Shown here: one piece after another, positions 1 through 64,000 of the stretch
How the letters are laid out: the number at the start of each line of letters is the position of its first letter
How positions within the stretch are numbered: the first letter of the stretch is position 1
NCBI RefSeq assembly: GCF_004010195.1
Contig: NC_057746.1
Coordinates: 34,512,096-34,576,095, forward strand
Reading direction: 5' to 3'
DNA from: Chiloscyllium plagiosum
Taxonomy: Eukaryota
Length of the DNA: 64,000 bases
Made by a program: the position numbers and the translations under genes
The notes under the pieces: model-generated
Database searches by the model: none
The model's input: the letters and a program-made list of their open reading frames with translations, nothing else
What the model was told of the DNA's origin: nothing

Positions 1-115
1 AGAGATGGGGAGGAGAGGAGTGAAAAAGAGAGAGAGGATGGAGGGGAGTGAATAAGAGAGAGAGGATGGAGGGGAGTGAATAAGAGGGGTGAGGGAGAGG
101 AGGGAAGAAGAAATA
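1..115. repeat. GA-rich low-complexity tract (LSM2 intron 1)
   Basis: Purine-rich tract including a repeated agagaggatggaggggagtgaataagag unit. Confidence 0.8.
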
Positions 116-306
116 GAGGTGGTGGAGTAAAGTGGGACTGGGGGAAGTATTCACAAACTGGCCATACTTGTGATGCCCACATCCCTTTTAAAGAATTTGA
201 CTCGGTCAAGAGCAGGAAGTTGTTGAGATTTGACATGATCCAACTAAGTTTAAAATTAAACTGCTGTAATTGTGTAAGAGCTCATTCTTTTATTCTTATG
301 TTTCAG

Positions 307-374
307 TTGTTTTATTCATTTTTCAAATCCCTGGTTGGGAAAGATGTTGTTGTGGAGTTAAAGAATGATCTCAG
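307..374 (+). CDS. LSM2: U6 snRNA-associated Sm-like protein LSm2, coding exon 2 (ATG exon lies upstream of the window)
   Basis: tttcag|TTG...CTCAG|gtgagt; encodes LFYSFFKSLVGKDVVVELKNDL, matching the vertebrate LSM2 N-terminus; 68 bp. Confidence 0.97.
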
Positions 375-590
375 GTGAGTACTCCTTGTTCTGGGCCAGC
401 AGGTTGAAGTGGGGAGTTGAAGTAATGTTATTGTGTGTGCTGTGACTGCGTTCTTCAGTACTGATGTTCTTTTCTACAAAAAGAATCCGGAATATTGCAG
501 TAACTGATACCTTCATTTATAATGTGATAAGTTTGGCTACAAATGCAGCCTTTGACTGCTCAGTGGAATACTGCATGAGTGTGTATGAGG

Positions 591-740
591 AGAAAGTGAG
601 GACTGCAGATGCTGGAAGAGCACAGCAGGTCAGGCAGCATCCAAGGAGCAGGAGAATCGATGTTTTGGGCATGAGCCCTTCTTCAGGAAGGGCTGCTGCA
701 CCTGACCTGCTGCACTTTTCTCGCAACATATTTTCAGCTC
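591..740. mobile_element. Short Penelope-derived fold-back element, family A (degenerate)
   Basis: Same sequence family as 17659-17869; flanked by direct repeat tgagtgtgtatgagg (576-590, 741-755). Confidence 0.75.
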
Positions 741-1509
741 TGAGTGTGTATGAGGTCAGAATGTTCTTTTTAAACATCTGTCCAGTCGTCTCATATATTA
801 TAAATGAAGGTCCCCAGTCCAAAGAAAAAGTGCATTTGGGAGAAGCTCTTAGGAGTAATGTTTGAAGTGCTGACTGTGATTGGAACATTGTGTATTTGCA
901 TTTTAATTTAAGACTTTTTTTTAATTGATTGAAATCAATCCAACCATTACAGTGAATGATTGATGTTAAAGTCCGTCAGATTTGGTTTAAAGATGCAGCA
1001 AAGACTACTTGTGGTTTGAAACAGTCTGAAGGTGCACTGAGGTTGTAAGTGCATCAATATGGATGGATTGTGGTCGTCAAAAGTAGTGATCTGCCCCCTG
1101 CATTAGCGACACACACTGCAGATAACTGAATACAACTATTTTGGAGAAATATGTCGATAATGTAAAATGGATAAAATATTGTCTGTGCCTGTTTACCTTT
1201 CTTCACTATTTTGAAGGTTACACATTCGCAAGATGTTTGAGCATTTCTGGAGAATAGTTGTAGACTAGATGGACCAAATAACCTCTATCTGCACTGTAGG
1301 GATTCAGTGATTTTTATTTTATTCTATGAATATGGACTCCTATAGCAACAAAATAAATTAACTCCCTGCGACAAGAGAGAGACGACTAATAGAAAATCTA
1401 GTATTAGACTTTTCAACCTTTTAATTCAAGGGATGTGAACAATGTTAGGTCAGCATTTATTACCGAGAGTAATTACATGTTACTTCCATTATTTAACGTG
1501 TGAGTTGTC

Positions 1510-2670
1510 CTTCACCAGACTGACAATATAGTTTTAGGTATATCTAGTGCTAGTTCTGGTATGCCATCCTTCAGTCTTAGTTGTAGAGTTATATCTTCAA
1601 ACCAGGGTTGATTTCCTCGATTGATGTTGATGGAGTGCGGTCTCTGCTGGGCCATGAGGTTGTAGATTGTGATTGGATGCAATTCTGTTTCTGCTGATGA
1701 CCCACATTACCTAGTGTTGAGTTCTTGAACTGTTGCAGTTCCTGTGATGTAGGGTCACTCCCGATGCTGTTAAGACATGAATTCAGTGGTTTTGACCAAG
1801 TGACAGTGAATAAATGGTAGTAAATTTCCAACTATAGAAGGTGAGGAATTTTAAGGTTGTGTCTGCTACCCTTACCCTTCTAAGTGGTAAAGATCATGTG
1901 TTTGAAAGGTTTCTGAGGACACTGCATCTTGCTGATGGTATGCTATGCGTCAGGAATTAAAGGAGTGAATGTTGAAGGTGGTGAAAGTGGTGCATCTCAA
2001 GCCAGCTAGTTTGTTTTGGATGGTGCCAAGCTTCTTGTGTTGTTTGAGTGCATTCATTGAAGCAAGTGTACTCTGTCATACTCCAGCTTGGGTAAATCTG
2101 GAGGCCTTATACTTGCTGCAGTATCCTAACTTCAATCTGATTTGTTGATTCCTTTAACATGTTGCTCCCATTGTTCAGCATCTGAATAGTCTTTCACCAG
2201 ACTGGCAACATAGCTTTGGGCATATCTAGTGATAGTTCTGGTATACCATCTTTCAGTCTTAGTCAAAGAGTTATATCTTCAAACCAGGGTTGATTTCCTC
2301 GCTTGATGTTGGAGTGCGGACTCTGAGCTGTGAGGTTGCAGATTGTGATTGAATGCAATTCTGTTGCTGCTGATGGCCTATAGTCCTTCATGGAGGCCCA
2401 GTCTTGAGCTGCTAGCTCTGTTCGAAATCTATCCCATTCAGCACAGTAGTAATGTCCCACAATACAGTGGAGGTCATCTTCACAGTGAAGACGGGACTTT
2501 GTCTCTTTAAGAACCATGTGATGCCCACTCCTACCAAAACTGTCGTGAGCAGAAGTGTTTGCAGCAGGCAGATTGGTGAAGGTAAGGTCAAGTATGTCTT
2601 TCCCTCTTTGTTCTGTTCTGTCACAACCCAACACAGACCTTTAGATCTTGGCCATCTCAGTCAGTAGTGG
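1510..2670 (-). mobile_element. Degenerate CR1/L2-clade LINE fragments with an internal duplication (1510-1710 vs 2191-2380)
   Basis: Minus-strand translation DILDLTFTN...SGHHMV...WDRFRTELAAQDW resembles the endonuclease end and linker of LINE ORF2. Confidence 0.6.
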
Positions 2671-2685
2671 TGCTATGGAATCAGC

Positions 2686-2891
2686 GCTGAAAATGTGTTG
2701 CTGGAGCAGCGCAGCAGGTCAGGCAGCATCCAGGGAACAGGAGAATCGACGTTTCGGGCATAAGCCCTTCTTCAGGGCTTATGCCTGAAACGTCGATTCT
2801 CCTGTTCCCTGGATGCTGCCTGACCTGCTGCGCTGCTCCAGCAACACATTTTAAGCTCTGATCTCCAGCATCTGCAGACCTCACTTTCTCC
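2686..2891. mobile_element. Short Penelope-derived fold-back element, family A
   Basis: Long inverted repeat centred near 2770; 15-bp TSD tgctatggaatcagc (2671-2685, 2892-2906). Confidence 0.85.
2748..2775 (-). ncRNA. Minimal hammerhead ribozyme core motif
   Basis: CTGAAGA-A-GGGC(TTAT)GCCC-GAAA-CGTC on the minus strand. Confidence 0.6.
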
Positions 2892-3529
2892 TGCTATGGA
2901 ATCAGCTGTGGCCATTGAAATCTTTGCATATTCTGCACACTTGCCACCTCAAGTGTTTCCTCAAAATTGTCTTTGTGAGGAAGTGCTGATCCATCTGATG
3001 CTAGAAGCTTGGTGCTATCCAGGACAATGCAGTCAACTTAATTGACACTACATGCACTCCCTCCTCCACCTGTACTCATGAGTGGGTTCCATCTAAGAGG
3101 TCCACTGCAGCAATTCACCAAAGATCCTTTCGACAGCACCATCCAACTCATGACCTTCACCATCTCGAATGACAAAGGCAGCAATATAAGAACAACACCA
3201 CCTGCAAGTTCCCTTTCAAGTCACTTACCATCCTTACTTGGAAATATTTTGCTATTCTTTCAGTATTGCTGGGTCAAAATCTTAAAATTGACGGCACCCC
3301 CCCCCCCCCAAAAAAAAAGAAAAGCAGCATTGTGCATCTATTTATAGCATGTGAACCGTAGTGGTTCAAAAAGCTAGTTTGCCACCTCAGGACAAAAAGT
3401 ACCAGGCAATAAAAGTTGGTGTTGGCAGTACAATGAAAGCAAACTCCTGTGGATGCTGGATATCTGAGATTAAAAACAAAGTACTGGAGAAACTCAAGTC
3501 TGGCAGCAGTTGTGGAGAGACAAACAGTT

Positions 3530-4610
3530 AATGTTTTAGAAGGCTGTCAATAAGGTCCTGCATAATAGATGCAAAATTAAAGTGTGGGCTTGGAGTAATC
3601 TATGAAACAGACAGAAGCAGTTGGCAGAAAGAGAACAGTGCAGGAATAATTGGGCTTTTTTTCGACTGTCATGCAGCGACTGGTGGGCTACCACGGGGAT
3701 CAGTTCTTGGACCCCAGCTATTCATGATATATATTGGCGATTTAGATGAGGTGAAGCTTCAGTTTGTCTTGGATAAGTGCAAAATATTAGCAGATGCTGT
3801 ATAATATGGATAAATGTGAGGTTGTCCACTCAATCACAAAAACAGACATGCAGATGATTATTTGAATAGTGATAGATTGGGAAAGGAAAATTGTGCAACA
3901 AGCCCTGGGCATCCTTGTACGCCAGTTGCTGAAAGTAAGCATGCAGGTGCAGCAGGCGCTGACAAAGGCAAAATGTTTTCATTGATTTATGTATTGTCAC
4001 ATGTACAGAAGTACAGTGAAAAGCTTAGTTTATGGGCAGTACAGTCTGATCATTGTAAGCAAGGATGTACAGATCAAAAAGCCTTAGACAAAACATTATT
4101 AGTAATTTTTGTACATTTAGAATTTAAATTTGTAAGCGTACAACTGTTGCAAGAAATGTTTGAGTCAGATCTGTAGGAAAAGGGTCGCAGAGTGTTGGTG
4201 TCACCTTGAATCCTTCATAATACAGATGCAGGGATGACTTGCTGTAACTGTGCAGGGCATTGTTAAAAACACACTTGGAGTCGTGTGCGCTGTTTTGGCC
4301 ACCTCACCTGAGGAAGGATGCTCCGGCTATTGAGAAAGTACAGACTGACTCTAAAGATCAGGGTTAGGCCTTTTAGGACAGAGTTGAGAAATGTCTTTAC
4401 TCAATGATGAGCCTGTGAAATTCTCTGCCACGTGAAACTGAGGTTAAAAACGTTGAAGAATTTCAATAAAGATGTAGACGTAGTTCATTGGACTAAAAGT
4501 ATCAAAGGTAATGGGAGAAAGATTGAACAGGGTACTGAGTTGGATGATCACCTGTGATAATTTTGAATGGCAGAGCAGGCTCAAGGCCAATAGCTATTTT
4601 TGTGTTTCTG
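3530..4610 (+). mobile_element. Degenerate CR1-like LINE 3' region
   Basis: RT-like remnants (ggatcagttcttggaccccagctattc, gataaatgtgaggtt) and a CR1-type 3' tail. Confidence 0.55.
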
Positions 4611-5158
4611 AGTCCATTGTGACTCTTCTTTGGAACTGGTTTTGTTAGTGCTTGCATCACACATTTAAATAAGGAAAGTTGATGCCCTTTCTGAAAAGTT
4701 GTCTCTGGTCTGCACCATGAATTGGTTTTGTCTCCACTGCTGCCTGAGTGTTCCCAACATTTTGGTGCAGATGGTATTTGGTTGTAACTGCCTGACTGTG
4801 CATGTTTCTCTGGTAAGTTTTAGTTGCCTTTGCTACCAGCACTTTGGTTTAATTAATCGGACTATGACTACAGGGTGTCAATGTAAGATGGTAATTTGTT
4901 CATCCAGTATGGAATTTGGGCAAAACGGCTTCCTTACTGCCCAGTGTGTGATTTGATGTGGAACGTATTGTGACAGGAAGGAGGCTTCTGAGGGACAGGG
5001 ACACTCTGTTGGACTAATTGAGATGAATTACTTGTTTGTGCTGTGAATATTTTTAAGACTGAGGGTGGGAGGCTGTGTCGTATGTTTGCAAAGAATGGTG
5101 ATAAATAAACTCTAAAGCAAACATCGTAATATGTTTTCTTCCTCTCATTTATTTTTAG

Positions 5159-5189
5159 TATCTGTGGAACACTGCACTCAGTTGATCAG
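5159..5189 (+). CDS. LSM2: LSm2 coding exon 3
   Basis: ttttag|TATC...GATCAG|gtgaga; encodes (S)ICGTLHSVDQ; 31 bp, phase-compatible with exon 2. Confidence 0.96.
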
Positions 5190-5519
5190 GTGAGAGTTGC
5201 ATTTCGTGGCAGTGAGTTAACACTGAGATACAGCTTCATTAAACTTCAACACTGTGTAGAGCAACCTCCAAGCTACACACCAGGGCAAGTGTTGAGTGTG
5301 TGACTGTTAATTCCCTTGATGCTTGATTCCAACCTGGATTTAACCTGTATTTCCCAAATGCCTATTTTTTTTTAAGGAAATGTTTAATCCCATACTGACC
5401 ATCTCGTCAAACATGTCCTCATGCTTGCCTGGGAGGGAAGTATTGTCCAGGTTGCAGATGTTAGTTACTGATCCGTTGGATAACTGATCTGCCTTGCCCT
5501 GTCCTGTTAGCATGTCTAA

Positions 5520-5907
5520 AATGGGTTTGAAATCTCTGGGTTCTAGAATGAGATAGAAATCTACAAAATTCTGAAGGGGTTTGACAGGGAAGACACAATG
5601 GTTGCTTCCTCTGGGCTGGGAATCTTTGAATACAGGCGATGTGGATAAGGGTCTGATTGTGTGCCACTGAGATGAGGAATGTCTTCACTCAAGGGTTGTA
5701 AATCATCATGATTCTCCGCCCCAGAAAATAATCCAATGTTAAATGCATTAAAAGCTGAGAAGCCGGAATTTGTTGTGATGGAGGATTGCGGGATCTGGGG
5801 AGTGTGTGGGAAAGTGGTGTTGAAATTGACAATCCGCCACAGTCGTATTGTATAGGAGAGCATGCTTGGTATATCATATGGTGTACTTCTCCTGTTTGTT
5901 ATTTCCA
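5520..5907 (+). mobile_element. Degenerate CR1-like 3' end
   Basis: Resembles other CR1 3' ends in the window (ttcactcaagggttgtaaatc). Confidence 0.5.
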
Positions 5908-6074
5908 TGGGGACTGTGAAAATGTTATTTATTTACTGAACCCAACTGAAAGTCAAGCATGAATTGAGCATTGGGCTGAACGGCCAATTTCTGTGCCAGA
6001 AGTATTTCTGTCTCCCCGAATGATCTGGAAGTCTTATATTGCAGGATGTTTTCACTATCTCTTTATTCTTTCAG

Positions 6075-6134
6075 TATCTAAACATCAAGCTGACAGACAT
6101 AAGTGTCACTGACCCAGAGAAATATCCACACATG
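6075..6134 (+). CDS. LSM2: LSm2 coding exon 4
   Basis: tttcag|TAT...ATG|gtgagt; encodes YLNIKLTDISVTDPEKYPHM; 60 bp. Confidence 0.97.
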
Positions 6135-7084
6135 GTGAGTGCTGTGCACATTTGTTGAGCCTCCTGCAGGAACTGCATTCCATTAAGGTTTCACTCAAGT
6201 GGTCAGAGTCGAGCTGACAACAGAAGGGTGTAAGTGGTGGCTGGGACCTGGGGGTCTTTCTCCTGATTTCTGACTCAAAAAATGATTGGTAGTTCTCCTT
6301 TGGGAGTTGGACGTAGCCGCATCTCTTCATTTGGAAAGATGATACCAAGCTGAGGAATTTAGCATTAATTCTCCAACGGATGAGTGTTAGACAATTGCAG
6401 CAAGAGTATTTAGTTTTGTTCTCTCAAGCAGATTTTTACAGATGTGCTGTTTTGCTGGGTGAGGTTGAGATCAGTAAATTAATTAGCCATAATCTTGAGG
6501 TTACAGTTGACCAGAAACTGAACCGGACAAGCCACATAAATACTCGTGATGAATTAAGAAATTGAGAGCTCATGTCAGTAATGGTTATCCTGACAACCAT
6601 CATTTTGTTGCAAAAAACCATTTGGTTCACTACTGGGGAAAAAGTCCCTTTTGTGGTCTGACCTGCACATGATTCCAGACCCACAGCAATGTGGCTGACT
6701 TTTCACTGTCCTCTGTAATGACTGAACAGCAAGCCAGTTAATTCAAAGGCAGTTAGGACCATGGGTGACAAAAGGTGACCTTGCCAGTGATGCTTATGTC
6801 CCATGATGTACTAAAGAAATTAGGACGTAGTGGAGGCACCGTCTATGGTAAAAGTAAGTCAGGTGTAGAGATGACAATCAAGTGGGTTGGGTGAAAGGAA
6901 GAGGTGGATCTGTAATAGCATCTTTAACATTGTAAAGGCTCCTGAAAGTTGCAGAGATTTAGGAGGAGTGAGCCTTGTTATTGAAATGGCTCTTGTTTCC
7001 TTTTAAATGATCATTGTTCAGTAGTTTTCACCTCTAGTGCTGCTGGGAAAAAAGATTTAGTCAAAGCGTTTTATCTTGCATTGT

Positions 7085-7800
7085 AATACAGACAGCACAG
7101 ACACAGATCCTTTCGTCCCACCCGTCCGTGCTGACCATAATCCCAATGGAAACTAGTCCCACCTATCTGAGCCAGGTCCATATCTCTCCAAACATTTCTT
7201 ATTCACGTACTTAGCTAAATGGTTTCTAAATGTTGTGATTGTGCCCATAACCACCACTGCCTGTGGAAGTTCATTCCACACACAAATAACCCTGTGTTTA
7301 AAAAAAATAAATTGCCCCTCATGTCTGTCTTAAATTTTTTTCTCTCTTGTTTAAAAAAAAAAAGTCCCCTTGTCTTGAAATCCTGCACCCTGGGGAAATG
7401 ACACCAGCCATTCACTTTATCTCTACCCCTCATGATTTTATAAACCTTTACAAATTCACTTCTCAATCTCCAATGCCCCAATGGAAAAAGACCCAGCCTA
7501 GCTTTATAACTCAATCCCTCCCTTCCCGGCAGCGTCCTGTTAAGAAGAGACTGAACCCTCTCCAGCTTCATAATATCTTTCCTATAACAGGGAGAACAGA
7601 ACTGGACACAGTAATATAGAAGAGGCTTCACCAACATCCTGTACAACTTTAATATAACATCCCAACTCCTTTACTCAAAGATCTGAGCAACGAAGGGAAA
7701 AGTGCGAAGTGCCTTAGCTATGCGTGATGAAAACTTAAAAAAAATTGTGTATCTGAGTCCCTAGGTGTCTCTGTTCTGCAACAGTACTGAAGGCCAACTT
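7085..7800 (-). mobile_element. CR1 LINE 3' fragment
   Basis: Minus ORF YRMLVKPLLYYCVQFCSPCYRKDIMKLERVQ...VYKIMRG matches the CR1 ORF2 C-terminal region. Confidence 0.85.
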
Positions 7801-8541
7801 TTAATTGTATAAGGTGAATTGGCCATGCTGAATTACCCATAGTGTTCAGGGATGTGTAGGTTAGGTGTATTAGTCAGTGATAAATATAGGGGAATGGGTC
7901 TGGGTGGGTTACTGTTTGGAGCGTCGGTGTGGACTTGTTGGCCGAAGGGCCTGTTTCCACACTGTAACGATTCTATATCTATAAGTTTTTGTTTGTTTTG
8001 CCAAAATTCAGTACCTCACTTTTATTAAACAATTAAAATTTGCCACTTTTCAACCCATTAACCTAATTGACATACAAAAGAAAATAGAGTTCAAAAATGG
8101 GGATTTTTAAAAAAATTAGTGTTTTATTTCTTTTTATATATACTCGTGGAATGTGGGCTACATTGACTGGGCCTGCATTTATTGTTGAAACTTTATTGCT
8201 GGAACAGCACAGCAGGTCAGGCAGCATCCAGGGAACAGGAGATTCGACGCTCCGGGCCTCTATTTGCCGAGAGGGTGGTTAAGAGTCAACCATATTGATA
8301 TGGGTCTGGAACCATGTAAGACGGACAAGGCAATTTATAAGAACTGTCACCTCGGCGAGAGAACTATTTAAGTACTGTATGAGAGGAGACTCCTGATTTA
8401 GACTTTACACCTTTTTTCCTTGCAAATTGTCTGGATGAGTGGTATGCAGAAAGTGTCTGGAACCGTGTCGCTATTTAAGTAATCCAACTGATTATCTGCC
8501 CTACACTTACCAGCATTAATGCCAAATATTCCTCCTCCCAG

Positions 8542-8667
8542 CTCTCTGTGAAGAACTGCTTTATCCGGGGCTCAGTAGTGCGTTATGTACAACTCCCAGC
8601 TGATGAGGTGGACACCCAGCTGCTGCAGGATGCGGCAAGAAAAGAAGCAATGCAGCAGAAGCAGTGA
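8542..8667 (+). CDS. LSM2: LSm2 last coding exon
   Basis: ctcccag|CTC...CAGTGA; encodes LSVKNCFIRGSVVRYVQLPADEVDTQLLQDAARKEAMQQKQ*. With an upstream ATG the spliced CDS is 288 nt (95 aa). Confidence 0.97.
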   Translation, partial: LSVKNCFIRGSVVRYVQLPADEVDTQLLQDAARKEAMQQKQ

Positions 8668-10498
8668 GATTAAACTGCAGTGTGGACACTATTGGGAAAC
8701 GGGCGGGATGGAACGCACCAGTTCGGGAACTTATACTGAAACTCAGCTGCCAAGTACCAAACCAGAAAGTGAAATTGAATCAAATTTCTATTTACACATC
8801 ATTGTCAGTAAATTGGTTGTGTTTATTCCTTTCTCTTTTTTTTCTCTGATGAGGTGTCAGGTAGATTAGGCCTCGTCTCGACCATGTTACATTGCCACAG
8901 AAAGGACACAGTTGTGTTTTTCTCTCTTTTCTACCCCTGTCCTATTGCACAGTGATGTAGCTGAGTCAGGATAGCAGTGGTATCCAGTGCTGTTCTTTCA
9001 ATCTCTGATTGAATCAGGAGAGTGCATCATTTCCTGCGTGTGAATTTCAACTAACTTTCCCTGAGTTCCGCTGTGACCAATGTCAATTTCTTCCCTTTTG
9101 ATTTTCATCTCTTAAAATTGTTTGGAACTGTTTTTTGGTTTTGCAATCTGTTTGAAAATGTGTTCTTAGTCCCTTTTGAACTTGCATCAGACTTGAAGAA
9201 TGATTTGATTTGTCACATTTTTTCCAGAATTGTGCTGAGCAACTAAGTTGGGATATTACCCATATAGCTCAATACCTTACCTGTTTTACAATTTTAACAG
9301 GTAGCTGAGAGCCATGTGCCCATTCAGAGGCTTGTTTGGTAGCTGAAATGCAGGACAGGAGATCCAAACACTGGGTAGCTGTGCTAGACAAACCCGATAA
9401 ATTAGCAGAATTACAGGATCTTGTATTAATTAATTGCAAATGATCGAGGCTCAACTTTGGAAGTGATCTTATTATGTGACTAATACTTGGTGCGTTGGAA
9501 AATGCACCTTGATAACTTTTCCTGTTTGTTGTTTGCTCCTTAAGCAGTGCATTGGAGATGAGTGAACTAACTCAATTTGTCTGACTGGAGGTACAGTTTT
9601 TTTTTAAGGATGTATTAATCTGGTATTTTTGTTGCAAAGAAAGTTGAAAAGCCTTTTGATTTTGTACTGTACAGCTGGGCAACCAATGTGTTTTGAAGTA
9701 TTGTGATGTAACATCACGACAGAATTAAAAAGAAGTTCAGAACATAATGTTTCAGGCAGTCTGTGTTGAATATTTAACCCTTTCAACTGCACTAAACTGA
9801 TCATTCTCATGCGAATAGTGCAGATTTAAGAACCATACTGAATGGACATTCTCTCACCAAGCCAGAAATAATCAACTGGATTTCATTCTTTATGGCATTT
9901 ACTTGAATATCAATCTGATTTGGCCCAAATTATGCATGAATTAAGAGGTAAATGATGCTCCACAAGGAAAGGTAAATTTCACTTTGAAGAGTTGATTCAA
10001 CTAACATACAGCTGGTGCAACTACAAGCATTTGAATCAATCCCTGCATAAGTGTGGCACAATGAAGCTGCAGCCTTCCACAGAATGCTGTTCTTTATTCA
10101 TGCAGGACTTTGATTCAACAAGAGCTTTCATCTTTGTGAAAGATCTTTTATCTCTTTTTTTCTTTTATTATTTTGGACTGTGTTGTCAAAAAGGGAAGTG
10201 CTGCTTTAAACCAAAGAGATTGTGTAAAGGTATGTTTGCTGTTTTGAAAATCCTGTTTACTCAGGCACTCTGTTACCTTCACTTGAAATGCAGATGAAAA
10301 GGATGTACAGGATGGAGCTGATTGGTTCTAAACTATGTGGCAGTTGCTTGACAAGTGTTTTGATTGACCTATGTGGGGGGCGGTGTAGTAGAAACATCTA
10401 ACCTGCAAAGAACGAGCATCAAAAATGTCTGTCTTGTGTAGGATTGCAGCAAAAAAAATCTCCTGCGACAACCAGCTGGCTGCTTCTCACTTTACGAG

Positions 10499-10740
10499 TG
10501 GTGTAGTGGTAACATCACTGGATTATTAATCCAGAAACCCAGACCGTCGTTCTGAGGATAGGGATTCAAATCCCACTAGGGCAGATGCTGAAATTTAAAA
10601 TTTAAGAAAATGTGAAATAAAAAGCTGGCCTAACAGCAGTGTGTGAACAGTGTTGATTTTTGTCAAAACACTTCTGCTTCACTAATGCCCTTTGGGGAAG
10701 GGAATGTGCAACCCTGAGAAATGCTAGCCTGAGATGAACC
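10499..10740 (+). mobile_element. tRNA-derived SINE, second family (related copies near 6570-6810, 11480-11790, 38625-38945, 39990-40305, 57750-57915)
   Basis: A-box-like gtggtgtagtggt, B-box-like gattcaaatccc, and a shared core ttcactaatgccctttggggaagg seen in other copies. Confidence 0.6.
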
Positions 10741-11999
10741 AGTTTATGTTGGTTGTTTCGACACCATCCACCTATCAGTGAGATAGGTTTCAATCCAGGG
10801 TTTGTCGGGGAATGCGGTGACAGAATGGAAATCCTACAACTTTGCATGAACTATGGTTTACCGAGTTACACACTGCCTATTGGGGCAATTGTTTCTGCAG
10901 CATTACAACATTTGCACTTCCCTAAACGCTCAAAGAAAATCAGAGCAAGTGACTTCGTCTCAGGTTTACTGTGAGTACTCAGTTTGCCAAGCTTCCAATT
11001 TGATCATCCTGCAGCAACTCCATCAGGTTGACATTTACCACGTGAAGCTTCCTGCACGATTGCAACTTGAGTGCTGATGCTTTATTATTGAGAACTGAAA
11101 TCCATTTTTAGTTGCGCGATGAGAGGCGTTTCTGTAACTGGCCTGTGACCCGGGGAAAAGTTTTGATGTATATCGTGTCAACATGACCTTCCACTGCTAG
11201 TTTGTTCATGTGTTGTGGTGAATGAAGCTGTGAACTGAAAAGGCAAAACACTGATAGGGGATTCTTCCCTGAACCTTGAAGGCATTATCTTCAGTTACAT
11301 TCTCTTTCACTTTTTCTTTCACTTGCCTGTGTTTGTACAAGACAGCAGTTCAGATGATCCCTTTTCCCGTTTCTCTGAAACCTTTGCACCTGAAGGCTGG
11401 TGGAATGTGAAATTTAGAGGAAAATAAAGTTTAAAAGTGTGGAACTTGTGAAATCAAAGTACTTTTTAAAATATTTATGTTCATGAACTGTGGTCACTGG
11501 CTGGACCAACATTTACTGCCCAGAGGATGGCTAAGATAAACTGTGCTGCTATTAGTCTGGAGTCACATGTAGGTTGTGACAATGGCAGAACTCCCTTCAT
11601 GATAGGGTACTAGTGAACCCAACAGATTATGACAATCATCAAATTACATTGTCACCATTAGACTGGCTTTCTCATTCCAGCTTTTATTGAGTTTAAATGT
11701 TACCACTTGCCCTGGTGGGGTGTAAATGGAAACCCCCCACAGAACATTAGACGGGGGTTTTGGAATGCTAATGCAGTGATACTATCACTCAGACGAAAAG
11801 AAAGAGAAAAACCTGTGAAGAGTGTGAGGGAAATGGTTAGAAATCTACGCAAACGCACAAACCTGGAGTCGGCTATTAACCTCCGGAACCTGCTCCGCCA
11901 TTCAATAAGGTCATCGCTAATCCAATAACTTCACATTCCTCACTCTAACCTTTTACTTCCTTTGTTATCAAACATCTGTTTATCACTGTCTGAAAACAG

Positions 12000-12334
12000 T
12001 GGTTTGGTGGTTAGCACTGCTGCCTCACTCTTGCCCCAGGGGCCCAGGTTTGATTCCAGCCTCGGGTGACTGTGTGGAGTTTGCACGTCCTCCCCATGTC
12101 TGTGTGGGTTTCCTCCGGGTACTCCCACAGTCCAAAGATGTGTAGGTTAAAGTGGATTGGCCATGCTAAATTGTGCCACAATATCCAGGGATATGCAGGT
12201 TAATTGGATTAGCCATGGGAAATGCACGGTTACAGGAATAGACCGAGGGGATTGGTCTGAGTGGGATGCTCTTTGAAAGGTTGCTGTGGACTCGATGCAC
12301 CAAATGGCCTGTTTCACTACCGTAGGGATTCTGT
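12000..12334 (+). mobile_element. HE1-type (V-SINE) elasmobranch SINE
   Basis: gtggttagcactgctgcctcac...gtgtggagtttgcacgt...ggccatgctaaattg; same family as 38298-38624. Confidence 0.8.
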
Positions 12335-13879
12335 GAAAAATATCCATGAAAACTGGAGGGGAACCAGCTGGAAACAGGCCGATCCCCTTACGTCACAGTT
12401 ACCTCTAATATAACGATGCATTCTTTTTAAAAATACAACCAGTATAAATCCCCTTTTCAGGGATATTAAAGAAAAATGCTGCAGGTATGAGAAACCTGAA
12501 AAAGGACTAGAAAATACTGTGGATACTGTACCCAACAGATGGAGCAATGTCTTTGGACAGTAAACCAATGTTGTAGGTCATACCTTTTTTCAGAACTGGG
12601 TTTGAAATGTTAACTCTATTTCTTCACAGATGCTGTCAGGCACTGAGTTTTTCCAACAATATCTGTTTTGTTTGTTTCAGATCCAGTATCACCAGTTCTT
12701 TGTTTAGTTATAGTCCAGCAGAGACACACGCTTCAATCCAACTCATCCACATCAACCAAGCTTCCCAAACTAAACCCACTCTCTGCATTTGGGCCATAAT
12801 CCTCTTAAATGTTTTCCATTCATGTACCTGTTCAAATGCCTTTTAAATATTGTAGTTATGAGGATTGATTGATGAAGGTGTTGTTTGGCAAAGAGAAGAT
12901 TAAGCGGGCTCCGTTAAGTGTGTCTGGAATCGTAAGGAGTTCTAGAGAAAATAGAGAAACTCATTCCCTTTGCTGGAAGGATCAGAAACTGGAAGACACC
13001 TATTTAAAGAAATAAAAGGAATTGTAGCAGGAGAAAAAGGCATTTTACCCAGTGAACCATGAGGATCTGGAATGAACTGCGAGTGAGGTGAAGGCAGGTT
13101 TAACTGAGGCTTCCTCCAAAGTAGAATGGGATAGTGATCTGAAGGAAAAGAAAATCAAAAAGTTTGGAGTTTAGAAGAGCAAGAGGCAAATTATTTGACA
13201 CAGGTGAGGGGTCTTAATCTGATGAATGGAAAAAGGATGCTTCCCTCTTGTGGGAAAATTTTGAATCAGAATCACTGTTTAAAAATAAAGAGTTTAAGAC
13301 AGGTCACAAGATTTTTAAAAAAATCCTCAGCGAGTCCAGATTCTTTGGAACTCACTTCCTGAAAAGGAAGAAGCAGATCTTATTGAATGATAGAATAGGC
13401 TGGAGGGAAAGAGTGGCCTCCTCCAGATCCTTTACCTGTATTATACATGTGTATGGATGGCTATGGAGAGAGAGCTGGAGGGTTGGTGATATGCGGTTTG
13501 GACTGGATGGGTTGTTCTTGCAGAGAGCCAGGGGATGGGTTGAATTGCCTCTTTCCGCATTGTAACCACTTCAAAGTTTGGTATTCCAAGTGCCACACAC
13601 CTTCTACCTTTCCCAGGTCCTGGCCCAGATTCAGTGCTGGTGGCTGACATCATTCAAGAGGCCATTGGGTGATTATTTAAAGGAATTAATGGTCAAGGAT
13701 ACGGGGAGGGGCAGGAGGATGGCACAAAGCATCTGTTTGGAGAGCCGATACTGGCAGGGTGGGCTGAATGGTCTCTTTGTGCACTGTGCTAAATCTGGGA
13801 CACCATGCAAGGATCAGTCTTCTGCCTCAAGAATTCATGTTTCTGTGATCAAGGCGAGTTTATAAAGTAATGGAGCTGC

Positions 13880-14601
13880 AGAGCACACAAACAGAAGCTT
13901 CAGTCTAACCCATCCATGCTGACCAGGTATCCCAAATGAATCTGGTCCCATTTGCCAGCACTTGGCCCATATCCCTCGAAACCCTTCATATTCATATACC
14001 CATCCAGGTGCCTTTTAAATGCTGTAATTGTACCAGCCTCCACCACTTTCTCTGGCAGCTCATTCCATGCATGCACCAACCTCTGTGTGAAAACGTTGCC
14101 CCTTAGATCCTTTTTATATCTTTCCCCTCTTACCCTAAACCTGTGCCCTCTAGTTCTGGATTCTCCCACCCCAGAGAAAAGATCTTGTTTATTCCTCCTA
14201 TTCATGCCCCTCATGATTTTGTAAACCTCTATAAGGTCACCCCTCAGCCTCCGACAGCCCCAGCCTATTCAGCCTCTCCCTGTAGCTCAAATTCTCCAAT
14301 CCTGGCCACACCATCCTTCCTGTAGCAGGAAGACCAGAATGCACACAAGGTTCCAAAAGTGGCTGAACCAATGTCCTGTACAGCCGCATCATGACCTCCC
14401 AACTCCTACGCTCAATGCGCTCACCAATAAAGGTGAGCATACCAAAGACCTTCTTCCCTATCCTGTCCACGCGTCTCCACTTCCAAGGATCCGAAATTAA
14501 TCTAGTCCCATTTGCCAGCACTTGTCCCATTCCCCTCTAAACCCTTCCTATTCACGTCCCCATCTAGACACATTTTAAACATAGTAATTGTATCAGCCTC
14601 C
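13880..14601 (-). mobile_element. CR1 LINE 3' fragments
   Basis: ORF2 C-terminal remnants (SRTRGHRFRVRGERYKKDLRGNVFTQR) on the minus strand. Confidence 0.85.
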
Positions 14602-14779
14602 TAAGTTGTGGGTTTGGCCAGAATCTGAGTTAAGTGAAAGGAGCAGGGTTCAGGGATTGCAAAGAGCAGGAGAAAGGACGCGTTGCAAAGCAAACGGAGA
14701 TGCCGTCAATCACTTGGGCCGTTAAAACAAGCAGCATTTCCTCACACAGAGACCCGCGTTGACAGAGCTGCAGAGGGAG

Positions 14780-15274
14780 ATGACCTTCCATCTGCTGCAG
14801 ATCTCTGAGCAGGACAAGCTGCTGGGCAAACCGGCCTTCAAGGTGCTAGGCTCCCTGGTGCTGGCCACAGTCTTCTGGGGCTTGCAGGAGATGGCCGAGC
14901 TCGGCTTCCAGTGCCCCTGGCTGGCCGGCTACAACGAGGTCTACGGCGTCTCTTTCCTGCTGGTGCCCGCCCTGGTGCTTACCCTGCTCGGCGTCTTCCT
15001 GCACCGCGAGTGCCTGTTGGGCTGGAGGGGGCCGGCGGCCAAGGGAGCTGGGAGCTCAGCGCAGCCGCCTCCTGGTGCCCGTGCGCCGGGCTCCTGGAGG
15101 CTGGTCACCTCGCTGCGGGTCTTCTATCACGCCTGGGTGTGGATCATCGTGGTGCTGCTGGACGGGGACTGCTACACCTGCGTGCAGTACTTCCTCCGGC
15201 TGCACGGCCCCAGCTCCAGCTCGAAGCCCGGGGAAGATTCCGAGCTCGTCCGTGTCCTGCACTTCGAGTCTCGG
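14780..15274 (+). CDS. Calcium homeostasis modulator (CALHM/FAM26)-family channel, exon 1 (TM1-TM3)
   Basis: ATG at 14780. FQCPWLAGYNEVYGVSFLLVPALVLTLLG and WIIVVLLDGDCYTC match CALHM family motifs. GC-rich; ends CGG|gtgagt at the family's phase-0 intron just before TM4. Confidence 0.88.
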
Positions 15275-16360
15275 GTGAGTTTGGTGACAGGGATGGGAGG
15301 GCGCCGGGTCCCTTGGCTGCAAGGCCATTCCCACCCCAATAAAGCTCTGCTATCCCTTTTGCAGCCTTACCTTCTCCCATTCCCCCCCCCCCCCCCCCCC
15401 TCCCAGTCTCTTTCACCATCTGTCGTCGTGGGATTCCCCTGGACATTACCTGGGTCTGTGGATGAACAATCCAGTGGTAATATCACTGAGCCATTACCTC
15501 CCCTACTTCTGCTCCTACGTTTTATGATCTAAAGCACGAAAAGGAAGTCTTACTTCTGTCATATCCGTCTTAATGACCCAGAAATTAATTATCCTCAGAA
15601 TGAATCAACTATTCAGTAACTATTGCTGGTAGAGGTATAATATATAACATCGTATATTAATTCCTGTAGCACTCTCCAGTCCAATTATGTCTGAAACAAA
15701 CGCACGGAAGTGCTGGTGAAACTCTGCCGGTCTGGCAGTGCCTAGATAAACAAGAGTTAACATATCGAGTTAACATATGGCTGTCCCTCGGAAGTGAAAA
15801 GGGTTGGAAAATATTTCCTCTTTTTTTACTTTTGCCAGAAAGTTGTTGATGGCGGAGTAAGTAAAAAACGAGTCAAAAGCGTGAGAAGGGGAGAATGGGT
15901 CCTGTTTACTGAAAGCAAAAATAAACAGGATACCATAAGACGGGGGACGGTGATGAGAAGGCAAGAAAAATGGGGAACCAGCATAACAGTGATCAGTTTC
16001 TGAGTGTTGAGACTTCGAGCCTGCGAAGTGCCTCGGCGGGACATGAGGTGTAATCCCTCGAGCCTGTGTTGCGCTTCTGTGGAATATTGTAGCTGTCAGG
16101 GGATGGAAAACGTTAACACGAGAAAAGACCATCTCTTTGCTCAGTCTCGCCCTCCAGTCCCGTTGTCGTTTCAATGTTTCCAGCAAGGGAGCTGGTCTCA
16201 CCGTGATACACAAGAGTGAAGTTCCCTTGCATATTAGGCAGAAGTGGGTACTGTGGATGCTGGGGATTAGAGTCAAGACTAGAGTGGTGCTAGAAAAGCA
16301 CAGCAGGTCAGGCAGCATCCGAGGGGCAGGAGAGTCGACGTTTCGGGCAAAGGGGCCCAA

Positions 16361-16531
16361 AGGATAGGGTAAACAGACAAAGTATTTTCCCTGGGGTGGG
16401 GGAGTCCAAAACTAGAGGGGCATAGATTTAGGGTGAGAGGGGAAAGATATAAAAGGGACCTAAGGGGCTGGTCGGCATGGACGGGTTGGGCCGAAGGGTC
16501 TGTTTCCGTGCTGTACATCTTTATGACTCTA
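16361..16531 (+). mobile_element. CR1 3' end fragment in CALHM intron
   Basis: actagagggcatagatttagggtgagagggg...tgtacatctttatgactctat tail. Confidence 0.75.
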
Positions 16532-16598
16532 TCAGGAACTTCCCTTGCACATTGTCTGACCTCCTGTCTGCTCTTAATCTCTCCCAACACCCGCCCAG

Positions 16599-17189
16599 GT
16601 CATCGGGTTGGCCCTGCTACTGACACTGGTCTCCATCGCAGTTGGCATCAGCTGCTGCCACGTCTCTCGCTGCTGTGGGAGGCCTTACTACTGGTGGGAG
16701 TACCAGCAGATGTACCTGGAGGAGGTGGAGAGACTGCTCCTGACCAACCTGAGGGACAGCGCTGGCCGCCGGGCCGAGAGCAACTTCGGGAGCGAGACCG
16801 ACATGGGCAGCGCGGAAGGCGCCTGGGAGCACATTTCCTCGGTGGGCTTCGCCAAGATCGAGTACCCCGACGACTTCCGCGCGGCGCTGAGGGCCGACGG
16901 GGAGAGCCCCCCGGGCGAGCGGGAGGCAGCGAAGGACCGAGCCGGAGGGGGTGAGGCGGGGCCGGGCGAGCAAGGGGCGGCCGAGCCAGCAGCCCCCACA
17001 GACGGTGTGAGCGGCCCCGCGGGACAGACTGCAGCCCCTGGCCCGGAGGAGGAGGTGGAGCAGGAGGAGGGGGGCAAACCGGGGTGGAGGATCCGGCTGC
17101 GAGGCCACCTCCTGGAGATCAAGAAATCCCTGCGCAGGACATTGGGAAGAAGCGCCCTGAAGAAACCTCACTGCCCGAAAGCCAAGTGA
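16599..17189 (+). CDS. CALHM-family channel, exon 2 (TM4, C-terminal helix, low-complexity tail)
   Basis: ccgcccag|GTC; VIGLALLLTLVSIAVGISCC...YQQMYLEEVERLL...AGRRAESNF aligns with CALHM TM4 and the cytoplasmic helix; spliced protein 361 aa. Confidence 0.87.
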   Translation, partial: VIGLALLLTLVSIAVGISCCHVSRCCGRPYYWWEYQQMYLEEVERLLLTNLRDSAGRRAESNFGSETDMGSAEGAWEHISSVGFAKIEYPDDFRAALRADGESPPGEREAAKDRAGGGEAGPGEQGAAEPAAPTDGVSGPAGQTAAPGPEEEVEQEEGGKPGWRIRLRGHLLEIKKSLRRTLGRSALKKPHCPKAK

Positions 17190-17397
17190 GCAAGGCCGGG
17201 GACCGGCGTGGAGTCGGCGCGGGCTGATCCCAGAGCGGTCTCCCGGCCCCGGGAACCCCGAGGTCTCGGCTGAGTTGGGAACGACTGTTACTCTGAACTT
17301 TTTTACTTCTGCATTTTTTTTTGAATTTATTTCTATAATCTGTTGCGCCGCACTTGTTATTTCTTTATTTTTCTGATCTTTCCCCTCCCCACCCCAA

Positions 17398-17552
17398 GAG
17401 TCACAGAGATGTACAGCACGGAAACAGACCCTTCGGTCCAACCCGTCCATGCTGACCAGATAGCCCAACCCAATCTAGTCCCACCTGCCAGCACCCGGCC
17501 CATATCCCTCCAAACCCTTCCTATTCATATACCCAGCAAAATGCCTCTTAAA
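17398..17552 (-). mobile_element. CR1 3' end fragment in presumptive CALHM 3'UTR
   Basis: gagtcacagagatgtacagcacggaaacagacccttcgg is the reverse complement of the CR1 tail; AATAAA at 17551-17556 sits at the junction. Confidence 0.75.
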
Positions 17553-17658
17553 TAAATCTGTACTTAAGAACTTTTGTCCCCTTGGTACCTTAGTTGTCAC
17601 AGTAAAGTTGTAAACTTTTCACTGCATTCGTGGGACAGCAAAACTAATTCTAATTGTA

Positions 17659-17869
17659 GCTGAAAATGTGTTGTTGGAAAAGCGCAGCAGGTCAGGCAGC
17701 ATCCAGGGAACAGGAGAATCGACGTTTCGGGCATAAGCCCTTCCTGAAGAAGGGCTTATGCCCGAAACGTCGATTCTCCTGTTCCCTGGATGCTGCCTGA
17801 CCTGCTGCGCTTTTCCAGCAACACATTTTCAGCTCTGATCTCCAGCATCTGCAGTCCTCACTTTCTCCT
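17659..17869. mobile_element. Short Penelope-derived fold-back element, family A (young copy)
   Basis: Near-perfect ~85-bp inverted arms; 15-bp TSD ctaattctaattgta (17644-17658, 17870-17884). Confidence 0.88.
17744..17771 (+). ncRNA. Minimal hammerhead ribozyme core motif
   Basis: CTGAAGA-A-GGGC(TTAT)GCCC-GAAA-CGTC; palindromic ACGT stem III, GUC cleavage triplet. Confidence 0.6.
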
Positions 17870-18196
17870 CTAATTCTAATTGTACAGCCACAAACAAACT
17901 CTCCACTTTGAAGGAAATGCCAGAGGTTTCTTGCAATAGGTGGACAGCGGCAAGCCCGCTTTTGCAAACCACCGGGCGTTACCTCCCCCCGTCACTGGGT
18001 GAAGGGGCGAATTAGCAAAAGAGGGTTGATTCAGCAGAATCCAGGCGGCAATATTGACCAGATGGAGGTCGCAGCTGGCTAGTCAGGTACAATCTCCAAT
18101 TGTATCGTTTTAAAATGAACAGAGATGTTGTCCCCATTGTCATGGCCACTGTTATGTCCCTAGATCAAGACCACACACAAAAAATTATAATCATTG

Positions 18197-18452
18197 GATG
18201 GCACGGTGGCTCACAACGCGAGGGAGCCAGGTTTGATCCCACCTTCGGGCGACTGTCTGTCTGTGTGAATTTTGAACATTCTCCCCGAGTCTGTGTGGGT
18301 TTCTTCTAGTCTCCTCCCATAGTCCAAAGATGTGCAGGTTAGAGTGAATTAGCCTTGGGATATGCAGATTTACAGAGTGCGATGGTCTACGCAGGGACGG
18401 TGTGGATTCGGTCAGCGAAATGGCCTCTTTCGCCACTGCAGGGATTCTGTGA
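18197..18452 (+). mobile_element. HE1-type SINE (degenerate)
   Basis: ggcacggtggctca...ttctccccgagtctgtgtgggtttc...gatgtgcaggttag. Confidence 0.7.
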
Positions 18453-18459
18453 TTATGGC

Positions 18460-18463
<4 letters not shown>

Positions 18464-18504
<41 letters not shown>
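18464..18504. repeat. (GT)n microsatellite
   Basis: About 20 GT units. Confidence 0.95.
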
Positions 18505-18505
<1 letters not shown>

Positions 18506-20589
18506 TGGGGGGAGCTTCGTGATGTGAGCATTTTGGCTGCTGCAGTTCCTACGTTCCCTTAGGGCCTACACTTCAAATGTACTTCATTGACTGGGATGCC
18601 TGGTGAATGTGAAAAGCATTATGTCAACGCGAATCTTTCTTTCTCTGATGAATCTGTGAGAAACGAATCTCACTCACTTCAATAATTTCAGTCCGAGACA
18701 AGATCTGAAGCAATCAGTATGTTTATGATACGCTTGCAAGCGTGGTGCCTGGAATAGGGCACGCAGAGTTTAGCAAGTACATATCTTATATAGGATTCAC
18801 TACTCCAAACCTGGTGTCCATTACTATTGTTTATCTCCTGCCTTACCCGGCCTTGTGCATAACAAAGTACAAGTTTTACTTGGCTATTTCACCACATCCT
18901 ACTGTGGTCCATTGTTAAGTATATCCTCCTTCACTGCCATGTTTCCCCCACTTGTGACATTTCCTCCCATTCCTCAACCATATTGAACCTTAGGACATTT
19001 TAATTGGGGTTTTGTTTTTGTTTTTGCAGAAATGGGAAACAGATGCTTATAACTACTGCTTGTACAAGCATATCTGGCTTAACCTACATCCTCACAGCAC
19101 CTTATCTATTTGTCTGTAACATCTACCATTGTTTGCAGGCACGTTTCATTATTGTATGCACATTTTAGCTAATACAAAAACAATTATATATTTCCTTCAC
19201 ATAGTTTTCATCCTTGTTGACTCAGCTCTTAGTTGAAACAATTATACACTGGTGTGAGGTCATTTACCTTGCATAAGTAATTATGATTGCAGAAGTAACA
19301 CTACTTTACTTATATCCCACAAATCTGAATAAAATAGGACACCAGCCGGTTTTGCGTTGGACACCACCGTCATCATCAATGAACTAGGCACCAACACAGG
19401 GAATGGTCAGATCACCAGCCAAAAGAGGTTTTGCCACACATCGATCCTCACATTACCTTGGAAACTTGTTTCTGAGATTGGTTCATCAGCTTCATGTTGT
19501 ACAGCTGAGAAGATTGGAGAAGTGGCGTGGGTAGACTTAGGGATGATTTTGGATATCAAAACTGAAAGAACTGCAGATGCTGTAAATCAGAAACAAAAAT
19601 AGAAATTGCTGGAAAAGCTCAGCAGATCTGGCAGCATGTGTGGAGAGAACGTTTCGGGTCCAGTGAACCTTCCTTAGGACCCCAGTTCCAGCAACTTCTG
19701 CTTTGGGAAATCAATGTCTTCTGTTTGAAGCAGATAACGAACCAGAGGAGTTCACCTCCTTTGTGCTGATCGGTTGGATCACTGCTTCACGAATCTGTGG
19801 AGAATCGGATGTCACGCCCAGTGGCTTGGCACACCGTCCACTTCCCGTTGTCGCTCCAGTTTAGTGGATTATTCATAAATTTTATCAGTCTTAATATAGT
19901 GATGGAAAAGGTCTAAAAGTTTAAGTTCTAAATTGGAGTAAGGCTAATTTCAATGGTATTAGGTAGGAACTTTGAAAAGTTGACATGGGGTGGTGTTCCC
20001 ATGCATCTTCTGCCCTTATCCTATTGGATGGAGTAGCAAATGGAGAATAATCTGAAAAGGGGCACAACTAATTGAAAAAGCAGATTTAAACTTTTTTTTT
20101 AGAAAAAGCACTTGCCTTATATTGTGCTTTAGATGACCAAGAGAGGTCTGAAAATACTACTTTGAACTATAGTCACTAATTTAGGCGCGTCAGCCAATCC
20201 ACCTATAGTGAGATCCCAATGGCTTTGGAAGATGCGGTCCGAGGATTTTGGTGAATTTCTGCAGAGCATTTTGTAGATGGTACACACTGCAGCTACTGAG
20301 CGTCGGGGGTGGAGAAGGTGTATCTAGTACGAATGAAGTGGACTGCTTTGTCCTGGGTAGAGTCAAGCTCTTAAGTGTTGTTGCACAGAACGGAGGTGTT
20401 ACACAAAGCGGTCAACCATTCTGCGATTCATCTTGTCTGTGTCTCGGTTGAAGAAGTGTCACAAGCCTCGAAACATTAACTGTTTTTCTCTGTCTCGATG
20501 GATGCTGCTAACCTTCTGAATGTATCCAGCATTCTCTATTGTGATTAGCTGAGTAACTGTGTCAGACAGAATGTAAGTAGACATTATTA

Positions 20590-20885
20590 TCATGATGTGG
20601 AGGAGCTGGTGTTGTACTGGGATGGACAAAATTAAAAATTACACAAACACCGGGTCCTGAAGAAGGGCTTATGCCCGAAACGTCGATTCTCCTGCTCCTC
20701 GGATGCTGCCTGGCCTGCTGCGCTTTTCCAGCACCACACTTTTCAACACCGGGTTATAGTCCAACAGGTTTATTTGGAAGTACAAGCTTTCGGTGCGCTG
20801 CTTCTTCATCAGGTAGCTGTTGGACTATAACCTGCTTTTGTGTGATTTTAACTTTATTATTATCTAAACAGCATACCTCCTGTGC
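20590..20885. mobile_element. Family B Penelope-derived element interrupted by a family A insertion (20656-20744)
   Basis: Nested insertion with TSD aacaccgggt (20646-20655, 20745-20754); hammerhead motif at 20657-20684 (+). Confidence 0.75.
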
Positions 20886-21679
20886 ATAATCTGTGATGGT
20901 GCATCCTCTGTCACTAGATAGGCCCAAGACAAAACAAAAACAAATGAATAAAGGTAAAAGACTGCGGTTGCTAGATATCTGAAACATTCTAATGATGGCT
21001 AGTCAATTCTGAATCTCAACACATTGCTCATGCTGTCGGATTATTCTCAATGTCTCCCCGGTCCAGCCTCTCGTGTTTCAAGGGGATTGCCTCATTCTTG
21101 TAAACCAAATTTACTCAGCCTCCCATCACTGTACAATTTTACTGTGTTTTCACTGTCCTAGCTAATAACGATGCATCCATTGACATATGACAGAGTGCGA
21201 AATGATCTCATTCTGATGGGATTTTCTGGTTAGGTTTGAAAGGGCTGTTGTGCCATTCGATTTGTCCCACTCCCTGTGCTTCTGTGTTTGTTCTCTCACT
21301 CGAAATTTACTCCCCTCCGGACGTCAGGATCGGCTGAGTGTGCCTCACATCCTTGAAAACGTCAAATATATTCCTCTTGGTGGTCGGAAAAAGGATGGTG
21401 AGGACAGGGCAGAATCGCTGGCTGTGAATCTACTCCATCCGAAGAAATATTTCAAGATTTCTTTTAAAATTGGTCTGCGTTCTCCACAGAGCGCCTCACG
21501 TCTCATTTAAATAACATAAATATATTAATTTGATCTCCCAAGGGTCATTGAACCCGAAACGGTAACCCTTGTTTCCACAGACACCGCCTGAACTGCTGAG
21601 CTTTTCCATCAAGATTTGTTTGACTTTAACCTTCCGCAGTTCTTTCGATTTTTAAACTCTTTTTTCTGAATATGTCAGT

Positions 21680-21695
21680 GGCTCTGAAAAGAGCC
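21680..21695 (-). terminator. Histone 3' stem-loop of H1-like gene A, followed by HDE
   Basis: GGCTCTTTTCAGAGCC 23 nt after the stop, then ACTGA and purine-rich AAAAGAGTT. Confidence 0.95.
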
Positions 21696-21718
21696 TTTTT
21701 CGGTTTTTCATTCTGTAC

Positions 21719-22435
21719 TTATTTCCCCCGTTCCCCAGCCCCTGGCTCAGCCTCCTCGGAGCCGCTCTCTCCTGCTCCCGTCTGTGGTTGAGCTTCCTGC
21801 CCCCCGGGCGGCGGCTCAGCGCCCGGCAACGGCTCCTTGGTCGATTTCCGGGCCGCCCGAATGTGACCACCGGGTCTCCGGACCCCGGTCCCTTTGGCCG
21901 CTTTCCTCCGTCCGCCGGCGGCCCTGCCCTTCTTCCGGCCGCCTGGCGGCGGTTTCTTCCTCCGTCCCGGGCTCCTCTTCCTGCCGCGGGTGGTGGCGGC
22001 TTTCCGCTGCCGACCCCGAGACTTGGGGTTAGCGGCGGCCGCTGCTGCTGCCACCGGGCGGTTCTGACCCTCCGGATGGTGCTGCCGGTTGATTTTAAAG
22101 GAACCCGATGCCCCGGCGCCTGCCGTCCGCAGCAGCGAGCCGGTGGACACCAGGCTCCGCACCGCCTGGTTCACCCGCGAATTGATTCGCGGCACGTCGT
22201 AACCGGCGGCCGACAGCGCCTTCTTGACGCCGGCCAGCGAGAGGCCGCGGCGGTCCCGGGAAGACCCCACCGCCTCCAGGATGTGCCCGGACATGGTAGG
22301 AACTCCCCCGCCAGCGGCCGCTACCTGCCGCACTTTGGGCGCGCTCCTCCGCCGCCGCCGCCCCTTCCTGCCCCGGGAATACTTCGGGAGCAGGTCGCCT
22401 GAAGGCTTGGCGATGCCAGGCGTCGGTCTCAGCAT
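21719..22435 (-). CDS. Histone H1-like protein A (238 aa; Arg-rich, intact winged-helix domain, acidic C-terminal end)
   Basis: ILEAVGSSRDRRGLSLAGVKKALSAAGYDVPRINSRV...GAGASGSFKIN is an H1 globular domain; intronless; stem-loop downstream; first in-frame ATG at 22435. Confidence 0.9.
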   Translation of the reverse strand: MLRPTPGIAKPSGDLLPKYSRGRKGRRRRRSAPKVRQVAAAGGGVPTMSGHILEAVGSSRDRRGLSLAGVKKALSAAGYDVPRINSRVNQAVRSLVSTGSLLRTAGAGASGSFKINRQHHPEGQNRPVAAAAAAANPKSRGRQRKAATTRGRKRSPGRRKKPPPGGRKKGRAAGGRRKAAKGTGVRRPGGHIRAARKSTKEPLPGAEPPPGGQEAQPQTGAGESGSEEAEPGAGERGK

Positions 22436-22512
22436 CCCGTCCCCTCTCTCCGCACACGTCCGTCCCCCACGATGCAGGGACCGAAAATGAGGGACCGCCA
22501 AAGACACCCGAG

Positions 22513-22540
22513 CCTTTTCAAGGTTCAAAGCGAACGTGAA
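22513..22540 (-). promoter_or_regulatory. Putative core promoter of H1-like A (degenerate H4-box plus TATA-like element)
   Basis: CGTTCGC-8 nt-TTGAAAAG, the same spacing as GGTCCGC-8 nt-TATA in the H4 and H1-like B promoters. Confidence 0.35.
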
Positions 22541-23686
22541 AGAGGCGAGTCCTCCGACGAGGAGCAGGCGCGTGGCCCATGTTCCGGCACGTGTCCCTCT
22601 CCAGCCGCGTTCTCGCTCCGCCCACCCCCCCCACCCCTCCACCACGAGTCCCGACCACGTGCTCCAACATCAACTACGCGCGTGCGTGATTGTTACGGCA
22701 GCTTCGCCCGTCCCGACCTGTGTCTGCAAAATCGAACAGAAACAAGCATCCCGCTCGCTTGCAAGTTCCTTCAAACCCCCAAATCCCCGCCAGATCCTCC
22801 CCATGGCGTACGCTGATGCACACTAAGTCTTCGATTGATGTTCCTTTTCTCCAGCTAAAACATGGAGACGTTCATCAGAAAAAGAACTGTCTTCTTCCAA
22901 GTCCATCACATTTTTGCGTCGCTTTTACGGAGTGCTTTTTTTGAAGTGGGGTGATAGAGGGATGCGTGTGCGTGCACGGGGTGGCAGCTTCGTCGTTTCT
23001 AAGGAATTGCCCCTCATATTTGCAACCATTCTTCAATTCTCCCTCTCTTCCCCGACCGTGCATACCTGATGTGCACCCCTGCTGGTTGAACTTGCAATTC
23101 ACAGAAAATCACAGAATTATTACAGTGTGGACAAGCCATTCGGCCTGTTTTATCTACACAATTCCTCTGAATGATCATTATGACTGGGTCAGTCTCTCGC
23201 CCTTTCCCTTTTTCCAGCATAATATTTGCTTTGTCTCGTTGCATCAATGGGCGACAATTGTAATTTAAAACATCTAGTACTGTTAATGAATTAACCCAAC
23301 AATGTTTTGTTGTCCATTTGCTCAGGGTACAGCGAAGTCTATATGGTCCACTCTTTGTGACTATAGTAAACAACACACACTGTGACTGCAGTAAACAGAA
23401 CTCACAACCATACCCAGTACTGTAGTTGAATATCCCCAAATAATAATGGACGCTTATTTCTTTGGAAAATGAGTATACAAATACTGGTGCATCAAATCAA
23501 TCCCAGTCATTTGCAGCAATTGGTTTCCAGTCGTGCATGATTGTTGGAATAACCTGTTCTGGCGGAAGACTTGAGGTTATCACCACCGTGTAGTTAGGTT
23601 ACAACAAAGCATCTTAGACGATGTTAACACAAAAGGTTATAGTTATATTACGACAGAACGAGAATATTTTAAAATTTAATCCCAAA

Positions 23687-24166
23687 TCATAGAGTCATAG
23701 AGACGTACAAATGGAAACAGACCCTTCGGTCCATGCCGACCAGATCTCGCAACCCAATCTCGTCCCACCTGCCAGCACCCGGCCCATATCCCTCCAAACC
23801 CTTCCTATTCATGTACCCATCCAACTGTCTCTTAAATGTTGTAATTGTACCAGCCTCCACCACTTCCTCTGGCAACTCATTCCATACATGCACCACCCTC
23901 TGCGTGAAAAAGTTGCCCCTTAGGTCTCTTTTATATCTTTCCCCTTTCACCCTAAACCTGGATGGACTCCCCCAGCTCAGGGAAAAGATTTTGTCTATTT
24001 ATCCTATGATATCCTATTTAGCCCCTCATGACGCTCCAGGGAAAACAGCCCCAGCCTGTTCAGCCTCTCCCTGTAACTCAGATCCTCCAACCCTGGCAAC
24101 ATCGTTTCAAGTTTCACAACATCTTTCCGATATGAAGGAGACCTGAACTGCACGCAATATTCCAAC
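23687..24166 (-). mobile_element. CR1 LINE 3' fragment
   Basis: KGERYKRDLRGNFFTQRVVHVWNELPEEVVEAG plus CR1 tail. Confidence 0.85.
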
Positions 24167-24382
24167 ATTTTTCATTTTGAAAGGCGGAATGGGGGTGGAG
24201 TTGTGGGGCGGAGGGTGTAGGGTTGGTGGGTGAATGTGGCTGGTCACTGCGGATGTAAATGTAGAATTTGCTGCAACCGAGAATACAGTTCAGTGTCTCA
24301 CAGCGATCAGGGTTCGATTCCACCAAAGTATGACTGTGGAATTTGCACATTCTCCCTGTGTCGACTCCATGGGTCAAATGGT

Positions 24383-24650
24383 ATTATAGTGTGGAAACAG
24401 GACCTTCGGCCCAACAAGTCCACACCGACCCTCCGAAGAGCAACCCACCCAGACCCATTCCCCTACATTCACCCCTTCACCTCACACTAACATAGACATG
24501 GCCAATTCACCTAACAATGGGGGAGGAAACCCACGCAGACATGGGGTGAATGTGCAAACTCCACACAGACAGTTGCCTGAGGCGGGAATTGAACCCGGGG
24601 CTCTGGTGCTGTGAGGCAACAGTGCTAACCACTGTGCCACCATGCCACCC
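24383..24650 (-). mobile_element. HE1-type SINE
   Basis: Reverse complement of the HE1 head (gtgctaaccactgtgccacc) and tail. Confidence 0.8.
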
Positions 24651-25279
24651 CTATTCTTTGGGCCTACACACCAGTGGACTGACCCATTGCAGGGAAAGCA
24701 GTAACGTTAACTGTCTCAAAGTGCACCATTTCCTACCTAAGGACAAAAAAAAACAGAAATTGCTGGAGAAACTCATCAGGTCTGAAGGCATCTGTGCTGA
24801 GAGAAACTGAGTCAACATTTGAATCTAGTGATTCTTTATCAAAAATCTGGCTAGGTGCCATAATTTTCAATATTTTTACAGGCAAAGAGAATCTGTCGGA
24901 TTTGGAAGGCTGAGTTGACAAATGTAATTGAAATATGACAAAGGGAAAACGGGATCTCTAAGGTGGAGTTTTACATTGAGTTACATGTGCCCTGCCTTCA
25001 TCTTTACGTTTAGAGAAATGCCTGCAATATGGCAATGGAACAAAATCACCGTGCCATAGGAATAATGTGTAAATGAAAGGGTAGCTAAATTTTAACCTCT
25101 TTCGTCGCACATGTCTATGAAATTTGACCATATTTGGGATGTTAAATGTAACTAAGGCTTGGTTTCAATACTCAATTACCTAACAGGAGGCATTTTAAAG
25201 ATCTGAAAAAGTATAAATAAAACATTTTATTGATAACAATCTGAAATGCTAATTTTCACACAAAATATCTTTAAAACGC

Positions 25280-25285
25280 TTTATT
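25280..25285 (-). terminator. Candidate poly(A) signal for H1-like B (second AATAAA at 25226-25231)
   Basis: AATAAA ~65 nt past the stop, with TTTTGTGT downstream; the region is AT-rich, so chance is possible. Confidence 0.4.
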
Positions 25286-25350
25286 TTACGATGTGTCTTA
25301 ATACATTTAGTATTTGTATAATGTCCTGTTCAGGGCCCCTTTTTGTGAAG

Positions 25351-26085
25351 TCAAAGGCTCTGAGAAGAGCCGTTTTTATCACACGTCGACTCTCCGCTAT
25401 TGGCTAAGGGACGGGGATTAGGTTCAAGCTGTGGGTGGGTACCGGACTCTTCACCATAACGTTGGGAGCTCGAGTGGATATCAAGTGATTTCTTCATTCG
25501 CGCACCCCTTTTCAAAGCACTCAGTCGTTTCCTACTCTGTGCGGTCCACTTTCTAACTTTTCGGGGCCTGGACGGTCGCTTCACCGTTGCCACCCTCCGC
25601 CGGGCCACTACCCGTCTCCTCCGCCTACGGTTCTGAGGAAATGTTTTCTTAGAGTCTCTCTGAGAACAGGTTTCTAGCTTGCTACTAACTCCTCCACCCA
25701 TACGGGCCAACCTCGATGCACCAATACTGCCCGATGTCTTAACCAGGGGACTTCGTTTAACCGTGTTCCGCATGGCCCGGTTATGCGGCGAGCTGTTGTG
25801 CCCAATGTTACTACCACTGGCCGACAACAGCTTCTTCATAGCAGCCACCGACAAACCCCGGCGCTCTTTATTGGCCGCCACTACTTTCATGATCTGTTCA
25901 GCTACCGTGCAGCCAAACTTCTTGTGACGATACGGTCGGCGCTTCTTCTTCACCGCAACAGCAATATCAAGTACTTCGCCCTCGTCTGGAGGAGGCGGTG
26001 GCGGAGGGGGTGGAGAAGGAGGAGCTGGTGGCGGGGAATCCACTAAAGCGGAAAAATCCAACCCATCCGACTCGGTATTTGCCAT
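25351..26085 (-). CDS. Histone H1-like / protamine-like protein B (244 aa; Pro-rich N-terminus, Arg-clustered tail)
   Basis: TVAEQIMKVVAANKERRGLSVAAMKKLLSASG matches H1 helices 1-2; RRRRRRVVARRR tail; intronless; ORF overlaps its own stem-loop. Confidence 0.8.
   Translation of the reverse strand: MANTESDGLDFSALVDSPPPAPPSPPPPPPPPPDEGEVLDIAVAVKKKRRPYRHKKFGCTVAEQIMKVVAANKERRGLSVAAMKKLLSASGSNIGHNSSPHNRAMRNTVKRSPLVKTSGSIGASRLARMGGGVSSKLETCSQRDSKKTFPQNRRRRRRVVARRRVATVKRPSRPRKVRKWTAQSRKRLSALKRGARMKKSLDIHSSSQRYGEESGTHPQLEPNPRPLANSGESTCDKNGSSQSL
25356..25371 (-). terminator. Histone stem-loop located inside the CDS of H1-like B
   Basis: AAAAAC-GGCTCTTCTCAGAGCC-TTTGA, then HDE-like AAAAAGGGGCCCTG. 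Confidence 0.9.
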
Positions 26086-26183
26086 ATAATTAATCGATTA
26101 TAGCTCTTTACGTATAACAACTCCCACACACCCTCCAGTCACAACCGCGGCGGGTATGTGGAGCCGGCAGCCCCACCTCCGCG

Positions 26184-26214
26184 CTTTTTAAAGCCGCGGT
26201 GCGGACCTGGGAGA
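26184..26214 (-). promoter_or_regulatory. H1-like B promoter: H4-box (site II-like) plus TATA-like element
   Basis: TCTCCCAGGTCCGC-8 nt-TTTAAAAAG, collinear with the H4 promoter TCACCCAGGTCCGC-8 nt-TATAAAAAG. Confidence 0.7.
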
Positions 26215-26761
26215 CGCACGCCCTGCTTACGGACAGTGGTGCGATGCCACCCGCCACACCCCCAACAGTCCCGCGCTTGCCCAGTTTGTGCTTGCCCTCC
26301 GCCGCTCTGGTGGGATATGGTCATTCACGTCACCCGCGGCGCCGAACGCTGCTCGGGGAGGCTCCTTCCAGGAGGGGATATCAATCCGTCTTAGCGACCA
26401 CTTTCTGTTCGGTACACTCCCGTTTGCAACTGTGCCCAGACCCAAGGCCAGGACCGATGCTAAGGCCGGAGATCGCAGGGGAGGTCTCGGTCTCGCTGAT
26501 CCGTGGGGAGGCCCGGTCGCAGTGGATCGTGGAACTTGAAAGACTCTTTACTGCAGGAATGATTTTATCGTAGGCATTTGGCACGTCGGGGGTCAACTTT
26601 TCGGTTGAATGCACAAGCTTCCTCAAGAAACACATCAATGACTTAAATCATTGTAGAACACAATTTAACAACTGAAAGACAATGAGGATGATGCCAATCC
26701 ATGGTCCGATGCAACGAGCAGATCACCGGGAGGCTGATAATTAAACAAGGATAAGCTTTAT

Positions 26762-26952
26762 AAAATCACACAACACCAGGTTATAGTCCAACAGGTTTAA
26801 TTGGAAGCACATTAGCTTTCGGAGCGCCGCTCCTTCATCAGGTGGACCACAACCACCCGAAAGCTAGTGCTTCCAATTAAACCTGTTGGACTATAACCTG
26901 GTGTTGTGTGATTTTTAACTTTGTACACCCCAGTCCAACACCGGCATCTCCA
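26762..26952. mobile_element. Short Penelope-derived fold-back element, family B
   Basis: Inverted arms aaaatcacacaacaccaggttatagtccaacaggtttaattggaagcac and its reverse complement; hammerhead motif at 26813-26841 (-). Confidence 0.82.
26813..26841 (-). ncRNA. Minimal hammerhead ribozyme core motif
   Basis: CTGATGA-A-GGAGC(GGC)GCTCC-GAAA-GCTA; palindromic AGCT stem III, CUA triplet. Confidence 0.55.
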
Positions 26953-28585
26953 AATAAAGAAAATGCACATACTTTTTTGGCAGAAGAAATAGGAGTTGCA
27001 ATTTATACATAATGGCACCCATTAATCACTTAAAGAATTCTAAATAGGTTTAATGGGACTCTAGGCTTCATGCATTGACGTATTGAGCACAAAAACGAGG
27101 AGAAAGCTGAACCTTTATAGAACTCTGATGAAGCCCTGACCAGAGTTGTGTTGTCCATTTCTTGTCACCACTCTTCAGAAAGGATGTGAGAAGAGTCCAG
27201 AGGATATTTCCCAAAATGATTACCGGAGTGAATGATTTTAGCGGCAGGGTTAGACTGGAGAAGCCGGGGCTCCATTCCAGGGAGAACAGGAAATGAAGAG
27301 GTAATTTGAAAGAGTTGTACAAGACAATGGCAGATCTGGATCGGGTAAACAAAGCTTTTCCTTTTAGCTAACGTTGCAAGGCCACGGATTGAAGTTTTTG
27401 TTTGGCTAATGATATGGGCAGCGATATAAGAAGAACTTTTTTTGACACGATTAGTGGTGGTGACCACTCACGGCCTTGTTGGGCTTAAGGGTATAGTGAA
27501 AAAGTGGGGCTGACTGCAGAGCTGTCATGGATTGATTTGTCCAAATTGTGTCTTTTTTTGCAAAGGAAATGGAGTACAAACTTAGGGCCACTTTCCTGCA
27601 GTTGTATGGAGTGTTGGTGTGGCCACATTTGGCTGACCGTGTACAGCTGGAAAAAAGCATAGCACGTCAGGCAGCTTCTGATGAGTAAGACAGTCGATGT
27701 TTCGGACTTAATCACTCATCTAGAGTTGAGTCTGTGGAGCCGTTCCCTAGAAAGTAGGAGAGGCTGCATCTTTAACTTACTTAAAGTCTGTGTTAGACAG
27801 ATCAATATTCAAGGGAATCAATGGCTATGGAGAGGCAGCCAATTCAGTCTAAATGAATGGTTATTAAGTGTCCTGGACTCGAAACGTTTAGTGTTTTTCT
27901 CTCCACTGATGCTTTTAGACCTGGAGTTTCTCCAGCACTATTTGTTATTGAATGTCGGAGCAGACTCCAAATATTTAACACAATGTTCAGCACTGTCTCT
28001 TGTTCTCTTGGATACGACAGAAGCTGCTTGTGTCTGACCATTTCACTTGTGGTCACATAGTGTGCTTTACAAGTACACGTTTCTCTCAATTATTTTTGGT
28101 AGTAGGACATACACTAACCTGAGGATGAATCTTGGTTCCTCACCTCCTCGCAAATGCATGTCGTAAGGATTTATGTAGCTTTGGTAACCTGAGACTTATA
28201 GCAAGGATAAATCTCAACCTTTTGGCTGCACCTCAATGGTTTCGGGAGAAATATGGGTAAGCATTCATTAGTATTGCTGCAATATTTGAATAACCTATAT
28301 CTCTTGCAGTATCCAGTGCTTTCAGCTGCTTGTTATTAACGGAGATCTGTGGAGACACAGATGGACCATCCGCTCCTGACAATTGTTGCGAATGCACGGA
28401 GCTGGGTTTTCATTTGTAAAGCTTCCTTGACGTTTAATACTGCCACATATTAACGTTCTAAACATCAATCGACCAGAGTTGAATAACCAGGTTTTTCAGG
28501 TGGCAAGCGCAAGTTAAAATTGTGACTACCATGTTGATAATAGCCGTTTTGGAAAGGGTCCGCAGCTTTCTTGAGAACAACTTGT

Positions 28586-28601
28586 GGCTCTTAAAAGAGC
28601 C
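28586..28601 (-). terminator. Histone stem-loop of H4, followed by HDE
   Basis: GGCTCTTTTAAGAGCC then ACAAG...AAGAAAGCTG. Confidence 0.95.
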
Positions 28602-28628
28602 TTTCCACCGATGTTTTACTAACAGCTT

Positions 28629-29045
<417 letters not shown>

Positions 29046-30394
29046 GTCAAAGAACACCGCGATGCTCTCGCTGCCCGTCCTTGTTCAACGTAATGTATCA
29101 AAGTGCTGAATGAGCAAAATAATCATTCATTGTTAACCAACCCATAAACTGCTGAAATGCAGTGAGATGCAATACAGCCAGATTAAACTGATTATTCTTG
29201 TGAAATGATTTTATTCCGATGTATTAACAAAGAGACTGTACATTTTACGGTTAAGCTCAGGTCCACATCCTGGAAGGAGGGGTAGTTGAGATCGAGGGGC
29301 ACCAAAAATGTGTTTCTATTTTCTATTCGTCTTTTACACGTTTTCTTCAAGCCTCACAATTTCACCGCCCATCCCCACCCCCGCAAACACCTTATTGCCA
29401 TTTTTGTATTGTATTTTCGAAAATAAAATAATTAACTCAAATTGCCGGCTAAAGTGAAAGGAATTGGGCAAATGTTACTTTTAAAACTTAGTACTATTAC
29501 ATATCATTTGCTGTGATCGGTGTGCATGTTTCGGCGAACAGCTCTGAATATTTTAACGACTCGACGTTCTTTATTGGCCGTATCATATTCCTTCTTCATG
29601 TCATAATCTCACAATTTCGAAAACGAAAGCTGCCCTCCAGAAGGTTGGTCTCCTCTTGTGAATCTTTGCGTATTTTCAATAATCGTTTTCTCAACTCCAT
29701 CCAAACTGATTCCATCCAAATTCTGATTATTTCTCCAACTCTAGAGAGATCTCCAGTCACGACCATTATATAGAGTCAGTGATGAATGTAAGGGAAGCAA
29801 CTGTTTCGCATCATGTAGAAACTCCGTCTTCTCAGAGCTCCGTGAATCTATGGATTTCTTTACCACAGAGGGCTGCCTACGTCGGGCCGTTAAGTATATT
29901 CAAAGCTGAAATAGACAGATTTTTAAACAAAAAAAAATTAGAATCAAGGATTATAAGGGGGAAAGGCAGGAAAATTGAGTTAAAGATGATCAGATCAGCC
30001 ATAAGCACATTGAATCGCGATGCAGGCTCGATGGACTGAATGACCTCTTGCTGCTCTACACCTTATTATCGATGTTGTCTCCATCCTTCGTTAAATACTT
30101 TCTGATCATTCCTGCCTTGTTCCGATTGAGAGTGAAGTAGACCATTGTCATAATTTTCTCTTCTATGTCTTCAGTAATCCACTCACACTTAATCACACTG
30201 TCTCCTTTTTTCTCTAACTCTTAACAACGATCTGGATTTTTTTTTGGTCTTCATGTCCCACAGCTTATTCCACCCACTACATGTTTTAAGTGCTGAAGTC
30301 TTAAACTTGCTTGCTTCTTGATTCATAGTGGGAGTCCAGTCGGGCCTTGATACTTTATTTAGTTGACGCGAGGATTGAACACCCAGGAACATGT

Positions 30395-30876
30395 CGATGT
30401 TGCTATATGGGACTGTTGCACCAATAAGAGTGTTTGACTCGAACAAAGTATTAACTGTACAACCGAAATTCTGTGAACAGTTTTGGACAGCTTGTCTAAG
30501 GAAACTGGGATTTGATGCAGTTCAGAGCAGGTTCATTAGGGAATATAGAAGAATGAAAGGTGATCTTATTGAAGCGTACAAGATTTTAAGAGGGCTTGAC
30601 GGATTAGACATGGAGAAATTGTTTCCCCTTGTGGGAGAGTCTAGGAGCAGAGGGCATAATTTCAGAGTAAGGGGTCGCACATTTGTGATAGTGGTGAGGA
30701 GGAAAGAGTGGGTCATTAAGGCTGAAATACTCAGATTTTTAATCATTAAGGGAATGAAGTGTTATGGGAAAAGTCAGAAAATGGAACTGAAGTTTATCAG
30801 ATCAGCCATGATCTCATTGAATGGCGGAACAGACTCGATGGGCTGAAAGGCCTGCTCCTGCTACTATGTGTTATGT
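30395..30876 (+). mobile_element. CR1-like 3' fragment (similar remnants at 27063-27680 and 29790-30070)
   Basis: RRMKGDLIEAYKILRGLD...SRSRGHNFRVRG. Confidence 0.75.
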
Positions 30877-32334
30877 TCAATGTTTGACTGTTGCATCATG
30901 GAATGTTTTGATATTTAATTTCCTCTGGCCTCCATGCTAACTCTGGTCTTCTCTTTGGTTCTTCCTGTCTCCCTCGCACTCTTAAAATGCTTTAATTTTC
31001 CATTTGTCTTCAATTCTGATAAAAGATCTTTCAATAGGAACCACCTTGTTATCTCTCCTTTGTTGCTGAGTTTTTCCCTTTTTTCCCAGGTTTTTACTTC
31101 ATGTTTCCAACATTCACAGCATTTGGCTTTTGTACAAATGGGCAGCAGGCCGGATAGAAGCATCAAAGAATTGGGAGAAAAGCTCTGAATATGTGCAACC
31201 CTTGCCTTAAAAGGATGGAAATTCCTGATTTGACAACCTAAGTTTTAATTATTTAATATCAGTGTTAAGGATAGCTGTTGGAAACTTGTATAGATGAAGT
31301 GCATCTAGTTAAGACTATTGAGTAAGATTCAGGTTCGATTACTGAGTATGATTAGAAACGGCGTAAATCAGAACGCGGAAACAGAAACCAGGTCGCTGAG
31401 AATGAAGGCTTTTTTTATGAACAAGGGTCAGACTGCACTCGAAACATTAGCTCTGCTTCTGGGTCCACAGATGAGACAGACCTGCTCCATTTCTCCAACA
31501 CTTTCTATGTTAGCTTCAGATTTCCAATATCCGTATCATTTTTGTTTTGAGTGCTAAATATTTGATCTTAATACTGCTCCTCAGTTTCGCTTCGTTAAAT
31601 TTAATTAAATTTGTCACGAAATAAAGATGCACTGCTGCATAAAATACCAACCGTGGTGCAAATCGTCACGACCTTTTACAATGTTCACTGAATTCCCGGG
31701 GAGTTAAGAACAACTTATTCATGTTCCGGCGAAATTGGATGAACGTGTCCGTGAACCCGCACATTTGATGTAGTCAAACAAGAATTATTCGCATTTGGTA
31801 ACATGCCGATGTTTAGAAAAGTTCAACACATAAATTTTAAGCCTTGTAGTGAAAATCTTTTCTAGACCGACTCTGTGAATCCGTTAAGTTTTGTAATGTC
31901 GTATAACCTTTACCCTGAGATCTATATTTAGATGTGAATATATTCGTGATCAGAAAATAAAACAGACGGGTATTTTTCAAGCCGTGAAGATGTCACAACT
32001 CAGTTGGGACTGCGAGCACTGTCACTCCTGCTAATTTCATTTTTACATGAACTCTGTGCAAGAGACACAATGCACCGTTTGCCGGCGGGAAGACTTAGAC
32101 TGGGATGTTGACATTGAATTATTCTCGATATTACTTTTAAACATTTAAGAAAATCCTTTTTAACAGTTAGGAATTCCGCTTATCAATTGATTAAAATGCA
32201 ATAAGAATAATTTGTAAGAAACAAAGTCGTTGTTTTTGATGTGGTGTCCTGTGTGTGTGGGCTGATCAATTAAAACGAGCAGTTTATTTTTATCTTTGGG
32301 TCATCCTGAACGAGAAAAAAAGGACACACCGTGG

Positions 32335-32425
32335 TGACGTAGTTTAACGCCATTGGTTAAAATAACGCAGACCTCTGATTGGCTGTAGCGGTGTACTATG
32401 TTTTCAATCCGATTATGCAAATGAG
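32335..32425 (-). promoter_or_regulatory. Orphan histone-type promoter module (octamer, two CCAAT, ACGTCA)
   Basis: CTCATTTGCATA (ATGCAAAT at 32415-32422), CCAAT at 32378-32382 and 32352-32356, TGACGT at 32335-32340, locally CpG-rich; no adjacent ORF. Confidence 0.5.
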
Positions 32426-33701
32426 AATACGTGACCGTCACAAACCGTCCCCCGTTGGCGTTATTAAAATTTTCAAACCCGTGCACCCGCACAAGTTAAA
32501 TTACCAAATAGGGGAAAAACAACATCAAAACAGCCTGAGCTCATAATGGAATTGAAAATGTTTCCCCAAATCTCCTAATTAAGGGCAAACCGCCAGGAGG
32601 AAATTGCCAGCAACATACACCTTGACATTGTTCGACTTTAGGGGGAAACTGAAAACTATGACCTCTTTTAGCTTTTGCCCAAACCCGAGGTTGTTTGCAC
32701 CAATGGACATTTTTAGAAAAAGCAGGGAGCTATCCTCTCCCATCTTAAAATCCCCAGGAGACTACTGAGACTTTTCTTTACATTTTCCCAAGACTTCCAA
32801 GTATTTTTTCACTACCCAAAGCCCAGGCCCATTTGTTAATAGAACATTCAGCCCACCCATCCCCTTCCTCCCCAAACCCAGATTTGAGTTGTCCTTGGCT
32901 AAACTAATCAACAATATTTTCTATAATTTAAACTGTGGCGTATAATCTGTCCTTGACACATTTCAAAGCATTGCATGGTTATTTTCTCTGTCCTTGTCTG
33001 CTATCTTCCATCGTACACCATGACCTGGTTGGGATCTGCTCCCATCTGACCTGCCCCAGATGTGTTCAGGGCAGCCCAGCTAATTTAAGCTAGGTGACCA
33101 CAAGTTTCTTGTCATTGGCATCATTCCTTGAAATATCAGCCATCTTCCATGTGGATGTTGGTGACAAAAGCTTGCACCTCTTTTTTTTAACCCCTAATCT
33201 CAATTACAGCCTTACACTTAAATCAATTCTATTTGGATCTCAGATAAACTCCTGCTTTTCTCTAATCCCTTTCCTAGCCTGGCTGTTTATTCACCCTGAA
33301 TCTTATATTTATTCCTGTTCTGGGCTCCATCATATATTTTGCCTTGAGGGTTTCACTTCCCTCCTTTATACTGCTGGCTGTTGAAAGGAATTTTTCCTCA
33401 CATTGCACACATTTAAATTATTAGTCGCAGTGTGTGACTAACAAGGGAATCATTCACAAGGGAATCCAATGGTTACTGGGTACAGGAGGTAAGATGGAGT
33501 TGAGGCTACAATCGGATCATAATCAGACTAAATTACAGAGCAGGATGGAGGGGCTGAATGGCAGCATCTCTGAATCACAGTGTTAAAGATCTGTTCCTCA
33601 AATTTAAGCATATAAATAGTCTAAACTGAGACCTCTCTAAAGTATTAAGGGAGTGTCACAGAGTTCCTTGTGCTGAGTCTATAGCAACACTCCTGACATG
33701 A

Positions 33702-33899
33702 TTAAAAATCAGACAACACCAGGTTATAGTCCAACAGGTTTAATTGGAAGCACTGGCATTTGGAGCGCCGCTCCTTCATCAGGTAGTTGTCAAAAGCAGT
33801 GCTCCAAAAGCTAGTACTTCCAATTAAATCTGTTGGAATATAACCTGGTGTTGTGTGATTTTTAACTTTGTACACCCCAGTCCAACACAGGCATCTCCA
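33702..33899. mobile_element. Short Penelope-derived fold-back element, family B
   Basis: Inverted arms; 13-bp TSD actcctgacatga (33689-33701, 33900-33912). Confidence 0.82.
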
Positions 33900-34629
33900 A
33901 CTCCTGACATGAACCTTGAATATTCATGACAAAGAGTCTTGAAGGAGTAATGTGGTAAGCTACTTGTCACAAAGTATGCAGTTTCTCTCCTCTTGCAAAC
34001 ATAACATTGATAAGACTATGTGAAGTTCACATTCTGCTCCACAGTAGCCCTCCAATCTCTGAAAACATTGATTGAATGGGAAAGGCAATAAATGGACCTT
34101 TGTAAGAAGAGAGAGAGATTATCTACACAGAGGTTTTATATTGTCAAGTATACAGAATGAAAGGTTTCATTTTTTGGTGGTGAGTTATTGTCAGTGAGGT
34201 ACTAAACTAAGTTGTAGTTTGCTTGTCACGTGAATGGAGATAGTCTTACTTAAAAATAAAAGTGTGGACATTGTCCTAGTTCCCTAACATCAATACTTTA
34301 TTTAAGCTCATGGGACCTTCTTAGTGCACCAATTGACTTACCTATTCCTCAATGAAAATTATAGTGGTTTCAACTTATTTCATTGGAGCACTATAATGAC
34401 ATGAGAGCAGCTGTACAAATGCAAGTATTTCATAGATTTCTTATTTTTTGATTGTTCATAGAGTGTAGACACTTCCCCACTGCTGTCCTATTTCATCATT
34501 TACCTCTCCTTTGAAAATGTTTCTTCTTCAAAACCAACAGCCCTTGTGATACTGGCATTCCCTCAGTACTGTTCAAGGGTTTTGAAACAGCTTAGATGAA
34601 GTATCCTTGGTATGAGGGACAGATTGGAT

Positions 34630-34945
34630 CACACGGTGGCTGAGTGGTTAGCACTGCTGCCTCACGGCGCCAGGGATCTGGGTTTGACTCCAGCTTTGGG
34701 TGACTATCTGTATGGAGTGTGCACATTCTCCCTTTGCCTGTGCAGGTTTCTTCTAGGTGCTCCAGTTTCCTTCACCTGTGCAGATCAGGTGAATTGGCTA
34801 TGCTAAATTGTCCATTGTGTTTGGTACATTAGTCAGGGGTAAATATAGGAGAGGGGACTGTGTCTGAGTGAGTTACTCTTTGGAGGATCGGTGTGGACTT
34901 GTACGGCCAAAGGGCCTGTTTCCATACTGTAGTGAATCTGATCTA
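34630..34945 (+). mobile_element. HE1-type SINE
   Basis: cacggtggctgagtggttagcactgctgcctcac...gggcctgtttccatactgtag. Confidence 0.8.
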
Positions 34946-37052
34946 TTAAGACTGTCTGTCTTGGGGAAATGAATACTGTCAGGAGATTTGATGGAGGTTT
35001 TCAAAATCATAAGGGATCTGTACAGAATAGATGAGGGAGAAATTGTTCCCACTTGTGAAAGGATCATGAGTGAGAAGACACAGTCAATTAGTTAATGAAG
35101 TAAAAGTGAGAAAAAAAGGAAAGGCCTTTTCACACAGTGAGCTTTTATGGTCTGGAATGCAGTGCCAGAGAGTGTGGTGAAGGCAGGTTTGATTGAGGCA
35201 TTCAAAAGGGAGTTAGCTGGTTATTTGACAGGAAAAACATTCAGAGTTACAAGGAGAATATAGAACATAGAAAAGTACAGCACAGAACAGGCCCTTTGGC
35301 CCATGATGTCGAGAAGGTCGTGGAATGGCTCAAACTGAATGACTCATTTGAAGAGTCAGAGCAGACATGAAGGGCCAAATGGCCTCTTTCTTTACTGCAA
35401 GAATTCTGTGGTCTCTATAAATCAAATCAGTATGGCGTGTAACTCTGACGGGAATAGAGAATCACTGATGTTCCCATGTTATTACGGCTTTATCCTCTGG
35501 GAGGTCACAGAAATGGAAAGGAGATGCTGTCAAAAGAAGCTTGATGGTTTGAGGCTGTAATTGTGTATATGGTATAGATTTCAGTCATAACATAGATATT
35601 GAATCAATATCTGGGATGGGTTCTGATCAATTTTTACTGACAACTACCACATTATTTGCAATTCCTTGTGCTAAATCCATCCTGCCTAATGGCAAACAGC
35701 CCCAACATGAACTTTGAAGATTCATAATGAAACGTTTTGGAGGAATAAAGTGACAAGCTACTTGCCACAAAGTATGCAGCATTTCCTCTGCTCTTGCAAC
35801 CGCAAAACTGATAAGACTATACACAGTTCACTTTTGGCTCCAGAGCAGCTCTCCCATCCCAAAAATATTGAATGAATAGGAAATACAATAAATGCACATT
35901 TGATAGGAAAGAAGAATGACCTACTCAGAGGGGTTGTATTTTTAAGCAAACAGAATTAGCAGTTTCATTATTGAGACTCTCCACAGAACTCATTGCATGT
36001 AATTTCACCATTTGACCAAATAGTAAGCCATTAGATTAAAAGTGTAGTTAGGAATAATGTGGAGGAATGTCAGGAATAATAATGAAACAGGGCACTTTCA
36101 TCCAAGTGTGAGGAAAATGTTAGTGTAGATCTAAACACTTGTAATGGTTGATAAGGACCTCGATTTATGTAGAAAGCAGGTAGACAGTTTCTATAGCACA
36201 CTAACTTCTAAGAACTAAAACCTGCACCAATATTTTACCTTGCAATTTCTTTTGGTACAACTTATTAATTCACGAGTGTTGCTGGTTAGGCCAGTATTTA
36301 TTGCACATCTCTAATTGGCCTTGCAAAGGCTTCTTGAGTTAGCTTCTTGACAATTGCAGTCTATGAGGTGAAGGATACCCAAAGTGTTGTTAGGAAGGAA
36401 ATTCCATGGTTTGATCCAGTAACAGTGAAAAAATAGAAATATATTTCAAAGTCAGGATGTTTATGATTTGGAGAGGTATTTGCAGATAGTGATATTCCCA
36501 AGTATTTGCTGCCCTTGTATTTCTAGGAGGTAGTGGCCACAGGTTTTGAAGGTTCTGTCAAAGGGTTTAAGTAACTTACTGCAGTGCATCTTGTAGGTAG
36601 TACATTCTGCTGCCACTGTCCATTATTGATGAAGGGAGTAAATGTTAAAGGTGAAGGACGTAGTGCCAATATAGCAGAATATTTAACCTGGAAACTGTCA
36701 AGCTTCTTCAGTCTTGTTGGAGCTGCACTCATCTAGGCAAGTGGGGATGGTCAGAACCTGAGTTCATTTGTGCAGAATAGAGTCATAGACTCTGACCTGT
36801 TGCTGTATCCACAGTATTTGTATGACTGGTCCAGTTCAGTTTCTGGTCAATGTCAACCCCAAGACATTGTTAGTGGGTGATTCAGCCATTGACTCTTAAC
36901 AGGTGATAAATATTTAGAAGGTCTTTTGTTGGAGATGTTTTTTACTTGACATTTGTGAGGCATTGAATATTACTTGCCACTTCTCAGCCCAAGCCTGGAT
37001 ATTATCCAGATCTTGTTACATTTGAACATGGACTGCTTAAGTATCTGAGGAG

Positions 37053-37228
37053 ACCAAAAAAACTGCAGATGCTGGAATCCAAAGTAGACAAGCTGGAAAA
37101 ACACAGCAAGCCAGGCAGCATCAGGAGTTGGAGAAGTTGATGTTTCGAGTACACCCAAAACGGTGACTTTTCCACCGCCTGATGATGTCTGGCTTGCTGC
37201 ATTGTTCCAGCCTCCTGCCTATCTACTC
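37053..37228. mobile_element. Short Penelope-derived element (related family) inserted in a degenerate LINE (~36270-37390)
   Basis: aactgcagatgctgg...ggcagcatc arms; 13-bp TSD agtatctgaggag (37040-37052, 37229-37241). Confidence 0.7.
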
Positions 37229-38297
37229 AGTATCTGAGGAGTCATGAAAGATGCTGAACATTGTGCAATCATCGGCAAACATCCCCACTTCTGACCTTAT
37301 GAGGAAGGGAAGGACATTGATGAAGCAGCTGAAAATAGTTGGGACTAGGACACTGACCTGAGGAAATTCTGCAGACATGTCCAGGTAATTCCAGTGAGGA
37401 TCTTATATTAACGAAGACATCAATAATTTAGGCATTGGAGAAACTGTGAATGTCCATCATCTGTCAGCTTAGGGGGAGAAATTATCACACTCCTCAGTCA
37501 GGCTATATAAATGCTAAACCACTGACTCACATATATTTTTAGATAAAATATACAAATGCAGAGACCTATACATAAATCATATTATAACAATTAATCATCT
37601 GAAAATAAGGCAGGTTCAGTCTTGAAAGTACCTGCAGGAAATATAAGGTCTACCCGCTTCTTCTGTGTTTAACTTACAAGCTAGGATAAGAAACATTGGC
37701 AGGCTGTTCAATGAAAATGGAAAAAAAATGAGCGTCTGATGACAGAGCTCCATCCTTTCATTCATTATCTTCACACTGGCATTGTTCAGTAAAATAGTTG
37801 AATGGTGATGACAGAAGTTTTCCTGCTCCCAGCACCTATTACTGATCCCAAACATCAGCTACAAGCCAGCTGAGTTTAGTAAACATACAGCTGAGATCAA
37901 ACTTTGTTTTTATTTGTCAAAATGATTCTGATTTTCACTGGAGAGAGTTGCTGAGCATTTAGAGTAGGAATTACATTGCCAATTTGGAGGAATCTTCTGA
38001 GCATATACTGACAGTGAGGAATACTCAGCCATTGCTCATGCATTTTGTTTGTAATTTTGCAGCATTGTTGATGTCCCTCAAACCTAGCAAGTAGAAAGTG
38101 TAGCTCCTTGCCTTTTTTCTTAATTCACTTGCAGGATATGGATAGGCCATCATTAATTGCTCAGAGAGCAGTTAAGAGTCAACTTCATGCTGTGAATCTG
38201 GAGTCACATGTAGGCCAGGCCAGAGAAGGATGGCAGTTTCCTTCCCAGAGGATATTACTAAACCAATGGGCTTTTCCTGACAATAGATTTCATAATT

Positions 38298-38624
38298 GGG
38301 CGGCACGGTGGCACAGTGGTTAGCACTGCTGCCTCACAGCGCCTGAGATCCGGGTTCAATTCCCGCCTCAGGCGACTGACTGTGTGGAGTTTGCACGTTC
38401 TCCCCGTGTCTGCGTGGGTTTCCTCCGGGTGCTCCGGTTTCCTCCCACAGTCCAAAAGATGTGCAGGGTCAGGTGAATTGGCCATGCTAAATTGCCCGTA
38501 GTGTTAGGTAAGGGGTAAATGTAGGGGTATGGGTGGGTTTCGCTTCGTCGGGTCGGTATGGACTTGTTGGGCCGAAGGGCCTGTTTCTACACTGTAATGT
38601 AATCTAATCATAATCTAATCTAAT
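38298..38624 (+). mobile_element. Full-length HE1-type SINE
   Basis: tRNA-like head with A box (tggcacagtgg) and B box (gttcaattcc), V-domain core, CR1-like tail and (TAATC)n end. Confidence 0.9.
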
Positions 38625-41280
38625 TATGATAAGGCTCTTAATTCCAAATTTTTATAGAACTCAAATTCCACTATTTGCTGGGAAGGGATTTGAACTCAGT
38701 TCCCCAGGACATTACTCTCAGTCTTTGGATTAACAGTCCAGTGATAACACCATGAGGCCTTAATTCCAGATTTTTTAATTGAGATTTTCAGACAATTGGC
38801 AATGGATTCATAGTCATCATGAGACTCTTACTTGCAGTCTTTTAAATTTAGTTCACGTTCCACCATCTGCTGTGGCAGGATTTGAATCCAAGTCTGGGTC
38901 TCTGGATTAATAGTCCAGCAAAAATGCCACTAGGCCATTGCCTCCCAATTTTGCTGCCGAAAAGCTGCCTTCCTGACATTTTGCTGTGCATGTTGTGTTT
39001 TAGGATAGATAATCACCTTGATGACATATAAAGAGAGATTTCATTTAAGCCCGTGTTCCTGATTTCTCTAAGCCATTGAATGTAAGGGTGGATGGGCAGA
39101 CCAGAGGACCTCCTCATTGCTTGGCCTAAAGTGGCTGTAAATTGCTTTGGATAGTCAAGGGGATTGTTTGGCTAGACTGCCCGTCTCCCCTGCGGTTCTT
39201 TATTTCACCCAAGTGTCCCTGCAGCAGGGATATGTTTGATATCTTTCACAGCTGAGGGGGTACGAATGATGGTGGAATTTGTTTATTATCCCTGGAAATC
39301 ATGTTTTAATTTGACAAATTTCCTTCAAAGATTTTGTTTTTTTGCAAAAAATAAAAAGGTACCTCTTTCAAAGGGTCTAATCATTTATTTGAATCTAACA
39401 TTTTTCTCAGAAGAATTACATAAAAATATTTTTGGGGACACTAGTATTTCGAGATTAGGCAGACATCTGCACTGTTACATGCTGCAATACATTTAGCATT
39501 ATGTATAACATTGGCATTCAATTTGCGACTTCAGCTAATGTTGGAATAGACTAAGAGTGAACAATGTGAAGGAGATGGAAGTAAATGATTTTGGGTGACA
39601 GAAAATGTCTTGGTTTCACATTCAGCTAGTGTTGTGAATACCCTGGTTTACCTCAGCTAGTAACTGTATGGGGAGAGGTACTTGGGAATGCAATATTCAA
39701 CGCAGTGTATTTTGAAACCAGAGTCCTGACCAGCTTTATTGTATTTAAAAATTGCAAAGCTGATTAATTCAGATCATGTTCTCAACACCCAACCAACTCC
39801 AACAGACATTAAGAACACCATTCTTAGTAGCTGTGACCATGTTCTCTTCTCATTCCTCCTAAAGTTCCTCAAACTCCCTGCAAACGTTAATGTTGCATCT
39901 TCCTGCAGCTTGTATATGATGTCCAGCTCAGTGGAGGACTGCTCTCCATTGTTCCCAAGTCAGTACAGAGTGCAATTTAAAGCAAGACAGTATGGTATTG
40001 GTATTCGACTATTAACCATGTGACCCAGACTAATGCTCTGGGGACATGGGCTCATAATTCACCATGACACATAGTGATGCTTGATTCAACCTTTTAAACA
40101 TTCAGATTTGTTGTGAAAACCCATCTGGTTCACTGAGACAGTGAGTGAAAGCAATCTGCTATCATTACCTAGTCAGGACAACATGTGACTCCAAATTCAT
40201 AGCCATGTGGTTGACTTGTGACTGTTGTCAGGGCCATCTGGGTTCAGCAATAAAGGCACAAGTGCTGGTCTGGATAGTGATATTCATATCCCATGAATGA
40301 ATAAAGAGCCTATCTGCCAAATTGTATCTTTCTATTCTTGAATTATGACCTCAGAAATTCCTCATGGATCCAAATCCCTATCTACATACTGCACAGTGGC
40401 GGCACCATTGTGTCAGTTGACACATGACATTGCCTCTCGACTACTAACCACGTTCTCTCAATTGCCCATGCTGTCTGATTGTTTGCCCAGCATTAGGCTT
40501 GGATGAGTTACAATTTCTTTCAGTTAAACAAGCCCTCAAGGATGAATCTGACCTGACCAGGAAGACAAAAGTAGTTGAGTTGCATTTGGCAATCATCAAT
40601 CAACCCAATTATAAATTTAATTCTATTAAAATCAATGTCACTGCATGTTGTACTTCTTGTGTAAGTGAGGACAAATATAATATAGTGTTTTGTGTCTTGC
40701 CCATGTCCAATTTCATTAAGAAGGTAAAAATAGGATGCTTGTGGAGCAGTGGTAACTTCATTACACCTGAGCCAGAAGTCCTACTTGCTCCGAGGTGAGT
40801 CACAACATTTCTGAAAAGGTTGATTTGAAAAATATGTAAAATAACTGTGGTTCTTAAGTGCCATTCATTACTGACCCCATTAACAAACCAGAAAATAATA
40901 TCTTCTTTAAATAAAGCATTCATTTTCTTGGTTATACGATTAACAACCAAATCAGAGAGGTGCTGAGGAGGCATGCTATTATGCAGTGAATTGAGGTGTT
41001 GCTTGAAAGCGTGATGAAAACACATGCACTAGAAAGTTTGAAAAGGTATTGGATAAGTACTGGAGGAGAATATTTCAGGGCTGTGAAAAATAACTGGGGA
41101 GTGAAACTAATTTGAGAAATGGTGCAAAATGCTATCATGTGCATACAGGGTTTAAGAGCCTTTCTCTTTGTAGGAATAAACCTACTGCAGATGCTGGAGA
41201 TCTGAAATATGAACAAGAGTGCTGGAGAAGCTCAGCTGGTCTATCAGCATCTCAGAACTGAAGAATTGTTACATTGGAAT

Positions 41281-41450
41281 TGAAATGTTAATCCTCTCCT
41301 GTATCCATAGCTGCTGCCAGTTTCTCCATGACTTTCCATTTTCCATTTTCATTCCTCTAAGTAGTCTGAAATCTATGGAAAATGGAAAGTTATGGAGAAA
41401 CTCAGCCAATCTGGCAGCAGCTATGGATACAGGAGAGGATTAACATTTCA
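41281..41450. repeat. Inverted repeat (40-bp perfect outer arms, ~26-bp inner arms)
   Basis: 41281-41320 is the exact reverse complement of 41411-41450; 41321-41346 vs 41375-41400 has one mismatch. Confidence 0.9.
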
Positions 41451-42328
41451 TAAGCTAAATTGCATATTTTGCTCGGCTGGGTGATCACAGTATTACCTTT
41501 GCACCAGGGTTTCCTTGCTTATGTCTGATTCCTGATTGGTTCAGCTTGAATATCTCTTTGAATTCTGCAAAGATCACCACACTCAAGACTGAATTTACTG
41601 CAGCATGTGACAAGATTTAACGGGGCTATCACTCATCACATCAAAGCTAAGTATCTGGACTAGAAATAGCAAATGCTGTCGACAATTAGCATCTGCAGAG
41701 AAGCTGACACTTTAGTCCTGAGGAAACAGATTATTTAAGTGGGGTTATTTTCGGAAGTACAACAAAGGCTGAGGGGGGATCTGATTGTGGTGTATAAAGT
41801 TTAGTGGTGCACAGATAGTGTGATAGATTCCCTTCAGTAATGGAATCAATAAGCAGGGACATAAGCAAGGATAGGTGATTTTGAGATAGCAATTTTGACC
41901 AGAGGGTTGGTTTGGTAATGGAACTCACTGCCTAAAAGGGTGCTAGAGGTGGGAAAACTCAAAGCTTTTATGATAATGAGCAATTGATACGCCTTAACGG
42001 TGGGCGACAGACCAAATGCTGGAGAATGCAATCAGAATAATTGGATGCTGGATGACTTGGAGAGACGATGGGCAGAAGGGCTTCTTTCAGTGTCGTAAAA
42101 ACTCAAAGGCACTATAAAACCTAATTGGACATAGTCATTTAATTCTGATTCCCTCTCCATAGTTTCTGGATTTGTGAAGCCTTTCTTTTCTCCTTCCTTT
42201 TTTGGTACCCATGAATTATGTTGGATTTCATGTGCTGTCGTTCCCCCCACCCTCACCCTGGCCCACCCATTTCTCTCAGACCATGTCAAAAAGACTGGGA
42301 GTATGGCGGGAAATCTGAAATGCTTCTG

Positions 42329-42447
42329 ATTGGTCCATTGGCATCCATTGTTCTGAGCACACAATTGATACATTCAAATAACATGTTCTTGACCAATAAG
42401 AATCACCCGCTTTCTGATCCCTCATTTACATACACGGAGCTATTAAA
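42329..42447 (+). promoter_or_regulatory. H2B-1 promoter: CCAAT, octamer variant, TATA-like element
   Basis: CCAAT at 42393-42397, ctcATTTACATa at 42424-42431, TATTAAA at 42441-42447; inverted CCAAT boxes near 42329-42340. Confidence 0.7.
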
Positions 42448-42498
42448 GCGGGCACTCAAAGTGACTTTGTTCACCATAAACTACCTTCATTTAACAAG

Positions 42499-42879
42499 AT
42501 GCCTGAAGCAGCGGCCAAGGGCATGGCGCCCAAGAAGGGTCCCAAGAAAGCGGCAACCAAGAAACGCGTCAAAGGCGAGAAAAAGCGCAAGAAGAGCCGG
42601 AAGGAGAGCTATAGCATCTATATCTACAAGGTACTGAAGCAGGTCCACCCTGACACCGGCATTTCGTCTTCCGCTATGAGTGTCGTCAATTCGTTTGTCA
42701 ACGACATTTTCGAGCGAATCGCCTGCGAGGCCTCCCGCCTCATCCGCTACAGTAAGCGGCAGACTATCTCCTCCCGGGAGATACAGACCACAGTCCGCCT
42801 GCTGCTCCCCGGTGAGCTGGCCAAACACGCTGTCTCCGAGGGTACCAAGGCGGTCACCAAGTATACCAGTTGCAAATGA
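42499..42879 (+). CDS. H2B: Histone H2B variant 1 (126 aa, two cysteines)
   Basis: [23 protein letters not shown]...[26 protein letters not shown]. Confidence 0.97.
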
Positions 42880-42923
42880 GGTGTCTTGCTAGACGATGTT
42901 AAGAGTAAAACTGTTAGCCCAAA

Positions 42924-42939
42924 GGCTCTTTTCAGAGCC
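42924..42939 (+). terminator. Histone stem-loop of H2B-1
   Basis: CCCAAA-GGCTCTTTTCAGAGCC-ACTCA, HDE-like AAAAGGAACT. Confidence 0.95.
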
Positions 42940-43385
42940 ACTCAACAGTATCCAAAAGGAACTATTGCTCATTTCGGGAAGAAATTTAAAAACCTTTACC
43001 CGGACAGTTTGAATTTTGATCGTCCACTGCTTACAGTCAATTTTATCAGCGTTTAGTTTTTACATTGTTTTTACGTTTAATGGTTTTGTAATTGTACTAT
43101 TAATTTAAAATAGATTGTTTCTAATGGCTGGCTGTCACTGTCCTGGCTACCGCAAGATAAATAAACACTTTTTAAAAATATTGTTATTGCACTTTGTATT
43201 TCACTTTTTCAGCAGACAATTCATGGCGTGCAGTCCAGTTTCGTTTAGTCGTAATTTTACCTGCGTTTTATATTATATGTTTAAATTGATTGGATTTGTA
43301 ATCGATGTACCTTTCATTAACTTAAAGAAGATTGTGGTTCCTGATGTTTCGCCGTCATCGTCCTGGTTGTCACACGTTTATTATA

Positions 43386-43477
43386 GGAGCAGGAGAATCG
43401 ACGTTTCGGGCATAAGCCCTTCAGGAAACACATTTTTCAGCCCTGATCTCCAGCATCTGCAGTCCTCACTTTCTCCT
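43386..43477. mobile_element. Truncated family A Penelope-derived element
   Basis: 14-bp TSD acacgtttattata (43372-43385, 43478-43491). Confidence 0.8.
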
Positions 43478-43709
43478 ACACGTTTATTATATACTAGTAG
43501 CTGCATTTTTATGCTTCACGTTTCCAGGAATATATTTGCCATTTTGAGTGGAGTGTAGTCCTTCATTTAGTCCCAATTTTACCGCGTTTTATTTTTTACT
43601 TATGTTTAAACTTTGGTTTTTGTAATCGATTTCCATTTCACGTAAACTAAGTTGTGGTTACCGAAGGCTCACTGTCAATGCCAAAGTTGTCGCAAGTGAA
43701 ATACATTGC

Positions 43710-43940
43710 ACATGATTTGGAGATGCCACTGTTGGGCTGGGGTGTATAAAGTTAAAAATCACACAACACCAGGTTTAATTGGAAGCACTAGCTTTCGGAG
43801 CGCCGCTCCTTCATCAATCAGTTGGTTGTTCATCAGGCCCTTCATCAACCACCTGATGAAGGAGCGTCGCTCCGAAAGCAAGTGCTTCCAATTAAACCTG
43901 TTGGACTATAACCTGGTGTTGTGTGATTTTTAACTTTGTA
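43710..43940. mobile_element. Family B Penelope-derived fold-back element
   Basis: Inverted arms with two damaged hammerhead cores. Confidence 0.8.
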
Positions 43941-44228
43941 GATTGCACGAGTTTGTTGTATACTGTTAGCATATCTTTGTGCTCCACATTTCCAGCGATA
44001 TATTCGCCCGTTTGAGTGGTGCGGTCGGTCAGGCCGTGTTTCGGTTGCCAGCGTGTCATGGTTTGGACTTAAAGTTAACAATCTCTTATTGTTGAGCCCG
44101 CTCCTGTTTTAGAAACCGTACCATTTTAATTTGTGGGCGCTTTTTTTCCCGCTCTTTTTCGGTTTTGTGCCGGGACCGGGGGAGGGGGGGGGGAGTAGGG
44201 GGGGGGAGGGGAAGGATTGAAAAACTTA

Positions 44229-44301
44229 CCAATGGGGTATGGAGCTTTATCGAGTTCCCAGCCAATGAGAAGGTGGCGACGGCACCCTCGTTCCTATAAA
44301 A
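44229..44301 (+). promoter_or_regulatory. H3 promoter: tandem CCAAT boxes and TATA
   Basis: CCAAT at 44229 and 44262 (33 bp apart), TATAAAA at 44295-44301. Confidence 0.8.
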
Positions 44302-44319
44302 GGAGCCTCCAGGCTGTAG

Positions 44320-44775
<456 letters not shown>

Positions 44776-44815
44776 ATTCCCTGTTAGTTACGTGCATCAG
44801 ACAAACGAAACCAAC

Positions 44816-44831
44816 GGCTCTTTTAAGAGCC
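44816..44831 (+). terminator. Histone stem-loop of H3
   Basis: CCAAC-GGCTCTTTTAAGAGCC-ACGAA, HDE-like GAAAGATTG. Confidence 0.95.
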
Positions 44832-46266
44832 ACGAATTCTTTTGGTGAAAGATTGTAGTGCCGAAATATTACTGATGTGTATGACTGTGAAAGGTTTTAA
44901 ATCAGCCTGATCCGGGCTAAAGGTCTGGTAAGGCTAGTGAGGAGAAGTTTTGATGTAATTGTGCGCTTTGTAAAATGAAAGCACAACGTTGGACAAAATA
45001 GTGGTTAATTAGGACAACAGCTAAAGAAAAATTCAGATGGAAGCACCTTATTTTTTATTTTTGTACATGAATAAAATGTGCTGAGGTTAAAAGCAAATCT
45101 CAGCAAGAGCTGGGCTGAATGCTCGAATTCAGTAAAATATTTGTCCCCAGTATTACCTTTAACTTTTCAATGGCACTGGCAAATCGCCACAAAAGGTGTT
45201 TCCATTGCTCCAAGGGCCTTCAGTTCAAATTTAAACCAATAGCAGTCAAAAGTTCCTCAGAACCTTAACGGCATGTGGAATCCACTCATGTGACCATAAG
45301 TTTATAAAGTTCAACTCCAGATTATTTACAATAGTTTTATAGTTTATACCATTAGACATCAGGAAGCCTCCAAATCGTCGCTCCTGGACCACCTAGTTTC
45401 TGCCCCTCTCCCTTTAAATTTAGAGATTTGAAAGTAACCGAAGACAAAAACTTACGAAACCGAGTGCCCGAATAGAATTATAAACTTCCGTGTAAATGAA
45501 TTTGGGCCATTGCAAATGCGTGGAATTAGACTTCAACGGTCAGAACATTTCGCTTACATTTTGTTAGTCAAGAGTGCAGACCAATGCCTTTTTTTTAAGA
45601 TCAAAATGATCCCAGAATTTAACAGTCCATGCATGTTAAATAGAAAAGGGTCCTGGGACGAGGGGAAAGTGATTGCTTCACAAGAGGGCAAGATATTAAA
45701 AAGGTGAACTAAAAACTAAAATCACATTACCGCTTTGCTTTCCGCGGCCTCTCTTTGGTCACTGCCGCCTCCAAATGTTCCCTGACTGAACCAACATCAG
45801 CCTGAACCAAGCGTCAGTCGGGCAAAAGACGGACAGTGAACGCATTCCCCCTCAAATTCCACTCACAGAAGATGCTCAGCAACGCTTCCAATCTTGAACT
45901 TCTAAGCCCCATCACACAACATACCCCATTTCCTCAAAGCATTCATTTAAGTTTAATTTGTATAACAACACAGCAAAAATAAAAAAATATAGAATATTCA
46001 GAACGGAGACTATGAATCGAAGTGACATACGATCGTTGGTATTTGATCTCAAAAGCCGTGCTCCTGTTCTTCACATTACTTGCTAAGTATCCAGTCAGAC
46101 GTTTAATTTATTGCCGTTATTTTCAACCTATTCCTAGAAATCATATCGACACTAAATTAATAAAATTATTTCCCAGAGGGAAAATGGAAGAGCGATCACG
46201 CATCAATTTATTCAATATTACATTTCGAATCGACAGTCTGGTTAAACTCTTTAGGAGGAATTGAGC

Positions 46267-46282
46267 GGCTCTGAAAAGAGCC
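46267..46282 (-). terminator. Histone stem-loop of H2A
   Basis: GGCTCTTTTCAGAGCC-GCTCA, HDE AAAGAGTT. Confidence 0.95.
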
Positions 46283-46339
46283 TTTGATTTTTATTTCGTT
46301 GTTGCGTTGAACTGATGTTCGTTCCTCAGATCTCACCCT

Positions 46340-46732
<393 letters not shown>

Positions 46733-46799
46733 TCAACTTATTGAAACTTGCTAATGTTATTTCAGCACCTTCGATGGAATATCAGCGCGGCCCACTCCC

Positions 46800-46950
46800 C
46801 TTTTATACCATTCGGTGGAATGCAAAAGCGGACCTTTCTCATTGGTTAATCTAGCCAGCGTTGTTTCGGATTGGTCGAGGAAAGCTGAAACCTTTCCAAA
46901 TGTTTAGCGAATGGGAAACAGCTCTCTTTTCATCCTCAATTTGCATATTC
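46800..46950 (-). promoter_or_regulatory. H2A promoter with divergently oriented perfect octamer
   Basis: TATAAAAG at ~46800-46807 (-), CCAAT at 46841-46845 and 46870-46874 (-), ATTTGCAT at 46939-46946 (+). Confidence 0.75.
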
Positions 46951-46984
46951 ATCACCAACGGTTGTGGGACAGATATAGGATTTG

Positions 46985-47235
46985 GAATTAGTGACGCTGG
47001 AAGAGCAGAGCAGTTCAGGCAGCATCTGAGGAGCAGTAAAATCGACGTTTCGGGCAAAAGCCCTTCATCAGGAGCAGTCATTGTTTTTACCTACAAATAG
47101 GACTTGGCCAATTCTGAAGATGGGTCACCGGACCCGAAACATTAACTCAGTTCTCCTCTCTAGATCATGCCAGACCTGCTGAGAGTATCCAGCATTTTCT
47201 GTTTCTCTTTCAGATTTCCAGCATTTGTAATTATT
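46985..47235. mobile_element. Two Penelope-derived short elements, back to back
   Basis: Hammerhead cores at 47044-47071 (-, CTGATGAAGGGCTTTTGCCCGAAACGTC) and 47114-47143 (+, CTGAAGATGGGTCACCGGACCCGAAACATT, mutated). Confidence 0.7.
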
Positions 47236-48214
47236 TGATTTATTAGAGGGTCTTCTCCCCCGATCAGAAACAAAAATAATACGTTGCAAATTCAAACCCC
47301 ATAATCCTTCGACCCCGTTATCAACCAAGTGCCTACCTATTTCTATGATACATACACTCAATGACTTGTCCTCCACAACCCTTTATGGTGATAAATTACA
47401 CAAATTAATCATCCTCTGGCTGACGAAATTCCTCCTGGTCTCAGTTCTAAAGAGTCGTCCTCTCACACTGAAATTGTGCTCACGGGTCTTAGTTTCTTAC
47501 TACTGGAAACATCTCCCTGTTCACTGTAATCAGGCCTCTCGTATTCTCTGCGAGTGTTAGACGGTGAATAAAGTGCCAAACTGTTGAATAATCAGCGAAT
47601 TATAAGTAATTTTTTTCGCTGGCTATTCAACTGTTGACACTTTACTCAGCATCTAATACTCTTGGTCACCTTTTGTGACACTCCACTCACACCACTTGTA
47701 TAATCTTTTGATCTCTCTGCCTATAAACCCTGTGACTGTGTGCTTCTCCGTTAATGCAACTGACGAACGGGTGGCTCTCTAAAAGCTTGTGATTTCAAAT
47801 AAACCTGGTGGACTATCATCTAGTGTTATGTGACTTCTGACATTGTCCACCTCAGTTCAACACTGACACCTCCACATCTTCAAAAAAAGGTTGCAGTCAC
47901 CCTTTATATCACCAGCTAGCTTATTCTCATATTTTATTTTATCCCACTTATTTTTTTTTAGTTGTCTGTTGGTTTTTAAATGTTTTCCAAACTGCTGGCT
48001 TCCCACTAAAAGTCGCCACATTGTATGCTTTTTCTTTTGCTTTCATACTGTATTTGAAGCATGGTTGCCTTGTCCTCTCCTTTGTATGTTTTTTTCTTCC
48101 TTGGGATGATCTACTGCTGTCACTCCCCAGTTTAGCCCCATAAACCCCTGCCATTGCTGCTCCACTGTCTTGCCTGGTAGGGTCCCCGCTGATCAACTAT
48201 GTCCAGCTCCTCAC

Positions 48215-48810
48215 TCATGTCATAGAGATGTTCAGCATGGGAACAGACCCTTCGGTCCAACACATCCATGCTGACCAGATTCCCAACCCAATCTTGTCCC
48301 ACCTGCCAGCACCCAGCCCATATCCCTCCAAACCCTTCCTAATTATATATATACACATCCAAATGCCTCTTAAATGTTGCAGTTGTACCAGCCTCCACCA
48401 CTTCCTCTGGCAGCTCATTCCATACACATACCACCCCCGTGTGAAAAAGTTGCCCCTTCGATCTCTTTTATATATTTCCCCTCTCACCCTAAACCTATGC
48501 CCTCTAATTCTGGACTCCCTGACCCCAGGGAAAAGACTTTGCTTATTTACCCTATCCATGCCCCTCATAATTTTGTAAATCTCTATAAGGTCATCCCTCA
48601 GCCTCCGACACTCCAGAGAAAATAGCCCCAGACTGTTCAGCCTCTCCCTGTAGCTCAAATCCTCCAACCCTGGCAACATCCTTGTAAATATTTTCTGAAC
48701 CCTTTCAAGTTTCACAACATCTTTTGGATAGGAAGGAGACTAGAATTGCTCATAATATTCCAACAATGACCCAACCAATGTCCTGTACAGCTGCAACATA
48801 ACCTCCCAAA
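48215..48810 (-). mobile_element. CR1 LINE 3' fragment
   Basis: KLERVQKIFTRMLPGLEDLSYRERLNSLGLFSLECRRLRDDLIEIYKIMRG. Confidence 0.9.
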
Positions 48811-50911
48811 TGCCATTACATCAGATTCCAGCTTCTCTTTCTTAAATTGCAGGGAGAGTTCCATCATATTATAGTCACTGTCCCCTCGGGTTCCTTCATT
48901 TTCAGCTCCCTAATGAAGTCATTACACAATACTAAATCCAGAATTGCCTGTTCTGCAGTGGGGTTTTTCACAAACTGCTCTAAAAGCAAATCTCACATTC
49001 TGCAAATTCCTTTTATTGAGATTAATGGTGGATTTTCCAGTCCACCTGCAGATTGAAGTCCTCCACTTTTATTGTAATAGTATGTTTTCTATCCCTTTTT
49101 TATTTCCTGATTTATTTTCTTTCGCACATCCTGACTGCTGCTAGGAGGCCTGTACACAACACCCATCGGAATCATTTCTCCTTTTTTGGTTCTTCAACTC
49201 TACTCCACAGATTCTGCAACTTCCAACTTTCTATCACTTCTTGGAATGGATTTAATTCTGTTTCTTACTAACAAGGCGACCTGGCCCTTTCTGCCCATCC
49301 ACCTATTCTTCTTATAGGATGTGTATCCCATCGCATTATACCTGCATTATAACCCTTCTAACAGTTGTGCCCTTATTTGTTGTCTCTGAAGTTAGATTCC
49401 TAACCCTTTCCATATTCTTTGTCTAAGTACTTGTTCAGGAAACTTTAATAACCTCAGCCCTCCCCCTTAAACATTTCCCATAATTTTCCACTGAACCCAC
49501 CCACAGCCTCACTATTTAATTTAAAGCTCTATCCTAAATGATGATTCTGGGCCAGAAGATTTTGGTCACTTGTATAGTTTGGAGAAGCTATGATTCTTAG
49601 TGAACAGAATTCTGAGAAGAGATTTCATAGAGCTATTCAAAATCAATTCAATGCAAGACAGAGAAAACAAAGTCATCTCTGAGTACTAATGCACAACTAA
49701 GTAAAGGCCATTCGTTATCAAGACCATTAAATAATGCAAATCAAACACCCAGCATTCTTTGAAAAAAGATTAAGTACAGACTTGAAAAATAGACAAGTTA
49801 TTTTTCAACTATATCAAATTGAACTATACTGCAGCACTTGATGATGAAAAATTCTGGTTGCCATATTACCGATAAAGCAAATAGTCATTGGAGAGGGTGC
49901 AGAACTTGCAAGGATGGGAACAAAATGCTTTTGTATGTATACATGTAAGCAAATTGGTGACAAATTCGATTTTCTTTCTTCTCAAAAAAGGCAGCTGAGG
50001 AGTGGCCTTAAAAATTCTGAAAGGCAGATAAAAAGAGCATGTCTCCTCTCATGTGGTAGAGGTCAACTAGTATAAGATAGTCATCAAGATATACATTAGG
50101 GAATTCAGAAGAAACTTATTTATCTAGAGAATGGGAATAAGGTGGAGTTGTGGGCCTCAAGAAGCTGAGAAGATGGAAGGAGGTGTGACTGAAACATAAG
50201 TAGATATGACTGGGTTAAGTCAAACTTATAACTTTTTATTTAAAAAATGTTTATTACAACACCAAACCAGTCACTAACAAATGCAACCAAATAGTTCTAC
50301 AAATACTTATTTTTACCCTCACTATATTTGATCGTATCTCTTTGATATTTCTTATCTTAAATGACATTATTTCCAAGAGTCAAGGGCACCAAATAAAGTT
50401 AATCTGTTTCTTATTGCCACACAAACATACCACCAGAGCTTTATCGTTGCCTTCTTGAAAGCAGAATGACCAATTGAAAAGTTTATTTCAGTGACAATCC
50501 CTTAATAACATCATTGGCAAGGGCAGAGGAGTCTTGGCCCTTTTCAGATAACAATTACAGAATCCAGCATTCGCTCATCATTCTATTTGCTCGATGTTTG
50601 AGGTGAGTAAACATATCTCAATCAAATTAAACATCCTGCGATATCTCGGTGAAGCCATGCACCAGAGTTTCCAGAGATTAACAAATTTTATGCAGGTTTA
50701 ATTGATAGTAAAGCTTCCAGCAAACACTTGACTATCAAATTTACCACTTTGAAAGTGTGTAGGGTTTGGCCTGGGGCAGGTTTGGCATTTTTGAACTGAG
50801 TTAGAATCCATGAGATATGGTTCTATACATGATAGCTGGAGGCTGTATTCCATACATGACATGATTCTGTCCATATCAAAACATAATGGTGCCCCTTGTA
50901 AAAATAACTGT

Positions 50912-52116
50912 CCAGACTTCAGTAAGGCATTTGACCAGGTTCCCATGGGAGACTGATCAGCAAGGTTAGATCTCATGGAAGAAACAGCCATTTGGATACA
51001 GAACTGGCTCAAAGGTAGAAGACAGAGGGTGGTGGTGGAGGGTTGTTTTTCAGACTGGAGGCCTGTGACCAGTGGAGTGTCACAAGGACAGTGCTGGGTC
51101 CATTACTTTTTGTCATTTACAGAAAAGGATTTGGATGTGAACATAAGAGGTATAATTAGTAAGTTTGCTGACGACACCAAAATTGGAGATGTAGTGGACA
51201 GCGAAGAAGGTTACCTCAGATTACGACAGGATCTTGACCAGATGGGCCAATGGGCTGAGAAGTAGCAGATGGAGTTTAATTTAGATAAATGTGAGGTGCT
51301 GCATTTTGGGAAAGCAAATCTTAGCAGGACTTATACACTTAATGGTAGGGTCCTAGGGAGAGTTGCTGAACAAAGAAACCTTGAAGTGCAGGTTCATAGC
51401 TCCTTGAAAGTGGAGTCACAGATAGATAGGTAGATTATTGGTCAGAGTATTGAGTACAGGAGTTGGGAGGTCATGTTGTGGCTGTACAGGACATTGGTTA
51501 GGCCACTATTGGAATATTGAAAGCAGAATGACCAATTGAAAAGTTTATTTTTTACAAAAATACTTCAGTTTGTTTTCAGATTTCTTTATTATTTTGTTCT
51601 CCTTCCTACTGAAAAGATGTTGTGAAACTTGAAAGGGTTCAGAAAAGATTTACAAGGATGTTGCCAGGGTTGGAGGATTTGAGCTTTGTGGAGAGGTTGA
51701 ATATGCTAGGGCTGTTTTCCCTGGAGCATCGGAGGCTGAGGGGTGACCTTATAGAGGTTTATAAAATCATGAGAGGCACAGGATAAATAGACAAAGTCTT
51801 TTCCCTGGGGTGAGGAGTCCAGAACTAGAGGGCATAGTTTTAGGGTGAGAGTGGAAGGATATAAAAGAGACCCAAGAGGCAATGTTTTCACACAGAGGGT
51901 GGTACGTGTATGGAATGAGCTGCCAGTGGATGTGATGGAGGCTGGTACAATTGCAACATTTAAGAGGCATTTGGATGGGTATATGAATAGGAAGGGTTTG
52001 GAGGGATGTGGGCCGGGTGCTGGCAGGTGGGACTAGATTGGGTTGGGATATCTGGTTGGCATGGACGGGTTGGATGGAAAGGTCTGCTTCCATGCTGTAC
52101 ATCTCTATGACTCTAT
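50912..52116 (+). mobile_element. CR1 LINE, 5'-truncated (RT to 3' tail)
   Basis: DFSKAFD, WIQNWLKGRRQRVVV, KFADDTK RT motifs with stops and frameshifts; tail tctatgactctat. Confidence 0.92.
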
Positions 52117-52844
52117 AATTATCAAAACTGCAATTTCAAAATGCGTACATTTGAACTGAACAACTGATCATCCATGGGATAATTTTAAGATGACATGTCT
52201 GGTGTAACCTTTTGGAAACAGTGAATTTAAAAATGACTTTTTAGAAAATTGGCAAAGAGGCCTGAAATGTTTTTAATGTCCGAGAACAAAACTATGTGAA
52301 AGGACAATTAAACTAAGTTTGATCGATCCTTCCAAAAAGATGATTGGTTATCGACTTGAAAAGTAGACAAAAAAAACCTGTGACTGAAGAAAAGGGCTGT
52401 CTGTAGGCCTAATTGGACACTTCCTTTGGAAGGCCCGGTAGTGGCGTCTTTCCATATTTTATCATTCTACACAAGAACAATAGTTGCTGTGAAGAAAAAT
52501 TCAAAGGTAAAATTGCACACGTTTTCAGAATTTATTTTTAAAAGCAGACATTTGAAGCATCTACTCGTTTCAATCTTGACATCTGTAATACAATAGAAAC
52601 TGTTAAGGCAAATGACACCATGGATTTAGAGGAGATGAATCAGGGTGTATATAGAAAATGCTCGGAGGCGGCAACGGTGCAGAGCTGAGCTATCTCGGTA
52701 TTGCGCTGAACGTTTTACAATTTGTGATTAAGGATTTGACTTATAAATTCATGTAATTTTCCAAAGTGTCTCAGTCATCTTGCTGTAAAGCGGTACAAGT
52801 TGATCGAACATTTTGATCTTAGCCCTCCGTTGGTGGTAGTGTGC

Positions 52845-52860
52845 GGCTCTTAAAAGAGCC
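52845..52860 (-). terminator. Histone stem-loop of H2B-2
   Basis: AAAA-GGCTCTTTTAAGAGCC-GCACA; weak HDE (GGAGGGCT). Confidence 0.93.
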
Positions 52861-52917
52861 TTTTATGTCCGTTTTGTTGCAAGTGAGATACCATTCGTTT
52901 TCACTAGGGTAGCCGAT

Positions 52918-53304
52918 CTAAGCGGAACTGGTGTATTTGGTGACCGCTTTTGTGCCTTCAGACACAGCGTGCTTGGCTAGCTCGCCCGGTAACATAAGGC
53001 GGACGGCGCTTTGAATTTCTCTGGCCGATATGGTCTGGCGCTTGTTGTAGTGAATCAGGTGCGAAGCCTCGGAGGCGATGCGCTCAAAGATGTCGATGAC
53101 GAACGAGTTCATGACATTCATGGCCTTAGACGAAATTCTTGTAGAAGGATGGACCTGGGTCAGCACCCTGTACACATAGGTCGAATAGGTCTGTTTGCGA
53201 GTCTTCTTTCGCTTCTTGGGCGGCTTCTTGCTGACTTTGTTAAGCGACTGCTTCGATGCCTTTCGGGACGCAGCGCTCTTTGCTGCAGCCGCCGACTCAG
53301 GCAT
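52918..53304 (-). CDS. H2B: Histone H2B variant 2 (128 aa, divergent)
   Basis: [10 protein letters not shown]...[27 protein letters not shown]...[24 protein letters not shown]; ATG at 53304. Confidence 0.96.
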
Positions 53305-53354
53305 GACTTCCAATCACAACAAATTTAGCATAACTGACGCTGTCCGCCTGCCAC

Positions 53355-53480
53355 ATTTATATAGGAGCCTTATGCTAATGAGGAATCTGAGAGAGACGTT
53401 TTTCTATTGGTCAATTGCTCCCTTCCAAATATTCACCGTTCTGATGATTTTCGCTCGCTCGGTGGTCTGGGCCAATCAGA
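53355..53480 (-). promoter_or_regulatory. H2B-2 promoter: TATA, octamer variant, CCAAT
   Basis: TATATAAAT at 53355-53363, ctcATTAGCATaag at 53372-53379, CCAAT at 53406-53410; oppositely oriented CCAAT at 53472-53476. Confidence 0.75.
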
Positions 53481-53713
53481 AATGGCGCATGACGGAACGT
53501 TTGACGTTAACGATTCAAAATCGCGCCAACCGAGGCTTCGCTCTCATCCATCTTCTGATGGCGCTCTTGACGGGACACAGTGGGAGAGCAGATCTCGGCA
53601 GCCGAATCTCGCCATTGTCCTTGGGGTGAATTTCGGCTAACTTTAATTGAGGGAACATAATGCTTGACGCATCTTCCGCTGAAGTCTACGCTCAGCGATG
53701 TTGTAAATATTGG

Positions 53714-53915
53714 ACATGATTTGGAGATGCCGGTGTTGGACTAAGTTTTAAAAGAAACACACACACAATGCCAGGTTATAGTCCAACAGGATTATTTGGA
53801 AGTACAAGCTTTCGGAGCGCTTCTCTGTCCACAGGTAACTATCTATTCACTTGACGAAGGAGCAGCGCTCCGGAATAATAAATAAACCTGTCGTTACTAC
53901 AAACTGGTATTGTGT
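53714..53915. mobile_element. Family B Penelope-derived element (degenerate; another near 47730-47880)
   Basis: catgatttggagatgccggtgttggact end plus caggttatagtccaacagg arm. Confidence 0.7.
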
Positions 53916-54663
53916 AAATATTAGGGAAACTCAAGTAGGTCTAGTAACATTCAACATTTTGTCCAGACGTTTTCCTGAGTTTCACACTTTTTTTTCCTAA
54001 TTTCAAATTAGATGCTTTTGTACACTTCCTGTGCAGCAGTAACCTTGTATATCTCACAGTGGAGTCCTTGACTCTGATCCAGCTCATTTAGAGCTAGCTC
54101 TCACAGTGAAGTAGGATGTCTGACGCTCCTGTTTAATTTTTTTCTTTTTTTATTACCCCCACACTACCGCCTAACTGCGGTAGTGCTTATTTTACCCAAG
54201 CACCCATGTTGTGTGTGTACAGGTGTGTGACACATTGAAAGACACTAAGTGCGCGAATCTTTATTCAATTTCCACCACCAGGAACAAAAGAAACATCCAA
54301 GTGTTCATCAAAACCACAGCTAGACCTTTATTACTTTCATCTCGGTTTTAGTCTTATTGAAATCAAGATGCTGGTGCAAGGAAGGATACTGCCAGCTTTG
54401 TCTATCACTAATCCTCATTTTTATTGCCTCGTAGCTGACGCACCGATGGGAGGAACTCATTCACTGGATTAGAAGAAAGTACAAGTCCCACGGCAAAGTT
54501 AAGGAACAGCAGTTTTATTTTATGGCCGTTTAGTTTTAACACGACAAAAAAGTTTTCTAGGTAAATGTTTAGTAAATTCCGCCGCCACGCACTAACAACA
54601 ACACTTTTTTTTTAAAATAACTAGATCCAATTAAGGTCCGTTAGCTTCTTTTGTGGAAATGTT

Positions 54664-55302
54664 TTAAGAGGTTCTGAGAAGAGCCTTTCGCCGTCCGTCC
54701 TTGGGCCACTGGCTCTGCCTTCTCTGCTTCCGTCCGGCGGACCTGCTTGTGGCTGGCCGGCGAGCGGCGTTTTTCTTCGACTTGGTCGTCAGCCTTCTAA
54801 GAGTTTTCGACGCCTTGGGGTTACGGCGCAACATTTTGGCCGACGCCGTAACTCTTTTCGGAGATCGCCTCCTGACTCCGGACTTTTTCCGGGCTGAACT
54901 CTCCTCCACCTCCCGCTCCTTAACCATTTGGAGGGAGCCGGGGGCCCCGGCATGCGCTGACGGGTTTTTACTGGGCGGCGACCTCACGGTGGACTGGCTG
55001 GACCGGGGGCCGCACCCCTCCACGTCGTAGTTGGCAGCCGAGATGGTCTTCCTCATCATAGTAGCCAAAGTCGCGGGACCCTGGCGGTCTTTGGTAACAG
55101 CCACCGCCTCCAGGATGCGCTCAGCCACCGTGGCAATGGTGGCCGCTTTCTGCGGACGGTAAGCGCTTTTCCGCTTGGTGGCCACGGCGGGGTGAGGAGG
55201 CGGCGCCATGTCGGTGGTCGCGGAAAGGGGCACGCCAACCGGGGTAGCAGTCATTGTCGGTGACGAGTGATTCACCTGCACAGGGGCAACAGCTTCAGCC
55301 AT
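54664..55302 (-). CDS. Histone H1-like / protamine-like protein C (212 aa; strongly degenerate globular domain)
   Basis: TVAERILEAVAVTKDRQG...RKTISAANYDVE resembles H1 helices 1-2; Arg/Lys/Ser tail with SPKR; intronless CpG island; ORF overlaps its stem-loop; ATG at 55302. Confidence 0.75.
   Translation of the reverse strand: MAEAVAPVQVNHSSPTMTATPVGVPLSATTDMAPPPHPAVATKRKSAYRPQKAATIATVAERILEAVAVTKDRQGPATLATMMRKTISAANYDVEGCGPRSSQSTVRSPPSKNPSAHAGAPGSLQMVKEREVEESSARKKSGVRRRSPKRVTASAKMLRRNPKASKTLRRLTTKSKKNAARRPATSRSAGRKQRRQSQWPKDGRRKALLRTS
54670..54685 (-). terminator. Histone stem-loop (one C-A mismatch) inside the CDS of H1-like C
   Basis: GAAA-GGCTCTTCTCAGAACC-TCTTAA, HDE-like AAAAGAAGCT; AATAAA at 54514-54519 further downstream. 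Confidence 0.85.
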
Positions 55303-55367
55303 AAGCGACACCAATTGCAGCTGCGGCACCAGCGTCGCAACAATGAGCCGGAGCGGCGCTAGCGGCC

Positions 55368-55465
55368 ATTTTATGTAGGCGAAAAGCGGACGCCGTAGAG
55401 CCATTCCTCGCGCAGCCGCAGTTGCCGCTGTCCTTTTCACACGCCCACTCCTTGCCCCGCCCCTC
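55368..55465 (-). promoter_or_regulatory. H1-like C promoter: GC box, degenerate H4-box, TATA-like element
   Basis: GGGCGGGG near 55456-55463; CGTCCGC-8 nt-TACATAAAA. Confidence 0.5.
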
Positions 55466-56014
55466 AGACAAAGGCGCCCCTTGTCCTTCGAGTGAAGCGC
55501 CCATTCTCCCGGGAAGCTGCGAGCTCACTCCAATTCTGCACCTCTCCCCGTTCCCGATGTAGCTTCCAAAATCACCTCACGCCGTATTGATACCATCGTG
55601 ACAATCAGAGGTTTCGACCGCATGATTTGCTTTCAGCCACTCTTCAACATTCTTTGCTGATTATTAAACAGGATTTTTGTGTCCTAAGATTTTCTACTTG
55701 ATTAAGTTAAATAGATCCGAAGATTAAACTTTGCACTTGAGTTTTTTGTAGGGTTGAACTACTTGAAATATCTAACGACTGGGGATTTGAATAGCTTGAA
55801 ATTCACTTTTCAACGTACGTCATCCAGTTAAGATCAGTCAATATAGCACTTTTTTAAACAACAGGTTGAAACAAAGAACTGCGGGTGCCGAAGACCTGAA
55901 ACAAGAAAGACATTGCTGGAGAAACTCAGCGGGTCTGGCAACAGCTTGGAGAAAACGCAGAGTTAACACTTCGAATCCGTGACCCTTCTCCAGGACTGAT
56001 AGTAGCTAGGTTTG

Positions 56015-56200
56015 GAGAAAGTGAGGACTGCAGATGCTGGAGATCAGAGCTGAAAAATGTGTTGCTGGAAAAGCGCAGCAGGTCAGACAGCATCAAAGGA
56101 GCAGGATTCCTGAAGAAGGGCTTATGCCCGAAACGTAGATTCTCCTGCTCCTTGGATGCTGCCTGACCTGCTGCGCTTTTCCAGCAACACATTTTTCAGC
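56015..56200. mobile_element. Family A Penelope-derived fold-back element
   Basis: TSD agtagctaggt (56001-56011, 56201-56211); hammerhead motif at 56110-56137 (+, GUA triplet). Confidence 0.82.
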
Positions 56201-56952
56201 AGTAGCTAGGTGTGATAGTGTATATGATAATAGCAGTGGTAGGGGGTAGGAGTGAAAGGACGAGGTGAGAACATCTGTTTCTAAGTTGAGACATCACAGT
56301 TGTTTGCAGTCAACTCTGCACACAGTCAGTGGTTTTGAACAAATGTTAATAGCGCTTTATCCAGTTTCCAAACCTGATGTTTTTTTTATTCCATAAATAA
56401 ATATGAAATGGAATTCTTGTATCTCTTGATATTTCACTTGACTTTTGACTACACTGGGAAATGTTCAGAAGTTGCTTTTTGCTTGTAAAGCCCAGGGTGT
56501 CAGTTCGGATTTGAGTCAGCTTGTAAGGACATCATACTGACATTCTTCTTGTAAGAGTGAACTAATGCTGCTCTGTCAAATGTGTTGGCATCTAACTTTC
56601 AGATTAATCCATAAACAGAGTCCCCTTCTACCCTCTTTGGTTGTAGGCAGGCCATCCCAAACCACTATTTCTAAAATAGTGGAATCCTTTGCAGATCAAT
56701 TATCCCTCTACTCGCATCATTGAAATAGATTATCTGGACATGCATTACTTTGCTGTTGGTAGAGCTTTCTTGGAAGGGTGAATGAATTTGGATGCCAGGT
56801 TTTTCTACATTTAAAAAAAATATTGATGTCATGGTTCTTTGGGCATCTTGCAATATGAAAATTGTGCTTGTTGATATATGTCATTGTCTTTTTATAAAGC
56901 ATAATGATGCCTTAGCACCATTACATGTGTTTGCAAAATAATACAATTTGAA

Positions 56953-57412
56953 GAGTTCAAAGTTTGTGCGAAGATTTGTAGCTCGGGTGCTCGTTGTTGT
57001 GGTTCTGTTCGCCGAGCTGGAAGTTTTTGTTGCAAACGTTTCGTCCCCTGGCTAGGCGACATCATCAGTGCTTGGGAGCCTCCTGCGAAGCGCTTCTTTG
57101 ATGTTTCCTCCGGTGTTTATAGTGGTCTGTCCCTGCCGCTTCCGGTTGTCAGTTTCAGCTGTCCGCTGTAGTGGTTGGTATATTGGGTCCAGGTCGATGT
57201 GTTTGTTGATGGAGTTTGTGGATGAATGCCATGCCTCTAGGAATTCCCTGGCTGTTCTCTGGCTGTTCTCTGTCTGGCTTGCCCTATGATAGTAGTGTTG
57301 TCCCAGTCGAATTCATGTTGCTTGTTGTCTGCGTGTGTGGCTACTAAGGATAGCTGGTCGTGTCGTTTCATGGCTAGTTGATGTTCATGTATGCGGATTG
57401 TTAGCTGTCTTC
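56953..57412 (-). mobile_element. Penelope-like retroelement 3' fragment (GIY-YIG endonuclease C-terminus plus terminal repeat)
   Basis: GRQLTIRIHEHQLAMKRHDQLSLVATHADNKQHEFDWDNTTIIG is typical of PLE GIY-YIG domains. Confidence 0.85.
57032..57071 (-). ncRNA. Type I minimal hammerhead ribozyme motif in PLE terminus
   Basis: GCA-CTGATGA-T-GTCGCCT(AGCC)AGGGGAC-GAAA-CGTT-TGC; stem I GCA/TGC, palindromic ACGT stem III. Confidence 0.7.
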
Positions 57413-58094
57413 CTAACATAGCTGACATAGAATTATGCATAGATTAATTTACTTGCTGTAATAATTTTAAACAGATGATTTTGGGATTGGAGTTTGAATA
57501 ATGACAAATACTTCATTTGTCATCAGCCATTGTGATGCTTTTGATTGCTTGTTTCCAGGAGGAGGAGTATTTCCATAATTTCTGATTACATTTGGAGATG
57601 GGTGTGTGCAGGGATAATTTAACTGGGCTGAAACCCATGGGGTAGACTGAAATACTGACTTTTGAAATTTGGATCTAACACATGGGATTTCCTGGTAATC
57701 AGTTCACATTCTGTTTGTAGTGCAGAGTTTTCAGTGCTAACATAGGCAATGGCGTGGTATTATGGCTGGACTATTAATTCGAGACTCAGCTAATGTTCTG
57801 GGGGCATCCAGATTTGAAATTCACCACTGCAGGAATTTGAACTCAACAAAAATATCTGGATTTAAGACTCGAATGCTGACCGTGAATACATTGTCAATTG
57901 TTGGAAAAACCCTTTCTTGATTATATGTTTTATTGAGGAATGTGTCTTGATTAAACTTAAAAATATGAGCCTGAAGTAGTGTTTTGTAGTGGAAAAAGAC
58001 AGTGCTACTTTCTGGGTCTGTAGATTGGAAGAAGCAAAACTGGCCCTTAGTAGTGGGAGTTTAGGTAGAGTTTACAGGTTACTGGGGATGATAT

Positions 58095-58390
58095 GGGCGG
58101 CACGGTGGCACAGTGGTTAGCACTGCTGCCTCACAGTGCCAGAGATCCGGATTCAATTCCCACCTCAGGCAACTGCCTGTGTGGAGTTTGCACATTCTCC
58201 CCGTGTCTGCGTGGGTTTCCTCCCACAATCCAAAAATGTGCAGGTTAGGTGAATTGGCCATGGTAAATTGCCCGCAATGTTAAGTGAAGAGGTAAATGTA
58301 AGGGAATGGGTCTGGGTGTGTTGCGCTTCTGCAGGTCGGGGTGGACTTGTTGGGCTGAAGGGCCTGATTCCACACTGTAAGTAATCTTAT
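58095..58390 (+). mobile_element. HE1-type SINE
   Basis: gggcggcacggtggcacagtggttagcactgctgcctcacag...gggcctgattccacactgtaag. Confidence 0.88.
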
Positions 58391-58449
58391 AAAAAAATCT
58401 GCAATAAATGCCATTAGTTGCAAATTTTGCCAATCCTATCACAATGAGT

Positions 58450-61400
58450 GGAATGGTTGGATGAGGAATTTACAAGAACAAGGGGGTGTGATGGTTGGCA
58501 GTTACAGGAAGGGAGAAAAGTCACAGATACAGTCACATAGATGGTTTACCGCCAGGAAAGGTAAGAGAGGTAGGCAGGTGGTGCAGGAGTCTTCTTGTGG
58601 CTATCCCCATTTCAAACAAGTATGCTGTTTTGGCAAATGTAGGGGGTATGAATTCTCAAGGGAATATAGCATGAACAGCCAAGGTTTCTGGTATTGAAAT
58701 TGGCTCTAATGCAATTAAGGGTATGTCGGGTTCCAAGAGCTGGATTGTGTTAGGGGACTCTCTAGTCCGAGGTTCAGACAGATGTTTCTGTGGCCAGCAG
58801 CGAAAAATCAGAATGGTGTGTTGCTGGTGCCAGGATCAAGGGTGTCTCAGAGAGGGTGCAGGATGTTCTCAAGGGGGAAAGGGGCTAGCAAGAGGTCATT
58901 GTACATATTGGAACCAACAACATAGGAAAGGAAAAGGTTGAGATTCTGAATGGAGAATATAGAGAGTTAGGCAGAAGTTTAAAAAGGAGGGCTTTGACAG
59001 TAGTATTATCTGGATTACTCCCAGTCCTGTGTGCGAGTGAGGGCAGGAATAGAAGGATAGAGCAGATGAATGCATGGCTGAAGAGCTGGTGTATGGGAGA
59101 AGGATTCACATTTTTGGATCGTTGGAAGCTGTTCTGGGGTAGGAGTGTACAAGAAGGACGGATTGCACTTAAATTGGAAGGGGACTAATATACTGGCAGG
59201 GAGATTTGCTGGAGCTGCTTGGGAGGATTTAAACTAATAAGGTGGGGGAATGGAACCCAGGGAGATAGTGAGGAAAGAGATCGATCTGAGATGGGTACAG
59301 CTGAGAACAGAAGCGAGTCAAACAGTCAGGGCAGACAGGGACAAAGCAGAGAATAAGGTTGGACTGATAAGTTAAACTGCCTTTATTTCAATGCAAGGGG
59401 CCTAACCGGGGAAGGCAAATGAACTCAGGGCATGATTTGGAACATGGGACTGGGATATCATAGCAATTACAGAAACATGGCTCAGGGATGGGCAGGACTG
59501 GCAGCTTAATGTTCCAGGATACAGGAAGAATAGAAAGGAAGGCAAGAAAGAGAGGAGGGGGAGTGGTGTTTTTGATAAGGGATAGCATTACAGCTGTGCT
59601 GAGGGAGGATATTCCTAGAAATACATCCAGGGAAGTTATTTGGGTGGAACTGAGAAATAAGAAAGGGATGATCACCTTATTGGGATTGTATTAAAGACCC
59701 CCTAATAGTCAGAGGGAAATTGAGAAACAAATTTGTAAGGAGATCTCAGTTATCTGTAAGAATAACAAGGTGGTTGTGGTAGAGGATTTTAACTTTCCAA
59801 ACATAGACTGGGACTGCCATAGGTTAAGGGTATGGATGGAGAGGAATTTCTTAAGTGTGCACGAGACAATTTTCTGATTCAGTTTGTGGATGTACCTACT
59901 AGAGAAGGTGCAAAACCTGACCTACTCTTGGGAAATAAGACCATAAGACATAGGAGCGGAAATAAGGCCATTCGGCCCATTGAGTCCACTCCACCATTCA
60001 ATCATGGCTGATGGGCATTTCAACTCCATTTACCCACATTCTCCCCGTAGTCCTTAATTCCTTGTGACATCAAGAATTTATCAATCTCTGCCTTGAAGAC
60101 ATTTAGCGTCCNNNNNNNNNNNNNNNNNNNNNNNNNNNNNNNNNNNNNNNNNNNNNNNNNNNNNNNNNNNNNNNNNNNNNNNNNNNNNNNNNNNNNNNNN
60201 NNNNNNNNNNNNNNNNNNNNNNNNNNNNNNNNNNNNNNNNNNNNNNNNNNNNNNNNNNNNNNNNNNNNNNNNNNNNNNNNNNNNNNNNNNNNNNNNNNNN
60301 NNNNNNNNNNNNNNNNNNNNNNNNNNNNNNNNNNNNNNNNNNNNNNNNNNNNNNNNNNNNNNNNNNNNNNNNNNNNNNNNNNNNNNNNNNNNNNNNNNNN
60401 NNNNNNNNNNNNNNNNNNNNNNNNNNNNNNNNNNNNNNNNNNNNNNNNNNNNNNNNNNNNNNNNNNNNNNNNNNGTGTCAGTGACAAGGCCGGTGACTGA
60501 GGTGTCAGTGGGGGAGCACTTTGGAGCCAGTGACCATAATTCTATTAGATTTAAAATAATGATGGAAAAAGATAGACCAGATCTAAAAGTTGAAGTTGTA
60601 AATTGGAGAAAGACTAAGTTTGATGGTATTAGGCAAGAACTTTCAAAAGCTGATTGTGGGCAAATGTTCACAGGTAAAGGGACAGCTGGAAAATGGGAAG
60701 CATTCAGAAATGAGATAACGAGAATCCAGAGACAGTATATTCCTGTCAGGGTGAAAGGAAAGGCTGATAGGTATGGGGAATGCTGGATGACTAAAGAAAT
60801 TGAGGGTTTGGTTAAGAAAAAGAAGGAAGCATATGTCATGTATAGACAAGATAAATTGAGTGAATGCTTAGAGTATAAAGGCAGTAGGCGTATACTTTAG
60901 AGGGAAATCAGGGATGTAAGATAGCTTTGGCAAATAGAGTTAAGGAGAATCCAAAGGGTTTTTACAAACACATTAAGGACAAAGGGATAACTAGGGAGAG
61001 AATAGGGCCCCTCAAAGATCAGTAAGGCGGCCTTTGTGTGAAGCCGCAGAAAATGGGGGAGATATTAAACGAGTATTTTTGCATCAGTATTTACTGTGGA
61101 AAAGGACTTAGAAGATATAGATTGTAGGGAACTAGACGGTGACATCTTGCAAAATGTCCATATTACAGAGGAGGAAGTGCTGGATGTCTTGAAACGCATA
61201 AAGGTGGATAAATCCCCAGGACCTGATCAGGTGTACCTGAGAACTCTGTGGGAAGCTAGGGAAGTGATTGCTGGGCCCCTTGCTGAGATATTTATATTAT
61301 CGATAGTGACAGATGATGTGCCGGAAGGCTGGAGGTTGGCTAACATGGTGCCACTGTTTATGAAGGGTGGTAAGGACAAGCAAGGGAACTATAGACCAGT

Positions 61401-61960
61401 GAGTCTGACATCAATGGTGGGCAAGTTGTTGGAGGGAATCCTGAGGGACAGGATGTACAGGTATGTAGAAAGGCAAGGACTGATTAGGGATAGTCAACAT
61501 GGTTTTGTGCGTGGGAAACCATGCCTCACAAACTTGATTGAGGTTTTTGAAGAAGTAACAAGGAGGATTGACAAGGGAAAAGCGGTGGACGGGATCTATA
61601 TGGACTTCAGTAAGGTGTTTGACAAGCTTCCCCATGGGAGACTGATTAGCAAAGTTAGATCGCATGGAAAACAGGGAGAACTAGCCATTTGGATACAGAA
61701 CTGGCTCAAAGGTAGAAGACAGAAGGTGGTGGTGGAGGGTTGTTTTTCAGGCTGGAGGCCTGTGACCAGTGGAGTGCCACAAGGATCAGTGCTGGGTCCA
61801 CTACGTTAGTAAGTTTGCAGATGACACCTAAATTGGAGGTGTAGTTGACAGCGAAAAAGGTTATCTCAGATTACAATGGGATCTTGACCAGATGGGCCAA
61901 TGGGCTGAGAAGTGGCAGATGGAGTTTAATTTAAATAAATATGAAGTGCTCCATTTTGTG
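58450..61960 (+). mobile_element. Long decayed CR1 LINE: esterase-type ORF1, APE endonuclease, RT
   Basis: IVLGDSLVRG and HIGTNN (ORF1); ITETW and RGGGV (APE); KSPGPD, NYRPVSLTS, QHGF, SGVPQGSVLGP (RT); stops and frameshifts; interrupted by a second CR1 tail (~59937-60111, -) and an N gap. Confidence 0.92.
60112..60474. other. Assembly gap (363 N)
   Basis: Run of N. Confidence 1.
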
Positions 61961-62339
61961 AAAATTGATAAATCCCCTGAGCTAGATGGGATTTATCCTA
62001 GGATTCTCTGGGAAGCCAGGGAGGAGATTGCTGAGCCTTTGTCTTTATGTCGTCATTGTCTACAGGAATAGTACCAAAAGACTGGAGGATGGCAAATGTT
62101 GTTCCCTTGTTTTTTCCTGTCCAGGAGCAGTGGGAGACAGAGCGGAGGTGACATGGAGACCAGGAGGGTGCCAGGAAGGTAAGGACTTAAAATATATTTG
62201 GGCAGTGGCTAAACCATTATATCTCCATCCCACCATCCCCCCAACCAGAAGAAAAATACTCTGTAAGGTAAGGATTTTATTATGGCTCTTTCTTTTCTTT
62301 GATATGTTTACATGCATTGTTTGGTTTTAGTTAGGTGAT

Positions 62340-63105
62340 ATAAAGCTAAGGCTTAAAATGGCAGGGGACTTCAGACCCATGGCATGTACCACCTGCTTGA
62401 TGTGGGAACTCAGGGACATGGCTGACGTTTCTGACTCTTACACTTGCAAGAAGTGTGTCCAGCTGCAGCTGTTGTTTGACCGCATGACAGCTCTGGAGCT
62501 GCGGATGGACTCACTGTGGAGCATCTGTGATGCTGAGGAAATCGTGGATAGCACGTTTAGTGAATTGGTCACACCGTAGGTTAGAATTGCTGAGGGAGAC
62601 AATGAATGGGTGACCAAAAGTCAGAGAAAGAGTAGGAAGGAAGTGCAGGTGTTCCTTGTGGTCATGTCCCTCCAAACAGGTATACCGTTTTGGATACTGT
62701 TGGGGGAGATGGCTCGCCCGGGGAAGGCAGCAATTGCCAGGATCATGGCCCTGTGGCGGGCACTGCTGTTCAGAAGGGCGGGAAAAAGTCTCTCAGGGCC
62801 ATAGTTATAGGGGATTCTATTGTGAGGGGAGTAGATAGACGGTTCTAGAGTTGTGAAACGGGACTCCCAGATGGTATATTGCCTCCCAGGTGCTCGGGTC
62901 AGGGATGTCACTAATCGGCTGCAGAGCATTCAAAAAAAGGAGGGTGAACAGCCAGCTGTCTTGGTGCATATAAGAACCAGCGATATAAGTAAAAACAAGA
63001 TGAGGTCCTGAAAGCCTGAATTCAGAGAGCTCTGAGAGAAGTTAAAGAGGAGAACCTCAAAGGTAATGATCTCTGGATTACTACAGTGCCACATACTAGC
63101 CAGCA
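62340..63105 (+). mobile_element. CR1 ORF1 fragment (zinc finger and esterase)
   Basis: CTTCLMWE...CKKC, then IGDSIVRG and CLPGARVRDV remnants. Confidence 0.8.
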
Positions 63106-64000
63106 TACATAGAACATAGAACATAGAAAAGTACAGCACAGAACAGGCTCTTGGGCCCACGATGTTGTGCCGAGACTTAATCCTAATGTAAAATAGAGTA
63201 ACTTAACTGCTGTGGTTCTGTTCGCCGAGCTGGAAGTTTTTGTTGCAAACGTTTCGTCCCCTGTCTAGGTGACATCCTCAGTGCTTGGGAGCCTCCTGTG
63301 AAGCGCTTCTGTGGTGTTTCCTCCGGCATTTATAGTGGCCTGTCCCTGCTGCTTCCGGTTGTCAGTTTCAGCTGTCCGCTGTAGTGGCCGATATATTGGG
63401 TCCAGGTCGATGTGTTTGTTGATGGAGTTTGTGGATGAGTGCCATGCTTCTAGGAATTCCCTGGCTGTTCTCTGTTTGGCCTACCCCACAGAAACGAGCA
63501 CCCGAGCTACAAATCTTCTCACAAACTTAGAGTAACTTAACCTACGCACCCCTCAACTCACTGCTATCCATGTGCATGTCCAGCAGTCACTTAAATGTCC
63601 CCAATGACTTTGCTTCCACCACCTCAGCTGGCAACGCATTCCATACATTCACAACTCTCTATGTAAAAAAAAACCTACCTTTGATGACTCCTTTATACCT
63701 TCCTCCTAATATCTTCAAGCTATGACTTCTCGTACTAGTCAATCCAGCCCTGGGGAAATGTCTCTGGCTATTGACTCTATCTATTCCACTCATTATTTTG
63801 TACACCTCGATCAGGTCTCCTCTCTTCCTCCTTCTCTCAAGAGAGAAAAGTCCGAGCTTATTCAACCTCTCTTCATAAGGCAAGCCCTCCAGTCCAGGCA
63901 GCATCCTGGTAAACCTTCTTTGCACCCTCTCCAAAGGTATCTTTCCTATAGTAGGGCGACCAGAACTGGACACAATACTCCAAGTGTGGTCTCACCAGGG
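63106..64000 (-). mobile_element. CR1 LINE 3' part (runs off the window), interrupted by a PLE insertion
   Basis: LERVQRRFTRMLPGLEGLPYEERLNKLGLFSLERRR; (ATAGAAC)n tail. Confidence 0.88.
63208..63527 (-). mobile_element. Penelope-like element fragment with inverted terminal segment
   Basis: Near-identical to ~56998-57280; 63493-63527 is inverted relative to the start of that copy; 14-bp TSD tagagtaacttaac (63194-63207, 63528-63541); hammerhead motif at 63245-63284 (-). Confidence 0.85.

Follow-up and report, generated by a model that had tools for sequence, protein, structure and literature searches.

A divergent shark H1-like gene whose reading frame runs through its own histone stem-loop

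In mammals, histone transcripts are cut 5 nt after the stem of the 3' stem-loop, 3'hExo trims the end to 3 nt and TUT7 refills it with U (accessible parts of PMC5066620 and PMC9745837). The first-pass annotation of the locus described here had likewise assumed U7/SLBP-directed cleavage about 5 nt after the stem followed by trimming, which agrees with these sources; the same parts, citing Graves 1987 and Kaygun 2005, state that decay of histone mRNA requires the hairpin to lie close to the stop codon. SLBP recognises the second stem G together with the three bases preceding the stem (PMC12775136, accessible part). Dual processing by stem-loop cleavage and polyadenylation is known for H1C and H2AC18, and the poly(A) mRNA of some cluster histone genes retains the hairpin in differentiated cells (PMC5100578 and PMC9756948, accessible parts). 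According to the accessible text of PMC5100578, low SLBP alone did not cause a switch to poly(A) and differentiation did; the annotation had expected the poly(A) form to be favored in SLBP-poor, post-mitotic or post-meiotic cells. Messages that lack a stop codon are substrates of non-stop decay (PMC10548175, accessible part). In histone mRNA biology it is assumed that a short UTR separates stop codon from stem-loop; the conserved gene described here, H1-like B, breaks this rule.

We analyzed a window of 64,000 nucleotides of Chiloscyllium plagiosum DNA (contig NC_057746.1, 34,512,096 to 34,576,095). H1-like B is a single-exon reading frame on its minus strand (25351..26085, read from 26085 to 25351) that encodes 244 amino acids, 30 Arg and 22 Lys among them, and ends in NGSSQSL. 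A histone stem-loop (25356..25371, minus strand) lies within the frame, in codons G239-L244: the sequence GGCTCT-TCTC-AGAGCC at 25371-25356 has 0 mismatches to the histone pattern, which confirms the earlier proposal that the frame reads through a perfect stem-loop, encoded in its last six codons. The five bases 3' of the stem are TTTGA, and the TGA stop (25351..25353, minus strand) occupies positions +3 to +5; it is indeed, as had been claimed, the last 3 nt before the expected U7 cut. The loop fits the histone consensus U-Y-U-N, and the pair probabilities of the hairpin, computed in mRNA context, were 0.58-0.70. The Rfam Histone3 match at this site stayed below the gathering score; the threshold was reached at three other sites in the window. 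The 64-kb window contains 8 matches to the stem-loop pattern where chance would give 0.51, and each of the eight histone ORFs has one of them at its 3' end.

In six of the eight window histone genes the stop precedes the stem by 23-57 nt, the exceptions being H1-like B and H1-like C. Among the histone ORFs examined in the genome, 28 of 31 stop 23-168 nt upstream of their stem-loop, consistent with the premise that the stop normally lies tens of nucleotides before the stem; only H1-like B, H1-like C and a frameshifted H2B (L053) do not. The comparison set for the stem-loops themselves was 49 distinct stem-loops at fetched loci (the genome total is 244 pattern matches). Measured against replication-dependent histone genes, H1-like B has the 16-nt consensus stem-loop, and lacks both a stop upstream of it and a 3' flank of the ACC(C)A type.

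In run X5, which comes from a separate study under the same organism label, a contig covers 25238-25707 with 0 gaps and 2 substitutions relative to the window, one placed at 25635 and the other at a position that was not displayed. X11 (organism B) also spans the site and was left out of the count, its private differences not being displayed. About 2% of a single-cell poly(A) run (X21) yielded 0 reads from the gene. An assembly error at the end of H1-like B was rejected, given the gap-free X5 contig and protein P0002, which has the same end; of the upstream stop or indel that the annotation had named as a possible objection, the indel is absent from the X5 contig. We also considered an out-of-frame TGATAA at 25381-25376 as the true stop, reached by frameshift, and two compensating frameshifts within the genus. 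Neither is supported: when the gene was aligned to six orthologues with frameshifts allowed, none was introduced.

Downstream of the stop lies an HDE-like purine tract, as had been noted (25328..25342, minus strand, +14 to +28 after the stem). An Rfam search revealed no shark U7 gene (L065, the sole U7 pattern match, was rejected: it has no 3' hairpin and scores 14.3 bits); the Rfam U7 consensus was therefore used. Pairing of the tract with this consensus amounts to -10.8 kcal/mol and ranks 22 of 49, an ordinary strength; 7.6% of shuffles pair as well. Two candidate AATAAA signals, both correctly placed by the annotation, start at +71 (25280..25285, minus strand, followed by a T/GT-rich stretch near 25265-25257) and +125 (25226..25231, minus strand, followed by a T-rich stretch). 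As 11 of 29 histone genes have an AATAAA within 300 nt, the motif is by itself weak evidence. H1-like B carries stem-loop, HDE-like tract and AAUAAA together, as dual-processed genes do.

Around the stem, the three 5' bases (AAC) are common to 10 other stem-loops of the 49, and the A at +5 occurs likewise in 37 of 49. Positions +1/+2 are TT; 41 of 49 stem-loops have AC or GC there. A flank of TTT instead of ACC at +1 to +3 may change the action of 3'hExo. A TATA-like TTTAAAA (26186..26192, minus strand) lies 107 nt upstream of the ATG, and the 400 nt upstream of H1-like B lack an H1 box, a CCAAT box and a GC box; in three canonical H1 copies an H1 box is located at -155. SLBP is represented in the genome by two genes with introns and one intronless, degenerate copy (L074-L078; G000:C1, C14, C32).

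The layout appears to recur in other sharks. Every window of 157 H1-like proteins was back-translated to the stem-loop, with at most 1 mismatch allowed. Of 102,309 windows, 21 were compatible with a stem-loop and only 4 of these were flush with the C terminus, in 4 of the 157 proteins: the focal protein and those of C. punctatum (ending in KTGSSQSL), Heterodontus (RNGSSLSH) and Pristiophorus (HNTGSFQGR). All four share frame 0, and in each the stop starts at +3; all belong to the H1-like B orthologue group. A private stop loss in H1-like B was rejected on the basis of the identical frame and stop in the other three proteins, whose ends also contradict the objection, raised in advance, that orthologues would stop upstream of the stem. 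Orthologue DNA was examined for two close relatives, the Heterodontus and Pristiophorus hairpins being back-translations from protein; a metagenome scan for orthologue DNA found none. A contig of organism C spans H1-like B and shares the P0002 indels, with stem and stop unchanged among the changes listed. The Pristiophorus end implies a U-G wobble, which is also present in a natural copy of the hairpin in this genome (L033), and the L that Heterodontus has at the Q codon would mean that the top base pair is broken or flipped; the inferred Heterodontus 3' flank is the normal AC.

The shark orders diverged well over 200 million years ago, and tail identities among the three orders are 17/85, 15/86 and 31/79. 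Since the hairpin was kept while the remaining tail is only 17-39% identical, the hairpin in the H1-like B lineage looks to be under selection. The changes within the last six codons (S/F, S/G, L/H/R) are radical in the protein and harmless to the hairpin. In a crude neutral simulation, begun from the H1-like A hairpin and allowing at most one visible stem mismatch, stem and stop were kept in three lineages with p of 0.004-0.0001 at tail-matched divergence, and with p of about 0.03 to 0.002 when only the two orders that had no part in its discovery are counted; tail misalignment would inflate the simulated divergence, and the focal gene was chosen for its perfect stem.

Elsewhere in the clade the hairpin end is missing. 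The Heptranchias and Mobula orthologues stop earlier, and the back-translation scan detected no hairpin translation in six other batoids and in Callorhinchus; in view of the earlier stops and of these batoids, much of the clade can do without the layout. In Mobula, the final 16 residues correspond to the Hypanus tail read in a shifted frame (P0011, P0009), with 1 mismatch over 17 codons compared with 10 for the next best match. Of 7 batoid proteins, 5 have K and then G, S or C as their last residues, compared with 2 of 145 other proteins ending in K/N/T plus G/S/C. Such residues could be the translated 5' flank and the opening codon of a stem that was broken by a stop directly behind it; the batoid flank-profile scores are beaten by 1-8 of the 145 others, neither Hypanus nor Mobula conforms, and the rows compared are related to one another. 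No frameshifts are needed to align the H1-like B tails in frame with those of batoids. Further H1-like proteins (P0020, P0030, P0070, P0083, P0093, P0109 and P0122) carry a stem-loop-compatible peptide 7-37 residues before their ends, and are probably copies that lost their stop and continue far beyond the hairpin.

The protein itself matches PF00538 with 27.2 bits (cut-off 22.4; orthologues 26-62, several of them 48-62). The match to the linker-histone globular domain extends over residues 61-124 (25714..25905, minus strand), with helix 3 and wing degenerate. Residues 39-91 (25813..25971, minus strand), which comprise a near-invariant basic motif and the first half of the globular domain, are identical at 49/53 positions in Heterodontus, 43/53 in Pristiophorus and 50/53 in Pristis (81-94% across orders); to judge by these identities, the coding core is under strong constraint. 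A low-confidence structure model (pLDDT 54) contains helices at 61-76, 80-89 and 100-107 and no strands, and Foldseek with this model returned no match at E<=0.001. The tail is basic but does not have the Lys-rich composition of a canonical H1 C terminus (30 R / 22 K, compared with 7 R / 63 K in canonical H1 copies). Five other divergent H1-like genes here are likewise Arg-rich and have normal stop spacing.

H1-like B is single copy in the genome at high identity, with orthologues in 11 further species of elasmobranchs. Together they make up one side of a branch with support 95/89, separate from canonical H1, H1.0-like and other divergent H1-like genes, with a Callorhinchus protein as weakly supported sister. 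The branch is long in Chiloscyllium (0.93), where the globular domain has a degenerate second half. The closest named protein, from Chiloscyllium punctatum, has 1 difference over the first 92 residues; in helix 3 and wing the two congeners differ by indels, which sum to whole codons. Ten orthologue clusters that were looked up had one member each. A search for shark germline H1 in mostly open-access literature, available in part, yielded no description of the gene. H1-like B is an apparently undescribed variant of H1, present across the elasmobranchs and marked by a near-invariant basic motif.

Core histone genes of the window (28629-28940, 42499-42879, 44365-44775, 46340-46729 and 52918-53304) each have a stem-loop at normal spacing. 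We take them to be variants of the canonical sequences, with ENIIRDS in H4, DIHLARR in H3, two divergent H2B and an H2A tail GHPSKVYA, and this small cluster may be a germline-type one apart from the main cluster on C50. An ORF on the plus strand at 14780-15532 matches CALHM (calcium homeostasis modulator; 59.7 bits) and probably represents the first exon of a gene next to the histone cluster. L003 (G000:C37:34588890-34589171) and L002 are further Arg-rich H1-like genes; near its C terminus L003 has a GRPRKY motif, common to P0032, which is presumably AT-hook-like. H1-like A (21719-22435, minus strand) has a near-identical copy, L031, on another contig (G000:C101975), which also carries two Arg-rich H1-like genes, an H2B ORF (208 codons from the first ATG) and a variant H4; this contig is either a duplicate cluster or a haplotig.

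H1-like A and H1-like C served as controls. The stem-loop of H1-like A (21675..21695, minus strand) lies 23 nt below its stop, and its flank, ACTGA, already has a stop triplet at +3 to +5, so that stem-loop plus 5 nt reads GSFQSH-stop. A stop triplet is present at +3 to +5 in 5 of 48 other stem-loops; taken together with H1-like A, this means that the stop position of H1-like B could have arisen by default. The interpretation given in the first-pass annotation is partly supported: the stop-after-stem layout is conserved, the +3 to +5 position needs no special selection to arise, and the OFF switch for a germline-type linker protein stays a proposal. H1-like C (54664..55404, minus strand) reads through its stem-loop in another frame, with the stop at +4 to +6. 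Its stem has one mismatch and pairs at 0.02, compared with 0.58-0.70 for H1-like B, it has lost its Pfam match, and its C. punctatum orthologue ends at KQRR, 17 codons earlier; on this sequence evidence the read-through of H1-like C is a private stop loss. In L053 (G000:C47), a 106-codon H2B-like frame extends 52 nt beyond the start of the stem-loop, and the locus is likely a frameshifted H2B pseudogene.

Our preferred reading, held tentatively, is that H1-like B works as a poly(A)-gated gene, in which the U7-cut and trimmed mRNA would be stop-less and unproductive and the protein would come from poly(A) mRNA. In silico, a +5 end retains the stop and an end at +4 or shorter loses it; thus, the two mRNA forms would not both encode the full protein and its stop. 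This loss, taken together with non-stop decay, the known dual processing of histone genes, the C-terminal frame common to three shark orders and an HDE-like tract of ordinary strength, makes us favor the poly(A)-gated reading. If the shark SLBP/U7 machinery treats the RNA as the mammalian one would, a cut predicted after +5 and a trimmed end predicted at +3 would remove the stop in frame, and the stem-loop product would be destroyed by non-stop decay. Even with the stop surviving, a ribosome running to the end would be expected to strip off SLBP and leave the end unprotected. Use of an AATAAA in differentiated or germ cells would give a polyadenylated message that keeps the stop, and selection would maintain the hairpin for silencing in cycling cells. 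As to origin, an early elasmobranch stop loss may have recruited the old 3' UTR, the frame running on to an existing stop triplet in a flank of the ACTGA/ACTAA type. On the poly(A)-gated reading, U7 processing would be a silencer here rather than a maturation step.

Four other readings were weighed against it. H1-like B could be a poly(A)-only variant on which U7 and SLBP no longer act, the hairpin surviving as a relic through slow shark evolution, peptide constraint or a passive SLBP site. The subthreshold Histone3 score, the unusual TT at +1/+2, the promoter without an H1 box, and the batoid proteins that end at or before the hairpin position, 5 of 7 of them with K plus G, S or C where a stop may have replaced a stem codon, are in keeping with such a relic. 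We consider it unlikely, however, in view of the perfect stem in C. plagiosum, the congener's GSSQSL end, and the at most one mismatch implied in two other orders despite heavily diverged tails; a hairpin that is decaying, that of H1-like C, pairs at 0.02, and the frameshifted tail of Mobula speaks against peptide constraint. Less probable still, in our judgment, are repeated or recent accidents, in which independent stop losses reached a pre-existing flank triplet in a gene that is decaying within the genus. The H1-like A stem-loop with its next 5 nt gives GSFQSH-stop as it stands, H1-like C did lose its stop privately, and helix 3 and wing are degenerate, with indels between the two congeners. 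But the frame is identical across three orders, tails align in frame with those of batoids with no frameshifts invoked, and the congeners have a single amino-acid difference in the first 92 residues, with indels that total whole codons.

The remaining two readings, to which we give the lowest standing, both make the stem-loop mRNA translatable. In mitochondria, polyadenylation can complete a stop, a U plus added A's forming UAA. In silico, H1-like B ends at +0 to +4, when repaired with U to 3 nt and extended with A's, all give QSL-stop, and it is from this identical outcome that a second route to a translatable message, missed by the annotation, arises: after U7 cutting and trimming to 3 nt, an oocyte-like short A tail at the stem-loop end would complete UAA, and only the adenylated stem-loop form would be translatable. 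On this improbable account sharks would for well over 200 million years have kept a gene whose stop is erased by 3' trimming and rewritten as U plus AA by A-tailing, its message destroyed in cycling cells and translatable in germ cells; the cell's 3'-end enzymes would then decide whether a message has a stop codon. Position +3 is the sole one compatible with a 3-nt end, the genome has two intron-containing SLBP genes besides the intronless copy, and H1 mRNAs in Xenopus oocytes have a tail of about 10 A's while keeping their stem-loop (PMC11997800, accessible part). The A-tailed form is, however, silent in Xenopus, the tail being lost at maturation (accessible parts of PMC11997800 and PMC12803260), and a pre-existing triplet also explains the stop position. 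Alternatively, and with as little likelihood, the stem-loop mRNA is itself productive: a +5 cut would keep the stop, TTTGA would escape trimming, and ribosomes would terminate on the last three bases. The stop is indeed the last codon to survive a +5 cut, the A at +5 is the common one (37 of 49), and without 3'hExo about half of the ends stay longer than 3 nt; in the wild type, however, more than 95% of human ends are not longer than 3 nt (both from the accessible part of PMC9745837). The inferred Heterodontus flank is the normal AC, and the ribosome would have to unwind the hairpin and displace SLBP in every round. Termination at a stop with no nucleotides after it is, moreover, expected to be poor. 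H1-like B is a natural test of ribosomes crossing an SLBP-bound hairpin, and also of whether termination can occur at a stop that forms the extreme end of an mRNA.

In the literature searched (mostly open-access, as listings and the beginnings of abstracts), we found no description of a histone ORF that runs through its own stem-loop or of a stop-less stem-loop mRNA. The conserved stop-after-stem layout is real and apparently undescribed, and the mechanism proposed for it is plausible.

Among linker histones, germline and protamine-like variants include H1t, HILS1, H1T2, H1oo and the PL proteins. H1-like B resembles these in being single copy, with a fast-evolving Arg-rich tail and one globular domain; the five other divergent H1-like genes here are, however, also Arg-rich and have normal stop spacing. 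With canonical stem-loop histone mRNAs it shares the 16-nt hairpin, the G at stem position 2 and the A-rich 5' flank (accessible parts of PMC5066620, PMC9745837 and PMC12775136), as well as the A at +5 and an HDE-like tract at the usual distance. In human genes, however, the stop lies 28-67 nt before the hairpin (PMC9745837, accessible part), whereas in H1-like B it lies after the hairpin, with no UTR for UPF1 loading and with a TTTGA flank. Non-stop decay (PELO/HBS1L, SKI-exosome; PMC10548175) likewise has as substrate a stop-less message that ends under the ribosome; as described in the accessible part of this source it is a quality control of faulty messages, whereas here the predicted substrate would come from normal processing of an intact, conserved gene. 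The oligo-adenylated oocyte histone mRNAs of Xenopus with SLBP2 share with the A-tailing reading the addition of A's at the stem-loop end, but there the tail goes with silencing, and the accessible part of PMC11997800 does not describe creation of a stop in nuclear histone mRNA. The dual-processed genes H1C/H1-2, H2AC18 and H2A.X (accessible parts of PMC5100578 and PMC9756948) have a stem-loop, an HDE and a downstream AAUAAA within a histone cluster, much as H1-like B has a stem-loop, an HDE-like tract and AAUAAA. In those genes both mRNA forms keep the stop and encode the same protein, whereas the stem-loop form of H1-like B is predicted to be stop-less, and its layout is plausibly a departure from them.
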